A DNA stretch of 64,000 nucleotides, taken from contig JBNGIO010006255.1 of NCBI GenBank assembly GCA_049999805.1, positions 47,400 to 111,399 of the forward strand, read 5' to 3'. Below, piece by piece: positions 1 through 64,000 of the stretch (position 1 is the first letter of the stretch; each line of letters opens with the position of its first letter). The translations under genes and the position numbers were made by a program. Under the pieces are notes generated by a model, which was not told where the DNA came from, did no database searches, and worked only from the letters and a program-made list of their open reading frames with translations. The stretch comes from Folioceros fuciformis (Eukaryota).

Positions 1-1703
1 GAGTGGGGCTGGTGGGGGTGAACGGCGCGGGCAAGACGACGCAGCTCAGGATCATCGCGGGGCAGGAGGAGGTGGACGCTGGGGAGGTGATCAAGGCCAG
101 GGAGGACATGCGGATCGCCTTCCTCACGCAGGAGTTCGAGGTGGTGGCAAGCAGGACGGTGAGGGAGGAGTTTCTGCATGCGTTCGAGCAGGAGATGCAG
201 ATTTCAGGGAGGATGGAGAAAGTGCAGCGCAGCCTGGAGGCGGCCACGGAGGACATGGAGCTCATGGGGAGGCTGCTGGACGAGCTGGACCGGCTGCAGA
301 AGATGGCGGAGGCGGCGGATGTGTACGACGTGGATGTTAAGATTAATAAGATGATGCCGGAGCTGGGGTTTTCGGCGGAGGACGGGGATAGGTTGGTGGC
401 GTAGAATAGTGGCGGCTTACTGCCGAGGATGTCGTTGGGGAAGATTTTGCTGCAGGACCCGGATCTGCTACTGCTGGATGAGCCCACGAATCATCTGGAT
501 TTGGAGACGATAGAGTGGCTGGAGGGGTACCTGAAGGGTTTGGATGTGCCCATGGTGATTGTCTCGCATGACAGGGCGTTTTTGGATCAGTTGTGCAACA
601 AGATTGTGGAGACGGATCTCGGGGTGTCTCAGACCTTTGAGGGGAATTACAGCGCCTATGTGGCGGCCAAAGCTGCTTGGGTGGAGACGCAGAGGATGGC
701 ATGGGAGAAGCAGCAGAGGGAGATTTCCAGGACGGAGGATTTGATACAGCGGCTGTCGGGGGGAGCGAACACCGGGCGTGCTGCATCTGCGGAGAAGCAG
801 CTGGAGAAGATGCTGCAGGATGGGCAGGCTGTGGAAAAACCGTTCGAGCGTAAGCAGTTCAAGTTCAGGTTTCCGGATTTGGGGCGGAGCGGGAGAACTG
901 TCGTGCAGATGACCAATATGGCGTTTGAGTATGATGGGAATGTATTGTTTGATAACGCCAATCTTTTGATCGAGAGGGGAGAGAAGCTGGCCATCATCGG
1001 GCCCAATGGGTGCGGGAAGAGCACCTTGTTGAGAATTATCATGGGGTATGAGCAGCCCACGCTTGGGGAGATCACCATGGGGCAACATCGGATTGTTCCC
1101 AATTATTTCGAGCAAAATCAGGCGGAGGCTTTGGACTTGGACAAGACGGTGCTGCAGGTGGTCGAGGAGGCGGCCGAAGACTGGAGCCTCAATGATATCA
1201 AGGGGTTGCTGGGCCGATGTAACTTCAAGGCAGATATGACCCATAGAAAGGTGGCTTTTCTGAGTGGGGGGGAGAAGGCTCGCTTGGCCTTTTGTAAGTT
1301 CATGGTGACACCGTCCACTCTGCTGGTTTTGGATGAGCCTACTAATCATCTTGACATCCCTTCCAAGGAGATGTTGGAGGAAGCTTTGAGGGACTACCCG
1401 GGCACGGTGATCGCTGTATCGCATGACCGATATTTTCTCCGCCAAATCGTGACTCGAGTTATTGAAGTGAAGAACAAGCGGCTGGAGGACTATGCTGGCG
1501 ATTTCAACTACTACTTAGCTCAGAATCTGGAAGCCAGGAGGAAGCAGCTGGAGCGAGAGGCCGAGTTCGAGGCCAACGCCCCGACAGTGAAAGCCAAATC
1601 AAAGATGACTAAAGCTGAAAAGGAGCTTCAGAAGAAACAGAAGGCCCAGTCATTTCAGCAAAAAAACCAGAAGAAAACCTTCAACAACAAGAGATGGAAT
1701 TGA
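1..1703 (+). CDS. ABCF5: ABCF-family (EttA-like) ABC ATPase, ABCF5-like; 5'-truncated by the window; in-frame TAG at 402-404 (disrupted allele or sequence error)
   Basis: Two ABC domains: Walker A GVNGAGKT and GPNGCGKS, Walker B LLLLDEPTNHLD twice, second signature LSGGE, no TM helices. ORFs 3-404 and 429-1703 are in the same frame. Confidence 0.85.
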
Positions 1704-1855
1704 TTATCAGTGCCCAGCCTCCACCCCTGCCTGCGCTACTTCAAATGGGTTGGCACGGCGACTATGTGCACATTCTCATGAATAAAAGCGAACGTTTCTT
1801 CTCCACTCCAGATGAAGATTACATCAAACAAAATCATCGCCCGCACACCACTAGC

Positions 1856-2654
1856 TCAAAACAACTTGGGAAAGCTGATATGCTGAAGACCAAACACCAC
1901 ACTTGTGACTAGTAGCCCAATCAGTCCAAAAAAGTTCCACATGCCCCTCATCCTGTTCTTGGGGTTACCAGTGTAGTATCTGTTCACACCCCACATCGTT
2001 AGGACCAAGGACGTAAGAAAGCCACAGCAAATAAGCACGATGGTGAGGTGCGGAGAAGTACCCAAGAGAGTAGACTACTCGACCAACCACCCAAACCATG
2101 CCGCAGCTGCAGAGAAGTCACAGACCAGCGTGAGCGAGCAAGCCGTACAACAGCTGCAACAACCCAACCTCGTGCCCAGTGCCGGGTACTCACATAGAAG
2201 CAGTGATGGGATACCCGATGCCTGCAACAAGCAGGAGCACTAGGAAGGAAGGGAAGTTCTCTAACGTGTTCTGGTGAGCACGTTGGTAGCAGTTGAAGAC
2301 GGAGCGTTCAGCGTCTTCGTACATCTGAAGGCGGCATTGCAGGCTTCAGTCCCCCTACAACATACCTTAATCACTCACTTTAAGCAGAGACCTTGCTGGA
2401 CATCGCGTACCTTAGGGTACTGCACATTGTACAATTTCCTCTGCCTCCCAACCTGCCCGCATCATCCAGACTCCGTGAGTTAGTCGTTCGTCACATTACC
2501 CCCATGACCCAACCCTTCTGCACCATACAGCCACCATCCCTGCAGCCCACAATTCCAGTCCCACCTGAATAGCCTGCCACTGCGTGAGCAGCGTCCCCGC
2601 CACGATGGTGAGCACCACATATCCGAAGTTCTCCGGCAGCGCGAGAACCGCCAT
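1856..2654 (-). CDS. MGST3: MAPEG family microsomal glutathione S-transferase 3-like, 5 exons
   Basis: Spliced reading: [55 protein letters not shown]..-GRVVYSLG-YYTGNPKNRMRG. Contains the MAPEG motif [13 protein letters not shown]; GT-AG introns. Confidence 0.9.
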
Positions 2655-3216
2655 GGTCTCCTTCCTCTGCACCTTCCTGCCCTCAACTCGGCACCTTGCA
2701 GCTCTCAATGTCGGTCCCAGAAAGACTGAACGAAGCGCGCTTAGCTCTCCCTTCCTTGCCGCCTCAAATGACAGCTTTCCGCCCGCAGCCCGAATGTCTA
2801 TATGCCCGCCCCAAGACTTCCAAGACGAAGACGCAAGCGCGGAGGAAGCGAGGACGAAGGAACCCATGAAGGTGCCTTCATCACAGATTCGTCCGAAGGC
2901 CTAGAAACTCGAACAGTGGTAACTGTAGCTCGGGTTTCCGGATTGCTAACCGGAGATCAATCGCTATTATGATCACGAGTTTGCGTGATCATGGTTGCTG
3001 ACCAACTTTCTTTCGCCACGATAAATAACACCGCTGTGGCGGGTCCCAGCTCCTCTACAAACGAAACCTCCGGTTTCGGCTCTTTCCTCGAACAACTACA
3101 CTCCGGGCTTAGAGCTCTTCGAGCGGTAACAGAGATTGATCTCTCTGCGTGCACGCGAGTTTCGCGATCCCGGAACCTCAATCTCCGTGCGCGTCAAGGA
3201 AGATCTCGCCGGCAAG

Positions 3217-3680
3217 ATGCCACAGGTTCGTTGGCTCGATTGAAGTTTGTGAATTGGAGGTATTGTATTTGTGGAGAGGTTTGCCTGGCTTGGGGACTCA
3301 CAGCAGACGGCTGCCTACCTGCAGACTGTGGTGCTCAAGGTTGGGATGAGCTGCAAGGGATGCGTAGGTGCGGTGGAGCGAGTTCTAAACAAGCTAGAAG
3401 GTGAGGTCCCGTCCATCGTCACGGTGCAGGCAGCAGATTGTAGACCGTTCGGGAGGATGTTGTGGCTGACCTGAGTACTGTTCTCTTGGCTTTATGTACC
3501 GCAGGTGTTGAGAAGTTTGATATTGATCTGGAGCAGCAGAAGGTCACCGTGACAGGCACTGTTACCCCGGCGGCTGTGCTAGAGAAGGTGTCAAAGACGG
3601 GAAAGCCTACTCAGATCTGGCCGAATCAGGAGGTGCCAGAGTCAACAGAGGTGGCTGCAGCCAAACCTGCAGCCACGTAG
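3217..3680 (+). CDS. ATX1: HMA-domain copper chaperone (ATX1/CCH), exons 3217-3225, 3325-3400, 3505-3680
   Basis: [51 protein letters not shown]; MxCxxC metal-binding motif. Confidence 0.92.
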
Positions 3681-4093
3681 AGAGGTACTGAGAAAGGGTG
3701 AAGTCGCCTTAATGCTAGTATTCCGCGGTTCAGATCCATGCTCCAAACATCTACCGAACTGTGTATTGCTGGCAATATCTGCCTTCCATTCGGACGTCCT
3801 TAGATGCAAGTTGGACAACATGGACGCAAGACGTAGACGCTATTCCTTTGGTAGAAGATCTATATACAAGGACTGCGTCCAGCGCTCCGGGGTATGTGAT
3901 AGACGATCGTGGGTTTCTTAACACGTCTTGTTAAGAAGCCTCGTAGTCTTGTGTCTGCCTCGTGGACTACCGAGTCCATTTTCTCCAAGAAGCTGAGGTT
4001 CGGAGCGTTTTCTTTTGCCTGCATCACTAGCCGGAGTCCAGGACCTGCTCCAGCATTACTGTCCGCGGTCTCGAAAGCGATCTTGACATTAAG

Positions 4094-4641
4094 ATGGCCG
4101 CATCGCTCAGGTCAGAATTGTCAAAACATGCGGTCAAGACGCGTGGAATCGTGTGGAGAGCATTCATCGGCAGACCAGGCCAAGTCTGTGGCCAAGTGTC
4201 ACGAGCATCAACGGCTGCCCAACTTGAGCCACCACAGGTAAGGACCACAGTCTGAGTTCAGAGCCTGCAAACTCCATGACATTTCCAAATATCCGCAAAC
4301 AGTGGATAGCCGGTCAATAACACTGTTCCTCCGACTGTCCGCTTTGCAGATGATGGAAAAGGAACAACACCAAGCAGCGCGCGAGGTAATCACTCCCCTT
4401 CCCTACTTCTATCTCCGTGTATGGAACGTAAGTATCTTCGCCCTTCCTCACGAGGATTGTGGAAACGCTTGCGCAGAGGCTTGGTCTTCAAGCCGGGGCC
4501 GCTAGGGTGGACACCCCGGTCTCAGTTCTTGCCCAAACTGCCGACATCACCAAAACAATCGCGGTTTGGGCAGGGGTCATATCGATTGCAGGTGGCACGT
4601 ACCTTCTAGCTCCATCCAAGAAGCCTGCACAAGACGATTGA
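4094..4641 (+). CDS. Small unknown protein (~114 aa) with a presequence-like N-terminus and a C-terminal TM helix; exons 4094-4237, 4350-4385, 4477-4641
   Basis: Three phase-0 exons join in frame through canonical splice sites (CAG|gtaagg..ttgcag; GAG|gtaatc..gcgcag). Arg/Ser/Ala-rich N-terminus; hydrophobic TIAVWAGVISIAGGTYLLA. Confidence 0.55.
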
Positions 4642-5054
4642 GGATAGGCCGCAGGCTGTACACATCGAGCGCCTCGAGCAAAGCCTACATCCACCTACGG
4701 CGATAGAGGAGACAGACCGCACTCGTCCATAGTAAGCTCGTGTCATTCGTGCAGTCAGACTAGAAGCTCCCGACCGTTGCCCTAATAAATTCATGCTCGA
4801 GCTCCCTGCTTTTCCGCACACCCAATTCGCTGTCAGAGTTTCGTCCGGCCTACTGTCTCCCACGTCAGGGCTCGTCACGGCAGCGTCGGCACCGACAACT
4901 CCAGGCCGCTTTAGTAGGATACCGGCCGGGCGTTCCCGTTTGAAATTTGAGGAATCGGTCTCGCTACGTTTGATAATTGAAGACTACTGGAAGCCACCCT
5001 GCTATCCGGATCTGAATGCTGCAAGCCTGCAGGAGCATGAGCTAATTTTTGAAA

Positions 5055-6524
5055 ATGCTCGGGCTGGTCAGGCAGGCTGTGCGGCAGCAGCGCCGGAGCG
5101 TTGCGAGTCGGGTTTCCAGGACTCCGTTGGTCACTGTGTCTGCACGTTCTTCACCGACGGCGGCAGCTGTGGAATCGGTGGAGGCAGCGGCTCCTGTTCA
5201 AGAGGTCAGTCGTCCACTAGGATGGGGGGGTTTCCTGTTATCTGACCCTGGACGTTGCGCGCAGCCGACTTTGCGTCCTACGTCCATGTCCCTACTGTGT
5301 GATGTTTGCAGCCGGAACTGGACAAGTCAATTCCTCTGGGAAAGCCACGGCCGCTCAGCATCGATCCTACGTCTAAACTTGGAGTTGCAGAGCCCGAGCC
5401 GCAAGGATGGAAAGCAGCAGCACTGAAGTTGTTAGGGTTCTACAGTCGTCAAAGTCGTCTTATCCGGGGATCCCGAACTCTTTACTCTCGTGTCACTAGC
5501 CAGGTTGAGAGGCCTGAGCTGTATTCGAGTGAGTATGTAGGACGGGGGTTGGAATCTTGGAGGCGATTGTCAGGAAGGTTTTGCTAATTCTGATGACCTT
5601 TCCAGCCTTTTCTTTGGAGCAGAATTTCAGAACCACGCATGCTATGCTCGTGCTGCACTTGTGGCTGCTCCTGGCGCGCCTGAGAGTCGAAGGGAAGGAT
5701 GGATCTACTGTAGGTCAAACCATCTACGAAATATTCAATCACGATTTGGAGCAGCGCATTGTGGCGCATGGGGTACGAGATTGTTTCCTCCCCTGGCTTA
5801 CTTTGCTGTTGGTGAGAGGGTTTTGGGGGTGGTAAGAAGGTGTGCATCAGTACAGTGTATCTGGATGTAGGTGAAAGTCTTGATCTCCAAGTGGATGAAA
5901 GAACTTGAGAAGAACTTCTACGGAGCTGTCACAGCGTATGATGCAGCCATGAGACCAGAAGCCTCTCACGATGAGCTTGCTCGTGCAATCTGGAGGTGAG
6001 GCTGTAGTTCTCTCATCAGCACGTCTTAGGGCTTGTTCCTGTATTGGTACAGGACAGGTAATAGTCTTGTCCCGGCTAGTTCAACATTTTCGCATGTACC
6101 TCACTCTTAGGAACTCACGTGCTTTGCAGGAACGTGTTTGCTAAGGATGATGAACTTATGCCATCGGGTGAATTGTTAGCGCCTGTACAAGTGAGTAACT
6201 CTAACCTGAATTGGGTATGAAGTGACAGTGATGGTAAACCCTCACATGTGAGCGGCAGCCGAGGAAATGGTCACAGTCTGACCTAGCAGCAAGGAAGACT
6301 GATTGGAGTGGGCTGATGTATGTCGTGTTGTTCTCGTGGTCAGGCATTAGCAAGATATGTGCGAAGGGAAGCTGCTTGCCTTTCACTAACAGGTTCGTCA
6401 AGAAGATACCTGCGGTGTCGTTCTCTTCTGTTGATCACTCCACCGACCATTCTGAGGATGAATGCGTGATTGTGCAGATTCTGCTTCCTTGCTGTCGGGT
6501 AATATCCTTTTCTCTCAGGAGTGA
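5055..6524 (+). CDS. CBP3: Ubiquinol-cytochrome c reductase chaperone CBP3/UQCC1, multi-exon
   Basis: Mitochondrial presequence; FRTTHAMLVLHLWLLLARLR, KWMKELEKNFYGAVTAYD, LARAIWRNVF, ALARYVRRE. Confidence 0.88.
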
Positions 6525-8238
6525 GCATCAGCAGTCTCACATTGTTGTACATGCCACCTTTCTCTTGAGCCAGTTGGGCATCATTGAGTCCTGTGGATCA
6601 GCTGTTGGAGAAGGGCGCCCACGGATTCGATTCCCCGGTTTTCTGGTTCTTTGTAAGTTGTGCCTGCCCCGTTTAGAGTCCAATCGTGGTTGTTTCTCGC
6701 CTTTTGGCGGCGTCCCGGCCAGCATGATGCAGACAAGTTTCTCCAGTTAAGGTTAGGCTCTGGCTATTACCTGGGGTTTTGTTATTTCCCTAGTGGTAGT
6801 ACATAGCCTCCGCCATCGTCGATAAAAGACGTTGATTGTGTGCTGCCAACAATTGTTAAATAATAGAATACAGGATCTGTCTCGTGTCTTTGGAACCTAA
6901 AACCTGAATATTTCTTTTGGATGCTGGATAGATTTTTAGAGAAAACATCTGTGTACATCTTTCCTTGGAAAGGACTTTAACTCACCAGATCTTTCTATCC
7001 AGATGCGAGTCCCACCGGGTTCTTTCTTGGAGATTCCGTTATCATTTTATCTTCCTCTTGAGTTTAGCTGCTAGATGAAGTGTCCTTCTGGCCCCTTTGA
7101 AGGAGTTTGTAATGTTTCTCCAGTCCTCCGTCAAGTCGTTGAAGGTGTTATGAGGAGTGTGTAATGTTAGTGTTTCTAAGTTCTCCATCAAGCCAGAGTT
7201 GTCAAGGAGTCCTCTGTAGTACTTCTCAAGTCCTCCATTAAGTTGTCAAATCCTTTGTTACAGGAGGTTCTAGGGTATTGAACTAGTGTGGATTAATTCT
7301 CTAGTCCTCCTTACATTCTCTCAAATATGATCCTGGGCATCTTAGTTTCATCAAGGTTGTTATACTTCCAAGCCCTCTCGTGTTGAGGCAGTGGAACTCC
7401 ATGATCAATGAAACACCGTTGTCTAAGATTGCTAGTTTCATCATATTTCCCATTGCAGTAGTGCAATGTCAGGCGGCACCAATCCAATGTAGAAGGACAG
7501 GTAGGTGAGGTAGTTGACGTAGGTGACGAGGCTGCAATATTTTTTTGATTGTGACGGTCAGTTAGATAGGAATAACTTTTTCACCCTACCAGCGAATCAG
7601 TAAGTGGAGACCATTGAAAAAGGATTAAAATTATAATATTTTACAAATTATATCTCATGGCAGTTTGTACCTGCATGGCACAAGTTGTGGAGTAGCGCCA
7701 AGTGCCGCCCACCAAGTGGGGGGCAGGAGACATCCGTCTTGGGCCCTCCTGGCTGAGAGTACAGAGCCTTGGAGGTGATAAGCAGGTACTGTACATAAAC
7801 ATAAGTTGGAGGAAATAGTTGTTGAACAATGGCGAGAAAATTAAGAAGATAATTGACATGGATGTGTGGAGTCCCCAACAAGCACAGACAGCCTACGGCC
7901 GACGGCCCCAAGCCCGGTCCTGAGGTCTGGAACATCGCATTTCCCGACGCAGGCGGCGCATGCAAAGAAGTGAGAGAAGGCAGGTGAACGACGGGTTATA
8001 AGCACCAGGGAGGCGAGAGAGAGACCCGGCGGACACTGCGAGCCTCTGCTTCTCGGACTCTTGCTTCTGCCAGGAACTTCTCCCTCGGCCCCTGCCTCTT
8101 CCTCCTCCTCCCCCTGGGCTGGTGCCGGCCTCTGCGCGAACACTCCGCCTTGTCAAGGGCTTTTCGAAAGGAGGAGCTGGCCGCAGACTGCCTGCTTGCC
8201 CGTCTGCCTTGTACCTTGAGCTGAATTGTGTGGGAGTC

Positions 8239-10324
8239 ATGGTGGGAGCTGTGCTTGCCAAGGCAGCTGCAGGAAGCAGCTTGGCTGTGTCCAGGGCGGC
8301 TGTGCTGCCCAGCAGTAGCAGCAGTAGCAGTAGCAGGTCCTCGGCGTTTCATGGGACTGCGCTGCCGTCGTCCCCTGCCTTCTCCCGGGCGCGGGAGTGG
8401 GGGCCCGTGAGGGTGTCGGCCACGGTGGCGGCCCCCACGGTGCTCAAGGGCGAGGCTGCCTCCAAGGTGAAGTCTGTGAAGGCGAGGCAGATTATTGACA
8501 GCCGAGGGAACCCCACGGTGGAGGTGGATTTGGTGACCCAGGACGGCGTTTACCGCTCGGCTGTGCCCAGCGGGGCGTCTACGGGGATTTACGAGGCGCT
8601 GGAGCTCCGGGATGGGGATCAGGCCAAATTTGGGGGCAAGGGCGTTCTCAAGGCAGTGGAGAACATTAACGAGATTCTGGCTCCCAAGCTCGTGGGGCTT
8701 GATACCAGGTGAAGTGCAGGGGGTGTGTACCCGAGTGGAGGTTTGCATGTGTGGAAGGAAGCGGCTGACTTGGGGTTGGTTCGGTTGCGACGCGTGCAGG
8801 AAGCAGAAGGACATTGACAGTATCATGCTGGAACTTGATGGAACTCCTAACAAGGCGAAGCTTGGGGCCAATGCCATCCTCGGGGTGTCGTTGAGTGTTG
8901 CTAGGGCGGGGGCCGCCACGCAGGGTATTCCTCTCTATAGGCACATTCAGGCGTTGGCTGGGACAAAAGAGCTTGTGATGCCTGTTCCGGCACTGAATGT
9001 TATTAATGGAGGGAGTCATGCCGGCAACAAGCTTGCTATGCAGGAGTTCATGATCTTGCCTGTGGGTGCCTCCTCTTTTGCTGAGGCTATGCAGATGGGT
9101 TGTGAAGGTGGGTGTCACAGGTCCTTGTTCAGTCTTGTTTTGTGCGTGTGCTCCTTCTTGTTTGACGGAGATTCATGGGTGTGATGTTTTCCGTGCTGTA
9201 GTGTTTCAGGTTCTGAAAGGGATCATCAAGAAGAAGTACGGCCAGGATGCTTGCAATGTTGGTGACGAGGGTGGCTTCGCCCCTAACATCCAGGACAACC
9301 GAGAGGGTCTTGTTCTTCTTGTGGATGCAATCGAAAAGGCTGGTTACACAGGCAAGGTGAGAACGGGCCGTGGATGGTATAGTCGGATAGTCGGACAGTC
9401 GGAGTCTCCTCTTCCGTGACCTGATCCGGTGCCCTGTACGCTCTGCAGGTCAAGCTGGGAATGGATGTTGCTGCATCTGAGTTTTTGACCAAAGGTGGTC
9501 TATATGATCTTGACTTCAAGGAGCAGCCGAACAGCGGCAAAAATGTCTACTCGGGGGAGGCTCTTGGGGATCTTTATAAAGCCTTTGTGAAGGAATTTCC
9601 TATCGTCTCCGTTGAGGATCCATTTGATCAAGATGATTGGAGCTCTTGGACAGCCCTGCAAGCTGGACTCGAGGTTCAGATTGTGGGAGATGATTTGCTT
9701 GTCACAAACCCAAAGAAGATCTCAGAGGCCATTACCAAGAAGGCCTGCAACGCCCTCTTACTGAAGGTGACGTACAATCATCCATGGCACCTCCCAATGT
9801 CTTGCTCGTTCTAATCAACTAGTCATTTTTCTCACACCCGTGTGATGTGTGGTTTGCAGGTCAACCAGATTGGTTCCGTGACAGAATCCATTCAAGCTGC
9901 CCTCGACTCGAAGGCCGCTGGCTGGGGAGTCATGGTTAGCCACAGGAGTGGAGAGACCGAAGATACCTTCATTGCTGACTTGTCAGTCGGACTGGCCAGT
10001 GGGCAGGTGTGTTGATTTTGTTGTACAGGATTTGTGAAAATTTCTCTCTTAACGCTCATTTTGATGGGATACCTGATCTAATCGCATTCCATGATGCCCT
10101 TGCCCCCTTTTCAGATCAAAACTGGTGCACCTTGCCGAAGCGAACGTCTAGCGAAGTATAACCAAGTAAGTCAGAATTTCTGAAATCGTTGTTATCTGCG
10201 CTTTTGGGAAGATGCTGTGTTTGTGTGGTGTGGTAATGCAGTCAACTTCTGCTTCCAGCTTCTCCGCATAGAGCAGGAACTGGGAAATGTACGCTATGCG
10301 GGGGAGAACTTCAGGCGCCCTTGA
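8239..10324 (+). CDS. ENO1: Enolase, plastid-type (transit peptide), multi-exon
   Basis: [57 protein letters not shown]; Ser/Ala-rich transit peptide. Confidence 0.96.
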
Positions 10325-10769
10325 CCCTGCGTGCGGCATCGGCTTCCTCAATAATCAGTGCAAACCGAACTCGAAATAAGCTCTGTGACAATTTTGTAGA
10401 CTCTTCAACCCAGTATGACTGCGGTCAGGAGTCGCTTTAGGCTACATGAGCCCCACACTCAAGTCTGTGTGATCGAGGCAGAGGCTAACAATTTGATTGG
10501 TGTGCACTACGTTGCCACTCTCCCGGCTTTTGTTCTCCGCTACTCCGAGATTAAATGGAACAAACTCCCTGCGAAAGTACTCCCTGAAACCTTGTGGCCT
10601 GTGACGCAGTTGATTCTGCACAGTGGAATCACAGCCCTGGAAGATAACATAAAGCACAAGCCTGTCGTTTACAGCTTGCACAAAGGGGTTTAGGTTCTCT
10701 GCCGGTGAGATGCTTCTCCCAAAGTATTCCAACACAGGGCAGGAAGAGACTTCCGACTAGAAACTCCCG

Positions 10770-11452
10770 TCACTGCACTTTTCGCTTGCTCCTGAAGAGA
10801 CCGGGCGAAAGTAGTCGAGCAACAATGAGGACGGGGATAATCAAGAAAGGCACATACGCGGCCAACAGCTTCGCCTTCGTATCCACTCGTGCAGCTATGA
10901 TCTCCGCCAATATGGGAATCTAGCAATCCAGCACAGAGTAAGCAGATGAAATCTGATACGTCTGATCAGCGCCACGAGCAAGAAGAACTCACCATCGTAG
11001 TAGCCGTATGCACCCCGTAGATAAGACCCGTAGTCCGGCCCCAATCTCTACCTACTCAACGCACAACCAGCACTGAGGCGCACCTTTCACGACACAAGCG
11101 AGAGACAAGCGCTAGAGCAGACGACGTGCAAGAAGAGCGAGAACGAAGAATTGGAAGCCATACCGAAGATAAACGCGTACGCAGTGACAACGGAGAGAGG
11201 CGCCTGGATGAAGATCTCAGCCAGCAACAGGGCCCGGAAATAAGGAGGCTTGTCCCGCAACAGGAAATCCCCGGTCGTGCGTATATGCCAGGCGACCAGA
11301 TCAGTGAGCTCCTTGAAATAGAGCTCCGGAGGAAACAGGGTCCCCTGCGTCTCGATGGCCAAGATCAAGACGACATTGCACACCAAGAAGAGAGCAATCG
11401 CGATATCAACCGGCCGCTTCCATATGGACAAAGGAGGCCCAACTCCTGCCAT
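10770..11452 (-). CDS. TMEM97: EXPERA-domain membrane protein (TMEM97/sigma-2 receptor-like), 3 exons
   Basis: GDFLLRDKPPYF..EIFIQAPL, LIYGVHTATTM, AYVPFLIIP; basic C-terminus KRKVQ; four hydrophobic segments. Confidence 0.8.
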
Positions 11453-11703
11453 CTCCCGTCCCGCCTCCGCCCTTTAGCCTTTCCACCAGGCACTGTCTTC
11501 CCACAATAATCAAACCAACTGAGCAATCTCGATTCTCACAGCACCCGCCGGGTTAGGCGGCAAGTCGAACTTGAACTACAAGGAGAAGGTAGAAAAGTAG
11601 TGTCTACAGTAAATGCCCTCGCGGGCACAGTTTTCATGAAACGGATGAATCCAGATTATGGCTTAGAAAGCCCGATAAGAAGAATTCCAACTAGCTGCCT
11701 ACT

Positions 11704-12108
11704 CTACTTCTTCTGCATCTTTTCCTCCCGCTTCTTGGCCTTGGCGATGAGAGCAGGATACTCGTGCGGCTCCGGGGGCCAGGCTGGAGGGTAAGTTCCA
11801 GGAACGCACGCCACGATCTCCCTCGCCCGCTCCTCCCGCGCCATGCGCTCCTCCGGGGACATGGCGGGCTTGGAGCTGGTAGTTTGGACTCGGTCATGGA
11901 CGCCGCGGACGGAGTTCTCGAGGACCTCCTTGGCTCTCTTCGCACGCTCCTCCTGCGCCTTGTGCTGCCGGGCCTTCGCGAGGGCGATGAGCTCGGGGTA
12001 TTCCTCCGGCGCGGGGGGCCAGGCTGGGGGCATGGTGCCCGGAACGCAGGCCACGATCTGCCTCGCCCGCTCCTCCCGAGCCATACTCTCCTCCGGCGAC
12101 ATCATCAT
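11704..12108 (-). CDS. Hypothetical 134-aa protein built from two copies of a ~45-aa module
   Basis: Intact GC-rich ORF; internal duplication with 240-nt offset (MSPEExMAREERARxIVACVPGTxPPAWPPxPxEYPxLIAxAK). Confidence 0.5.
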   Translation of the reverse strand: MMMSPEESMAREERARQIVACVPGTMPPAWPPAPEEYPELIALAKARQHKAQEERAKRAKEVLENSVRGVHDRVQTTSSKPAMSPEERMAREERAREIVACVPGTYPPAWPPEPHEYPALIAKAKKREEKMQKK

Positions 12109-12539
12109 CCTTGCGTTTTCGCAACACAAACGGCAGGAGAACAAGCGGCAAACGTGGCAGAGAACAGGATGAGGAAGAAGCACATCACGCCACAACCACA
12201 GTGGAAAAGTAACAAGAAGAATATCTTCTTACGGGTCATAGATTTTAGACCGTCTCTATCCTGCTCCGTTCCTGCACAGCATGTAGGATGTAAGAGAGAG
12301 GTACAGAGCCGCAACACCACCACTTCAGCCCTAGCTGTAAGCTGCATGCCTGTCATACCTGTCACCGTTTGCAAGCAAGGCACACAGCGATGCATGTCAG
12401 CAACAATTTGGCGCTGTGAACGGCTTGGTCCGGACGATTGCGAGATTTTTCTCTTGCATTTAATAGAGAGGCGACCAAACAATCTTCGCAAACGGTGTGT
12501 GTATGAACCTCTGCCGCGCCATCATGGACACAGCACTCT

Positions 12540-12770
12540 GCGAGAACCATGACAAGAACAATACCCAAAGATCAAGCCATTCTTTGCCACCACATCCTTC
12601 GTGGCCAAGCTGTTGCAAACCGGGCGGGAAGCTTCCTGTCTGCCACATTTTTCACCGTCTCCACCAAGGAGTTGCTCACGTTTACGTTATCTGGCAGCCC
12701 CCTTTCAACAATCTGTCCGCCCTGCATGCTGCTTCTACATCCCCTACGTTTGCGACTCTCTTAATACAAC
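12540..12770 (-). pseudogene. Decayed PLS-class PPR gene fragment
   Basis: Frameshifted reading GQIVERGLPDNVNVSNSLVET/KCGRQEASRPVCNSLATKDVVAKNGLIFGY matches the L-S-P motif pattern of the intact PPR at 29146. Confidence 0.7.
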
Positions 12771-13450
12771 ACCACAGCCTGCTCCACACAAATCAGACCA
12801 GGATCAGTTCATATCTCTCAACACCAATGAGAATGGAGTGTTGAAAAATCAGCAGAGCCGAAAAGACGGTACTCGTGATGCGACCATTTCGATCAACATC
12901 ATCCGGTGCACTGTCAACCGTTCCAGATGGCACTCCACGTACTGCTGAACCTTCTAGTTGCCTCGGAATCGAAAAGGGTCTCTCTCCAATAGGTTCCCAT
13001 CCAACAACCCAGGAGATGGATGTAAGGACAAATCAACGTCAGCAGGCTTTGCAAACCGAGGAAAGCGTGTGTCCAACTGTGTTGAAACCACCACACTTCT
13101 GGCAAGGTCTGGGTCCATCTGCAGCTGCCAACAAACAAATCCGTAACGGAGGATGTGTTGCACTCATTGCTGGTCACAGCACGGCTAGTATGAAGTTCGA
13201 GCTGCGGCAGACGCTCCCTCCTTCCCCGCCCCAGACAAATCGAGATGCCATCAAATCCTTTGGCAGCCAAGCTGCGAAGGACCTCGGTCTCCTGAAGAGA
13301 AAGGATGGGGGTATAGCCCATGGCACGCACTCTGAGTCGCATTTTGGCAAGCCATTAAAACGCGTAAACTAAATTACAACCGATGTCTGCCCACGGGGAT
13401 TCTACACCGAATTGTTACAGATCAATGCAAGTCGAAAATGGTGATTCGAA

Positions 13451-13528
13451 AACTTAATTTGTGGTCCATATAGAGGCTCACCTCTCTATTCCTTATGTAG
13501 TTACTCCATGAAGACCACAAATTAAGTT
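13451..13528. repeat. Perfect 16-bp inverted repeat (hairpin or MITE-like)
   Basis: aacttaatttgtggtc (13451-13466) and gaccacaaattaagtt (13513-13528). Confidence 0.85.
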
Positions 13529-14103
13529 CTATTTCGGGTTTAATCCACAAATCTTGTTGTATCCCCTTTTATAAGTTCTCTTACTAAAGGTTCATATTTT
13601 ATATATATTTTTGGTACTTAACATTCTTATGTCCCTTTGATGATGAGTTTCCTAGCTTGGAATCTATATGAGACATGGGTTTTAAAGTACTTAGACATGG
13701 CTATGAAATATGCTTTTAGGGAAGTAGAATTGAATATGGCAATTAGACATGCTTTGAGGGTACTTAGAAAAGAAACACCAAGGGTAGTGCTAGTATAAAA
13801 GGGGCTTATCCTCAAGTTATTTCTTAGTTGTGATTTGAAGTAGCAAGAAGCACTCGAGGTACTAGTTGTACACCAAGGTGTATTAATTTCACCAAATCGT
13901 TTAGCTACACAACAAGGCATATTATTTTCAAAAAATTTACCCTTTATAGTAAAGGTAAATCAGTATGTTTTGATATCATTGATTGGAGCTATGTATTAAA
14001 AATAAATAATTTACAAATTTCACAGTACTAGAGTAGGTATAGTTTGATTTTGTTATTGATGCATGAATTCTAATATATGTAGCTTTGGATCTCTATTGCA
14101 CAG

Positions 14104-15537
14104 ATGAAGAGAATATTATCCCTTAACATGGTATCTAGCGTTCTTTTTACGATCATATGCATCTTATTGGCGGTAACGGTACAAGGAGCTCATAATCATA
14201 GGTATAATGGATCCTTGTATTCGTTTGGTGATTCCTTGGCCGATGTAGGTAACAATAATCATTTGCACTTGAGAGCAAGTGCGAAAGCAAATTACTACCC
14301 ATATGGTCGGGAATTCGACACGAAGAAGGCAACAGGCCGCTTCAGCAACGGCCGTGTCTTGATGGACTATTTTGCAATCCAACTTGGATATGAAAAGTTC
14401 CCTCAACCCTATCTATATCACGCACCACACGCTGTGACGAATGAGGGCGTGAGTTTTGCTTCTGGTAAATCAGGATTGTTGCACGGTACTGGAAGACAAT
14501 ATGGACATGTTATACCATTCCATCGTCAGGTGCAATTGTTCCAACGAAGATTGGTGCCACGTCTTGCTAATCATCTTGAGCAACAGGGTGTCAAACACGT
14601 GAAACATCATGTTGCTAGACACTTGGCGTATTCGTTGTTTTATATTGACGTCGGTACTGATGACTTCACACAAAGAATTGTTGCCCATCGGAACATTTCT
14701 TCTAAACTACTTCACATAACTCTCATTAAGAGGATGGAGGTGAACATCAACAAGTTGTATGAGCAAGGAGCAAGGAAGTTCATCATAGCTGATGTTGGAT
14801 CTTTGGGTTGCTCACCGTTGGTTATTCATGCTACTAATTCGTCGGGATGCAACAAAGTTATTAATAAGCATATTCATGCTTATAACATGAAGATGAATCA
14901 ACATCTTCATAAACATTTTAGCAGCAAACTTCAAGATGCTCGATATGTTTTTCTTCCAACTCTTCACTCAAATAATGAGATTATTCAACACCCCGCTAAG
15001 TATGGATTTGAACATTCTGTTGACGCATGTTGCGGGGATGGAAACACTCCTTGTGGAACTCATGTCCAACATTGTGAAAATTCCAAGACTTTTATTTGGT
15101 GGGATCCATATCATTTCGTGTCTGATGTTTTTCAGACTATGGCAGCATGGTATTTTAGGGGGTCGGCACCCACTACTTTGCAAGGTTCTGGTAGCATACA
15201 AGGCTTGTGCAACGCCACTGTCTCGTACAATTGGGATATTACAATCAGCAATGGATCCAGTTCTAGTAGTTCTAGTAGTTCTAGCAGTTCTAGCAGTTCT
15301 AGCAGTTCTAATGGTTCTAATGGTTCTAGCAATTCGATGCCATTTGTGTATGAGCCCACCACCTCCTATGATTCTTCCCCGCCGCAATCAAGTTCTACTT
15401 ATACACCTGAGCCGTATCAGTGTGGTGGCAGTTCAAGCGGTAGCTATGATGATGAATACTCTTACTCTTATGCTCCTGGTGCTGCACCCTACTATTCAGA
15501 TGGTTGCACCAACGACCTTATCATCAATTCGAGTTAA
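14104..15537 (+). CDS. Secreted GDSL esterase/lipase-like protein, intronless, with Ser/Tyr-rich C-terminal extension
   Basis: Signal peptide; FGDSLADVGNN, PYG..TGRFSNGR, LYEQGARKF, GCSP, ACCG, WWDPYH. Confidence 0.92.
   Translation: MKRILSLNMVSSVLFTIICILLAVTVQGAHNHRYNGSLYSFGDSLADVGNNNHLHLRASAKANYYPYGREFDTKKATGRFSNGRVLMDYFAIQLGYEKFPQPYLYHAPHAVTNEGVSFASGKSGLLHGTGRQYGHVIPFHRQVQLFQRRLVPRLANHLEQQGVKHVKHHVARHLAYSLFYIDVGTDDFTQRIVAHRNISSKLLHITLIKRMEVNINKLYEQGARKFIIADVGSLGCSPLVIHATNSSGCNKVINKHIHAYNMKMNQHLHKHFSSKLQDARYVFLPTLHSNNEIIQHPAKYGFEHSVDACCGDGNTPCGTHVQHCENSKTFIWWDPYHFVSDVFQTMAAWYFRGSAPTTLQGSGSIQGLCNATVSYNWDITISNGSSSSSSSSSSSSSSSSSSNGSNGSSNSMPFVYEPTTSYDSSPPQSSSTYTPEPYQCGGSSSGSYDDEYSYSYAPGAAPYYSDGCTNDLIINSS
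15259..15330 (+). repeat. 9-bp tandem repeat x8 encoding poly-Ser/GSN
   Basis: agttctagt, agttctagc and ggttctaat units. Confidence 0.9.
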
Positions 15538-16616
15538 GACAAGATGATGACCTTTAGATTTATGTGAAAGAGCAATGCTCTTTCACAAGTAGGCTATCGT
15601 CTAGGAAGTGAACCATAGAATTTTAGAAATAGGCATCAACATGTTGGGCTAAGATTTTTTCTATTTCGTTTTTTTGAGTCCGGAGTTTTTGTTGGCTATT
15701 TTTTTTCTTTAGGGTTTAGGATTTTTGGTAGTGATTTTTTCCTCTTTTGAATTTAGGGCTTAGGGTTTTGTAAAATTGGATTCTAGCTTGGTTTGATAGA
15801 GGGGTGCATCTTGACATTGTTGGAACAAGCTTAATTTGTCCAATATGATATGTAAATGTGTGAATCTGACAATAAAATGTGCAAGTTGACCACACCATGT
15901 TGGCTTTTGAATGGCTAGGCAATGAATTGTTATCTATTTTTAAATTACCATTTTTAACTAGAAATAATTGGTAAAAATTCTGTGTAGAAATCCCGTGGCA
16001 GACGTATCCATAGTGGACTGACATAGAACTTAGAGTCCATGCTGTGGATATGCTGAAATGTCTCCCTGAGATGCCCCTCTAACCCTGGTTGTGGACCTGC
16101 TTGAGGAGTCCTGCTCCCCTAACCCTGGTTGTAGAAGTGTCTACGTGAGATGATTTCTGGATAAATGAAATATGAACTGCTCTCAATCACACTCTCAACC
16201 TAAACGGATTCACGTAACCTGATTCAAAAGGACGAAAGACACAGGATTTCCTCACAACATGAGCATTGGTGCAGTTCTTTTGGTTACGGATAAACGACAG
16301 CGGCGAGTGAGAGAGTGAAAACGACGAAAGCGAATGTCCCCAATAGTGGTGTGCAGAAGAGATATTGGGCAAATGTGCATTCATGCACGAAGTTATCGAC
16401 CCAACGGGAGGCAGTAGAGAGAGGGGGGATAGAGAGATCGAAGGTAGCGGTTCTTATTGGCGCTGGCGAGATAAGGTCTCTGAATCTCTCTCGTTCCCGA
16501 TCCTGCTCCTCCTCAACCCTCAAACTAGTGGCCGTTACCGTCGTGGTGAGAGTGTGAGCGCAAGCGTCCTTCAGAATTCGTTCGCCGCAGTCTGCGTCCC
16601 TGCCTCTGCCTGCGCA

Positions 16617-17623
16617 ATGGCTGCCACCGCTGCGACCGCGTCCGGCCTCGCTGTGCAGCAGGCGAGCAGCCTGAGCTCCGCTTCCCGGAGCTTTGTGGCC
16701 GGCAGTGCGTCCGTGTCCGTGAAGGTGGCCCCCGTCTCCCTGGTGAGGGCGGCCGTTGTGACCTGCAGGGCGGAGAAGGTTGAGGAGGAGCAGCAGCAGG
16801 TGACCAGGCGGTTGGCCTTGGCTCTCTTCGCGGGAGCCGCTGTGGTCGGAAGCCGGGCCCAACCTGCTAATGCCGCCTACGGCGAGCAGGCCAATGTCTT
16901 CGGCGCCCCTAAGGTGCAATCTGGATTCACCACGCTTGTCAAGGACAAGTTCAAGATTGACGTCCCGTCCAAGTGGAACCCCAGTAAGGAGGTGGAGTTC
17001 CCCGGGCAGGTGCTGAGATACGAGGACAACTTCGATGCCACCTCGAATGTGAGCGTCAGTGTCGTGGATACTGACAAGTCCGATATTTCTGATTACGGCA
17101 GTCCCGAGGAGTTCGTCGGCCAAGTAATGCACTTTGCCCTTGCTCGCGCTGGTTCCGATCTGGCTTCCTTGAGCTGTGGAAGGTCCTCCTGACTAATGGC
17201 TTGTTTCAATTACAGGTATCCTACCTGTTTGGCAAGTCTAGCTACACCGGCAAGACCGGCTCCGAGGTGAGCCCCTCTGGCGAATCACTCTCTGTCCTCG
17301 TTGGTGAATTTGTTCTGCTCTGATTAAAGCTCGAGCTTAAATGTTTGTCGTTGCAGGGAGGGTTTGATCGTGATGCCGTCTCCACTGCCAACATCCTAGA
17401 GGCCTCAGAGAAAGAGGTTAATGGGAAGAAGTATTATTATGTGTCCGTGCTCACCCGCACAGCCGACGGTGATGAGGGTGGCAGACACCAATTGGTTGTC
17501 GGAGCCGTGGCCGAAGGGAAGCTGTACATTGTGAAGGCTCAGGCTGGTGACAAGAGGTGGTTCAAGGGTGCCAAGAAATTCGTTGAGGGCTCGGCCAATT
17601 CATTCAACGTCAATGTAGCTTAG
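16617..17623 (+). CDS. PSBP: Photosystem II oxygen-evolving enhancer protein 2, 3 exons
   Basis: Bipartite transit peptide with RR and [58 protein letters not shown]. Confidence 0.97.
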
Positions 17624-18185
17624 ACATTTCAGGACCAACCCGAGACTATCAGTCGATCTTCCCGTTGCAATACCAGTTTGTGACTGTATATGTCACAAGG
17701 TGTATGTACCTGTCAAAACATCCTCCTCTCTTAAGAGATGTCATGGACAATCAGACTTGTAATACAATTTTCTCGATTCGACATGTACTGAACTGAACTG
17801 CTGTATATCAGTATCATCTGGCATTTTCTTCAGGGTTTCAAATCCAATTGCCAAGATTTAAAACTAAAGTACAGATCTTAATCCCAGGCACATAGAAACC
17901 GTGCCCAGGGCAATCTATCCATGCCACTAGAAAAGGAAAGTGTGCGATCACCTGTAAACACCGATCACCCAAGTTTCCTAGAAAAAACATATGCCGGACA
18001 GGACATCCTTCGAAGTAAGATTCCACAGATTATTGTCACAGCTCTGCGGTCTTCACCCAAGGGAAATATCAGCATTTTGCCCAACGTGGGAAGCGTACCA
18101 GACACACAGCTTCAAGGGGAAGTGCACACACAGTACCAGCTGGATGGCTACATTGGCCAATCCCTGCTCGAAGTGCAGATTAACG

Positions 18186-18746
18186 CTAGGCCGAGACAGG
18201 AGATGTTGAAGTGGGGATCCCTCGCTTACTGGCCTGCAGCAGAGCCCAGGCCTTGGCCCGCTCTGCACCGTCCTTCCAACGCTTCACTCTGGCAGAGTCT
18301 CGTCTTGCTGTAGCCAGCCTCATAGATTTGATCTTTTCCTGCGCTTGCTTCTCGGCAAACTCCGATCTCTGCAGCATGCGCTTCTTGTGCTTCCGATTCT
18401 TGAAGCTGCCTTCGTTAGGGCGAGAGGGAGGAACTTCCTCGTCCTTGCCAACTTTGATCCAAGCATACGGTCCATTCCCCTTCCTCAACAAGGCTCTCTT
18501 TGCGTAACTCCGCTCCTTGAACCACATACATGCCAGACCCGAGACCCTGTTGCCTTGAAACAGCCGCTCCCCGCATGGTTGCAGTCTTTGCACAAGAGCG
18601 GCTCCGAGCTGCGCACAGCCACCCGACCAGAAATCCCGACGAAGAATACCGGCAGCGTGGTGCGCTTGGATCCTGTCAGGGCCGTGCACGCTTAGGAAGA
18701 AGCGGCTCGCTTGCCTCAGGGCTTGCATCGTTCGGACTGTAGTCAT
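18186..18746 (-). CDS. Plant mitoribosomal large-subunit protein mL87-like
   Basis: Mitochondrial presequence; GPYAW..PNEGSFKNRKHKKRMLQRSEF resembles the mL87 core I recall (GPYAY..PNEGSVKRRNAKKRIGQRRAF); basic helical tail. Confidence 0.7.
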   Translation of the reverse strand: MTTVRTMQALRQASRFFLSVHGPDRIQAHHAAGILRRDFWSGGCAQLGAALVQRLQPCGERLFQGNRVSGLACMWFKERSYAKRALLRKGNGPYAWIKVGKDEEVPPSRPNEGSFKNRKHKKRMLQRSEFAEKQAQEKIKSMRLATARRDSARVKRWKDGAERAKAWALLQASKRGIPTSTSPVSA

Positions 18747-19271
18747 GGCCTGTTCGCATGTGCACAGCAACTCTCTGCACACGAGGACTCCTAGGTTTGT
18801 ACTTAAGGTTCCAGACAGCTCATTCGCGCCGCGGGTACCCAAGGACCACGCGACGTTCTGAACATCGAAGGCACACGGTTTCGACCCGCTCAACCCTCAC
18901 GCTGATTATGTTGCGTTGTGGCAGTATCGGAACTGGCTGGAGCGGAAGTTGATTGCCATGAAGACGGCTAAGATCCTGAGGTAGCGCCTGACGCAATGCA
19001 TTCCATCGAGCAAGAAGGGGTCAAACAGACACTTCTACCAATGTCAGGATGCTGTGCAGCGGTACCAGAGATCCATCAAGGACATCGTCTGGGCAAGGAC
19101 GCTCGCCTGTCCTACATGGGAAAGGATTTCTCGCCAGGCTAGCCTGCTATGAAGTGTGTGGGATACCAAGGTCTTGACTGGCCAATTCCTCACAAATGTT
19201 TTCCTCTGCGCGCATAGCACCCATCAGATGGTTGATTTCCGTCCAGAATTTAGTTCGGACTTATTCAACAT

Positions 19272-19327
19272 GGTGGATTGCAGTGTTCAGGTGGATTGCA
19301 GTGTTCAGGTGGATTGCAGTGTTCAGG
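19272..19327. repeat. 18-bp tandem repeat x3
   Basis: ggtggattgcagtgttca x3, downstream of the DHQS-II stop codon. Confidence 0.9.
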
Positions 19328-19407
19328 ATTCTCTCTTTGGTGTTCGTTTGGCAGCGCCAGCATGGACAGATTTAAGTCATAACTTGTGGTCCAGAGTTGT
19401 TTGTCAG

Positions 19408-21322
19408 TCACTTCTCCAGCACGAACTCCTGAACTTGAATCCCAGTATGGCGAGCTCCCCCCTGAATGCTCAACAACACGGTGTCCTCCACTCTCAGGCT
19501 CGTTACTGGGATGGCCAGGCTTCCTTCATTTTCCGTCAGGGCTGCACGAGCGATATCGACAAATCACGCACAGTAGTCTGGCAGAGGGGGAGGATGGAAA
19601 GAAAGATCATGTCCCTACCTGTGGAGGGCTGGACCAGACAGACTGTTTCTGCGTTTTGAAGGAGTAGGCTGTGCTGTGAACCATCGGCCTGCATCCGGTA
19701 GGCAAGGAGGTTGAGTCAGTGCCAACATACACTTCGCTGTGCTTCAAGCTCTACTAGAAGGACTTCCTGATATATTGGTACAACACACCTCTGCTTCCAC
19801 GAGCATCAGCGGCCTCGATTCGATCTTCAACCGACCAACCAGAACGGACCGTGTCTGCCCACTCTCGTCAGCCACGAGTACCTCAACCCCAGTTCGCAAC
19901 TCGGAGAGATACGACGTCCTCCCACCGGGCATGGCCACATAGGCATGAACAGGACCCTGGCATGGCAAACCTGATCATGGGTTCAATGGCACCAACCATC
20001 CAGTCAGGAGGCGCAGTAACAGCTTCTGCGCGCTCCCACTGCTTACCGCATTTACACGGAAAGGTCGGCTGGCAATATACGACGACTCCAGACACTCTGA
20101 ATGCACCAGAAACAAAGCCCTTGCAAAAGAGCCAACCTGAAGAGGAAAGGCAAGTCAGCAGAGCCCCAACAAATGGCAACCTTCCGCCTGATGGTAGACT
20201 CAGCACCTACCAAGAGCCCTTCACCAGGTCGCAACAAGCTGCATAGATCTACGCAGACCCTGTCCCCCATGCCAACAGGTTCGACTCTTGTAACGGTAGC
20301 CGAAGTCAATTTCACCCTGCTCTCAAGAGCAATCCTGGATTGCAAGTATGCCTGGTTAAAACCAGACATTAGAGCTCCCTCGGGAGGTTATACAAAACTA
20401 CAGCCCAGCAGACGTACACCACAACCTGAGCACCTCGGGAAACAAAGACTAACAACCTTAAGGTCGAAAACCTCCGCAGGATCCTCTGTCTTCAGCAGGA
20501 TACCATCAGTCCCTGTCTCCAGAGCCTGAAAGCCAACCGAAGTCATCAAGATGATTGAGACTTCAGTAACACAAACCAGCCACCACGTCCTTTTCTCAAT
20601 CACCTCGAAACACAGTTTCGCATCCATCGCAGAACTCGCTGTAGCAAAGATAGACGATGGGCTGTTTTGAAACGCCGCCACCATATTCTCAGCTGGAATC
20701 ATCTGTCCACAGGCCCCCGCATAAATATCCATCCAATGCAACCAAGACTGCCGCAACCAGGAGCAAGCAGGACCCCAGTACCTGCCACTCCAAAGCATCC
20801 ATAACCACAATGTCCGCCTTCCCAACAAGCGACCTCACCACATCCTGTTCATTCCCAGAAGCCACCTCTCCCAGAACTGCAACCTGATTGCTCTCCTTGT
20901 CATAGAATTGCCTGTCCCTGAGCAACAGAGGCTCTATCCTCGCCACCGCTGCCAGTCCATCACAAACGCCGCTTCAGCAAGACAGACAACGTGCTTGCCA
21001 AAATCGCAACACGACCAGCTAAGCCGAACCGAGCCGAGGCCGAGCTCCTACTGTTCCAAGCCTCCGCCAGCCCCTGGGTCTGCGGTGTGAATACGAAGGT
21101 AGTCCATCCTCGCTCCACAGCCGCTTTCATCACATCCTTGTTCCGAGTCCACACCCACACTTTCTTCTCCCCCGCGCGCATTCTCACACCCCACGCCTGC
21201 ATTCTCACACCGCACGCCTGCCTCCCAGCTCGAATCCCGCAGGCCGCAGCAGCCACTGCTCCCATGGGCCCCGATCCCCGCTGGCGCTGAATCTGTAGCT
21301 GCGGCACCGGCAGGGCCATCAT
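19408..21322 (-). CDS. 3-dehydroquinate synthase type II homolog (archaeal aroB'-like), plastid-targeted, multi-exon
   Basis: [79 protein letters not shown]. Confidence 0.9.
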
Positions 21323-21519
21323 TGTTGAGCCCTTATTCACCCAGAGAAAGCCACACTGCAGAGCGGGAGTTTTGGAAGCTCAAGCTCCGATGGCGGAGCT
21401 GGCGTCGGAGGCGATCTCGAGTTGGTTTCAGGAGGGGCTAGCGCCCGGTTCGCGCTCAGACCGGCGCCGGGGCTGCGAGCGAAGAGGGGAATGGGGTCGG
21501 GTGTTCTGCGGGCGAGGGA

Positions 21520-21925
21520 GCAGATGGTGTTGGACGGACTTGGTCAGAAAGATGTGATGGCATGGAATTCATGGCCTGACTACATGGTATTCCAAACAGG
21601 ACATCTAATAGGGCAGAAAGCTCTTCGTCTCTACAGTGGTGTGCGAGAAAGAGGCACCGCTGTTCCCAATCCTGCGACGTTTTGTGTCCCTCCTGCAGGC
21701 AAGAGCCAGTCTGGGCGAGTCAGTCTGGGAATGCCAGCTCTGGGGATGCAGAGCAGCTTCATGGATAGGTGAAAGAACGAGGATATCAAGCTGATGGGCC
21801 TGTTGGTCGCAAAGTATGGCAGCTTGGAAGATTCTCACAGAGTGTTTGATGGACTTGCTCAAACAGATGTGACGGGTGGGCTGCTGTGATAGCAGGGTAC
21901 TCCCAGCAGCGACTGAGCCTGGTAG
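21520..21925 (+). pseudogene. Decayed PLS-class PPR gene fragment
   Basis: VLDGLGQKDVMAWNS..GQKALRLYSGVRERGTAVPNPATF; AEQLHG*VKERGYQAD; AKYGSLEDSHRVFDGLAQTDV/WAAVIAGYSQQ, with a stop codon and frameshifts. Confidence 0.75.
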
Positions 21926-23649
21926 TCTCGACAGTGCCACGGAAATTCTGGCACAAGTGTGTGACTCCTGCAGGCACGTGCAAGTGCCGGCAATCTGGCT
22001 GTGGAGAGACAGAAGCAGACTGCCTTCATGCACACAGATTACAGCTTCAAGCACATGACTACCCGCGATGTTGATGTATCTCTTCTGCTATTTCCCGTCA
22101 TTCAAGTGCGTCACATGGGAACGTGGCATGTGCACCTGTGCTTGGGCTTCTGCTTCTCCTTGCCGAAACCATGAACTAGTACCACGTGCATCATCTTTAC
22201 AGATGAGGAGGAGGAGGGAGGGGGTCTGGGTGCACACAACAGAAAGCTGAGGTCAGAAGTCGACAAACACAACACGGATTTGGCGAAACCGAAGTAGAGG
22301 TGACATGGTTCAGAAGATTGCCTTCGATCTTATCAGTCACGAACTTGTAAACGGTGGGACAGGAAAACCGTTCAAATGATTTCCTCATTTCTTTGAAGGT
22401 GTGTTCTCGAGTCTTATTTTTTGGATCTTTCATGCCAATCAGCTTCGGTTTGCCTGCGGATGATTCTGCTTGCATTGGATCGTCATACAAGGACGGCTGT
22501 AGTGTTAAAGCCTAGTTCACAGTCTTCGTTACAACGCTTCTTGCAGCTACCGAGGATTTCTACGAGGAATGGGGATTTGGTGTTGTCGACCGGCTTGTGG
22601 AGCATCTTGCCCAGTGGAGCTGTGCAGTTGCATTCCCCTGAACTAGCTGTGGGTCCCTTGACTCACCTGAAACATTTTTGAAGGGACAACTGCAGATTGT
22701 TTCATGTCAGGCAGCTGATTGAAGAGGTAACCTATGGCTCAGAGGGTGGGCAAATGGCAGCTGGTGACCCCGTCCAAGTCTTACCGATTGCTTGGCATGT
22801 TCTCGCTCGAGGGCGATGTTGAGGTTCTCACGAGACACACAGAAGTCACAGTCTCCTCCCAGGATATCTCAGCTGTGGGCCGTGTTAGGGCTTCTTGTAG
22901 GCTACTTCTTGCGCTTCTCACTGTTGCACCGTCATGAACGGGATGAGAAGAAATTATGCTAGTCGTCTTTTACGGTATCCAGCCCATCTCAGGCAAGGAG
23001 CAGCAGATTTTAGAGAAGAGCCATCAGGTATCCAGGCAGTGCAGCTTCGTCTTCTTGCCCGCCTAGCAGAGTTAGTGCGTAAATGTTTTAGGAATGTACG
23101 AGGCTAAGCCTTTGTGCGACAGGGAGGGAGCGTCTAAGGCGTCAAAAACCTTGCTGTCCAAAATCTTTCACAGAGTTGTGTCCCCACAGTCACTTACAAG
23201 CATTACGTCCACTGAAAGATCGACACAAATCTATTGCACCCTGCAGTTTAATTTTCAATGCTTGTTGTCAAGACAGTAGTCCCGAGGCGCCTGATGGGTG
23301 GCCCGTGATGAGAATAGAATGTTGTCCACCACACTGTTGACCATTGCCAAGAATGAGAGACTCCGCCGTTCAGGCATTGGAAAATCCTGTTCTCCACTCC
23401 TGACAATACGGAATACATGGGATTACAATTTCACAGTTAAGACTGTGTGCAAGTCGATATCATCAAAGCAAACAAAGGCGTGCAGTTCAAGACTAGCTAT
23501 GTATGTGCCCAGCTGCCTCTGCACATAACGCAGATATATGCATACAGTACATCCAGTGGAACCATTTACAATAACCAATTACCGATATCAATCGCTAATT
23601 ACAAGGAGGAATCCAGCAAGCAATCTGCAGTTCTTGTGGTTCGATTCTG

Positions 23650-24270
23650 TCAAAGTCCTTCGCTATGGAGGTGCCGACCTGGTGTGTTGGTACGTACCGT
23701 ACTGATGAGAATGTAGTGCAGCAGGCTGATTACCATACTGAAGAATGAGGAAACAGCGGCGACAATAAAAATTTCATTGGCCAACCCCTCGCAACGTAGC
23801 ACACCGCTTGCATCGGAGAATGTCCCCTTAGTATGCGCAATAATGTTGTTTACGGAGGCGACAAGCAACAATATCTCGGCGAGAACAAAGGAAGCCCAAA
23901 CAAGGATGAAGGTACAAAGAGCGGATGCAGGCCGGATCCTGGGAAATATATCGCAATTGTAGTGAACCCCCCAGTAAAAACATTTGGTCACAGCGGAAAC
24001 GCCAATATGGCCTAAGAGAAGACAAACCATGGCTCCAGCTCCGAAGCCCGACGCCACTACGCTGCTGTGTTCGCAATATACACGACGTCCATCCGGGTAA
24101 GAAGGATCGTCAACGAAGACCAGTGAACCCTTGGTTCTGTTGGCGTCTCCACCTAACGCAAGTCCAACAGCAATCAAGTCCATCACGACCACAAACAGAA
24201 TAACTCTGCGTGACGTTGGCTCAAGCCTGCGCCAGCCGAACCTGTTTGCCATTCGTCCAAGCCTGTCCAT
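23650..24270 (-). CDS. DUF1218 (MWL-like) multi-pass membrane protein, intronless
   Basis: Four TM segments; DLIAVGLALG, YC..S.VASGFG.GA, VTKCF, WASFVLAEILLL, HTK, C...IFIVAA pattern. Confidence 0.75.
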   Translation of the reverse strand: MDRLGRMANRFGWRRLEPTSRRVILFVVVMDLIAVGLALGGDANRTKGSLVFVDDPSYPDGRRVYCEHSSVVASGFGAGAMVCLLLGHIGVSAVTKCFYWGVHYNCDIFPRIRPASALCTFILVWASFVLAEILLLVASVNNIIAHTKGTFSDASGVLRCEGLANEIFIVAAVSSFFSMVISLLHYILISTVRTNTPGRHLHSEGL

Positions 24271-25107
24271 GCTGAATCCCTCCTACGCTTAGATTCAAAT
24301 ACGTCCAAGCGCTCCTCAAATCTGCTCTCGAGCTTTGATCCTTTCAACGCAAATCTACACTACAGAGAGCTACACGCAGAAACTCGAATAGAATCCAAGT
24401 CACAGGCAGATTAACCAGGTGCGAGCTCAGGTCTGGGAAATCTGACGCGGGACAGCAGATCTAAGCAATTGCTCACACTGATGCGAGGGGAAAGACCAGA
24501 CGTAACGAGACGAAATGTGTTTTGCTTGTTGGCTGCGAGATGACGAGCGATGACAATTTATGATACACAGACCAAAGGAAAAGTTGTGTAATTGACGATA
24601 TGTATCTTAAATTTCAAAAACATATGAAGAGGGTCTACCATTATTGGACGATCCGCAGCAAATGCGGCCCTAGCAGAAAAATGCCCTACCTACGTACGTA
24701 TGAGCGCTAGACCAGTAATCCAGCTCTTCTTCACTTAACGTAGTCCGGCTTTAGAGGGCCGACATTCAAGCCAACAGCAAACCCCAAGAAGACAAGCAAA
24801 CAGAGCAAGCACGCAGCAGGAGGCCGGTGCCTCTAGTGCTGTTTCGTCGCTGCTTGTGGTTCAAGCTCTGGATCTACAAGGAGAGCGACACGATTGAAAC
24901 TGAGAGGGCGCTGCGTGCCAAGAAACATGCTGGTTGCAGTTGGTGCTGTAGTACAGTTGCTTGCCAGAAAACAGCTGTGAAAACATGAATCAGACATTAG
25001 CTCCGTAACCAAAGCCACCAGCAAGCGCGCTTGTTCACCGAAATGACTTTGCCTTCAGATTTCACACAAAAGCTCTATAGCTTGGGGGCCAAACTCCATG
25101 GAACGAC

Positions 25108-25752
25108 GAGCATTTTGCCTCCCGTGGGAGGGAAGCATACCAAGTACATAATCTTGGAAGAGGAATTGCAGGCAGACTACCAGCTGGATGTTAGAATGGC
25201 CAATCCCATGTTGCTCGGAGTGTAGATCGAAGCTGGATAGAGACATGAGATGTTGGAATGCAGTACCTTCTCCTACTGGCCTGCAGCAGAGCCAGGGCCT
25301 TGGTCCGCTCTGCAACGTGCTTCCAACGACTCACGCGGCATTGCTGTAGCAAGCAAGCCTCATATGGCTTTCATCGTTTCCTTTGCTTGCTTCTCGGCAA
25401 ACTCCGATCCTTTCCGGCATCCACATCTTACGCTTCCGGTCTCGGATGTTGCCGTCGTTAGGGCGAGGTGGAAGCTCGTCCGCACCGAGTGCAATCGAAG
25501 CATACGATCCATTCCTCTTCCTTGGCAAGGCTCTGTAGGCGTGACTCCGTTGCTTGAACCGAACCACAGACATGCCGGCCCCGACACGATGTTGCTCTGA
25601 AACCATGGTTGCAGTTGGGAACAAGAGCGGCTCCGAGGTCCGCACAGCAAACCGACGAAAACTCCCGACTGAGAATCTCGGCAGCGTGGTACGATCGGTG
25701 CACGCTATGCACGTCCAAGGGGAAGAAGCGGTGCGTCTGCCACAGGGCTGAG
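25108..25752 (-). pseudogene. Degenerate duplicate of the mL87-like gene (copy of ~18070-18724)
   Basis: Colinear nucleotide similarity (e.g. tactggcctgcagcagagcc..ccttgg.ccgctctgca); KRNGSYASI..RPNDGNIRDRK; frameshifts and no start codon. Confidence 0.85.
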
Positions 25753-25798
25753 TCTCTTCAAGTTGAAGCGACAGTCCCCGGAAGCGGAACAAGCTGCG

Positions 25799-26572
25799 AT
25801 GGCGGAGGCGGTCTTGTGTAGGTTTCACGGGGGGCCTGCTGCCACGGTGGCGCTCAGGCCGGGGCGGGCGCAGGGGCTGCGGGCGAGAAGGGGCCATGGG
25901 GCGCGGGTGTCCTGTGCGCGGGGGAGCAGGCGGCCTCCCAGCGCGCTCTTCACGGGGATCGTGGAGGAGATGGGGCGGGTAAAGGAGGTGCGGGAGATGG
26001 ACACCGGGGGTTTCCAGATGACGGTGGAGGCGGCGCTGGTGCTTGAGGACGTGAAGCTCGGGGACAGCATCAGCGTGAACGGCACCTGCTTGACGGTCAC
26101 CGCCTTCACTCCGGAGTCCTTCTGCGTGGGCCTGGCGCCCGAAACGCTCCGGCGGACCTCGCTCGGAGAGGCGTTGCCCGGGGCGGCAGTGAATCTGGAG
26201 CGCTCGTTGCAGCCGAGTTCCCGGATGGGAGGCCACTTCGTGCAGGGCCATGTGGACGGCACCGGCACCATCGTGTCCTTCGATCCCGAGGGGGACTCGC
26301 TGTGGGTCAAGGTGAAGGCCGCTCAGGAGCTGCTGCGCTACATCGTGCCCAAGGGGTACATTGCTGTGGACGGCACCAGCCTCACCGTGGTGAATGTGCT
26401 GGATGACGAGAGCGCCTTCACCTTCATGCTCGTGGCCTACACGCAGCAGAAGATCGTTATTCCCAGCAAGAAGGTTGGTGACAAGGTGAACTTGGAGGTG
26501 GACATTGTCGGGAAGTATGTGGAGCGTATGATGCAAGGATACAATGCTGCTCCGTTCCCTGTCCCAGCTTGA
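25799..26572 (+). CDS. ribC: Riboflavin synthase (alpha chain), plastid-targeted, intronless
   Basis: LFTGIVEEMG, GDSISVNGTCLTV, VNLERS, GGHFVQGHVDG, KGYIAVDGTSLTV, VNLEVD. Confidence 0.96.
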   Translation: MAEAVLCRFHGGPAATVALRPGRAQGLRARRGHGARVSCARGSRRPPSALFTGIVEEMGRVKEVREMDTGGFQMTVEAALVLEDVKLGDSISVNGTCLTVTAFTPESFCVGLAPETLRRTSLGEALPGAAVNLERSLQPSSRMGGHFVQGHVDGTGTIVSFDPEGDSLWVKVKAAQELLRYIVPKGYIAVDGTSLTVVNVLDDESAFTFMLVAYTQQKIVIPSKKVGDKVNLEVDIVGKYVERMMQGYNAAPFPVPA

Positions 26573-27359
26573 GGACTTCCTCGTTCTTCAGTACGTGCAG
26601 CAGCAGATTCAGGTCACGCTCGTCTTCAGAGTTTTCCCATTGTGTATTAAAATGCTAGGACAGCATCAAACAAGCGGCGAGTCCTCTTGTGAGGACATGA
26701 TTCCTTGAGCATCCACGGACCGTCCATGGTAGCATGTGATGTAAGTGACACCAAACAGTGAGTCAGAAAGGTAAAGACACTGAGAAATAAGGACAAGGAG
26801 GTGATGGAACTAGGGCCGATTCTCGAAGGAGGCGAGGTCCAGCATAAAACCAGTGTCACGATAACACATAGTTCGCGAGTCCCGTATGCAAAGTGCTGAA
26901 CAACCTAGTGCGACTACCTACATCTTGAACATACAATGGGCCTCAGACTTCGTCTCGGGAGGACCTCAATCTGTGATTGTCTTGTCGGCAAGTTGATGTA
27001 ACTGTTGTACAGAGGCAAGGTGCTGGAAGCAAGCTTAGCTGCTTGGCACAGACCTCAGCGGAGTTCTACGCTTCGCAGCCCAATACCTGAAGCAACCTGG
27101 CCAGTTACATCAGACAGAGCTCACCAGATTTTTGTGCTCAGTGACAACTCACTATCTAATACTGCCTAGTAAAAGGGCAACAACGACACACAATCAGCCT
27201 GTCCTAAGAATTCTCATTCGAGAAAAATACGTTTCAAAATTTTGATCCGCAATGCACAAAGCCTCACAAGTATCCGCAACAAATAATCCTTCTCAGACTC
27301 TCCTGTCAGGAATGTCAAAACCGAGTTAGCAAATTAGGGTTACGCATCAGTGAGCATCG

Positions 27360-27944
27360 CTAGATGGCCAGGTACCGCTTGGACAATTGCTTGCCAGCAG
27401 CAAGAGCCCCCGCCACTACGCCTCCCAGCGCGCCTGCAATGGCGGCCGTGCGAGGACCGGCAGTAGCCTTATAAAGCGCCCCGGTACCAAGTCCTGCAAC
27501 TGCGCTGTTCAGAATGTCGTCACTGTTCCGGAAATGACACGCAGCGCTCTCCATGCCGGCATAGAAGAAGCCTAGAATGCCTAGCGTGTTGCCGTAGCTC
27601 TTCCCTCTCTGCCCGGAGGCATTCAACACCCGATTCACCCGCAGCTTGGCCGTGTCCCCTGCCTCTGTAGATCGCAAGCCCTCGACCAGCCCCTTTGCGC
27701 CCCCGGCAACAGCGCCCGACAGGTACCCGACTCCCGTGTAATACGTCAAGTTGTCACTCCAACTCCGCCTCTTCACCGCGGCTTCCTCCGTGAACAGCAG
27801 CTCCGGTGTGGTAGGGAGCCGAAAAATCGTGTCAAGTGACCTCGCATCCACGGGCCCATATAGATCTGCGTAGGGGTTATACAGGCGAGTGCCGCTGCCA
27901 CCGCTGTCCCCTACAAACCCGCCGTCGTGCTCGGCATCCTCCAT
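27360..27944 (-). CDS. TIM23: Mitochondrial inner-membrane translocase TIM23, intronless
   Basis: RLYNPY..LPTTPELLF.EE..RRSWSDNLTYYTG, KLRVNRVLNASG, GxxxG-rich TM segments. Confidence 0.92.
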   Translation of the reverse strand: MEDAEHDGGFVGDSGGSGTRLYNPYADLYGPVDARSLDTIFRLPTTPELLFTEEAAVKRRSWSDNLTYYTGVGYLSGAVAGGAKGLVEGLRSTEAGDTAKLRVNRVLNASGQRGKSYGNTLGILGFFYAGMESAACHFRNSDDILNSAVAGLGTGALYKATAGPRTAAIAGALGGVVAGALAAGKQLSKRYLAI

Positions 27945-29145
27945 CTGGCCAGTCCTTCCTTCCTATGTCCACTGCGCACTCAGAGCTGCAACACGAATCC
28001 CTTCGCCACGCGCAGAACACACCAACTTTCCTGGCATCCGTCGGTCTCCCTGTGCGTGTGGTCTCCTGTGGCCTGCAATAACGGCGCAGATTTAACCAGG
28101 GCTACAGAGGAGCAATCGGTCCGGGAGAATTGTGCGTTTATATTCCGGGATCTTCTTTCCTCGAGCCAGGATTGACAAGTACGCAACGCTTACAGCCTAG
28201 GTCCGTTTATTCACCTGAATCAAAGGCGTCACCGAGGATCTAAAGCTCTAGACTGTTTATTCCAGTGACTCTAACTGTCTCTACTATTCTGGCCGGCGAA
28301 TTCATAGTTCTGACGGACGCTAACTCATGCCACCTCGCTCTCTGCCTCTCAGACCTATGCTCGACAATGCAGTTTGTAAGTTCCTCACGGTAAAGCGGAC
28401 ATGAGAAACAGGGGACCACTGGGTGGAAATCTATGGCTCCATCGGAGCAAACGGAGTCCGTGCTGCAACCCCGTGGAGGAATGGTGCAGGCGTTTATCAA
28501 GTCTTCGGGCCTCGGGGGAGCACAGCAATGGTGAAAGCGAGGGATTGGAAGTCGAGCCTTCTAGTTACCTAGCTGACGGTGATTTTGTTCTGGGGCAAGC
28601 AATTGTTGGGGTTTTGGGGGGATGGAAACATAATCTCTTATGCTGGATTGCAGATGAGCCAGTAACTGGGCAGGCTTTGCCGGTGGTTTCTCATCGCTAC
28701 TACTCCAGAACAAGGTTCCAGCAGGTAGGGTGGATGGTTATTCGCTGATGCCTCTGCTGTCCGCTTTTGGGGTTTGACAGGGTGAGGAGGGTAATGACTG
28801 GCAGGCATTCCTTGGTGGGCAGTTTGCAGCTGACCATGAGTAATCGCCACAGACAGACCCCAAGTACGTGGATTTCGTCCACAGCACATTGAGGGAGCGC
28901 GACGGCTGGCGGCTCGACCCCTGCTGGAACCCTGCTTGGGTCATCTCAGAAGATGCCGCCACACTCCAGCAAGGTCAACATGTGGCGGTTGGGAGTGAAG
29001 CTTACTTGGGGCTGGATCCAGTCAGGTACCTCTCTCCCTCGTTCAGGGGCTTCTGGGCTGTGGTCACAAGACAGGCTGGGTCTGATAAAAGAAATGTGGG
29101 GAAACCTGCAGAGTTGAGAACAGTGAAGATTGCATTGAATTATGG

Positions 29146-31230
29146 ATGAAATGGTGGGAGGATGGAGGGGTCGCTGGGGCCTGTCAGGTGTCGGAGGCCA
29201 CGACCCGGCGAGTGTTTGTTGCGAGGGAAATACTGTACCATATGTTGAAAGGATGCATGGCAAGACACGATCTGTTTCTTGGGAGGCGCATTCATGCTCT
29301 CGCTGTAAGTAGCGGGTACGGGACTGACTCCGTTTTTGCAAACCAGCTTATCCGGATGTATACTTCTCATGGGAGTTTGGGAGAAGCAAGCCAGGTGTTC
29401 GACAATCTCCCTGCTCCCAATCAATTTGTGTGGGCTTCTATTATCGGAGCACATGCTGAGCTGGGTGAAGCTAAGGAAGCAGTAAGGCTGTATGAGCGGA
29501 TGAAGCAGACAGGTGTGGAGCCAAATCAGTACATTCTTGTAGCAGTGCTGCAGGCATGTGCGGGAGCAGGGGATTTGTCGGCTGGCAAGTGGGTTCACGC
29601 TGACGTGATGGACAGCGGATTGGAATCGAACTTGTTTGTGGGAAGTACTTTGGTGGACATGTATGCCAAATGTGGGAGCTTGCAGGATGCTCGAAGGGTT
29701 TTTGATGGACTGTCTACGAGAAATGTCGTGACTTGGAGTGCAATCATAACAGCATATGCGCAGCATGGGCTTGGCCAGGAAGCCTTGGATCTGTACAAAC
29801 AAATGCAGCAAGATGGCATAGCGGCAGCTAACCGCGTCACTTTTCTCGGAATTTTGAAAGCTTGTAGTAAAGTTGGGGCCATCCACGAGGCGAAGCAGAT
29901 CCACTCAGAGATTTTAGGAAGGGGTCTTGAGGCAGATGTATTTATAGGAAGCTGCCTGGTGGACATGTATGCGAAATGTGGGAGCCTTGATGATGCACGG
30001 AGAGTCTTTGACAGACTCTCGACCAGAAATCTCGTCACATGGAATGCCATGGTTGCAGGTTATGCTACGCAAGGACTCGGTCAAGAGGCTCTCAAATTGT
30101 ACCTGCAGATGGAGCAGAATGGGCTGTTGCTCCCAAACGAAGTTACTTTTGTGAGCATTCTTAAAGCATGTAGCGGTATTGGGGCCATACAGCAGGGCAA
30201 GAGGATTCACTCGCAGATTCTGGAAAGGGGATTGGAAGCTGATATGTTTGTGGGAAGCACCTTGGTGGACATGTACGGTAAATGTGGGGAACTGGAGGAT
30301 GCTCGCAACGTTTTTGAAAACGTGTCATCCAAAAACGTAGTCACATGGAATGCGCTCATCAATGCTTACGGCCAGCACAACGAGTGTGGAATGGCCATCC
30401 AGTGCTTTGAGGAGATGAAGCGTGCTGGTGTTGTTCCAGATGCGTCGACATTTGTTGGTCTGCTTATGGCCTGTAGTCATGTAGGTTGGGTACCAGAGGG
30501 CCAACGGTACTTCGCTCTCATGACTCAAGAACATAGGATACGGCCTGAGATTGAGCATTACACCTGCATGGTTGATCTCCTAGCTCGGGCAGGGCACCTG
30601 GCTGAAGCAGAACGCATGTTGCAGACGGAGCCTCATACGCATGACACGGTTGGGTGGATATCTCTCCTTCATGCGTGCAAGATGTTTGGCAACGTGGATC
30701 TGGGCAAGCGTTGCTTCGACCGCCTTGTTGAACTAGATCCGCGACATTCCTCAGGATACACGATTATGTCTAACATCTACACAGATGCCGGAAGGTGGGC
30801 TGATGCCGAATCCATCAAGAGTTTGAGAAAAAGCGCAGGTGCAGAGAAAAAGGCTGCAAGAGCCTTCATCGAAGTGAACTACAGGGTGCACGAGTTTGTA
30901 GTAGGACAGGAGCGTGGAGACACGGTTGCCAAGCTTACAAGTCTGAACTGCCAAACGAAGGAGGAGAAAACAGATCATGCAGAGTCCACTGGCACAGAGG
31001 ACGAAGGGGCCCTGTGCGGACATGCTGAGAAACTGGCGTTGGCCTTTGGCCTCCTCAACACACCCGAGGGAACAACCCTTCTGGTGGTCAAGAATCTGCG
31101 AATGTGCAATCACTGCCACTCCGGCACCAAGCTGTTGTCTAGGGTAGAAAAACGAGAGATCATCGTCAGAGATGCACACCGGGTTCATCGCTTCACGAAT
31201 GGAGTGTGCTCTTGCCGGGACCACCGATGA
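29146..31230 (+). CDS. PLS-class PPR protein (14 PPR motifs, E1, E2) with a DYW:KP-type deaminase domain; possible upstream exons from 28401
   Basis: L-S-(P-L-S)x3-P2-L2-S2-E1-E2; KKAARAFIEV in place of the PG box; HAEKLA (31021); CNHC (31105-31116); ends CSCRDHR. Confidence 0.95.
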   Translation: MKWWEDGGVAGACQVSEATTRRVFVAREILYHMLKGCMARHDLFLGRRIHALAVSSGYGTDSVFANQLIRMYTSHGSLGEASQVFDNLPAPNQFVWASIIGAHAELGEAKEAVRLYERMKQTGVEPNQYILVAVLQACAGAGDLSAGKWVHADVMDSGLESNLFVGSTLVDMYAKCGSLQDARRVFDGLSTRNVVTWSAIITAYAQHGLGQEALDLYKQMQQDGIAAANRVTFLGILKACSKVGAIHEAKQIHSEILGRGLEADVFIGSCLVDMYAKCGSLDDARRVFDRLSTRNLVTWNAMVAGYATQGLGQEALKLYLQMEQNGLLLPNEVTFVSILKACSGIGAIQQGKRIHSQILERGLEADMFVGSTLVDMYGKCGELEDARNVFENVSSKNVVTWNALINAYGQHNECGMAIQCFEEMKRAGVVPDASTFVGLLMACSHVGWVPEGQRYFALMTQEHRIRPEIEHYTCMVDLLARAGHLAEAERMLQTEPHTHDTVGWISLLHACKMFGNVDLGKRCFDRLVELDPRHSSGYTIMSNIYTDAGRWADAESIKSLRKSAGAEKKAARAFIEVNYRVHEFVVGQERGDTVAKLTSLNCQTKEEKTDHAESTGTEDEGALCGHAEKLALAFGLLNTPEGTTLLVVKNLRMCNHCHSGTKLLSRVEKREIIVRDAHRVHRFTNGVCSCRDHR

Positions 31231-31443
31231 GAGAAGAGTTGAGTAGTGACATGAGATGATTTGTTCACAGTAGTTCCCACCCTTTCACAATGGCCTTGTG
31301 ATCAACGTTACGCAAGTGAATTCCCTCTTCATCAGCTAGCCTGGCTAACCAGAAAACCGGCGCTCATAAAGGACCATCTGGACCGTTTTAATACGAATGA
31401 TTACGAAGGCTCCGAACGCCGGAGAGACAGAAGTAAGGTGAAA

Positions 31444-32273
31444 ATGTTGGGAGCGGAATCGATTTGCAACACAGGGTTTCTCGTGTGCAACGCTGTTACC
31501 GTGTGCCTGCCGTCAGGTACTTGCAGACTCCGCGGTCTGCAACTGCAGGAATGGAACGCTTTCGGTGGCTGCAGGCTGAAACCTTGTCGCAGCCCTCAGG
31601 AGCTGATCGGCAAGACGGCTTCCAGTTGCGCTGTGCCAAGAGCGGGGCCTTTTGATGGGGTTAGGGCAAGAGAACAGGAGGAGCAGCGGACACCAGAAGT
31701 TGGTGCCAACTTCCAATCTGGTGCGTGCTTCGTTGGTGTGATACACAGTAGCAGCAGAGGCCAACTTCTTCTCGAGCTGCTGCAATTGTTTGCTCCTTGG
31801 ATTGCAGAAGCAAGGGATCAGGCCGAACAACTCTGGCGACTGCTTTTCTCCAATCCGTCGCAATGGTGGGATGACAGGAACAAGAAGGTAAGTTGATCAC
31901 CAGTTCGGAATTGTGTGAACCTCCAGCTCCTGCAGTGTAAAATTAGGTTTTACTATGAATTCATGGAGGAATATGGTTTTGCCTTCAGAGATACCCAAGT
32001 GACCCCGATTTTGTGAAAAAAGGCACCAAAGAGAGGCTGTGGATCGACGGTAATGTTCCTGATTGGGTGCGGGCAGAGTTAGCGAAGTTGCCGGCTCCAG
32101 CTAGGCCACCGCCGAACGTGAGGCAGGTGTACTCACCGCCCTCTAACACAGATATGCACAGGCCAGGCGGTCGCATGGGACCCTCGCGTTACAGGCCGCC
32201 GGTCTCCGAGGCTGTGCAAGCCGATAGGGAAAGACGAGCAAGGGAAATTCTTGAAGGCATTGGCTGGGAGTGA
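31444..32273 (+). CDS. Protein with a single OSB-type PDF motif and no visible OB-fold; intron 31888-31988
   Basis: LWRLLFSNPSQWWDDRNKK|RYPSDPDFVKKGTKERLWIDGNVPDWVRAEL joined in frame across aag|gtaagt..ttcag. Confidence 0.8.
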
Positions 32274-32885
32274 CGATGACAACTCCTTTGAGGTGGGCAG
32301 AACCATTGCTCTTTTGAAGTTACACAAGTTACAGCTTCTCATTTAAGTTAAGGTTGTTCAAAAATTCGAGGTCGCACAAATTATGTACAATCCGGCACTT
32401 TTTCCAAGGAGAAACAAGTCTATCAAATTTCAAGCAGCTAGCTACGGGAAAGGATGCCACCCAGACCTGGGAAGGGAGGGTACACAGATTTGCCAGCAAT
32501 GTCACCTAAAAAATGCATCCGCCTGCATTTCATAATTCTCCTAGTGGAAATCCAAACCATCTGCATCGCAAAAGTTCTATTGAGGTTATGCAGGTTTAAT
32601 GGAAACCGAGTACCAGCGAGCTGCTGCAATTCCAAAGCAAGAGACTCCTGCTCGGCGAACATCTAGAAATGTCCCCGCAGGTAATTCTGAGATCTCTGAC
32701 CACAAGAGGACCCCAACGAGAACTTACCAACGAGACCACAACGAACTTCTGATGACTAAAGCAGCTACAGCAGCCACGAAGGGAAGTTGGACATCCTCAA
32801 AACTTGCTGCATGAGTTACATGGACCACCAATGTCCACAGTTGTCCCGAGTCAAATTTCTTGCACAGCTGCCTGCTCAACATCAT

Positions 32886-35800
32886 CTAGTCGTAGCTCCG
32901 TCTTACGGGTAGACCCCTCTTTCCGGGATAATCGTCGCTGCCATCATTCCAGTCACGAGCATCATGCACTAATGCTCCTTCGTGACGTCCAAAAGACGCA
33001 GACCTGCTTGGATCATTCGACCCGGACCCATAGCTTCCCGACTTCACGGTGCCAGGGCCATTGTTTAACCTATCACCGCCAAAGATGCCGCCAGAGGGCG
33101 CAAATACATCACGACCCTGAGATGGTTGAGATGGTGCTGGGCCCTCTGCGAGGCGAGAAAAGGGAGCATCCTTAGGTGATGCACCGTATGGTCCGGCACT
33201 TCCATTTAAATAACTACTGCCCAACACCTGGACAGGGCTTCTTGCAAGAGGGCTGAGAGCAGATCGTTGGTTCATACTTCCACGCGCAGCTCCACCAATC
33301 GCAGATCCCAACGAGGATGATCTGGAAAAAGCTTGAGCAAGATCCGCAGCTGATACAGGAGCAGTGTGACCAAACTTACCAGGAGTTGTTGCAGGAACAG
33401 GATCCACTGATGCAGAAGCTGTTGCCGGGTTCCTGGCACCCATTGAAGGAGAAGATGGGGCTGGGGGGTCAGCAGGGCGCCGCCAGCTGTCCTGCTTGTT
33501 GATGTCCCGACTTCTCTCTTGCTTTTCTATGTCTCGACGGCTCTCTGCCCTGTCCTGTTCACGCCGATTATCAAACCTATCTGCATCCCGCCGAACATTT
33601 TCTTCCTTCCGACCATCCTTCCTATATGGACTATTGTCCTTCCTGTCCGACTCCCTGCGGACATCCTGCCTGTTCACAGCAATCCACAACATGTTTGTTG
33701 GACATCAAACCCCACTTACTCCATCAACTTGTCATTCTAGAGGCTACAACAAGGAAAAGAAATCGCTGACCTTGCACCAGGCGTCACATTAGGCTCAAGG
33801 CCAATTATGAGAGCATCGTCTCCACCACGCTCCTTCAATATCTGCAAGGCAGGCCACCGCATGGCCCAATGAGCACCTTTTCTTTTTCACCAAATTGCCG
33901 TATCTTGAAAATTATTAGGTTCTACTCAAAACATACAGCATGACTAGCTGATGCTAAACCACCAGTAGCAACTTACAAGTTCACGAGGGCGAGCACCACC
34001 GAAGACTGTATTCCTGTGTGCAGATACGATTGCCAACCTTCAGACCACAAATGTGGTAACTCTGCTGATTCACCCACAGCATAAAACGTGAATTTAACTG
34101 CACTAACTATCCCTACCTGACCTTCCCCGGGCCATCCTCAACGGCAGGCTCAGTAACCTTGGATCGAGGCTTCAAATTTAGCCTGGGCCGCCCAGCCAGA
34201 CGACTTGAATCATCACCATTCTCAGACGCCTGATAACCGGCAGCCACACTTGAATCGCTTGCCCCACTATCCACAGGTTCTGCAAGGGGTATTTGCTCAA
34301 CTAATCGCTTCTCCGAAACTATCAGCCGACTTTCCTTCACAGTCTCCTACACATGCCACAAGATTTCTAATCCATAAAGGGCTAGTCCAACCACAGCCCC
34401 TAAATCAAATAAATGTACATGCATTCCACTAAGCTTGAAAAGCTCAAAGCCTTGAAGCTCACCTCATGAATAATAGCTTCCACTGGTGGCTCCAACACTT
34501 TCTCTAACGGCTTAGAACGAGGTAGAAGTTTGAGTTTCGGTCTTTCCGCTTGTTCAGGTCGAGCAGCAGCCGTAGCAGTAGTAGTCTGGATGGGGTCTGC
34601 TGGTAGAGCTGGAGCAGCTATCGGAGCTCTCGAACTTTCAGTCTGCGATGCAAGCACATCTGGCGAACGAATTCGACCATAGGAGCTTCCATTGCGCTCC
34701 CGATCAGCACCATAAACCCCTCTGCTGCCATCAACATAGCCTCCTTTGTCTCTATCTCCTCCATAAGGAAGTCGTGAACTTTCGGAAATGTGTGCCCCTC
34801 GGTTAGCATTAGGCATGTAGTTGTCCCGAGGAGGCTCTGGAACATACGCATGCCGTCCACCTTCAGCGTTGTCTGGCACATAGGAGTCAGGGTAACCGCC
34901 CCGTTCCGCATAGGCACCGCGCCCATATCCACCCCTTCCACTATCACTATAAGGAACCCGATCAGGAAACCCAACCCCCCTGCCCAGTTCACCGTTATTC
35001 ACAACCTCACCATAGCCACCCCTGCTGCCGTCCACGTACATGGGCCTACCCGAATCGAATCCAATTCTTCCTGCCTCAGGGTAAGCCCTACTATCCAGGT
35101 AAGCACCTCTCTCAGGCTCTACAGCTCTCTCAGGATCGTTGTAGCCAGCACCAGCAGCCCACCTATTATCCTCCATATAACCACGACGGACCTCGTTGGG
35201 ATAAGATGCACGAGCTGCCTCAGCACCAAAACCAACTCGACCTTGGTCCACGTAATGCACACGATTGTCCCCACGATCCCTGGCAGGCTCGTGGTATGGT
35301 CCCCTGCCTGCATCCGGGTATCCACGAACATCTGCTTCGGGGTAGTCCCCACGGTTCCCATCACCTAAGCCCCTACCCCTACCTTCACCATACCTCATAC
35401 CCCTTCCAGAATCGCTGTAACTTACTCTTCCACCGTCAGGGTAAGGACCACGACCTGGATCAGACAGATACCCAGGCTGGCCCGTTTCTGCAGAAGGATG
35501 TCCCCCCGCCTGAAACTGTGCAACATCTGGATTGAATGCCGGACGTCCACCATCTGATACGTAGCCTGAGCCGTAAGCATTTGGCCTCACGGATGCCTCC
35601 TTGGGCTGTTCAGGCAGGGGCCTCCTATCCCCAGGCCACCGAGTTGGTGCCCCCTTGTCCACCATACCTGCGTCCACTGGTCTTTGATGCCTCCAAGGAG
35701 AAGAAGGGGTATTGTCATTTCCTGCACCATCACCCGGCAGAACCCTATATTCACCCTCTCGTCGGGCAGTCCATACATTAGGCGCTGGATCTGAACCGCC

Positions 35801-36663
35801 CCTTGGGGCCGCCACCGGTGCCACCGGTACCACCGGCTGCTGCGCTCCAGCTCTCCAACCGCGCGGAGGTGGAGAGGACGCATGCTGAGCCACAAAAGGA
35901 GGCCCAGACATATTCTGCGAGTGTTTTCCAAACGCGGCCTGCTCGGACGGAGCCGAGGAGTGGGTGTCCTGGGGACGAACCTGCAGCTTCTCCGAGGTGA
36001 GCTGCGTCTCTCGCTCGGGCAGACGTGGAGCAATGAGGCCAAACTCGTCGTGCACGTAGTTATCCGACTCACCCTGTCGGGGCGGCTGGGTCCTTGAGAA
36101 TCTGTCATTCGATGGCAAGCCCCGAGCCTCAAATCCACCCTTCTCCTCATTCGAATACCGATCGACAACCTTTTCATACACCGGCCGCCGCTCCTCGTAC
36201 CGATCAAGATCCTCGTACCTGTCCACGCTATGGCTGCTCCGAGGCCGACTGTCCACAGGCTTCCTCTCATCTTCGTCGTAATTGCGGCCGATGTTGGCAG
36301 GATTCGGGAAGTATGACGCTTTCTCCTCGAAGGTCCGGACCCCATTCGGAGCGCCCTGCCTATTGTATCCACCACCACGATCCCCACCAAACCCCCTTCC
36401 CAAGGTGGGGCTCATCCACGGCGCAGAGCTGGGCCTCTCGAAAGCGCTTCGGTCCACGGTCCTGCCACAGGAAACCACAATCAGACACCGGAGCACAGAA
36501 TACAAGAATCCAACAACGGCAACGGAGAAAGCCCTCCGACGATCTAACAAGATCCTACTGCTTACATTCCAGGAGCAGACGGAAGAGGCAGATCCGAGGG
36601 AATGGATCCTCCATGAAAATCCTTGAGAGTCATGGCAGCTCGGGGCATCTTCTTTTTCGACAT
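32886..36663 (-). CDS. Plant eIF4B-like, RG/RGG-rich low-complexity protein, multi-exon
   Basis: N-terminus MSKKK..MTLKDFHGGSIPSDLPLPSAPG; ERPKLKLLPRSKP, RPRLNLKPRS and VFGGARPREL-ILKERG motifs of the plant eIF4B family. Confidence 0.75.
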
Positions 36664-37270
36664 CTTTCCCCTAAATTAGAGGACCGGTGACCTAGACTAC
36701 ACACTACCTAGCCTACACCCGGGAAAAAAACTGATCTGGAACCAAGCGGCAGCCGATCACGCAGTCAGAAAACGACGTGCGGTGAAGATGCGAGAGGGAG
36801 GGTTGGGAAGGGAAGGGAAGGGGATTGCCGAGAGGCCCGCCTCCTGCCGATCTCACACGTGGTCAGCACCTCGGCAGCTCTGCTTCCCCGAACACAACTC
36901 GGCCCCCCGAAATAGAGCAGACATCCAGATCTGTGGAGCAAAAAAAAGCCGGCACCAACCCCACAGCTAGCACGCTGCCAACTCCACCCCAATGCCCCGC
37001 GCCGACACCAGATGCAAGAAGAAAAACACGAGGACAGACCTAGACGCGATACAGCAGCAGGCAAGAGAGCGCAACGGACAGAAACCGGTAAACCTCAACC
37101 AGGAGAAAGAAAGAGGGCGAGCAGGAGGGTGCCCAGCGGGAAGGGAGAGGTGGCCGGGTTGATGGCCGCTGCACCTAAGGTACGTACACAAAAGCCGCTA
37201 TTTTGATTTATGGCCCTGTCACCTGTTGGATATTAGATAGTAAAAAGCAGGAAATGAAGAATTTAGGTAG

Positions 37271-37304
37271 GTACCTACCTTCCTACCTACCTACCTACCT
37301 ACCT
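37271..37304. repeat. (TACC)n microsatellite
   Basis: gtacctaccttcctacctacctacctacctacct. Confidence 0.85.
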
Positions 37305-37619
37305 ATTAATTTCATCGTAAAAGCTTTTTTCTCATTTTATAATTAGCTCCCAATAATATCTACCCCGTCTCATGTTTGATTGCCAGTTACCTCCATCCTT
37401 GTGCCCCAAAAAGCCTAAGCCAAGGCTGAGCATTTCGCGCGCATTGTGCACTTATGTAGGTATTAGATCTACTAATCAAATGAATGAAAATCTTATGGCC
37501 TTTTCCTCCTCACTGGCCTTGTAATCACCTTTCTGCCTACTAACATAACTTTTGACAACAAGATTATATAGCCTCTACCATTTTCCACTACTCTCACGTA
37601 AGTTACAACAAGAGTGTTT

Positions 37620-37673
37620 GTTAGGGTTTAGTATAGGGTTAGTATAGGGTATAGTGTTAGGGTTAGGGATTAG
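37620..37673. repeat. Degenerate telomere-like (TTAGGG/TATAGGG) tract
   Basis: ttagggtttagtatagggttagtatagggtatagtgttagggttagggattag. Confidence 0.7.
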
Positions 37674-38100
37674 TACACTTGGTTGACAAACAGAGGTGAA
37701 GAGTAGAAAAGTTGATACATGCTATAGCAACAATGAATGTGTAGAACATGAAAGAACACATAGCACACTTGGATATCAAGTTGTGGACGATCAACAAACC
37801 AGGATTATTAAAAAATCCCTCTGTATACGTATCAGCATGGAAAGGAGTGTGCAAAGCTAAAGGAATTCATTATTTTGGTGATCCAAATTTGTGCCCTTTC
37901 AAATGCAAGTTTTGTAGACAACTCATCGTCAGGTGTAGTGAACTTGATTCCTAAAGTAGAGAACTCCTCGAACACTCACTTTTGAAGAGGAGGACCAAAA
38001 TCTTGGATGAAGACTAGCTAAGATGAGCTCATATTTATTCCACATGAATACTTGTGTACTTGGACATACCAACCTATTCCTCCCATGCACCTAGACGTGC

Positions 38101-38235
38101 TGCCAACCAATCAATTCTTAGCACAGACTTGGTAGCTGGATTTAGGGATTCTGCCAACCAATGGATTCTTAGCGTAGACTTGGTAGCCGGATTGAGGGAT
38201 TCTGCCAACCGATGGATTCTTAGCACAGACTTGGT
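38101..38235. repeat. 51-bp tandem repeat, ~2.7 copies
   Basis: tgccaacc.at..attcttagc..agacttggtagc.. units start at 38101, 38152 and 38203. Confidence 0.9.
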
Positions 38236-39605
38236 ACGCACTTGGGTGAGATAGCTAGCTAGCTTTTAAGGTGTAAAAGTGCTTGCCAACCAATTCCAAG
38301 AACGGACTTAACTGGTGTGCACTTGGATGCACAGGCACTTGATGATCACTTGGGTGTGCTCAAAGGTTGGGCCAAAGAGAAAAAAGATAATCAAACCCCG
38401 CTTCAATCAGCCAATTGTAGAGAAATTCAAGGTCACTAATGTACTTCACATCTCTTGTGTACTTTTAAAAAACTCTGTCTTTGGAAAATAAAAAGGAACA
38501 ATTAGGTAGACATGGTACAATGGCAGGCTTTATGCTTCAAAAGTATAAGAAAAAGGGTTAGTAGTTGTAACCAAGATAACTCACTATGAAGGCCGTAATA
38601 TTTGAAGCAGTGGAATATACAAACCTTCCGAAAGCAAATTCCGAAGGCTGCAACCGAATTCTGGAGCTTGCATCCCGAGAACCAATCCTATGTTGTTCTT
38701 CAAGATAGTGGCTGTGTCCTCTTCATTTGCCCAAAACTCGTCCCACCACTGGAAGGCTTCAACAATTCAAATGGTCTTGATTCAGGCAAGCCAACCTTGA
38801 CTTCCAATCCGCGAGGCCCTCTCTCGGCCCCACAGAAACCTGGGACCTCCATTATGCAAGTCCATGAGCCCACCACGGGCTTGTCGATGTGCGGGACAAG
38901 GATACAATGCTCCTCATTGGGTCCGGGCCTCTCCAAGGACTCACCAAGTAACAACAGGCCATCACCTGCTGGCCCCAGGCCTTGCGAGCTCCCAGGATAG
39001 CTCTTAGATGTGGCGGGAGTAGGAGCCGATGCCCGCAATTCATATGTGCAAAAACATGCTTTGTTAGGGTTTCTCACACATATTACAAACAATGTCTAGT
39101 CTTTTGCTCTATCCCCCGATGCTAGCCACTCTCTCAAATGTTAGAACAGAAAGGAACCTTGCGCAAACATGAATGAATGGAGATCTTGCAAGACAATTTC
39201 GGGCTTGGTCTTTCAGGATTCCCGAGTGCGGATCTTCCTCTTCCCAGATGAAAACTTGGTTGGGAGTCCCGGGTCTCAAATCTTGTTCCATCTAGAGCGG
39301 CGAGTGGAGAATTTGGAGACGTACACGAAAGCCATGGATTCCGTGCGCTCTTGGACGGACTCATACGCTTGCATCGACAAAAGCACGACCACTTGCACGT
39401 TGGAAATGCAAGACTCGCAGTAACGGGAGCGTTGGAGGAACGAAGAGTCTGGCTTTCGTGCCCTTCTTCAGAGACTTTGGGTTTAGTGCATCGGGTTTAC
39501 ACAGGCGTTTGCCATTGGAGGAGGAGAAAATGGTGTAAAATTTCTATAGTACATCGGTTGGTGTCCCGCTGGTACCCACACCACAAGTGCATGGATTCCC
39601 TTGCC

Positions 39606-42559
39606 TTACTGGTTCATACGCAGCTTTCTTGCGTGCGCCATGATGGCAGCAGCTGCAGATAACGGCTTCTTACTGGATGGTTCCGACTCTTGGACAGGTT
39701 GCTGGTCACTTGACTCGGCTGGAGTAGTTGCATCCTTGACCAGTTCAGGCTCGTCAACAAGCCTTTCCAGGCTCATTAGCTGCTCCAAAGGGGCCACCTG
39801 TGACAGAAAGCACAAGTTTACTTCTGGACCTCATCGCAAATCGGGGACCATGCTCCTGAATGCAGCAACCAACCTGGTTGAACCCGTCAGGCCAGGTGAT
39901 GGACACAGCGTAGTTGCCCATGGGTCTAATGCTCTCTGGCTCGATATCTTCAGGAACGTCGGTAAACTTCAGTCGTTGCTCACCGGTCCATTCGTCCTGT
40001 TCAAGAGACCCAGTGACGCGTATCAAAGCCACCATCCTAGAACACCTCATACAAGTCATGGCACTGAGGCATCATACACCATACCACGCTCTGGGCTGAT
40101 CTGTCATTTCTTCGTACAGTAGCAGGGTGCAGCAAAAACTCCTCTTGGCTGCCAGGCACTCGAACTCTGAGTGCTCTGATGCTCTTGTCATAAGTAACCG
40201 CCGTTGCAACTGTCGAGGATGAAGTGTGAGTTCAGCAGTGCCCGAACATGAGACTAGCATGCAAGCACCCATGAAATCCGGGTTCTTCACCTTGTTGACG
40301 TAGCTTGGCACATTGTTGTACTACGCAGACCCCGATGTTGGAAAAACATCTGGCAACATCGCCGAGAGGATCGGCAACAACTTCCGGGTTGCCACTGTCA
40401 CCTGAGGCTGATAACTGACCGAAACGGCAGACTAGAAGTTAGATGAAGCCCAGAGCACGCTTCTGAGAGTGCAAGAGCTTGTCTCTGACTATTCGACTGG
40501 AGAAATAGTACCTCAGGCCTTATGGGTAGTTCAAACAAGTTTGGAATCCCAAATTGCTGCACCACCTGCGTGAAAGGCGAGAAAGCTAACATTGTCAGAA
40601 CATACAGCACCTAGGGCATGCCAGCGAGTATCCCAGCAGTTTTCACTCACCTGTGCTCCTGAACCTTTGCCAAAAGGGTAGTACCGTTTTCCATCGCCAT
40701 CAAAGTAACACATGTTTTCAACCACTGCAATACATGGCACCTGCAAGCCGATACACAAGTCACCTTAGGGAACACTTACAGCTCAACAATCATTCAAGAC
40801 AGAGTCAAAGGAAGGGAAGGAAGCACCTTAAGTTTTGAGAACATCCTCACTCCTTTCGCTACGTCTATAAATGCCAGCTTCTGTGGGGTCGTAACAATGA
40901 CAGCAGCTGTCAATGGTACCACCTGATAGACAGGAAAGGTCAGCCTTCAGGGCCAGTACAACAGTGCGATCAGTAACAGATTGTCATTGAAGAAGAACCT
41001 GACATAAGGTAAGCTGAATATCTCCTGTCCCTGGAGGCATGTCAACAATCAAGTAGTCCAGTTCACCCCTGTAGTGACAGATGATACTTCATTCAGAGAG
41101 CAACAATGGCATGCACCAAACTTGCTAATGTAGCTCGATGACAGACAGTACCAGTCGGACGTGGTGAGCAGTTGGTTCACAACCCCGGATACCATAGGCC
41201 CTCTCATGATGGCACTGCCTTGCCCAGCATAACCGAAGGACACCAGCTTCACCCCAAGGTACTCAGTCGGATATATAGCTCTGGTCTCAGCATCCTGCAA
41301 CACCAATAGTGCTTAACATATCTACACTGTGAATAAGGTCTCCGAAGAAAGAGAATAAACCTTGACACGGGCAACGTAGTATCATAACCTCACCATTTGT
41401 AACACACGAATGTCAGGTGACACCATGGTCGGAAGACTGGGACCATAAACGTCAGCATCGAAGATTCCCACTCTTGCCCCCATACCAGCCAAAGCGTATG
41501 CCAAGTTCACAGCTACAGTGGACTTTCCTACTCCTCCCTGTCAAGGTCGTAAGGTTGTCAGTCAGCTTTCGCACAATTCCCTCCACAGCTGCCAATTCCG
41601 TCCACAAGTACTGAAAGCCATACACTACAAACCGAGAAGCCAGACCTTGCAGCTTGAAACAGCCACAATGTTGGACACCCCTTGGAGACCCTTGGGGACG
41701 TCTTCTGGAACAATTGGCTTAGGTGGTTGCGCACTCATTGTCACCTGGACGTCCCGAACCCAAGAGATTGCCCTCACATTCTCTAGTGCCTGTTTCTCGA
41801 ACTGCCCAACCCATACCACAACAAACGCATCATGTTTCTCGCCAAGGGGCCGAGAGCGTGAGCGAAACAGGTTTGCACAAATACCATATCCTTCACAGGA
41901 CAGGCAGGAGTCGTTAGCTCCAGGCGAAAGGAGACCTGAATACCAAAAACCTGTCAGAAACTTGAACTGGGAGCCCATGGCAACCACAAGGCTCCCCCAA
42001 CATTCAGAAGCCACTATACCTTGCCATTGCTCTCATCAGCAGCCAGATCCTTCACGAAGCCACATGTCACAATGTCGGTGCCAAAATCAGGATCAATGAT
42101 CCGGGACAAGGCTTGAAGCACATCATCGGCAGCAGTTCTTGGTGGGTCTGCTGCCAGAGGAGCTGCAAAGATAAAAATCCATCAAGAACCCAATCCCTGT
42201 CGTTATCCACCCATAAAATGCAACCACTTTCCATCCTCTAGAGCAACCTGCACTGGCAGTGGCATGGCAGAATACTCTGCCTCTCCTCGGACTGGTAGCT
42301 GAATTCACCGTCCTGCCCAGTTCAAAATGCAAAATCTGCCGGTGCAAGGATGTCACGCTATCCATAACCACTCTGCCAATCCGTGGCTTTATGCAGCCTC
42401 TTGTCCTGCCTGAAATTTCGCATTCTAGTTACAGAGGCTCAAAGTTCAAGCTCATAACAGATTTCAACCGAAAAAAGCAGGCAGCAGGTGGGACATACGA
42501 AAGCAGGAACTGGAAACAGCTACAGCGCTGGAAGCAGACGCCATCGAGAGCTCGGCCAT
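39606..42559 (-). CDS. HCF101: Plastid Fe-S cluster carrier HCF101 (DUF59 + Mrp/NBP35 P-loop + DUF971), multi-exon
   Basis: [66 protein letters not shown]. Confidence 0.94.
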
Positions 42560-43044
42560 GGCCGCCGTGGCTGAGCAGGCGACGGGGCGCATGGCCAGCG
42601 AGTGCAGTGCACACGCAGGAGAACGACGACTGAAGGCAGCCGGCCTTAAACCTCCCATACCAAGGCCTTTCTATACGTTTGGGTTTTGGGAAGGTTAAGA
42701 GTAGGTGGTTGTTGCATTTATCTGTTCTTATTTGTTTCTGGTTAAAATCCGCTCCAATTTTTCGTGAGCCACAAAATCCGATTCAACCAGTCGTTGACTC
42801 GTTTCTCGTGAGCCGGATTTGATTCAGCTTCCGGGTTCGAACTCGCCAGAAGTTTGAACCGGGCCAGCGAGTTCGAACCGGGTAGATATGCATATGTAGT
42901 TAGGGAGGAAGGAGAGAACCATCAACTCGTCACAAGCTACATCCACGTCTTTTTTTTTATCCGTTGTCTACGTGAATATACTTTGGTATCTCTTTGCATT
43001 ATGCTTGTTTCTAACTTCCAATTTTCCAATGGCATGCAACAATG

Positions 43045-43465
43045 CAGCTTAGATCAGAAGGTTGATCCATGCAACAGTGCAGCTCATATTAGAAGGTTGA
43101 TCCATGCAATAAGTGCAGCTCATAATAAAAGGTTGATCATCTTTGCTTGGCTCGGAATGAAGGCCTCCAAACTACCATGTTCTATGCAAAGTGATCACCT
43201 TTGCCACATCCATGCAAATCGATACCTCTGCTGCAACATCCGAAACGGTCAAGTCAAGGCTGACAAGAAAGAAGAAGAACATGGTTCTACACCACTAAAT
43301 AACAAACAAGCCACAACAACAAGCATATGCAAAGTTATCACCTTTGCCACATCCATGCATAGCGGGCACCTCTGTCACAACATCACAAACATTGGATCTG
43401 ACAAGAAGGAAGAAGAATTCGGTTCCACGCTGGTACTAAATAACAAACAAGCCACAACAGCAAGG
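43045..43465. repeat. Direct repeats (~36-bp x2.5 and ~140-bp x2) in an AT-rich intergenic tract
   Basis: agaaggttgatccatgcaa repeated; tcacctttgccacatccatgca..tgacaagaa.gaagaagaa..actaaataacaaacaagccacaaca duplicated. Confidence 0.75.
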
Positions 43466-44408
43466 AGGTTGCACTAAGAGGTCTATTATAAAATCAAACA
43501 AAACTAAGTTTCAAAGTTTCCACAACAATTCTACCAACACCATTTTACACAAAAAGCATTAGAGACAAACATTGTTGGTGTTGCAAAGGTGCTTGATGCA
43601 ACATTTTTACACCTTTGAGGTACATGCAGCTCTACCTTGTTGATCCCTAGCTTGGAAGACAACCTCCACATATGCTGCACATTGCCTTATAGTTGCTCTT
43701 AACTTATGCAGATTTCCCTCAAGTGACTCCACCAAGCCTAGACTCTTGTACAAACCATGCACCGTGTCTACTAGCTTCTCCTTGACATTGGGTAGGCCTG
43801 TGCCTCCTTGTGCTGCACGCCAACCTAGAGTGCCTCGAGATGCACCTTCCCATCGATGCACAGACCTCTCCTCCTCCTCCTCTTCAAATGAGGGAGGCTT
43901 AAAGTTTGAAAGCTCTCGCCTCGCCCTGTGCACTCTCCTCTCCTGTGGCACACTCGAGCTTGAGTTGCACTCTGCATCCCATCCCCAAAGTGCCTTCTGA
44001 TCTGTAGCATTGCCTGGAGTGCCTTGGGCACCTCTTACACCACCTCCCATGTGCCTGCTAATACTCGCCTCCACCGCATCCAGCTTTAGCCTTTTGCTAA
44101 GTTGTTGCTTCCGAATGACATCGAGGTATCTCCACCTTTGGAATTATGTCATTCTCTCCATACACGGCTTTCCATAGCCTCTCCCCAACGCCCCAGCTCC
44201 ATGTGCCTGCTGCAATGCTGGCAATGACCTCTGCTGTTGGCTCTCCATACGGGGGAGCCTCAACATTTGCCAAGTCCAATGCAACAAGGTCTGCCTACAT
44301 TGTGCATTGCTTGTTGCTAAATCATTACTTTGACCCCTCGTATGGTTTGTGCAAGAAAGGTCGACCATGAAAGGGGAAGGGCTTGGAGGGAGTATGTGAC
44401 GACGACAC

Positions 44409-44515
44409 AAACCCTAAAACCTGTTGAAACAAAAAAGAATAATAGACGGTAAACCCGTCGACGAAAATCGTAGTTAGGCAGAGTTTAGGGTTCCCGTCTC
44501 GATGCGACTATATAT
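44409..44515 (+). promoter_or_regulatory. Telo-boxes and TATA-like element upstream of RPL29
   Basis: AAACCCTAA at 44409, TTAGGGTT near 44485, TATATA near 44509. Telo-boxes are typical of plant ribosomal-protein promoters. Confidence 0.55.
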
Positions 44516-44589
44516 CCAGGGTGGCTTCACTATTGTTCCTTGTGCCCTCCTTTTCCCCCCCTGGCGTGGAGCCACTCCGAGCGGCAGCT

Positions 44590-44781
44590 ATGGCTAAGTC
44601 GAAGAACCACACTGCACACAACCAGTCGTACAAGGCTCACCGGAACGGCATCAAGAAGCCGAAGAAGCAGAAATACATCTCGCGCAAGGGGATGGACCCC
44701 AAGTTTCTGAGGAATCAGAGATACGCCAAGAAGCACAACCCGAAAGCTGGCGCCAGTTCCACTGGCGAGGCCGAGGAGTGA
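44590..44781 (+). CDS. RPL29: 60S ribosomal protein L29 (eL29), copy A
   Basis: [42 protein letters not shown]. Confidence 0.98.
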
Positions 44782-44967
44782 ATCTGATGGAGGTATGGGA
44801 AGTCTGTCCCTCATTGTGTTAGCTCCCACGTTTTCTGGCTTGCTGTCCTGGCCTGACTTTTCAAAGGTTTGGCCTTGATGGCAGATGTTGTTGCTTTTGT
44901 CTTCTCCGTTTTTCTTCGGTTCGAGGTCAGTCCCGTTGATTTTTTGCTTGTCAGGGTTGGTAACTCT

Positions 44968-45048
44968 GCACTATGAGGATATCGCAACAGTTTGGTTGAG
45001 AGCTTTCAGCTCGCTGATGCTACCAGACCTCCTACTCATTCTGAGTGC
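44968..45048 (+). ncRNA. Box C/D snoRNA with a guide complementary to 25S rRNA AUGAGUAGGAGG (possibly plant snoR7 family), copy 1
   Basis: gcac/gtgc terminal stem, box C ATGAGGA, D' TTGA, C' CTGATG, guide cctcctactcat, box D CTGA. Confidence 0.8.
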
Positions 45049-45106
45049 CTTGTTCAATCCAACGTCAGTCCGGTCATCTTGTTTGTTTGTTAGGGTTGGT
45101 AGTTGT

Positions 45107-45187
45107 GCACGGTGAGGATACCGCAACAGTTAGGTCGAGGGCTTGGAGCTCTCTGATTCTACCGTACCTCCTACTCATTCTGAGTGT
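45107..45187 (+). ncRNA. Box C/D snoRNA, same family, copy 2
   Basis: gcac..GTGAGGA..cctcctactcattCTGAgtgt. Confidence 0.78.
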
Positions 45188-45285
45188 CTCATTCAAGTCG
45201 ACGTTCTTCTATTTAATGTTTTGTTTACAGTCGACGTCAGTCCCGTCGATGCGTTCTCGTCTTGTTTTTTATGGTTGGTGGTTCT

Positions 45286-45364
45286 GCAGTACGAGGAGAT
45301 CAACAGTGTGGTTGAGAGCTTTCAGCTCGCTGATGCTACCTTACCTCCTACTCTTTCTGTGTGC
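45286..45364 (+). ncRNA. Degenerate third copy of the same snoRNA (probable pseudo-snoRNA)
   Basis: Box C reads ACGAGGA, box D reads CTGT, and the guide cctcctactctt is mutated. Confidence 0.6.
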
Positions 45365-45424
45365 GCTAGTCAAATTATCGTGAACTGCTTTACATCTTTC
45401 GTCTTTAGGTCGCTGTGGCGCAGG

Positions 45425-45496
45425 GGCATATGAGGAAACAAATATATGGGTAATTTGCGACTGATCCGTGATGTCGAATTGATATGAACTGATGCC
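45425..45496 (+). ncRNA. Box C/D snoRNA, U16/snR87-type (18S Am in CGCAAAUUACCCA)
   Basis: ggca/tgcc stem, C ATGAGGA, guide tgggtaatttgcg followed by D' CTGA, C' GTGATGT, D CTGA. Confidence 0.85.
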
Positions 45497-45604
45497 TTGC
45501 CACAGCATAGCTCAATTTCCTTAAAAAGACTTGTACTGATTGGTGGCCAGATGGGTTAGGGTTTGGTGTCGGCGGACGCCTATCGTCCTCAAGGACTAGG
45601 GCAA

Positions 45605-45684
45605 AGGCACTTGATGAGAAAATCCTTAAATGGGTAACTGGCGACTGATCTTATGTGATGTCCAACCTTGGAGAGCTGATGCCT
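45605..45684 (+). ncRNA. Box C/D snoRNA, U55/SNORD55-type (25S Cm in UCUCCAAGGU)
   Basis: aggca/tgcct stem, C TTGATGA, D' CTGA, C' GTGATGT, guide accttggaga followed by gCTGA. Confidence 0.82.
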
Positions 45685-45829
45685 GCGTCCATTGTTCACA
45701 CTTTGATAATATGCCGTAGGCCGTAGAGTTTTGTCTGTCGCGAAAATCCTCACAACTTCTGCATTATTTTAATTTTCAACTCACCAGTTGGGGTATGGTC
45801 ATTTTGTGCAGCTCCTTGTCGCGATCTTC

Positions 45830-45966
45830 AGAATGGCTCGGTTGGAATTTTCCTTGGACTCTTGGGTTGTGGAACGAGCTTCTAGCACCGAGCTGCTTGA
45901 GAATGGCCCAGTTGGAATTCTCTTTGGACTCTTGAGTTGTGGAACGAGCTTCTAGCACCGAGCTGC
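45830..45966. repeat. 70-bp tandem duplication
   Basis: agaatggc..gttggaatt..ttggactcttg.gttgtggaacgagcttctagcaccgagctgc x2. Confidence 0.9.
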
Positions 45967-46306
45967 GTCCGGGGGTCGAATACTCCAGCTGTAGCCCTTT
46001 GTAACATTGTAGGTTGGACCTGAGACGAACGATATCAGAAAGTTTTGCTGTGTCTGACGGGTGGGGTCGTTCAATTCTTGGAGAGTTGAATTGCATCATC
46101 GGTTGTCCACGTTGGATAGAAACCTTCTCTGGACAACACGCCAGAGTTTCATCGGTTTTCTTTTCAATCTTACACAAGAGTTGCGTAATTCAGGGCTGTT
46201 GGATACCTAAGAACGGTAGACGAACCCAAGAACAGCAAATGAATCGCACGGAAGGAGTAATCCAGCGGGAATGGAAAAAAAACGTGATACACACATGACT
46301 GCAATC

Positions 46307-48085
46307 TCAGAGTATGCGTCTGAATTTCAGGTAGCTGAACATAGCTATGAAGAGAGCAAAGCCGCCAAATATGATGCCAGAGGTTGTGATCCAGAAAGCC
46401 AGGACATGCTCCTCCAAGTATGACCTCAAGTTCATACCAAAAATGCCTGCGATCAGAGCTCCCAAGGCGGAACAGAATGTGCCCACCTGCAGCAGCAGCT
46501 CCAGACGGCTTACCTCGAGTCTCCTTGAGCTCAAATTAACTGAGATGGAGTCCTCCATCTCCCTTGCAGAATCAAGCAACTTCTGGGCCTGACCATGACA
46601 TGAATCGCACCGCTGGAGGTAGAACTCTAGAAGCATCTCTATCTCTTCTTCCTTGTCTTCCACAGCCTGTTTGTCTAAAATGGCATCGCATTCTACCTGG
46701 CCACTGTCTCGCCGAAAGCTACACTTCATGCCCATGATAGAGATGCGGTGGATTTCCTCCTGGTGCTCCAGGAGTTCCAGTAACATCTGCTGCAAGGACC
46801 CTGCCTTGGAGCTGAGCTCCACCAATGCTTGCTTGCTCAGCCGCAGTTCCTCTAGCACATCAGCTGTGTATCGTGTTGGTAGCACGGCCAACAGAGACTT
46901 CACTCGAGGTTCAACCTCCTGGAGCATGTTCTCAAGTCGTTGGGTCCTAGAAACCAGGGCTGCCTCCACCACTTCCAGCTCGAAGGGCATGGTAGCACCA
47001 GTTCCATCAGCTAACACTCTAGGATATAAAGCTTCCAGAAATGTTCGAGCTCCAACACTGTGCTGATCAAATACCAAAACGTTTTCAGGGGTTGCAATTG
47101 CCCTCAAAGACCCCAAGTTTAGCAATATTGCTCTATCACGAACGAGGATGCCAGGCAAGGAGGTGGTCGACCACAAGGAGGGGTCAATGCGCCTTATGTC
47201 TCTCAGCCTCAGACCGCTACTTCTCAGAAGCTGTCGCCTGCTCACAGTTCGTTGCTCAACCCTCCGTCCTGCAGTCACCTCAAGCACCTCGTACACAGGC
47301 TCCTTGGCTGCTATGGCTATAGATTCAGCGCAAGAAGTGGAGGCAGAGCCAAAGATGGAGCCCTCACTTCTCGAGCTTTCAGCGTCCCATCCATCCTCTG
47401 ACAGGTCATCTCCGTCATCACTCTTCCGCCCCCCTTCGCTTGAGCTCACGAACTCCCCATCCACAACCCATTGCTCAAAGGACTGCTCCAGTGCTTTGTC
47501 CGGATGTGTTCCCAGATCCTCAACTCGTTGTCTGAGAGCTCCGTTCAATTCTCCTTCATGCGTTCCCAACGAAAAGGCTTGCACATGGGAATCAGACTTA
47601 GTAAGACCCGATATCCTCTCGCCCGATTGCTGCTGCTGCTGCACCACTCTTGACCCACTCAAGAGAGGTTCTCCTTCACAACCATCTCCAGACTCTCCAC
47701 CTCTTCTGGTACCAGCAGCCACCACACGCGGCTTTCTGTAACCGGCGCCATAGGACTGATCCTCCCCAGCAAGGAACGCAGACCAAGCTCCTGACAAGGT
47801 CAAGCACTTCCCCAGCACCTTCACCCTCTCCCTGCAAAGAAGCAGGGCACACACTGCAGAAATTTCACAAGAGGTCCACCCAGAACCCCGCTTGTGAGCG
47901 TGGCACGTCTTCTGCAACGTATCCCTATTCCCGCCACCAAAACCCCGTGACAAGCCATCGCAACCGGCCTGCGTGATGCCACACAGGCTAGAATCCGCTG
48001 CCTCAAAGCTGGCTGCCTGAACGCGAACTGGAGCCAAGGCAAACGACCTGGGCCTGACAGCGCACATTGCAGGACTCCAAGCCAT
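46307..48085 (-). CDS. MRS2-11: CorA/MRS2 magnesium transporter, plastid MRS2-11/MGT10-like (the N-terminal part may contain an intron)
   Basis: SRRQLLRSSGLRLRDIRRIDPSL, MPFELEVVEAAL, EIEMLLE, GIFGMNL and two C-terminal TM helices. Confidence 0.92.
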   Translation of the reverse strand: MAWSPAMCAVRPRSFALAPVRVQAASFEAADSSLCGITQAGCDGLSRGFGGGNRDTLQKTCHAHKRGSGWTSCEISAVCALLLCRERVKVLGKCLTLSGAWSAFLAGEDQSYGAGYRKPRVVAAGTRRGGESGDGCEGEPLLSGSRVVQQQQQSGERISGLTKSDSHVQAFSLGTHEGELNGALRQRVEDLGTHPDKALEQSFEQWVVDGEFVSSSEGGRKSDDGDDLSEDGWDAESSRSEGSIFGSASTSCAESIAIAAKEPVYEVLEVTAGRRVEQRTVSRRQLLRSSGLRLRDIRRIDPSLWSTTSLPGILVRDRAILLNLGSLRAIATPENVLVFDQHSVGARTFLEALYPRVLADGTGATMPFELEVVEAALVSRTQRLENMLQEVEPRVKSLLAVLPTRYTADVLEELRLSKQALVELSSKAGSLQQMLLELLEHQEEIHRISIMGMKCSFRRDSGQVECDAILDKQAVEDKEEEIEMLLEFYLQRCDSCHGQAQKLLDSAREMEDSISVNLSSRRLEVSRLELLLQVGTFCSALGALIAGIFGMNLRSYLEEHVLAFWITTSGIIFGGFALFIAMFSYLKFRRIL

Positions 48086-48356
48086 CTTCGCTGCCCTGGC
48101 AAGATGGCAGGTGCATCTCTGTGGTCACCAGATGGATTGCCCCTTTACAGCTTAAGTGACATCACGCGCAACAACGCCCCGTCAAGCCCGCCTGACACCC
48201 GGAGCGGAGAGAACCACATAAGCTTTTACCCTGCTCCCGCTTTTCCTTTCCCTACTCAATTTTAGCACGTCTCTGTCCAGATGTAGCAAGCCACTGGGTA
48301 CTCGATTCTCGATTCATCGCAGCACGTTTCGACCTTGCAATCCCGAGCCATGCAGC

Positions 48357-49647
48357 TCAATCGAAGGTCAAGGATGGCTCCTTCGAGCGGATGAAGTTCA
48401 GCAAGGATTCCATGTCACGCGCTCCCATGTACTTGTGCAGTGTCCTCCCTCTGTTGAAGATGATGAGAGTTGGGAAACCCTTGACTGAGAGCTTGTCCGC
48501 GAGTTTGGGGAAGACGTGACAGTTCACTTGCGCAAGCTGCAATCGGAATGAAGGAAGATATCAGCGTGTTCCTCACGACCAATCCAGCCATTCCCCTTCA
48601 CACTGCTTCTAATCCGCAATCAAAGCAAAAGCGCACAGCGCAGAAGACGATTCACCTGAACTTTGGAGCCACGCTTGCTCAAGACCAAAGCAAGCTCATC
48701 CCACACTGGATGCAATTCTTTGCAGTGCGGACACCAGGGCGCGTAGAAGAGAACAAAAGTCGGTCTGCAGTGCATGCGAGCGCATAATTTGATTGCTCAG
48801 CTGGTCAGTATACTTTCTTACATCCATAAGTCGTGACCTCATCTCAATCTCCCACATCTGATTCATTGCACACACAAATTCTAGAGCTCTCACACCGTAC
48901 CTCCGAGACACCATGTCAGCGAAGTGCTTGGGAGAGAGCTCCATCACAGCAGGCAAAGCCTCTCTCCTACACCAGGAAAAATGCTGTCAGGCTGATGTCA
49001 TGGCCAGGAAACCGAGATGTCTGCCGATGCATAGGCCCAAATTCGGCATCTGGGAAGCAGGATAGGATCCATATGCATGATGAGGATCTTACGCACAGGA
49101 GGGGAGGCACGTAGTCCGGGTCCAGATCGGAGGTGGTCTGCACCGCAACATGGGCCGTGGCAATGTGGATGCCGGTTCTATCAATGGTGTAGGACGGTAG
49201 AATGGGCAGAAGCCTGGCCACAGCAAGAACGCCGGCTACGGCCCAAGCGGCCATGCCAAACGAGGCCACCGAGTCTTGAAAAGTCCGGCTCTCCCGCCGG
49301 GAGCGGTCGAGAAGGAAGCTTAAGGCAGCGCGATCTACCAAGCTTCTGCGCAGCGCCTCGCCCTTATGCCACATAAAATTCAGTGTCTGGTCCGAAGGAC
49401 TGAACCAGGATTGCCGCGGGTTGGGAGGCTTGGGATCTGGTTGCTCGTCGGGACGGGGGCCCTTGTCTGGATTGGATCCTGATCTCGTTCTAAGGATCGT
49501 GCTCCGCAAATCTGCGCACCGACGCGCATTCCGGAGGAATCTCGCAATCTGGTGGTGGTGTGGTGAATGCGAGACAAGACGTGGTCTCAGGCTGGATTTT
49601 GCAGTCCATTGCTGCCGTGACGGAAGCAGAACCAGAGATGTGCCCAT
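48357..49647 (-). CDS. PDI-like single thioredoxin-domain protein (WCPHC) with a transit-peptide-like N-terminus and a TM segment, multi-exon
   Basis: [56 protein letters not shown]. Joining to the 5' exon is predicted. Confidence 0.75.
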
Positions 49648-49931
49648 GTTCCGACCACTCGGAAGGAATGCACTCTTAAATCGAACTTGCATATATTTCA
49701 GTTGTTTGAAGGCCAATTTGTAACCCACTCGGGGACAGGGGGTATGTACGCTCATAACAGATCTTCCGGCAATGCATGCTAAACCTCCTCTACAAGAAGA
49801 GCATTCAAGGAGTCTTCCGGAAGAAGGAAGGATTCTTCCAAAACCAAATTCAAGACGTCTTCAAAACCCAACTTCAAACTAAGGCCCGTTGGTATTGATA
49901 GCAAATGTAAATTACACAAATCTTGGTCACC

Positions 49932-51069
49932 ATGGCGCGAAAATTCATTAAGCTTGGAGCCTTGTTCACCAAGAGCAAGAGCATTGACTTCCCATCAAAA
50001 CGACTACTAGAGAAGCACTTCATTTCCACTCTTGCAACATGTCCACCAACTTCTCCAACAAAAGCTACACTCGAGCAAAAACCTGAACCCGTTGTATCAA
50101 CCGCTTCTTCAGCAAAAGTTTCTCACGCACCCTCAAAGACAGCAGACAAAAGCAAAGAATCATCCAAAGATGGAGAGAGACTCGAAGCTAAACCAAAGCG
50201 TTCATCAGATGGGTCCAAGAAAACAAAGAAGGAGAAACCTCCAAACATGAAAAAATTTGACATCTACAGATGGAACCCCGACGTGAAGAGAAAGCCAACC
50301 ATGCATCAGTACGTGATCAATACAAATGAGTGTGGTCCTATGATACTGGATGCCCTGTTGAAGATCAAGAATGAAATGGATCCCGGACTAACTTTCAGAA
50401 GATCTTGTCGAGAAGGCATTTGTGGATCGTGTGCCATGAATATCAATGGCTGCAATGGGCTAGCTTGTCTGACTGGCATAGACGTGGATCCTTCATCACC
50501 CACAACTATTACCCCTCTTCCCCACATGTATGTCATCAAAGATTTAGTAGTGGACATGACTAATTTTTTCAATCAGTATAAACAAGTAGAACCTTGGCTG
50601 AAAACAAAAGGCCCTAGTCCAGGAGGCCGTGAATATCTCCAGTCCAAGCACGATCGTGAGAAGCTGGACGGCATGTATGAGTGCATTCTTTGTGCGTGTT
50701 GTTCCACATCTTGTCCATCCTATTGGTGGAATCCGGAAAAATACCTAGGCCCAGCATCTCTTCTCCATGCCCATAGGTACCACCAAACTTTATCATCTCA
50801 GGCTTGTTTCCTCTCTTTCTTTTGATGAAAACTTGTTCAATTCACTCCTTGCTCCATTGCAAGTGGATTGCTGACATTCTTTGCTCCATTGCAGGTGGAT
50901 TGCTGACACTCGTGACGCCTATACAAAAGAAAGGTTGGAAATGTTGGCTGATGAATACAAGCTTTACAGATGTCACACCATCATGAATTGTGCTATTGCT
51001 TGCCCCAAGGGCTTGAATCCAGGTCTACAAATATCTAAAATCAAGTACCTACAAGTTACCAAGAAATAG
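49932..51069 (+). CDS. SDH2: Succinate dehydrogenase iron-sulfur subunit, exons 49932-50776 and 50895-51069
   Basis: [53 protein letters not shown]. Confidence 0.97.
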
Positions 51070-53190
51070 ATGGGAGATAGGTTTCCCTTTCCCTCCATGT
51101 CTACACTCTTTTCAAATAAGGTTTGCTCACCACCAAAAATTAGGCTGGTTTCAACTACTTGTATTTATTCCCAATTTCTTCTTCCTTCTAATATTAGGCT
51201 AACATTTGGCTATGTTACAAAATAGACTCTAAATGCTACTTAAACTTGACAAACCCATTGTGTGATTTCAGCACTCCTTACACATGGTGAAGTAGATAAG
51301 TGGTGAACAAAGCTGAAGTTTGATTTATTAATTTTTTTTAATTACTATAAATTTATTTCCAAAGTGTTGTATCACTTCAAGATGCATTTGTGATCTCCTT
51401 CTATCCATACTATCTTGGAGATGAGTTTATCCCATCTTTCATTCAATACATTACCAAGTGTGTCTCTATCTTAGATTATTCCTCTTTAGATTTTTTTAGA
51501 GTTAATTTAATTAATTATATCTAAAGAATAAAATTAAATCTATTTGAAAAAAAGTACCTCTTTAGATGTATAAAGTGTAAGGCTCCAACTTTTGATATTT
51601 GCCATCAAAGATGGTCGTCATCCTAGGACCACTTTTGATTCTCGTTCATAAAGAATTTAAAGAATACACATAACAACAACTTTACACAAGAGAAAAGTTG
51701 ATACCAAGACTTTATCAGGATGAGAGATAGAATAGGCGTATGGAGATAAGGGCGCAAAGGCCAGCTAGGTGCCTTATCATGAAAGAAGCAGGAATGGTAA
51801 AGGCAAAAGAAAAAGAGCTATCCTGGAGACATAACGAAATAGTGGGTTCTGGAAAGAGGAGGCGTCGTGGTTGGTGGCTTTCGAGGCTTGTTTGGCAGGT
51901 TAACGAAACAGGAACTCGGCCCTGCGCGGCGACAGATGGCAGACGACAGTTGTTAGGCAACTGAAATTGGGAATTGTTCTTTGGAAAAAGGAAAGGGGGC
52001 AGAAGAGACGGAGGACGTCCAGTCCAGTCCAGTGAATACAAAACAGGAAAGGGAAGGGAAGGGAAGGGGAGGGAAGGGGAAGGACAAGGTGACAGTGCGA
52101 CACGCACCCTTCATCTTCCAACGTGGTTGTACCCGCTTTACCATGGAAACGACCGCCCCCGTCCCACACCGTCCCGCAGCAGCGCCCGCTCTATACCGAC
52201 CTCCAAGAAGCAGGAGAGCGGATCGTGAGGAAGGGGAAGCGCTAGCTCTGCCGCTCCACTCCACTCCACTTCACTGGCACGGAAGCCGCTTCGCCGTCCC
52301 CTTCCCCGCCTCCCACCTCCTTCTCCCCGGGAGGGCGCGCTGCCAGGCGCCCGAATTGGCGGCCCGGCCCCTGCTGCCTGCCCATGCTGCCGTAGATCAT
52401 CGCCCGCTGCCGCTCCTGCTTCCGCTGCCCCTTCCCCTGCCCCTGTCCGCATTTCCTCAGGCAGCCTGTCAGACCTTCCGCTGGACGGGACCCGACATTC
52501 TTCCTCTCGCCGTGGCTTTCGGGAGGGAGCTGGCTGGCTGGCTGGCTGGCTTGCCGGCCTCCGTCCTGATCCGCGATTCCGTGTCCCGGGCCGCACGTGG
52601 GAATTCGTGCGAGAGGGGAGTTGGGTCGTGCGCCAAGGGGATTGCGGGTGGTGGGGGCGATTGCGGCTCGCCACCATGCGGCTGCTCGAGACAATGCGGG
52701 CAAGATCCGCGGACTGGTTGTGATTTGTTGGGGTTGCGGAATTTGCAGAGGTGAGGATGCGGATGAGGAGGGGAGGTAGATCGGACGGTGGGGTCCGGTT
52801 GCGAGGCTGGGATTTGAGGCGGATGGAGTTCGCCGGGCGAGGGTGGGTGGAGATGGTGGTGTGGGTATCGGGATGGAGCGGTTGTTTGGACGGCGCTGTA
52901 GCATGTCCGTGAAGGCTGAGCGGGCGGGGGTTGAGTAGGCTTAGGTTGCAGGGAGTAGGCGTCGGGCAGGCTTGTGGGATGGAGGGGAGGATGGGCGTCA
53001 CGTGGGCGACAGCGGCAGCGCGTGAGCTTGTTGTGCTGAGAAAGTGTGGGAGGACGACGGCAGCTGAAGTAAGAAGCTGACGGGGTTATTGAGTGGGAGT
53101 TTGTGAAGGATTGGGAGCTACCTGCTCGCGTCGCCTCTCCTTGCCCCCTCTCGTCTTTTGTCTCGCTTCGGTTGGTTGGTAGGCAGGATA

Positions 53191-54945
53191 ATGGTGCCCT
53201 TGCGGAAGAATCGCAGGGTGGCCTGCGCGATGGTGTTTCTGACTGTGGCAGTGCTCTACTTCGTGCTCCCTCTGCTCTTTCCCGGGAGCTCTCTGAACCT
53301 TCAGTTTAACAAAATTCAGGAGGGTGTCATGCGTGTCTCGCTTTCACCGAAGCATAGATCCTGGGAGTATGTCGATTCTGGGATCGGGTGCGAGGAGATG
53401 TTGAAGGTGTTCATGTACGACCTCCCTCGGAGATTCAATTTTGGGATTATGAGGCGAAATGATCTGGAGCAGGACGTTCCTTGGCCTCATGACAAGACGG
53501 CTCCCCCTTGGCCTGTTAAATCGGGGCTACGGAAGCAGCACAATGTAGAGTACTGGATGACTGTGGATCTCTTAGGGCAGCGACAGGAAGCAGGGTCTGA
53601 AAGGAGCAGAGCCATCAGAGTGAGCAATCCAGAGGACGCAGATGTGTTTTTCGTTCCGTTCTTCTCTTCCTTGAGTTTCAATACATATGGCAAGGCTATG
53701 CGAGACCCGGATACGGAATATGACAAGGCTCTGCAGGTTCTTGCTCGTCACCGTTTGACGGCTACCACCGTTTTCTACTGCTGCTCTGAGACTGGCTTCC
53801 TTTCTACTGGGCTGCTCTTACCTGTGTGATGCTGTGTACTCTGCAGGCTGAGTTGATGGATATCCTCCGGCATTCAAAGTGGTGGCAACGGTCTCAAGGC
53901 CGGGATCATGTTGTTCCTTTGCACCATCCAAATTCTTTCAGGTTCTTGCGGGACCAGCTGAACGCCTCTATCCTCATCGTTTCCGACTTCGGGAGAGTCT
54001 CTGCAAATATCTCAAGGTTGGCCAAGGACGTTGTTGCACCTTACACACACGTTGTGGCTCCTGCTGCTGACGACGAGGTGGACCCGTTTGAGTCCAGACA
54101 TGTCCTCGTGTATTTTCAGGGCCAGATTGTGAGAAAAGACGTAAATATCCACACCTACCTTCTCCCCCTCTCTATGGCGCTTGTTACATCTGTCAGTACA
54201 TGTGCCAGATGATCTGTTGCACTGACAGTGGGTTGAACTTGGATCATCAGGAGGGCATAGTCCGAACGCTGTTGAAGGAAGTCTTAAATAACCACCCTCG
54301 GGTACACTTTGTCGAGGGTACCGCAACCAAGGAGGGAGTAAAGCAGGTGCACAATGCTTACCCTTGGCATGCGATGAAGGGAATCGGGGGGGGCATGCAT
54401 GCATGCATGCTGAGATGAGAGGGCATGGGAATCCTGCAAGTTGTTTGTGTCTTGCATGTGGACGACGGTGTCAGTTTTGTAATCAGCGTTTGTTGCACTT
54501 TCTGCAGGCAACCGCAGGAATGCGAGACTCACTGTTTTGTCTTAATCCAGCTGGAGATACACCATCCTCTTGCCGTCTGTTCGATGCCATTGCCAGCCAT
54601 TGCATTCCGGTGATTGTCAGTGATAAGATTGAGCTTCCCTTTGAGGACGAGCTGGACTACAGGGAGTTCAGCCTTTTCTTCTCAGTGGAGGAAGCAGTGC
54701 AACCAGGTTACCTCCTGACTTACCTTGAAAATTTTGGGAGAGAGCGGTGGTTGAAAATGTGGTCTCGGCTAAAGGAGGTCGCCCACCATTTTAGCTACGA
54801 GGGACCAGCTCGGAGGGATGACGCTGTGAACATGATTTGGAAACAAGTCCAGAACAAGCTACCGGCCGTCAGGTTGGCCATCAACAGGTCTAACCGGCTG
54901 AAGATAAAGGATTGGACTTCCTGGTGGACAGCAGAAGGAAGTTGA
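53191..54945 (+). CDS. Exostosin/GT47 glycosyltransferase (ARAD1-like), multi-exon
   Basis: Type II TM anchor; [61 protein letters not shown]. Confidence 0.92.
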
Positions 54946-55304
54946 CAGCAGAATGTTGAATATTGATAGATCGAACTTGGGATGCAGGAAACTCGATTCC
55001 GATCTCACTGCGAGAATAATATGCGGGGAGGAGTCGAATTCAAGAGGCTTTGTATGGGATGACATCTGTGATCCGTTGCCTCATCATTCTTTTTCGGATA
55101 AATGAGCACTTATCCATTGTGTGGCGACATAGCAGAGTGGCCAAGAATGTGCACGCAGTGAGGCGGCACCGAAGTCTGACGTTTAAAAGCAGATGAGAAA
55201 AATACAAAGATTGCACGGTGCCGTACGTGTTAGGATGAGGCCTCTGTGTGTGAGATCTGCTGCCAAGTGTTTAAGTAGCTTCTTGCTCTTTTTGATAGTC
55301 AGTT

Positions 55305-56889
55305 CTACTTGACAATGAGGACTGCGGAATTTGCAACACCGTAAGACAGAGATCTGGCCGTCTCGAAAAAATGTGCAACGCTTTCTTCGGGAGTGCCCAC
55401 CAGGACTCCATGACCGAGATTCAAGATGTGGCCTCTGCTCCCGGCCTTGCTCACAACACTGCAACCAATCCAGATGTCAGATTCTGTGGTGGAAAGGACA
55501 AGTCTGTAGATACGAAAGCTGAGTTCTGTGCAAGTTAGTACCTTTGAATAGCTTCTGTAACAGCATCCAACGGAGCAAAGAGCACAGCCGGATCCACGTT
55601 GCCTTGCACAGCTACGGAGTCACCTAGTCGCCTCCTACCATCAGCCATGTCAATGGTCCAGTCTAAGCCAATCACATCCACAGGGATTTCGCGCATGCGT
55701 TCCAGTAGGCCCCCACTCCCGTTGGCGTAGAGAACCAGGGGCACTCCCGGATAGGTCTCGCGCACCTTGCTCACCACCTGCACACAGTGTGCAAGCCTCA
55801 GTTTCAGGCGCTGTTCTTAGCACCACGATCTGTCAGCTCACAGCGTTGTGTTAGTGGCAAGCACTCTGTCTGCTGTTACCTGCCGGATGTAAGGCTTCGA
55901 CCAGATATCCCACTGCTCAGGGGTAAGCTGACCGCCCCAGGAATCAAATATTTGGACGCACTGTGCTCCAGACCTGATTTGGTAGCCTACATACTCGGCT
56001 ATGTTGTCGGCCAGATGAGAAAGCAGACTGTGCAGCACAGCAGGCGCTTTGTATATCATGCTCTTGATCTTGGTGTATGTACGCGTAGATCCACCCTCCA
56101 CCACGTATGTTGCTAGAGTATACGGGGAGCCCACGAAGCCAAGTACAGCAGCCCCATCACCGACCTGCAATTGCAATCCACCCACAAAGGTAAGCTCACT
56201 GAACTGTGTACAGCTCCGGAGGCGGTGGAGAGATCCCAGACATCACCTCTTTCCTCAGGATGCTCAATGACTCTCCTACAAAGTGCAACTTGTCCAGCTC
56301 AATCTTGTGCAGAGCTGAGAGGCCTTCCTCTGACCTAATGGGCTTCTCCAGCACAGGCCCCTTAACTTCATCAATCTCGAACTCGATCCCTAGTGCCGGC
56401 AAAGGTGTGAGGATATCTGAGAATAAGATCACTCCGTCCGGCTTAAACGCCTTCCAGGGCTGCAACGATATCTCCACTATCAGGTCCGTCTGCTCCGACC
56501 TCTCCCTGAAGGAAGGATGCTTCTCCGCAAGCTTCCTGTACGCAGCCATGTACCTGCCAGCCTGCCGCATCATCCATGCTGGAGGGCGGGAGATCTTTTC
56601 TCCTCTTGCGGCCTTCACCAGCAATGGCTCTGTCACCAAAGGAGAAGGAAAATGTGGTCAGTCAGTTGGGTCCAACCGAATACCAAGTGCTGGACTTTCT
56701 CCCGCATTCTTCAGGTAGCTTGAACAAAGTACCCTCAGAGGATTGACATTTTGTGACGGGTAAGGAGCTGAATTGAGAATGGGCGGCATTTCGCCCGCAG
56801 GACTGCCGAAGATTGAGTGTCTCCCCAACAAATGTGCTGCACTTGCTCCCCGCCCCCGCCAACGAGCTGCTCCACAAGCCGGAAATCAT
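55305..56889 (-). CDS. HEME1: Uroporphyrinogen decarboxylase, plastid, multi-exon
   Basis: [60 protein letters not shown]. Confidence 0.95.
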
Positions 56890-57092
56890 CGAGCTGTCTG
56901 GAATGGCGTACAACCAGTCCAACGGAGCGATTACTCAGGGTGGCACGAAGCCCGGGATTCACATTTCAACCTGGAGCCCGAAGAGATTGGAGCGAGGATC
57001 CCGGGAAGATAGGATCAGAAAGAAACGTTTCGACTTCAGTACATACTGTACATGCACAGTTGTCCCGGTTACCGCCCACAACAGAGTTTCTT

Positions 57093-58776
57093 TCACTTAA
57101 GGACGTCCGCTGGGTGGGACGTAGACGGAGCCACCTCAACCGGTTGGACCGTGAAACCTGCCCTTTCGCAAGCCGCCTGAAGTTGCTCTGCTTGGAGTTC
57201 GCCATTCGGGCACATTGCGACTACGGCTCCTCCACTACCAGTGAATTTGCATGCAGCACCCACGCTTCTTGCCGTTTCCACCATTTGAATGTTAAGCTTG
57301 CCAAGAACTCTGTCTCCGAATATTTGCCTGCAGCAAATTGTGGATGAAGAATGTCACGGCTTGTCCCACAGGCCAAAAGCAGAGGACATGTGACTGGCAA
57401 AGTGAAGTACCTGCGAAGATCAAAGTTGCGATCCATGAGCCTGGCGAGGCTGTCATTGTCATGCGCAAGCAGGGCAGCACGTCCTTGCACAGCCAGATCT
57501 GCAATCTCAGCCATCAGCTTTGTTACTGTTTTGTCACCTTCCGCCCACCTTTTCCTGACAGTACTGTGGACCTGTGACATCGGAGGCTTCTTTAGAAGGC
57601 TTCGGTAGGGCGCCACGTCATTGATGATTCACAAACAAGCAGTCACAGTCATGTCATCGTCGCAACAATTAGAGCCTGTCTACGGTGGTGGTGGTGCTGG
57701 GAAAATGACAACCAAACCGGACTTTCAGGATAGCAGAGTACAAGCCTTTCCAGAGTCGCTTGGGTTGTTGGTGTAAATAAGGTAAAGGGGTGGAAGCAAC
57801 TGATGATCCATTGGTGTGTAAATCCCATGACCGAGGCTCTCCATTGCCTGTTTGTTGAAATCCTGCATGCAGCATTGCACCACCCCGTCTAAGCAGCATC
57901 TCAGACCCACCAAGTCTTGAAGCACTCATCTGCCGCTTGCCTGCTGATGTGGTGACAACCGAAACAAACCATGTAGACTAATCCGCCATAGACCTGCACC
58001 ACACGATCTTGCAGACCTGCTGTGATACCCAGCTCTTCTTCTGCTCTTAAAATTAGGCTTGGTCGAAACTCCATCTGTACGAGGTGTCCCACACCATAAA
58101 ACTCTAACAGGCAGTTCATGGCTGCGCATACAATGGCACTGGAGCCTGATAGTCCTGCCTGAAGCACAACCATCTCATATTAGCAAACAATATCTTGCAA
58201 CCAAGGGTCACAACAATCAGTCTCAAACGAACGGGACCACCCAGGCTACCTGTCTGGGAATGTTGGTATCATATGACAAGGTAAAGTTCTTCTCAGGAAG
58301 CTTGATATTGCTTTCCACACAAAATTTGAAGAACACCTCCGAAGTGGCCATCAGCAGCCTAAGCCCTCCATAGTAGCCCTGTGACTGAACGTGTTCGGCC
58401 TGTAGACCTCTGGCAAGTTGGTCAACCCTTGCACGAAGTAGCAGTAACCTCTAGCCATGGTCCAGTGAACTTTTGAGTGAACAACAGATACTAGCAGCAT
58501 GAGAATATCAACATACAAAAATCTCCTTAATTAACGCACCAGTTGGCCGAGCGACGTGAATTCACACGGATCGTGTGTCGGATGTGGCCTGAGAGCAAGT
58601 CTGGGTGATGGTTGGACAGAAGCAGAGGCCCAGAAATTTGCCAGAGAGAATGACAAAGTGTTGCCATAGTAGGCGTCACTAGGATTTCCTAGCAGGCCAA
58701 CCCTGGCAAAGACCCGGTGTTCAATTGGCTTGTCACCACGGCCGCTCGGCTCGCTGTCTGCTAATTCTGCATCCAT
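57093..58776 (-). CDS. GLCAK: Glucuronokinase (GHMP kinase), multi-exon
   Basis: [68 protein letters not shown]. Confidence 0.92.
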
Positions 58777-58871
58777 GGCGGACTGTTTGAGCGTTATCAA
58801 GCCCTAAGGCAGCGGGTGGACGAAGTAGTCCATTTTTGTGACCGTACAGTGGCTGAATTGCGACAGAAGGT

Positions 58872-59436
58872 ATGGGGAGCTTGGAGGCTGACTTTGTGTC
58901 TCTCATGCAATCGCATGCAAAGAGCAACCAGCTTACGAGGAGTCGAATCGGTTTGTGCAAGCTCGGACTAAACCTTTCTTTACTCGTGCTTGATCGAATC
59001 AAGCCCTTCCTGATTTTGAGTTTGCTGCTCCAGAGAAGGCGAAGAAGGAAGCGTTGGCAGGCGTGTCTGTGGTAGCGGACCTGTTCGTAGACAACGTGAA
59101 TGGAGGCGTGCAAGAGGTTTTCATTAACGAGAAACGCATTGAGCTGGAAGCTCGAGGTCTGAAGGAGACAGTACAGCGGTTTTCGCAGCAGTCTAAACAG
59201 TGGCTGACTCTCTTCCAGACGTTCGACTCGGCGCTCAAGGTGCAACACTCAATGCACTTCTCCTTGTTGGTGCCGTATGGTTTGTTCCTCATCTTCCTTG
59301 AGTGACGTTCCAGTTCTATGGTGTGGTTCAGGAGATAGGGGACTTCGAGAATTGGATCAAGGTGATGGAGTATGATTGTCAGAGCATTGGGGGTGCCCTG
59401 ACTCATATTGCTTCAAGAGGAGGCACCTCGAGATAA
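58872..59436 (+). CDS. BLOS1: BLOC-1 subunit 1 (GCN5L1), 3 exons
   Basis: VNGGVQEVFINEKRIELEAR..FDSALK-EIGDFENWIKVMEYDC. Confidence 0.92.
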
Positions 59437-59600
59437 CCCTACTTCTGCCGATCTCAAAATCCGCAGTTGCACCAATTGTGAGCAGCTGTCGGGCCCATGA
59501 AGGTTCACTCAGTCGAGTATGACTTTGCTTTGCTGTTGTTGGTTGAGGAACATCTCCAAGGGAAAGGGACTCTATTGTAGAGGCCTGTTTTTACTGTCTT

Positions 59601-60508
59601 TCAGTCCATTCGTTCAACAGGAAGGTTCATCAATTCTCTAATTCCCTCCAAGACCTGTAAGAAAGGAACACGTCAGTTTAGCAACTGCTGAGGAATATCG
59701 CCAGGAAGTACCTAAATCATGCTGAACCGTAGAAAGAGCATACCAGCTTAATCTGGCCCTTTATGTTCCCTATCTGCTCCGTGCGTGCCTCAATCTGACT
59801 GGGCACAACAAAATTGCCGGTGTAAATAAACTGGAGTACAACTCAATGGCGTTCGACATCGTACCTTGGAAATGAACTGGAAGAAGGAAACCACCTCACC
59901 TGGAGAGGACCTTTTCCGTGACAGCTATGAACTGCAAGGCCTCTCTCAGGGTGAATTCCACATGGAAGCCAAGCCCAACGTCTACGAAAATACGTGATGT
60001 ATCTGGACTGCACACGATGAGGAGGCTTCCAGTCACACGAACCATTTCAAGTAGTTCACTATCTTCAGAATGGAAAAGCAGAGTTCTTCCTATCCCTGAC
60101 TCCTTACACTTCAGCTTGGACATAAACCTCAGAGCCAAGATTGATCATAGTCCTGATGTTCTTTATCTTGTTTTGTTCCAGCACTTGGATGTTGTTTGCA
60201 AGATCAGAGCTGCAAGGCCGTGTCAAGCCACATGTTCAAAATGATATCCGCGAGGAGGGAGACCGGTGCAGTTGTGGATTTAGCGATCACTTACAAGACC
60301 CGCTGCTTCTCCAGCAATTTGTCCCTGAATGCATATGATGGGATATGAGAATTATGGCACCAGGTACTCCTGAACGCAGCTGGACACAGGACTCTAAAAT
60401 TTTTCTAACTCACCTCTGGGCCACAGCGCGGACAAGATCAGGCTTCAGCCGTTTGTCCACAAATTGCTCATACTGCCGAACCTTGGAGGCTATGTTGACA
60501 CTCTCCAT
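59601..60508 (-). CDS. UXT: UXT prefoldin-like protein, multi-exon
   Basis: KVRQYEQFVDKRLKPDL, INLGSEVYVQAEV-PDTSRIFVDVGLGFHVEFTL.EA, IKL-VLEGIREL. Confidence 0.9.
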
Positions 60509-60603
60509 CGCAGCTGAAGGTAAGCTGAGTATCTAACCCTGAGCCTGAACCCGAGTTTGAGAAAGCTATTTCTCTGTGTACCTGCCTCCCTTGAGGTTTT
60601 TGA

Positions 60604-60882
60604 GAAGAAGCTGATGATTTAACCCTGGGGCTTAACCTGAGTTAGGCAAGCTAGGGCTTTGAGGACAGCCACCTTCGGGCTTTTCGGGAAGAAAGAGAAT
60701 TCTAGTTCAGTCTAATTCTATCCGTCTTGGGACTCGGATGGTAGTCATAAGAAGAAGCGATTTAACCCTGGGGCTGAACTCGAGTCAGGCAAGCTAGGGC
60801 TTTATGGGCAGCCTCCTTAGGGCTTTTCAGGAAGAAGAAGAATTCTATTTCAGCCCAATCTTTTTCATCCTGGGATTGGGAT
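60604..60882. repeat. ~143-bp tandem duplication in the UXT/RPL29 divergent intergenic region
   Basis: gatttaaccctggggct..gagt.aggcaagctagggcttt..gggctttt..ggaagaa..gaattcta x2. Confidence 0.85.
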
Positions 60883-60978
60883 TGGGCCATACGAGTTATC
60901 GAGATATTCCAGCCTCATCGTCGCTCTCCCCGCAGCTCCGGTTTACGGCCAAGTTGCGGAGATAGGTTTTTGAGCGCC

Positions 60979-61170
60979 ATGGCCAAGTCGAAAAATCACA
61001 CGGCTCACAACCAGTCTTACAAGGCGCACAGGAATGGGATCAAGAAGCCAAAGAAGAACAAGTATATTTCGCGCAAGGGAATGGATCCCAAGTTCCTGCG
61101 CAACCAAAGATATGCGAAGAAGCACAATCGGGTTCCAGGTGCTGCTGCTGGGGACGATGTTGAAGAGTAG
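60979..61170 (+). CDS. RPL29: 60S ribosomal protein L29 (eL29), copy B
   Basis: [50 protein letters not shown]. Confidence 0.98.
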
Positions 61171-61638
61171 TCTCTGCATTCGACTCTGGTGAGCAGCTGC
61201 GTTCCTTCCTTGCTGAGGCCTATCGCTGGTGGCGTTTGTCACACGTGGGATTGGAAGTGCGGGACCTTGTTTGGCAACTTTGCCGAGGCCTCTGTCCTGG
61301 CTTTTTCCAGGTCATGGATGATGTCTCTTTTTCCCTGTTGCCAAGATGAGGAGGTCTCTCTCGGTCGTCTGCTCTGTGTGTGCAGACGGTTGGAAGATAT
61401 CCGGATTCGACCCCTGATGTCTGGGACCAAAATTATTTACTCCCTAGTGTGCTTTGTTGTGGTTTGCGGGCTGCACGTTTGCTGGTTAGAATTTTGTAGA
61501 TTTGTGCGTGACGACGTAATTTCAAATGTAAGGATGAATTTGAAGGACTGTGATTGATTTTCGTTTGTCTGCCTCCAAGTGCTGTGGTCTACCCTGGTTC
61601 TCTTGTGTCTGTTTGTGCCTTAGTATGCTGTCGGTCGA

Positions 61639-61717
61639 GCACGATGAGGACATCTGAACTGTATGGTTGAGAGTTAAGCTCGTTGATGTAACCATACCTC
61701 CTACTCATTCTGAGTGC
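61639..61717 (+). ncRNA. Box C/D snoRNA homologous to 44968-45048
   Basis: gcac..ATGAGGA..ggTTGAgag..agctcgTTGATG..cctcctactcattCTGAgtgc. Confidence 0.8.
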
Positions 61718-61888
61718 ACGTCTTTTTATGGTGATATTAGGTCTAAACGTGTGGGCCTTACCGTTCAGACTTGCTCGCGTTGTGTGCTTATTTTGTTGAT
61801 GGTGCCTGCAGGAACTAGGCGGGCGAAAGGTCTTCTTGGGATGTTGCGGCCATGGTGATTTTTAGTTTGACTTTGTGTCTGCTCCTCG

Positions 61889-61974
61889 CAGTTGGTGAGG
61901 AAACATGCTATTTTGGCGGTTTTGTCGGAGGCTCTCTAGTGTACAATCGGCAACAGTAATTTGTGCCTGATTGG
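61889..61974 (+). ncRNA. Candidate box C/D snoRNA with a U16-like guide next to box D
   Basis: GTGAGGA at 61895-61901; gtaatttgtgc followed by CTGA at 61956-61970 pairs with 18S GCGCAAAUUAC with one G-U pair. Confidence 0.4.
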
Positions 61975-62067
61975 TTTTTCCTGGCTACCCTTATCTACAC
62001 ATTTGAATTCAATTGGATCCTCCGTTTCAAAGGTTCGCGTAAGAGGGACATACACCTCACTGGAATA

Positions 62068-64000
62068 TCACGGAGAAGTACCAGTAACTGTTCGGTGTCT
62101 TGGATCTGTCAACCGGGATTGAACATTTGTGAAACCAAGGTCTTGCATCGCTCTTGCCAGATCCAACTGGTAATACTCATCTGTCCACGGTTCTGTTGAC
62201 TTCATGAGCGTGAAGAGAACTGGTGGCAACTCCTGCGCAGAAAACCATCGAGCTGGTTACTACACGTTTAACAGATAGCCTACTTCTTTCTATTACTGCA
62301 GCGTAAATGCAAAAAGCTTGAAACAGAAGCAGATCGAAATCTCAAACAACCTGTATGATCTTGGATTTGGGCTGGAAAACAAGACACAGAAACACAGCCG
62401 TGAGTGACATAGATCCAAAAGTTTCAAAGTAGATGCAGAAAAGGTTGAGCAGCTCTAGGGGGTTTGAGACTACTGAGGTCAGTGAGCCGAACGTACATCG
62501 ACCTCCGTTATTGCAACGGTGCCACCAGGTTTCAAAAGCCTTCGGGCTTCTGCAAGCAAATCTCGAGTTGCCGCAACAGGGCACTCATGGATCTGACTCG
62601 CACATGCAAAACAGGAGCCCAGAATTAGGAACGCGCGGTCTTCACTGCACTTGTAAGATGCAGACTGTACGGGGACCTTTGCCCTTGTCACATACCACAT
62701 AGGCGAAGGACACGATGTCGAAGCTGTCTGACGGAAGGCCTGTGCTTTCCCCTCTTGCATGTATCCATCGGATGGGCTGTTTCCTCGGCTCCTCCTTTGC
62801 AGCCTCTTGTTTGTCCAGGTACTGTGCAACAGCAACGAAATATGGGGACAGATCCACTCCCTGCCACAACAAGCCTTGTGTGAACTAGGACTCCTGTTTT
62901 GTTGCAGTGTGGCCAATATACAGAGCAGCATCAGCACACACCCCCCGAGCTTACTGTAACATGAGCAGAGGGAAACTTGTCAGCCAGGTATCTTGTCGAG
63001 CTGCCTGTGCCGCACCCGATGTCAAGGATTGAGGAAACTGCCCCTCCCGAGTACTGCACATGGTGATTGTATATGGTCTTGTACCAGCCTCCCCTGAGGA
63101 CGTCAATGGCCTCCTCCACCGTCTTGGCTGTCTTAATTGCCCGAACCATCATGCACAGGGTTGCTGGTTCCACCTCAGAGGCTGCCTGCAACCACAACCA
63201 TCCAGTAACTGGCCCCGTCATCCATCAGAGAAGGGTTGATGATTTCATGGGCTCCTGCCACTCACTCGTATGCATCCGTTGGTGACCCATCTCGGGAAAG
63301 CACATGAAGGAACTGCCACACAGAAGTATAATATTGCCTGCTGAGTGTACCAGCCAGGAGAGATTGCCCTCGCCGTATGCATGAAACTCCTTCAAGTAGT
63401 CTGAAGAAACCACGCACGCAAAAGGACCTCAAAACATGTCTCAACACAAGCAACGGACTTGATGATAACAGAAGGGAAGATGAGCTTACAGTCAGGATAC
63501 ACGAGGTTCTTGTTCTCAAGCCGTTCCTTCTCTTCGTGAACCTCCTTGGCCGACAATATGTCTGCAGACATTTTCTGCCAAGGAATGCCTCGCTGCTCCG
63601 CGGTGCTGCACCCATGCGCAACCAAGGAGCAGCCATTCAGCAAATTTCATTAGGAGAAACAAGAGCACACATCGATCGCCTTCTAGCACACGTCCAGGGC
63701 AGGCAAAGGATACGACCCGTCTTCCAGAATGAGCCTGAACCTGATAAGCACAAGTCGAGCCATGGGCTTCAGGAGGCTGAAGAGAGGCTTGAAGGAGATG
63801 AGGCCACTGACTATCTTCGAAAGAGGATCATCCCCAGCCCACCTCGGATGATCCAGCTCCCCGTACGCGTACTCCGGAAGCTCGTAGAGCTGCTCTCCCG
63901 ATGCTGTGCCGGCACTGGCACTTGATGCTACGCTGGTGCTGGCCACTTGCATTCGCGCAGCCACCGCATTTTGGCCATGCCTGCTTCCCAAGGTCCTAGG
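62068..64000 (-). CDS. Class I SAM-dependent methyltransferase (type 11, plastid/cyanobacterial-like), multi-exon; 5' end probably outside the window
   Basis: YPD-YYLKEFHAYGEGNLSW, ILDIGCGTGSST, GVDLSPYF, HECP..EARRLLKPGG, TLMKSTEPW.DEYY, DPRHR. Confidence 0.88.

Follow-up and report, generated by a model that had tools for sequence, protein, structure and literature searches.

The window, that is, the whole stretch of 64,000 nt analysed here, contains a single PPR gene, at 29146-31230, and this locus raises the question of whether the DNA to the left of the gene encodes, or once encoded, the N-terminus of its product. In genomic DNA the PPR frame is an open reading frame running from stop to stop at 29089-31230 on the + strand, closed upstream by TGA-TAA at 29083-29088, and its first in-frame ATG, at 29146, opens a coding sequence of 694 codons (29146..31230, +). 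A start at this ATG leaves ~25-30 residues before the first repeat, which is short for an organelle presequence. The first-pass annotation had proposed that an exon of 324 nt opening at ATG 28401, an exon of 245 nt and a last exon from 29112 onward are joined in frame by GT-AG introns, and that the second of these exons carries a degenerate PDF motif of the kind found in OSB proteins, interrupted by a single stop codon. Its coordinates, its in-frame arithmetic, its translation of the second exon, the TAA at 28841-28843 and the closure by TGA-TAA are all correct in the sequence: the three exons do join in frame, GT occurs at 28725-26 and 29026-27 and AG at 28779-80 and 29110-11, and the frame of ATG 28401 is shut just upstream by TAA at 28377-79.

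The protein encoded by the PPR gene is a candidate U-to-C editing factor, as judged by its PPR-DYW:KP type. Pfam recognises eight PPR stretches in the ORF, with E values of 1.8e-64 for PPR, 4e-16 for E_motif and 1.4e-28 for DYW_deaminase. The passages of PMC9478123 on KP-type proteins distinguish them by the PG box, by an active site reading HAE as opposed to HSE, and by the last triplet; the protein from the window reads GHAEKLA at the active site (HAE), has KKAARAFIEV instead of PG.SWIEV, and ends in DHR. A protein search with the PPR sequence returned 7440 relatives at E <= 1e-30, the best 120 of which served as the test set; the best identity is 53%, and neither an orthologue nor a gene model of the locus itself is present among these best 120 of 7440. 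The ten closest relatives are also KP-type, and one KP-type relative, P0001, begins exactly at the start of the last exon in the window. In relatives a 'KLC.EG.L.EA' segment stands before the first repeat; ATG 29146 lies within a degenerate copy of it and is the most likely start of the protein.

Evidence for splicing upstream of this ATG comes from assembled transcript-like contigs in four runs, X1-X4, which are treated as RNA-derived on account of their GT..AG joints, no run being recorded as RNA; transcript starts, strands and rare isoforms are invisible in such contigs. X1 is from the same organism (0-1 other letters), whereas X2-X4 are from a relative, in which ~6-10 of every 100 letters differ across the pieces covering the leader and the first part of the PPR ORF. 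The first leader intron, 28201..28352 (+, 152 nt, GT..AG), is read from X1 record 1, in which pieces 27300-28198 and 28351-28720 are adjacent; shifting the joint, which skips 28199-28350, by 2 places GT at 28201-02 and AG at 28351-52. The joint of this intron is absent among the 15 joints listed (53 more were returned). Since the intron lies on the + strand, the leader of the PPR gene must start to the left of 28200, and 28401 is thus not the start of the leader as had been supposed. The same X1 record crosses, unspliced, a divergent neighbouring ORF of the Tim17/Tim22/Tim23 family (27360..27962, -; Pfam PF02466, E 6e-29; first Met near 27944) before continuing into the PPR leader, and because a single record spans both, the 5' ends of the Tim17-family gene and the PPR gene probably overlap.

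The leader exon that follows, 28353..28724 (+), contains ATG 28401 and is bounded by the donor at 28724 that had been predicted. Its partner is different. The second leader intron, 28725..28822 (+, 98 nt, GT..AG), is present in X1, X2, X3 and X4 (joint 28720->28819, cut at +4), so that the acceptor in use is 28822/28823, whereas the acceptor proposed at 28780/28781 lies inside this intron together with the first third of the PDF-like sequence; the string 'NDWQAFLGGQ', which had been read as part of the second exon, is likewise intronic. No joint 28724->28781 was found among the 15 joints listed (53 more) in X1-X4. The exon in use is accordingly 28823..29025 (+), which reads FAADHE-stop and is thereafter open to the PPR frame; its pieces, 28819-29022, contain 0 other letters in X1 and 13 in X2-X4. 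The third leader intron, 29026..29111 (+, 86 nt, GT..AG), was predicted correctly, holds the TGA-TAA at 29083-88 and occurs in all four runs (joint 29022->29109, cut at +3, with a side of 204 in three of them). The exon is joined to the PPR exon across this intron in X1 record 1, X2 record 5 and X3 record 11. Spliced contigs thus connect the upstream exons to the PPR frame, as had been foreseen, and the PDF-like sequence and the PPR array are likely to reside on one mature transcript.

The spliced leader does not, as it stands, extend the protein. The ORF from ATG 28401 comprises 114 codons and terminates at the TAA at 28841..28843 (+), which is the same in the X1 contig and falls near contig ends in X2-X4, although X1 is possibly the sample from which the window itself was assembled and is then not an independent witness. 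Beyond the TAA, the 72 codons of the PPR-linked frame that precede ATG 29146 include neither a stop nor another ATG. Counted from 28353, the 609-nt spliced leader contains 13 upstream ATGs, of which that at 28401 is the only one in the PPR frame; given this number, translation of the mRNA would be expected to be inefficient if no second start site were in use. The peptide of the first exon (28401-28724) has no Pfam match, and its best BLASTP match to the best 120 PPR relatives has an E value of 0.54 at unrelated positions.

The sequence that had been compared with a PDF motif extends over 28799..28978 (+) and reads W-Q-x-F ... DPKYVDFVH ... WNPAWV, broken by the TAA. As described in the parts of PMC6963530 and PMC4166229 that concern it, the PDF motif comprises ~50 aa, is named for a conserved Pro-Asp-Phe, and suffices for ssDNA binding in AtOSB1. 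An undamaged example is available within the window, where a separate gene at 31444..32273 (+), on the same strand, 214 nt past the PPR stop and 3 kb from the sequence in question, encodes a protein of 213 aa that has a single intact PDF motif. This gene has three exons, and its introns, 31721-31807 and 31888-31988, are backed by pieces 29956-31719, 31807-31885 and 31987-32700 of X1 record 3. Pfam detects no domain in its exons or in the PPR leader peptides. A search of representative proteins (1.84 billion) with its last exon gave 22 proteins at E <= 1e-3, most of them having several PDF motifs; P0134, P0139 and P0141 were left out as unrelated-looking, and the remaining 19 proteins yielded an OSB-type PDF profile of 52 positions from 79 motif instances. 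With this profile the conceptual protein of the downstream gene scores 34.5 and 20.7 bits. A further search with the same exon, restricted to longer proteins, gave 152 candidates and none at E <= 0.01, the filter being unsuited to a motif of 35 aa.

Tested with these tools, the leader sequence is unimpressive. On the window, the OSB-type profile gives 28853-28897 just 0.2 bits (E about 20), below chance matches, and the peptide of the second exon taken alone scores 3.6 bits, a value reached by 33 of 2000 shuffles. BLASTP against the true PDF motif of the neighbouring gene gives an E value of 0.076 over 14 aa, and when the neighbour's motif is used as tblastn query the region is not found in its proper register. 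The latter search also returned a match at 39424-39483 (-) with an E value of 0.029, which is regarded as chance, being supported by neither of the two PDF profiles used here. Results of this kind would be expected if the upstream exons were an ordinary intron-containing 5' UTR in which a PDF-like string had arisen by coincidence within 64 kb, and the likeness to the OSB type that the first-pass annotation had drawn is not upheld by them.

The same OSB-type profile, applied to PPR proteins, gave an unexpected answer: among the 120 best PPR relatives, 17 are matched at the N-terminus, with scores of 34-73 bits. These 17 are proteins of Diphasiastrum complanatum and Calypogeia fissa together with one JGI protein. 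A dedicated fusion search of 5.8 billion proteins, limited to lengths of 618-1969 aa and using the PDF region of P0003 as query, returned 126 candidates, 124 of them at E <= 1e-3, and PPR Pfam domains are present in all 120 of the 124 that were listed. The listed proteins are mostly from Diphasiastrum complanatum, then from several Sphagnum species and Calypogeia fissa, with some JGI and ENA entries. The motif is N-terminal in all 120, its median end being residue 158, and occurs in one, two and three copies in 96, 18 and 6 of them, respectively. In the AlphaFold model of a 649-aa Sphagnum PDF-PPR-DYW protein, the motif has a pLDDT of 66-89 and precedes the PPR solenoid as two helices with short strands between them. 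Some of the PDF-PPR proteins are ORFs from short metagenome contigs, and gene calling of that kind implies that no interruption of the frame separates the motif from the PPR array. Intact fusions of the kind foreseen in the first-pass annotation therefore do exist, all of them in other taxa, and with them and the spliced contigs the case that would have refuted that annotation does not arise.

The combination of PDF motif and PPR array appears to be undescribed, in that we could not find a paper linking the two in a search of main-text passages, the one text in which both terms came up being a replication review, and an earlier mention is possible. The main text of a 2026 kingdom-wide survey of editing factors names neither PDF nor OSB; RRM, LAGLIDADG, SMR, NYN, CBS and SAP, but not PDF, are given as extra domains in a 2022 overview of Physcomitrium PPR proteins; and the available text of a 2026 survey of OSB evolution makes no mention of PPR. 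It seems that the module went unnoticed in PPR proteins because Pfam has no model for PDF.

A second profile, of 72 positions, was built from 17 motifs of PPR relatives and included no sequence from the window. This PPR-linked profile gives 28853-28978 (+) a score of 13.8 bits, with E 0.004-0.0055 among the 2338 six-frame ORFs of the window. The segment ranks third window-wide, the first two places going to two exons of the stand-alone PDF gene, and the next match reaches 5.9 bits. None of 100 block-shuffled windows attains 13.8 bits, the shuffle maximum being 13.7, and a larger PPR-linked profile of 186 motif instances raises the score of the relic to 15.6 bits. BLASTP of the exon-2 peptide, aligned from the Trp codon at 28799, against the best 120 PPR relatives finds matches only at the positions of their N-terminal PDF motifs, the best five E values being 1.5e-4, 2e-4, 1e-3, 2e-3 and 4e-3 and the proteins matched including P0044, P0017, P0100, P0103 and P0013.

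A score of 13.8 bits is modest, and the case for the relic would depend on the PPR-linked subfamily of PDF motifs, but the match is also where such a motif ought to be. When the second and third exons are joined into a conceptual protein, BLASTP aligns it in one HSP from q7, the first Trp of the motif, to q601 in eight of nine PDF-PPR proteins tested, with a spacing of 595 residues compared with 583 for P0003. The first half of the relic aligns without gaps, Trp to PKY being 20 residues in the relic and in the PDF-PPR proteins alike, and the likeness continues across the exon junction, with NSED against NSD and W.K..EDG against SK.C.EGRL. Judged by sequence, 28853-28978 is homologous to PPR-linked PDF motifs. 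The resemblance noted in the first-pass annotation is thus sustained by the PPR-linked profile in the same region where the OSB-type profile fails. Coincidence, for which the 0.2 bits with the OSB-type profile, the weak matches to the neighbour and the one shuffled window at 13.7 bits might be cited, is quite improbable in view of a window-wide E of 0.004 with an independent profile that no shuffle equals, of a match whose strand, reading frame and distance are those expected of a motif lying ahead of the window's one PPR gene, and of a single colinear alignment into the PPR array with the spacing of 20 residues preserved.

Homology to PDF motifs would also be accounted for if the relic were a local duplicate of part of the stand-alone gene at 31444-32273 and had never belonged to a PPR protein, PDF-coding DNA being at hand on the same strand only 214 nt past the PPR stop. 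The relic is nevertheless nearer to PPR-linked motifs (E 1.5e-4) than to its neighbour (E 0.076). At positions that read PSDPDFVKK and VPDWV in the neighbour, it agrees with the PPR-linked type in having PKY.DF.H and NP.WV; it contains no intron at the point where the neighbour's motif is split by 31888-31988, and its likeness to PDF-PPR proteins runs through the linker into the PPR array. Local duplication is, in our estimation, the least credible of the explanations considered for this exon.

The module in this copy is decayed, a relic, as the first-pass annotation had concluded. By manual count it keeps six of the 16 columns that are invariant in 41 aligned PDF-PPR-DYW proteins. The Pro of P-D-F is gone (the relic reads V-D-F), as are the WWD.R block and the K-H-K lysines; FAADHE-stop occupies the position of WWD.R, so that the TAA sits in the former block, and the acceptor in use, 28822/28823, lies inside the former motif, the first third of which is spliced out. 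The scores of 13.8-15.6 bits compare with 107-143 bits for the motifs of intact PDF-PPR proteins. An uninterrupted frame through motif and PPR array, which those proteins have, fails here at TAA 28841-43 both in the window and in the X1 contig.

There are, even so, features of the exon that might suggest that a fusion protein is still made from ATG 28401, as a minor isoform or by read-through of the stop, the remaining half of the PDF motif then supplying the missing presequence. ATG 28401 is in the same frame as the PPR array, the frame is open again from 28844 to the PPR over the 72 codons mentioned above, and the ORF from ATG 29146 has almost no presequence of its own. The GC content of exon 2 by codon position, 0.67/0.47/0.67, is coding-like, and of the 13 substitutions between the two species the 10 listed divide into five silent and five replacing changes in the PPR-linked frame, none of which creates a stop in the relative's exon; the even split speaks neither for nor against residual constraint. 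Just past the TAA there are two AG dinucleotides, at 28851-52 and 28855-56, the first of which would preserve the frame if used. However, the acceptor 28822/23, which retains the TAA, is the one used in all four runs, and among the 15 joints listed (53 more) none lies past TAA 28841-43; the segment, even if translated, would be without 10 of the 16 invariant PDF residues; and the leader contains 12 out-of-frame upstream ATGs. Continued production of a fusion is therefore unlikely, although we hold it to be the least unlikely of the alternatives to a spliced leader containing a vestige.

The reading that we regard as probable is that 28353-29145 is a spliced 5' leader whose middle exon is the vestige of a coding exon for an N-terminal PDF motif, and that the ancestor of the gene encoded a PDF-PPR fusion. 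This ancestor would have resembled the fusions that a lycophyte, Sphagnum mosses and a leafy liverwort still encode, intact and in large numbers. Its N-terminal coding exon would have become part of a spliced leader and would have decayed there, acquiring the in-frame TAA, losing the Pro and the WWDNR block and coming to be entered by an acceptor inside the former motif. What remains of the leader, with its three introns and 13 upstream ATGs, may be untranslated or may bear upstream ORFs, and the editing factor would be translated from ATG 29146, just before the first PPR repeat. The direction of change would be loss rather than gain, and the relic would have no function of its own.

The suggestion of the first-pass annotation that the architecture is a feature of DYW:KP proteins is not supported by the survey. 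None of the 120 listed PDF-PPR proteins is HAE-type, 55 being of the HSE/PG type and 65 lacking a complete DYW by pattern, and a PDF motif is present in none of the 11 KP-type relatives, which are single-ORF calls from contigs from which an upstream exon would escape. Two relatives with an H-C-E active site have weak N-terminal PDF-like remnants of 9-10 bits. As no intact KP-type PDF protein was found, the descent of the KP gene from a PDF-PPR ancestor is something that we infer from a single relic. The related suggestion that a PDF module tethers U-to-C editing to nucleoids cannot operate at this locus, because of the stop codon and the loss of 10 of 16 invariant residues; elsewhere it is speculation. 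The broader proposition, that the PDF motif has an ancient place, and a wide distribution, at the N-terminus of PLS-class PPR editing factors of non-seed land plants and that the KP gene described here is in the course of losing it, is one on which we find ourselves evenly divided.

Editing factors of the PPR type from bryophytes and lycophytes serve as minimal editors that work on their own, also in bacterial and human cells. An N-terminal module that had escaped recognition in more than 100 such factors would bear on how they find or hold their substrates, and also on where the boundaries of constructs are chosen. If the PDF motif binds single-stranded nucleic acid beside the PPR tract, it may add non-specific affinity for RNA or may couple editing factors to nucleoid ssDNA, and in either case the editing machinery of early land plants would turn out to have an accessory function that is new. 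The module would also tie organelle RNA editing to the OSB proteins of genome maintenance, which share the PDF motif. For the locus itself, the gene model would have a three-intron leader followed by a start at ATG 29146, and the loss of a domain from a KP-type gene would have left in that leader a trace that can be dated. Intact upstream PDF exons of other KP-type genes would escape single-ORF gene calls.

The window's gene may be compared with four known systems. With the PPR-DYW:KP proteins of hornworts, lycophytes and ferns, which include candidate and engineered U-to-C factors, it shares the PLS array, the E motif, the HAE site, the lack of a PG box and an end other than DYW; the passages of PMC9478123 on these proteins mention no N-terminal PDF motif. 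OSB proteins and PDF-PPR proteins have motifs of the same family, an OSB-like multi-PDF profile giving the N-termini of PDF-PPR proteins 60-73 bits. In OSBs, however, the PDF motifs are C-terminal to an OB-like fold, whereas here the PDF sequence lies ahead of the PPR repeats in a gene without such a fold, and neither the Pro nor the WWDNR block nor the reading frame survives in the window's copy. The PDF-PPR proteins resemble the gene in that PDF, a short linker, a PLS-type PPR array and the E motif follow in the same order and with the same spacing. Those proteins have a presequence ahead of the PDF motif and often a DYW domain at the end, and are named 'hypothetical protein' or 'pentatricopeptide repeat protein' in the databases; they are intact, and HSE/PG-type or without a complete DYW, whereas the gene described here is KP-type and its motif lies outside the present ORF. 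Finally, the leader resembles other intron-containing 5' leaders that carry upstream ORFs in its three GT..AG introns and 13 upstream ATGs, but unlike them it remains recognisable, in part, as the former coding sequence of the same gene.

The window is ordinary, gene-dense plant nuclear DNA, in which long open reading frames encode an ABC-F-type ATPase domain (405–1703, + strand), a GDSL lipase domain (14083–15537, + strand) and an MRS2/CorA magnesium-transporter domain (46307–48124, − strand). No second PPR gene is found within the 64 kb. Divergent to the PPR gene lies an open reading frame of the Tim17/Tim22/Tim23 family (27360–27962, − strand). A single contig of X1, a transcript-like set from the same organism, contains both this frame and the spliced PPR leader, which suggests a bidirectional promoter with overlapping 5′ ends for the two genes.

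Within the leader, a 732-nt contig from a relative (run X4, record 19) matches the window only at 28793–28861, with 5 differences over 69 bases, and this match spans both the acceptor at 28822/28823 and the in-frame TAA of the PDF relic. Either an alternative isoform or a paralogue of the relic could account for this contig.

An intact PDF-PPR arrangement is represented by the 649-aa Sphagnum magellanicum protein P0241, for which the AlphaFold model (md2ebd90eb9c7) predicts a helix, two or three short strands and a second helix in the N-terminal PDF region (approximately residues 38–95; pLDDT 66–89). Residues 1–37 are disordered in the model, as would be expected of a presequence. Weak N-terminal PDF-like remnants are present in two PPR-DYW proteins retrieved as relatives of the PPR protein in the window, P0056 (residues 44–62, 9.6 bits) and P0104 (residues 72–93, 9.4 bits), both of which have the H-C-E active-site variant and non-DYW ends; these remnants hint that the PDF motif has decayed in other lineages as well.

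Downstream of the PPR gene, a stand-alone PDF-motif gene (31444–32273, + strand) encodes a protein of 213 aa whose N-terminus resembles a presequence and whose tail is rich in Pro; it has a single intact PDF motif, which an intron interrupts in the gene. One X1 contig runs unbroken from 29956, inside the PPR frame, through the PPR stop and into this gene, and the two transcripts therefore overlap or read through. A 20-aa tblastn match to the same motif at 39424–39483 (− strand; E 0.029) is supported by neither the generic OSB-type nor the PPR-linked PDF profile and is taken as chance. The 213-aa protein lacks an OB fold and is therefore not a classical OSB; the 402-aa protein P0137 looks to be a relative.

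Follow-up and report, generated by a model that had tools for sequence, protein, structure and literature searches.

A stretch of 64,000 nucleotides from Folioceros fuciformis (contig JBNGIO010006255.1; hereafter, the window) carries a PPR gene whose protein ends in a DYW domain, and comparisons of its sequence support placing this domain in the KP class, within the hornwort-type branch and just outside the DRH and GRP subgroups. We consider it probable that this intact nuclear gene encodes an active U-to-C PPR editing factor with a KP catalytic domain and an organellar RNA target; within this proposal, we infer organellar targeting, target site, catalytic activity and the direction of that activity. 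All positions below refer to the window.

The coding sequence (CDS; 29146-31230, + strand) is a single exon of 694 codons plus stop, and lies in a frame that is open from stop to stop over 29089-31230 (+). It follows a 5' leader with introns (28351-29145, +), whose exons lie at about 28351-28720, from 28819-28822 to 29022-29025, and from 29109-29112 onward. In record 2 of the run X1 contigs, the leader pieces 28351-28720, 28819-29022 and 29109-29680 match the window without a differing letter and are joined from 28720 to 28819 and from 29022 to 29109, with GT..AG ends; because its contigs carry such spliced joints, we took run X1 to be RNA. Its contigs span 29109-29680 and 29956-31719, likewise without other letters, and the gene is apparently transcribed. 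The spliced leader contains an upstream open reading frame of about 116 codons starting at 28398 and an in-frame stop in its second exon, after which the first in-frame ATG is that at 29146. Contigs from three further organisms, B, C and D, cover the gene at 91-94% identity and have the leader joints in common. Where pieces from B and D fall on the CDS, they align without gaps apart from an in-frame insertion of AGG after 30958, inside the gating segment of the DYW domain; the flanking untranslated stretches show frequent indels when contigs of the other organisms are set against the gene. With its open frame and its frame-keeping copies in related organisms, the gene is intact.

The encoded protein has a PLS-class architecture consisting of 14 PPR motifs, E1, E2 and DYW. 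The PPR tract (29224-30645, +; Pfam PPR families, 1e-63) is arranged as L1-S1, three P1-L1-S1 units and P2-L2-S2, and is followed by an E1 motif (30646-30747, +) and an E2 motif (30748-30846, +), the two making up an E1/E2 region at 30646-30846 (Pfam E_motif PF20431, 4.4e-16). Just 26 residues, acidic at the start, precede the first PPR motif, so organellar import is not evident from the N-terminus. Motif limits were read together with the residues at position 5 and at the last position. Under the PPR code, the predicted motif upstream of the edited base would presumably consist of pyrimidines at -16 and -9, A at -13, -12, -10 and -7, U at -6 and G at -4.

The stretch 30847-31230 holds the 127-residue DYW domain (30847-31227, +; protein residues 568-694) and the stop codon. 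The domain is genuine: Pfam PF14432 matches it at E 1.4e-28, the same frame encodes PPR repeats and the E motif upstream of it, and every string quoted in an earlier sequence-only reading of this DNA lies in this one open + strand frame. At the place of the PG box stands KKAARAFIEV (30847-30876, +), which keeps the Lys and both Ala of the KPAxA pattern and has Ala for its Pro. The gating segment (residues 588-625; 30907-31020, +) retains its helix, which then passes into a short acidic loop; the stretch that the sequence-only reading had quoted from it, QTKEEKTDHAESTGTEDEGALCGH, corresponds to 30952-31023 (+). The reading had called this segment shortened, which is borne out by the length of the domain, 127 residues as against 133 in most KP and 136 in PG domains (section 6 of PMC9478123). 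Next comes the HAE motif (31021-31029, +), with zinc-binding His626, Ala627 in the KP state and catalytic Glu628, roles that are assigned by homology; it opens the HAEKLA string (31021-31038, +) that had been described as replacing HSEKLA. KNLRMCNHCH (31090-31119, +) contributes Lys649, Met653 (KP state), Cys654, His656, Cys657 and His658, with residue roles assigned after passages in PMC11845758, PMC9478123 and PMC7611903. Lys649 is the equivalent of Lys88 in designer KP6, Cys654 and Cys657 would be zinc ligands and His658 a ligand of the second zinc, and His656 occupies a position where Asp is usual; the CxxC motif, CNHCH at 31105-31119, is intact, as had been said. The C-terminus (31183-31230, +) reads VHRF (31183-31194), then CSCRDHR (31207-31227) and the stop codon (31228-31230), and provides the predicted second-zinc ligands His681, Cys688 and Cys690. 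Asp692 and Lys662 are kept, and the final two residues are His-Arg. Judged from the residues present, no zinc ligand has been lost, and the catalytic Glu is retained along with the Lys required for U-to-C conversion; the hallmarks of PF14432, HxE(x)nCxxC and a second zinc site built from H, H and CxC, are in place. All 21 of the invariant columns in a 42-row KP alignment are present, as are 26 of 27 nearly invariant ones, the exception, read by eye against the list, being Ile for Leu.

Structural comparisons agree with the domain assignment. Searches against solved structures with phmmer matched the synthetic PPR-DYW protein 9kfx (6.5e-40) and the OTP86 DYW domain (2.9e-21). An AlphaFold model of the domain adopts the DYW fold with a mean pLDDT of 83, and Foldseek aligned it to 9kfx_A (2.4e-16) and to 7o4f and 7o4e of OTP86 (about 1e-10, ranging to 1e-9), with TM-scores of 0.62-0.78 when normalised by the query. 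The fold is therefore like that of OTP86 and of 9kfx, which was solved with RNA, and both have the HxE(x)nCxxC site plus a second zinc site in common with the Folioceros protein, whose gating segment is 10 residues shorter than that of 9kfx. In the model, the gating region forms a helix followed by a 12-residue coil, the gating hairpin is absent, and the loop at 30976-30999 (model residues 74-81) has a pLDDT below 50. A control DRH-type protein with a full-length segment, P0006, likewise was modelled with no hairpin and with low pLDDT blocks of 51 and 56, so the models cannot separate a short from a full gating segment. The best solved match is a PG-type protein, and neither search returned a KP-type chain among the solved-structure matches; together with the shared deaminase signature, this is what could speak for a canonical DYW:PG cytidine deaminase domain that has acquired a few chance substitutions.

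That reading is refuted by diagnostic columns, profile scores and phylogeny, and we regard it as having a negligible chance of being correct. The class was examined by four approaches, namely nearest relatives, diagnostic columns, profile scores and two trees, with KP and PG groups drawn from the database matches of this analysis rather than from a curated reference set, and all four agree with the KP-type class proposed by the sequence-only reading. The best 31 full-length matches (49-66% identity) all have a KPAxA-like box, HAE and R/K-M-C, with Pro at the KP position in most of them and a GDRH or GGRP end in many; seed-plant PG proteins rank next, at 36-46% identity. At the ten columns that separate KP from PG, the Folioceros protein has the KP state at eight, the PG state at one weak column and another residue at one. 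The residue after the zinc His is Ala in 42 of 42 KP rows and Ser in 171 of 171 PG rows, and is Ala here; HAE or HCE, with Ala or Cys instead of Ser, is described as a KP-class feature in PMC11845758. Preceding the first Cys of CxxC, Met is found in all 42 KP rows and in the query, as against Val in 68% of the PG rows, and this Met accompanies HAE in 45 of 46 HAE rows; passages of PMC9478123 list M92 in KP versus V95 in PG as a class feature. The His and Pro columns of the PG xHP triplet are gapped, as in 93% of KP rows, and the missing triplet is given as a KP feature in section 6 of the same paper. Ala takes the place of the PG-box Gly and also of its Ser, states shared by 93% and 86% of KP rows, respectively, and the protein ends in DHR, not DYW. 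Overall, the query has neither the PG-box Gly and Ser nor xHP, the Ser of HSE, the Val of RVC or a DYW end; with no PGxSW box, no HSE and no DYW or similar aromatic end, membership of the DYW:PG class was rejected.

Profiles built from the rows collected in this analysis gave 245.1 bits for hornwort-type KP, 199.3 for fern KP, 196.9 for a mixed profile and 165.4 for PG. The PG profile thus scores 80 bits below the KP profile, and the hornwort-type profile still reaches 228.8 bits once its eight nearest rows are taken out. In a tree of 109 rows, the query falls in a 33-row clade (SH-aLRT 94) that contains the DRH and GRP groups, and a 99% branch separates the PG clade. Profile scoring and phylogeny, both of which the sequence-only reading had proposed as checks, therefore place the domain with the hornwort-type KP proteins and apart from canonical PG domains. 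A quick tree computed without the gating columns splits hornwort-type (35 rows) from fern-type (11 rows) sequences at 97%, and support for the fern-type KP proteins as a clade separate from that of the query is 97-99% overall.

Within the hornwort-type branch, the query lies in an unresolved grade of the quick tree, outside a 20-row DRH+GRP crown group (support 88); a nine-row subgroup around it in the 109-row tree (support 89) was lost once the gating columns were removed. According to PMC9478123, from which we take the subgroup names, proteins with DRH and GRP ends are assigned to hornworts. DRH is the named hornwort subgroup nearest the query, and relatives with a DRH end have 54-62% identity to the query over E2-DYW. 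Natural DRH proteins and designer KP1, as described in that paper, share HAE, KNLRMC, VRDAHRVHRF and CSC with the Folioceros protein, as well as the missing xHP and an Asp at the third position from the C-terminus. The differences are an end of DHR instead of DRH, CNHCH instead of CxDCH, Ala for the KP Pro, and a gating segment that is 6-7 residues shorter and, in the alignment, lacks the GHVPxTxLVL-like strand present in DRH and GRP relatives. Membership of the DRH subgroup was rejected on the DHR end and the placement outside the crown group. The GRP subgroup was rejected as well: its proteins, by the same source, carry Gly instead of this C-terminal Asp, and the Lys that pairs with it is Glu, whereas Asp692 and Lys662 are both kept here. 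Protein searches for an orthologue gave no match exceeding 66% identity within the domain or 53% across the full protein. A partial match, P0384, with 84% identity over half the domain, was not accepted as an orthologue because it has a full gating segment and a DRH end.

The departures from the KP consensus that the sequence-only reading had singled out (KA for KP, DHR for DRH and the short gating segment) are all present, but they mark the copy less than had been implied, because they lie within the spread of the clade or are shared with relatives. At the KP position, 26 of the 32 hornwort-type rows and 5 of the 11 fern-type ones have Pro; Ala is found there in 3 hornwort-type rows, the query among them, and in 2 fern-type rows. 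The ends of the 32 hornwort-type rows comprise DRH (10), GRP (4), DHH (2), DHR (the query only) and others (15). Between the box and the catalytic His, the query has 50 residues; most hornwort-type KP rows (24 of 32) have 56-57 here, and most PG rows (139 of 171) have 60. Segments of 49-52 residues occur in 5/32 hornwort-type rows, and short ones also in two of the 11 fern-type rows (49 and 54 residues; mode 57), so the short form evidently persists and recurs. Replacement of the CxDCH Asp by His is found in five hornwort-type rows out of 32.

Homology to other members of the class suggests the following scheme: the PPR tract of 14 motifs would bind one organellar RNA upstream of the target base, and the E1-E2-DYW module would set this base at the zinc site formed by His626, Cys654 and Cys657. 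Glu628 would serve as catalytic acid/base, and Lys649 would attack C4 of the uridine, turning U into C. Support for this scheme comes from engineered relatives: the sequence-only reading had stated that engineered KP versions catalyse U-to-C conversion, and PMC9478123 indeed reports that three of seven designer KP proteins (KP2, KP3 and KP6) do so in bacteria. Passages on class function in PMC11845758 and PMC9478123 describe Lys88 as essential for this reaction in designer KP proteins. KP2 and KP3 (hornwort GRP) and KP6 (fern) are, by their description there, of the same class and have the same catalytic set as the Folioceros protein, which has equivalents of designer residues Lys88 and M92.

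Because the beta-finger strand is missing from the gating segment, and the Asp from CxDCH, we also considered that a domain descended from KP proteins has here become weak or inactive as a catalyst, the protein acting as an RNA-binding specificity factor only or being a paralogue that is drifting out of use. In OTP86, replacing the beta-finger with three glycines markedly lowered editing, and the D922A mutant had reduced activity and poor solubility (PMC7611903). The gating loop moreover varies freely among five short-gated relatives, as if unconstrained, and is the low-pLDDT part of the model. The branch is one without known activity, and KP1, whose design drew chiefly on hornwort DRH sequences, does not appear among the active designers in the passages of PMC9478123 that describe them. 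Against these points, the zinc ligands, catalytic Glu and Lys are all kept, as are 47 of 48 invariant or nearly invariant KP columns in the by-eye reading; organisms B and D hold the frame across the CDS at 6-9% nucleotide divergence, and the sole indel in the gating segment has a length divisible by three; the gene has spliced contigs across it; and the short form is not a one-off among relatives. Loss of activity is therefore an unlikely account of this gene.

Somewhat less likely still is an active editor that works from C to U, or in both directions, despite its KP-type sequence. Designer KP6 carries out both reactions in human cells, a few substitutions tilt its balance, and the active-site Lys is conserved in PG domains as well (all as described in PMC11845758); the discussion in PMC9478123 does not regard the HAE/HSE position as decisive for direction, and the query is off the KP consensus at several places. 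The KP state at eight of the ten discriminating columns points the other way, as does the distribution of the class, which, in agreement with what the sequence-only reading had stated, is found only in lineages with U-to-C editing (hornworts, lycophytes and ferns) according to PMC9478123.

Comparison with the inhibited state of OTP86 offers a further, more speculative view of the gating segment. The serines S828 and S893, which tether the active-site Lys when OTP86 is inhibited, are both Ala in the query, a change common to all KP domains, and D922, which stabilises the inhibited state, is His. With this closed-state Asp changed to His in 5/32 hornwort-type rows and the first gating beta-finger strand deleted or scrambled in 5/32, the query might belong to a hornwort-type KP set in which a PG-style autoinhibitory gate was dismantled stepwise, although we hold this to be doubtful. 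Were it true, and the proteins active, these would be KP editors of smaller size that stay open constitutively, and the gate would be dispensable for the reverse reaction.

The protein is one more natural KP member with a shortened regulatory loop and not a new kind of enzyme. According to PMC11845758, a paper from 2025, U-to-C enzymes are known solely through consensus-designed proteins, and, by its introduction, activity has been demonstrated for no natural KP protein; this makes any intact natural gene of the class useful material for experiments. The present one comes with mapped exons, a motif predicted for its target and copies in related organisms, and the combination of a short gating loop with CxHCH amounts to a natural experiment on whether the gate matters for the reverse reaction. 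A domain that is six residues shorter may also be of some use to builders of compact editors. Gerke 2020 and Gutmann 2020 are said to have first described the hornwort KP subgroups. Since these organisms evidently have a very large PPR family, hornwort KP proteins have been catalogued and the unusual features are shared with relatives, we regard the gene as a good candidate rather than a discovery.

The domain under study, assigned by a sequence-only reading to KP (the DYW class linked to U-to-C editing), forms the 3' end (30847-31230) of a plus-strand open frame that extends from stop to stop at 29089-31230. This interval corresponds exactly to the DYW domain and its stop codon. Every string quoted in that reading was found at its given place in this single frame: KKAARAFIEV (30847-30876), the QTKEEKTDHAESTGTEDEGALCGH segment (30952-31023), HAEKLA (31021-31038), CNHCH (31105-31119), VHRF (31183-31194), and CSCRDHR (31207-31227), which is followed by the stop. 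Pfam identified PPR repeats (1e-63), an E motif (4.4e-16), and DYW_deaminase (1.4e-28) in the frame, and the last 157 residues match the solved structures of a synthetic PPR-DYW protein (9kfx; 6.5e-40), DYW1 (7w86), and OTP86 (7o4e), an Arabidopsis protein of the canonical PG class. No second DYW domain was found within the 64-kb window.

According to the literature, KP domains differ from PG domains in the KP pair, in the residue that follows the catalytic His (Ala or Cys), and in their variable end (PMC11845758), as well as in a Met that replaces Val ahead of the first Cys, with DRH and GRP as hornwort subgroups (PMC9478123), and in the lack of an xHP triplet, giving 133 residues versus 136 (PMC9478123 section 6). 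A search with query residues 570-713 returned 292 proteins. Among the best 120 listed, the top 31 (49-66% identity) share a KPAxA-like box, HAE, and R/K-M-C; in most of them Pro occupies the KP position, GDRH or GGRP ends are common, and fern matches from Adiantum (54%) and Ceratopteris (49%) are included. Seed-plant proteins with PGxS, HSE, RVC, and DYW rank after these KP-like proteins (36-46% identity), and a profile-free scan of 1.84 billion representatives (2335 matches) left the order unchanged. Within 255 aligned domains, HAE and Met occur together in 45 of the 46 HAE rows. Ten columns distinguish the 42 KP rows from the 171 PG rows; the query matches KP in eight, carries another residue in one, and matches PG only at Val667, a weak column.

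Profiles and trees, both proposed as checks in the sequence-only reading, agreed with this assignment. Group profiles built without the query scored it at 245.1 bits for hornwort-type KP (228.8 when the eight nearest rows were also left out), 199.3 for fern-type KP, 196.9 for mixed forms, and 165.4 for PG. A quick IQ-TREE run on 109 rows, comprising every one of the 84 non-PG rows and a random sample of 25 from the 171 PG rows, placed the query in a 33-row clade (SH-aLRT 94) that also contains the GRP group (97) and the DRH rows; the clades of fern-type KP (99) and of PG (99) are separate. Clustering with PG domains is therefore excluded by this tree and the profile scores. A second quick tree of 46 KP rows, from which the gating columns were removed, split hornwort-type from fern-type KP at 97 and contained a DRH+GRP crown of 20 rows (88). 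The query lies outside this crown, in an unresolved grade, and is not a member of the DRH or GRP subgroup. By every sequence and tree criterion tested, the domain is of the KP class, as had been claimed. It lacks the Pro of the KP pair, although this position varies within the clade.

Eight other proteins among the rows (P0033, P0141, P0130, P0151, P0156, P0126, P0138, and P0143) pair a KPAKA-type box with HSE or HCE and with Val or Met before CxxC, and the tree places them between the KP and PG clades. Judging by these sequences, they might be natural KP/PG intermediates.

Comparison of the collected rows revealed how unusual the deviations of the query are. In the 32 hornwort-type KP rows, query included, the Pro of the KP pair is Pro in 26, Ala in 3 (one being the query), Leu in 2, and Val in 1; fern-type KP has Pro in 5 of 11 rows, and the position is not applicable to the 171 PG rows. 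The C-terminal triplet of the hornwort-type rows is DRH in 10, GRP in 4, DHH in 2, DHR in the query, and one of 15 others in one row each, while the end is varied in fern-type KP and mostly DYW-like in PG; KP ends are known to vary (PMC11845758). From the box to the catalytic His, the gating stretch spans 56-57 residues in 24 hornwort-type rows and 49-52 in five (50 in the query), 57 in eight fern-type rows with two short ones, and 60 in 139 PG rows. The Asp of CxDCH is retained in 25 hornwort-type rows and is His in five, including the query; it is present in 10 of 11 fern-type and 167 of 171 PG rows. None of the five short-gated rows or the five His rows belongs to the DRH+GRP crown. A GHVPxTxLVL-like strand, conserved in DRH/GRP rows, is missing from the query and its short relatives, whose loops diverge freely among themselves. 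Every non-consensus feature of the sequence-only reading is therefore real, but their singular nature did not hold, since only the exact triplet DHR is unique among the rows. Literature searches, which were not aimed at these terms and whose coverage did not extend to the hornwort KP catalogue papers, returned no paper describing short-gated CxHCH forms.

Contigs from four public runs were aligned to 25000-36000. These runs are inferred to be RNA-derived because of their spliced joints, the RNA type being the tool's guess and no listed run with the gene being on record as RNA. Run X1 contains 99% of the gene's sampled words. Its contig record 2 matches 28351-28720, 28819-29022, and 29109-29680 on the plus strand with 0 other letters, and its joints (28720>28819 and 29022>29109) have GT..AG ends; record 3 covers 29956-31719, again with 0 other letters. 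Within the PPR tract, which is rich in repeats, none of the listed X1 pieces bridges 29681-29955. Summed contig depth over the central motifs (29404-30137, plus strand) rises 10- to 1000-fold in all four runs, and partial contigs, loose ends, and false joints are numerous; this rise is cross-matching from the very large PPR paralogue family of these organisms.

The 5' leader (28351-29145, plus strand) is long, with at least two GT..AG introns. Its joints recur in contigs from three other organisms (B, C, and D), and one of these contigs leaves out the exon part 28537-28818. Once the leader is joined, its second exon carries a stop in the PPR frame and the next ATG is at 29146, which gives a protein of 694 residues: 26 residues, L1-S1, three P1-L1-S1 units, P2-L2-S2, E1, E2, and a 127-residue DYW domain. 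The short, partly acidic N-terminus shows no clear sign of an organellar presequence. An upstream ORF of ~116 codons begins at 28398 and has no Pfam match.

Contigs of organisms B, C, and D carry 6-9% other letters on the gene. The CDS pieces of B and D contain 0 gap letters save three, which match a single in-frame AGG insertion in the gating loop, after 30958; the same contigs show frequent indels in the flanking untranslated stretches. Among the differences listed, just one substitution falls within the domain (31152 A to G), and it is synonymous (Lys). The near absence of gaps in the CDS, set against its indel-rich flanks, argues that the reading frame is maintained and that the short gating loop is common to the species rather than an assembly fault.

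The query keeps 21/21 invariant columns of a 42-row KP alignment and, read against the column list, 26/27 nearly invariant ones, the exception being Ile for Leu at the third residue. It retains His626, Glu628, Cys654, Cys657, Lys649, Lys662, and Asp692, as well as the second-site residues His658, His681, Cys688, and Cys690 (roles taken from PMC7611903, PMC9478123, and PMC11845758). An AlphaFold model of the last 157 residues (mean pLDDT 83) has the DYW fold. By homology, the PPR tract would bind RNA, and the DYW:KP domain would act four positions downstream of the S2-matched nucleotide. With this four-position convention and the PPR code table, the residues at position 5 and at the last position of each P and S motif predict a target with pyrimidines at -16 and -9, A at -13, -12, -10, and -7, U at -6, and G at -4 upstream of the edited base.

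Three of seven designer KP proteins, which are consensus-designed, converted U to C in bacteria (PMC9478123). The gating domain of OTP86 extends from H837 to G891. In the closed state, which D922 stabilises, K915 is tethered to the catalytic Glu by S828 and S893; editing dropped markedly when three glycines took the place of the beta-finger (875-890), and the authors remark that strong autoinhibition may be dispensable for U-to-C editing (PMC7611903). In contrast to OTP86, the query has Ala at both tethering serines, as in KP generally, His at the D922-equivalent position, and no first strand of the finger. From its sequence, the query may be either a gate-less active enzyme or a weakened one. 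The model of a DRH relative, used as a control, is equally uncertain in the gating segment, and the models cannot separate the two proteins. The query protein would be a reasonable choice for testing a natural KP enzyme for the first time.

Head to head with the PPR gene lies an intact Tim17/Tim22/Tim23 family ORF of 200 codons (27360-27962, minus strand; 6.3e-29), and one X1 contig spans both while skipping 28199-28350. X1 contig record 3 runs on past the 3' end of the PPR gene (31720-36000), skips 31720-31986 and 33669-34461, and enters long ORFs on the minus strand (32886-33704 and 34400-36670), for which Pfam gave no match. A weak PPR-like match is located at 21527-21874, and ORFs at 405-1703 (plus), 14083-15537 (plus), and 46307-48124 (minus) match an ABC ATPase with an ABC_tran_Xtn linker, a GDSL lipase, and an MRS2-like magnesium transporter, respectively.
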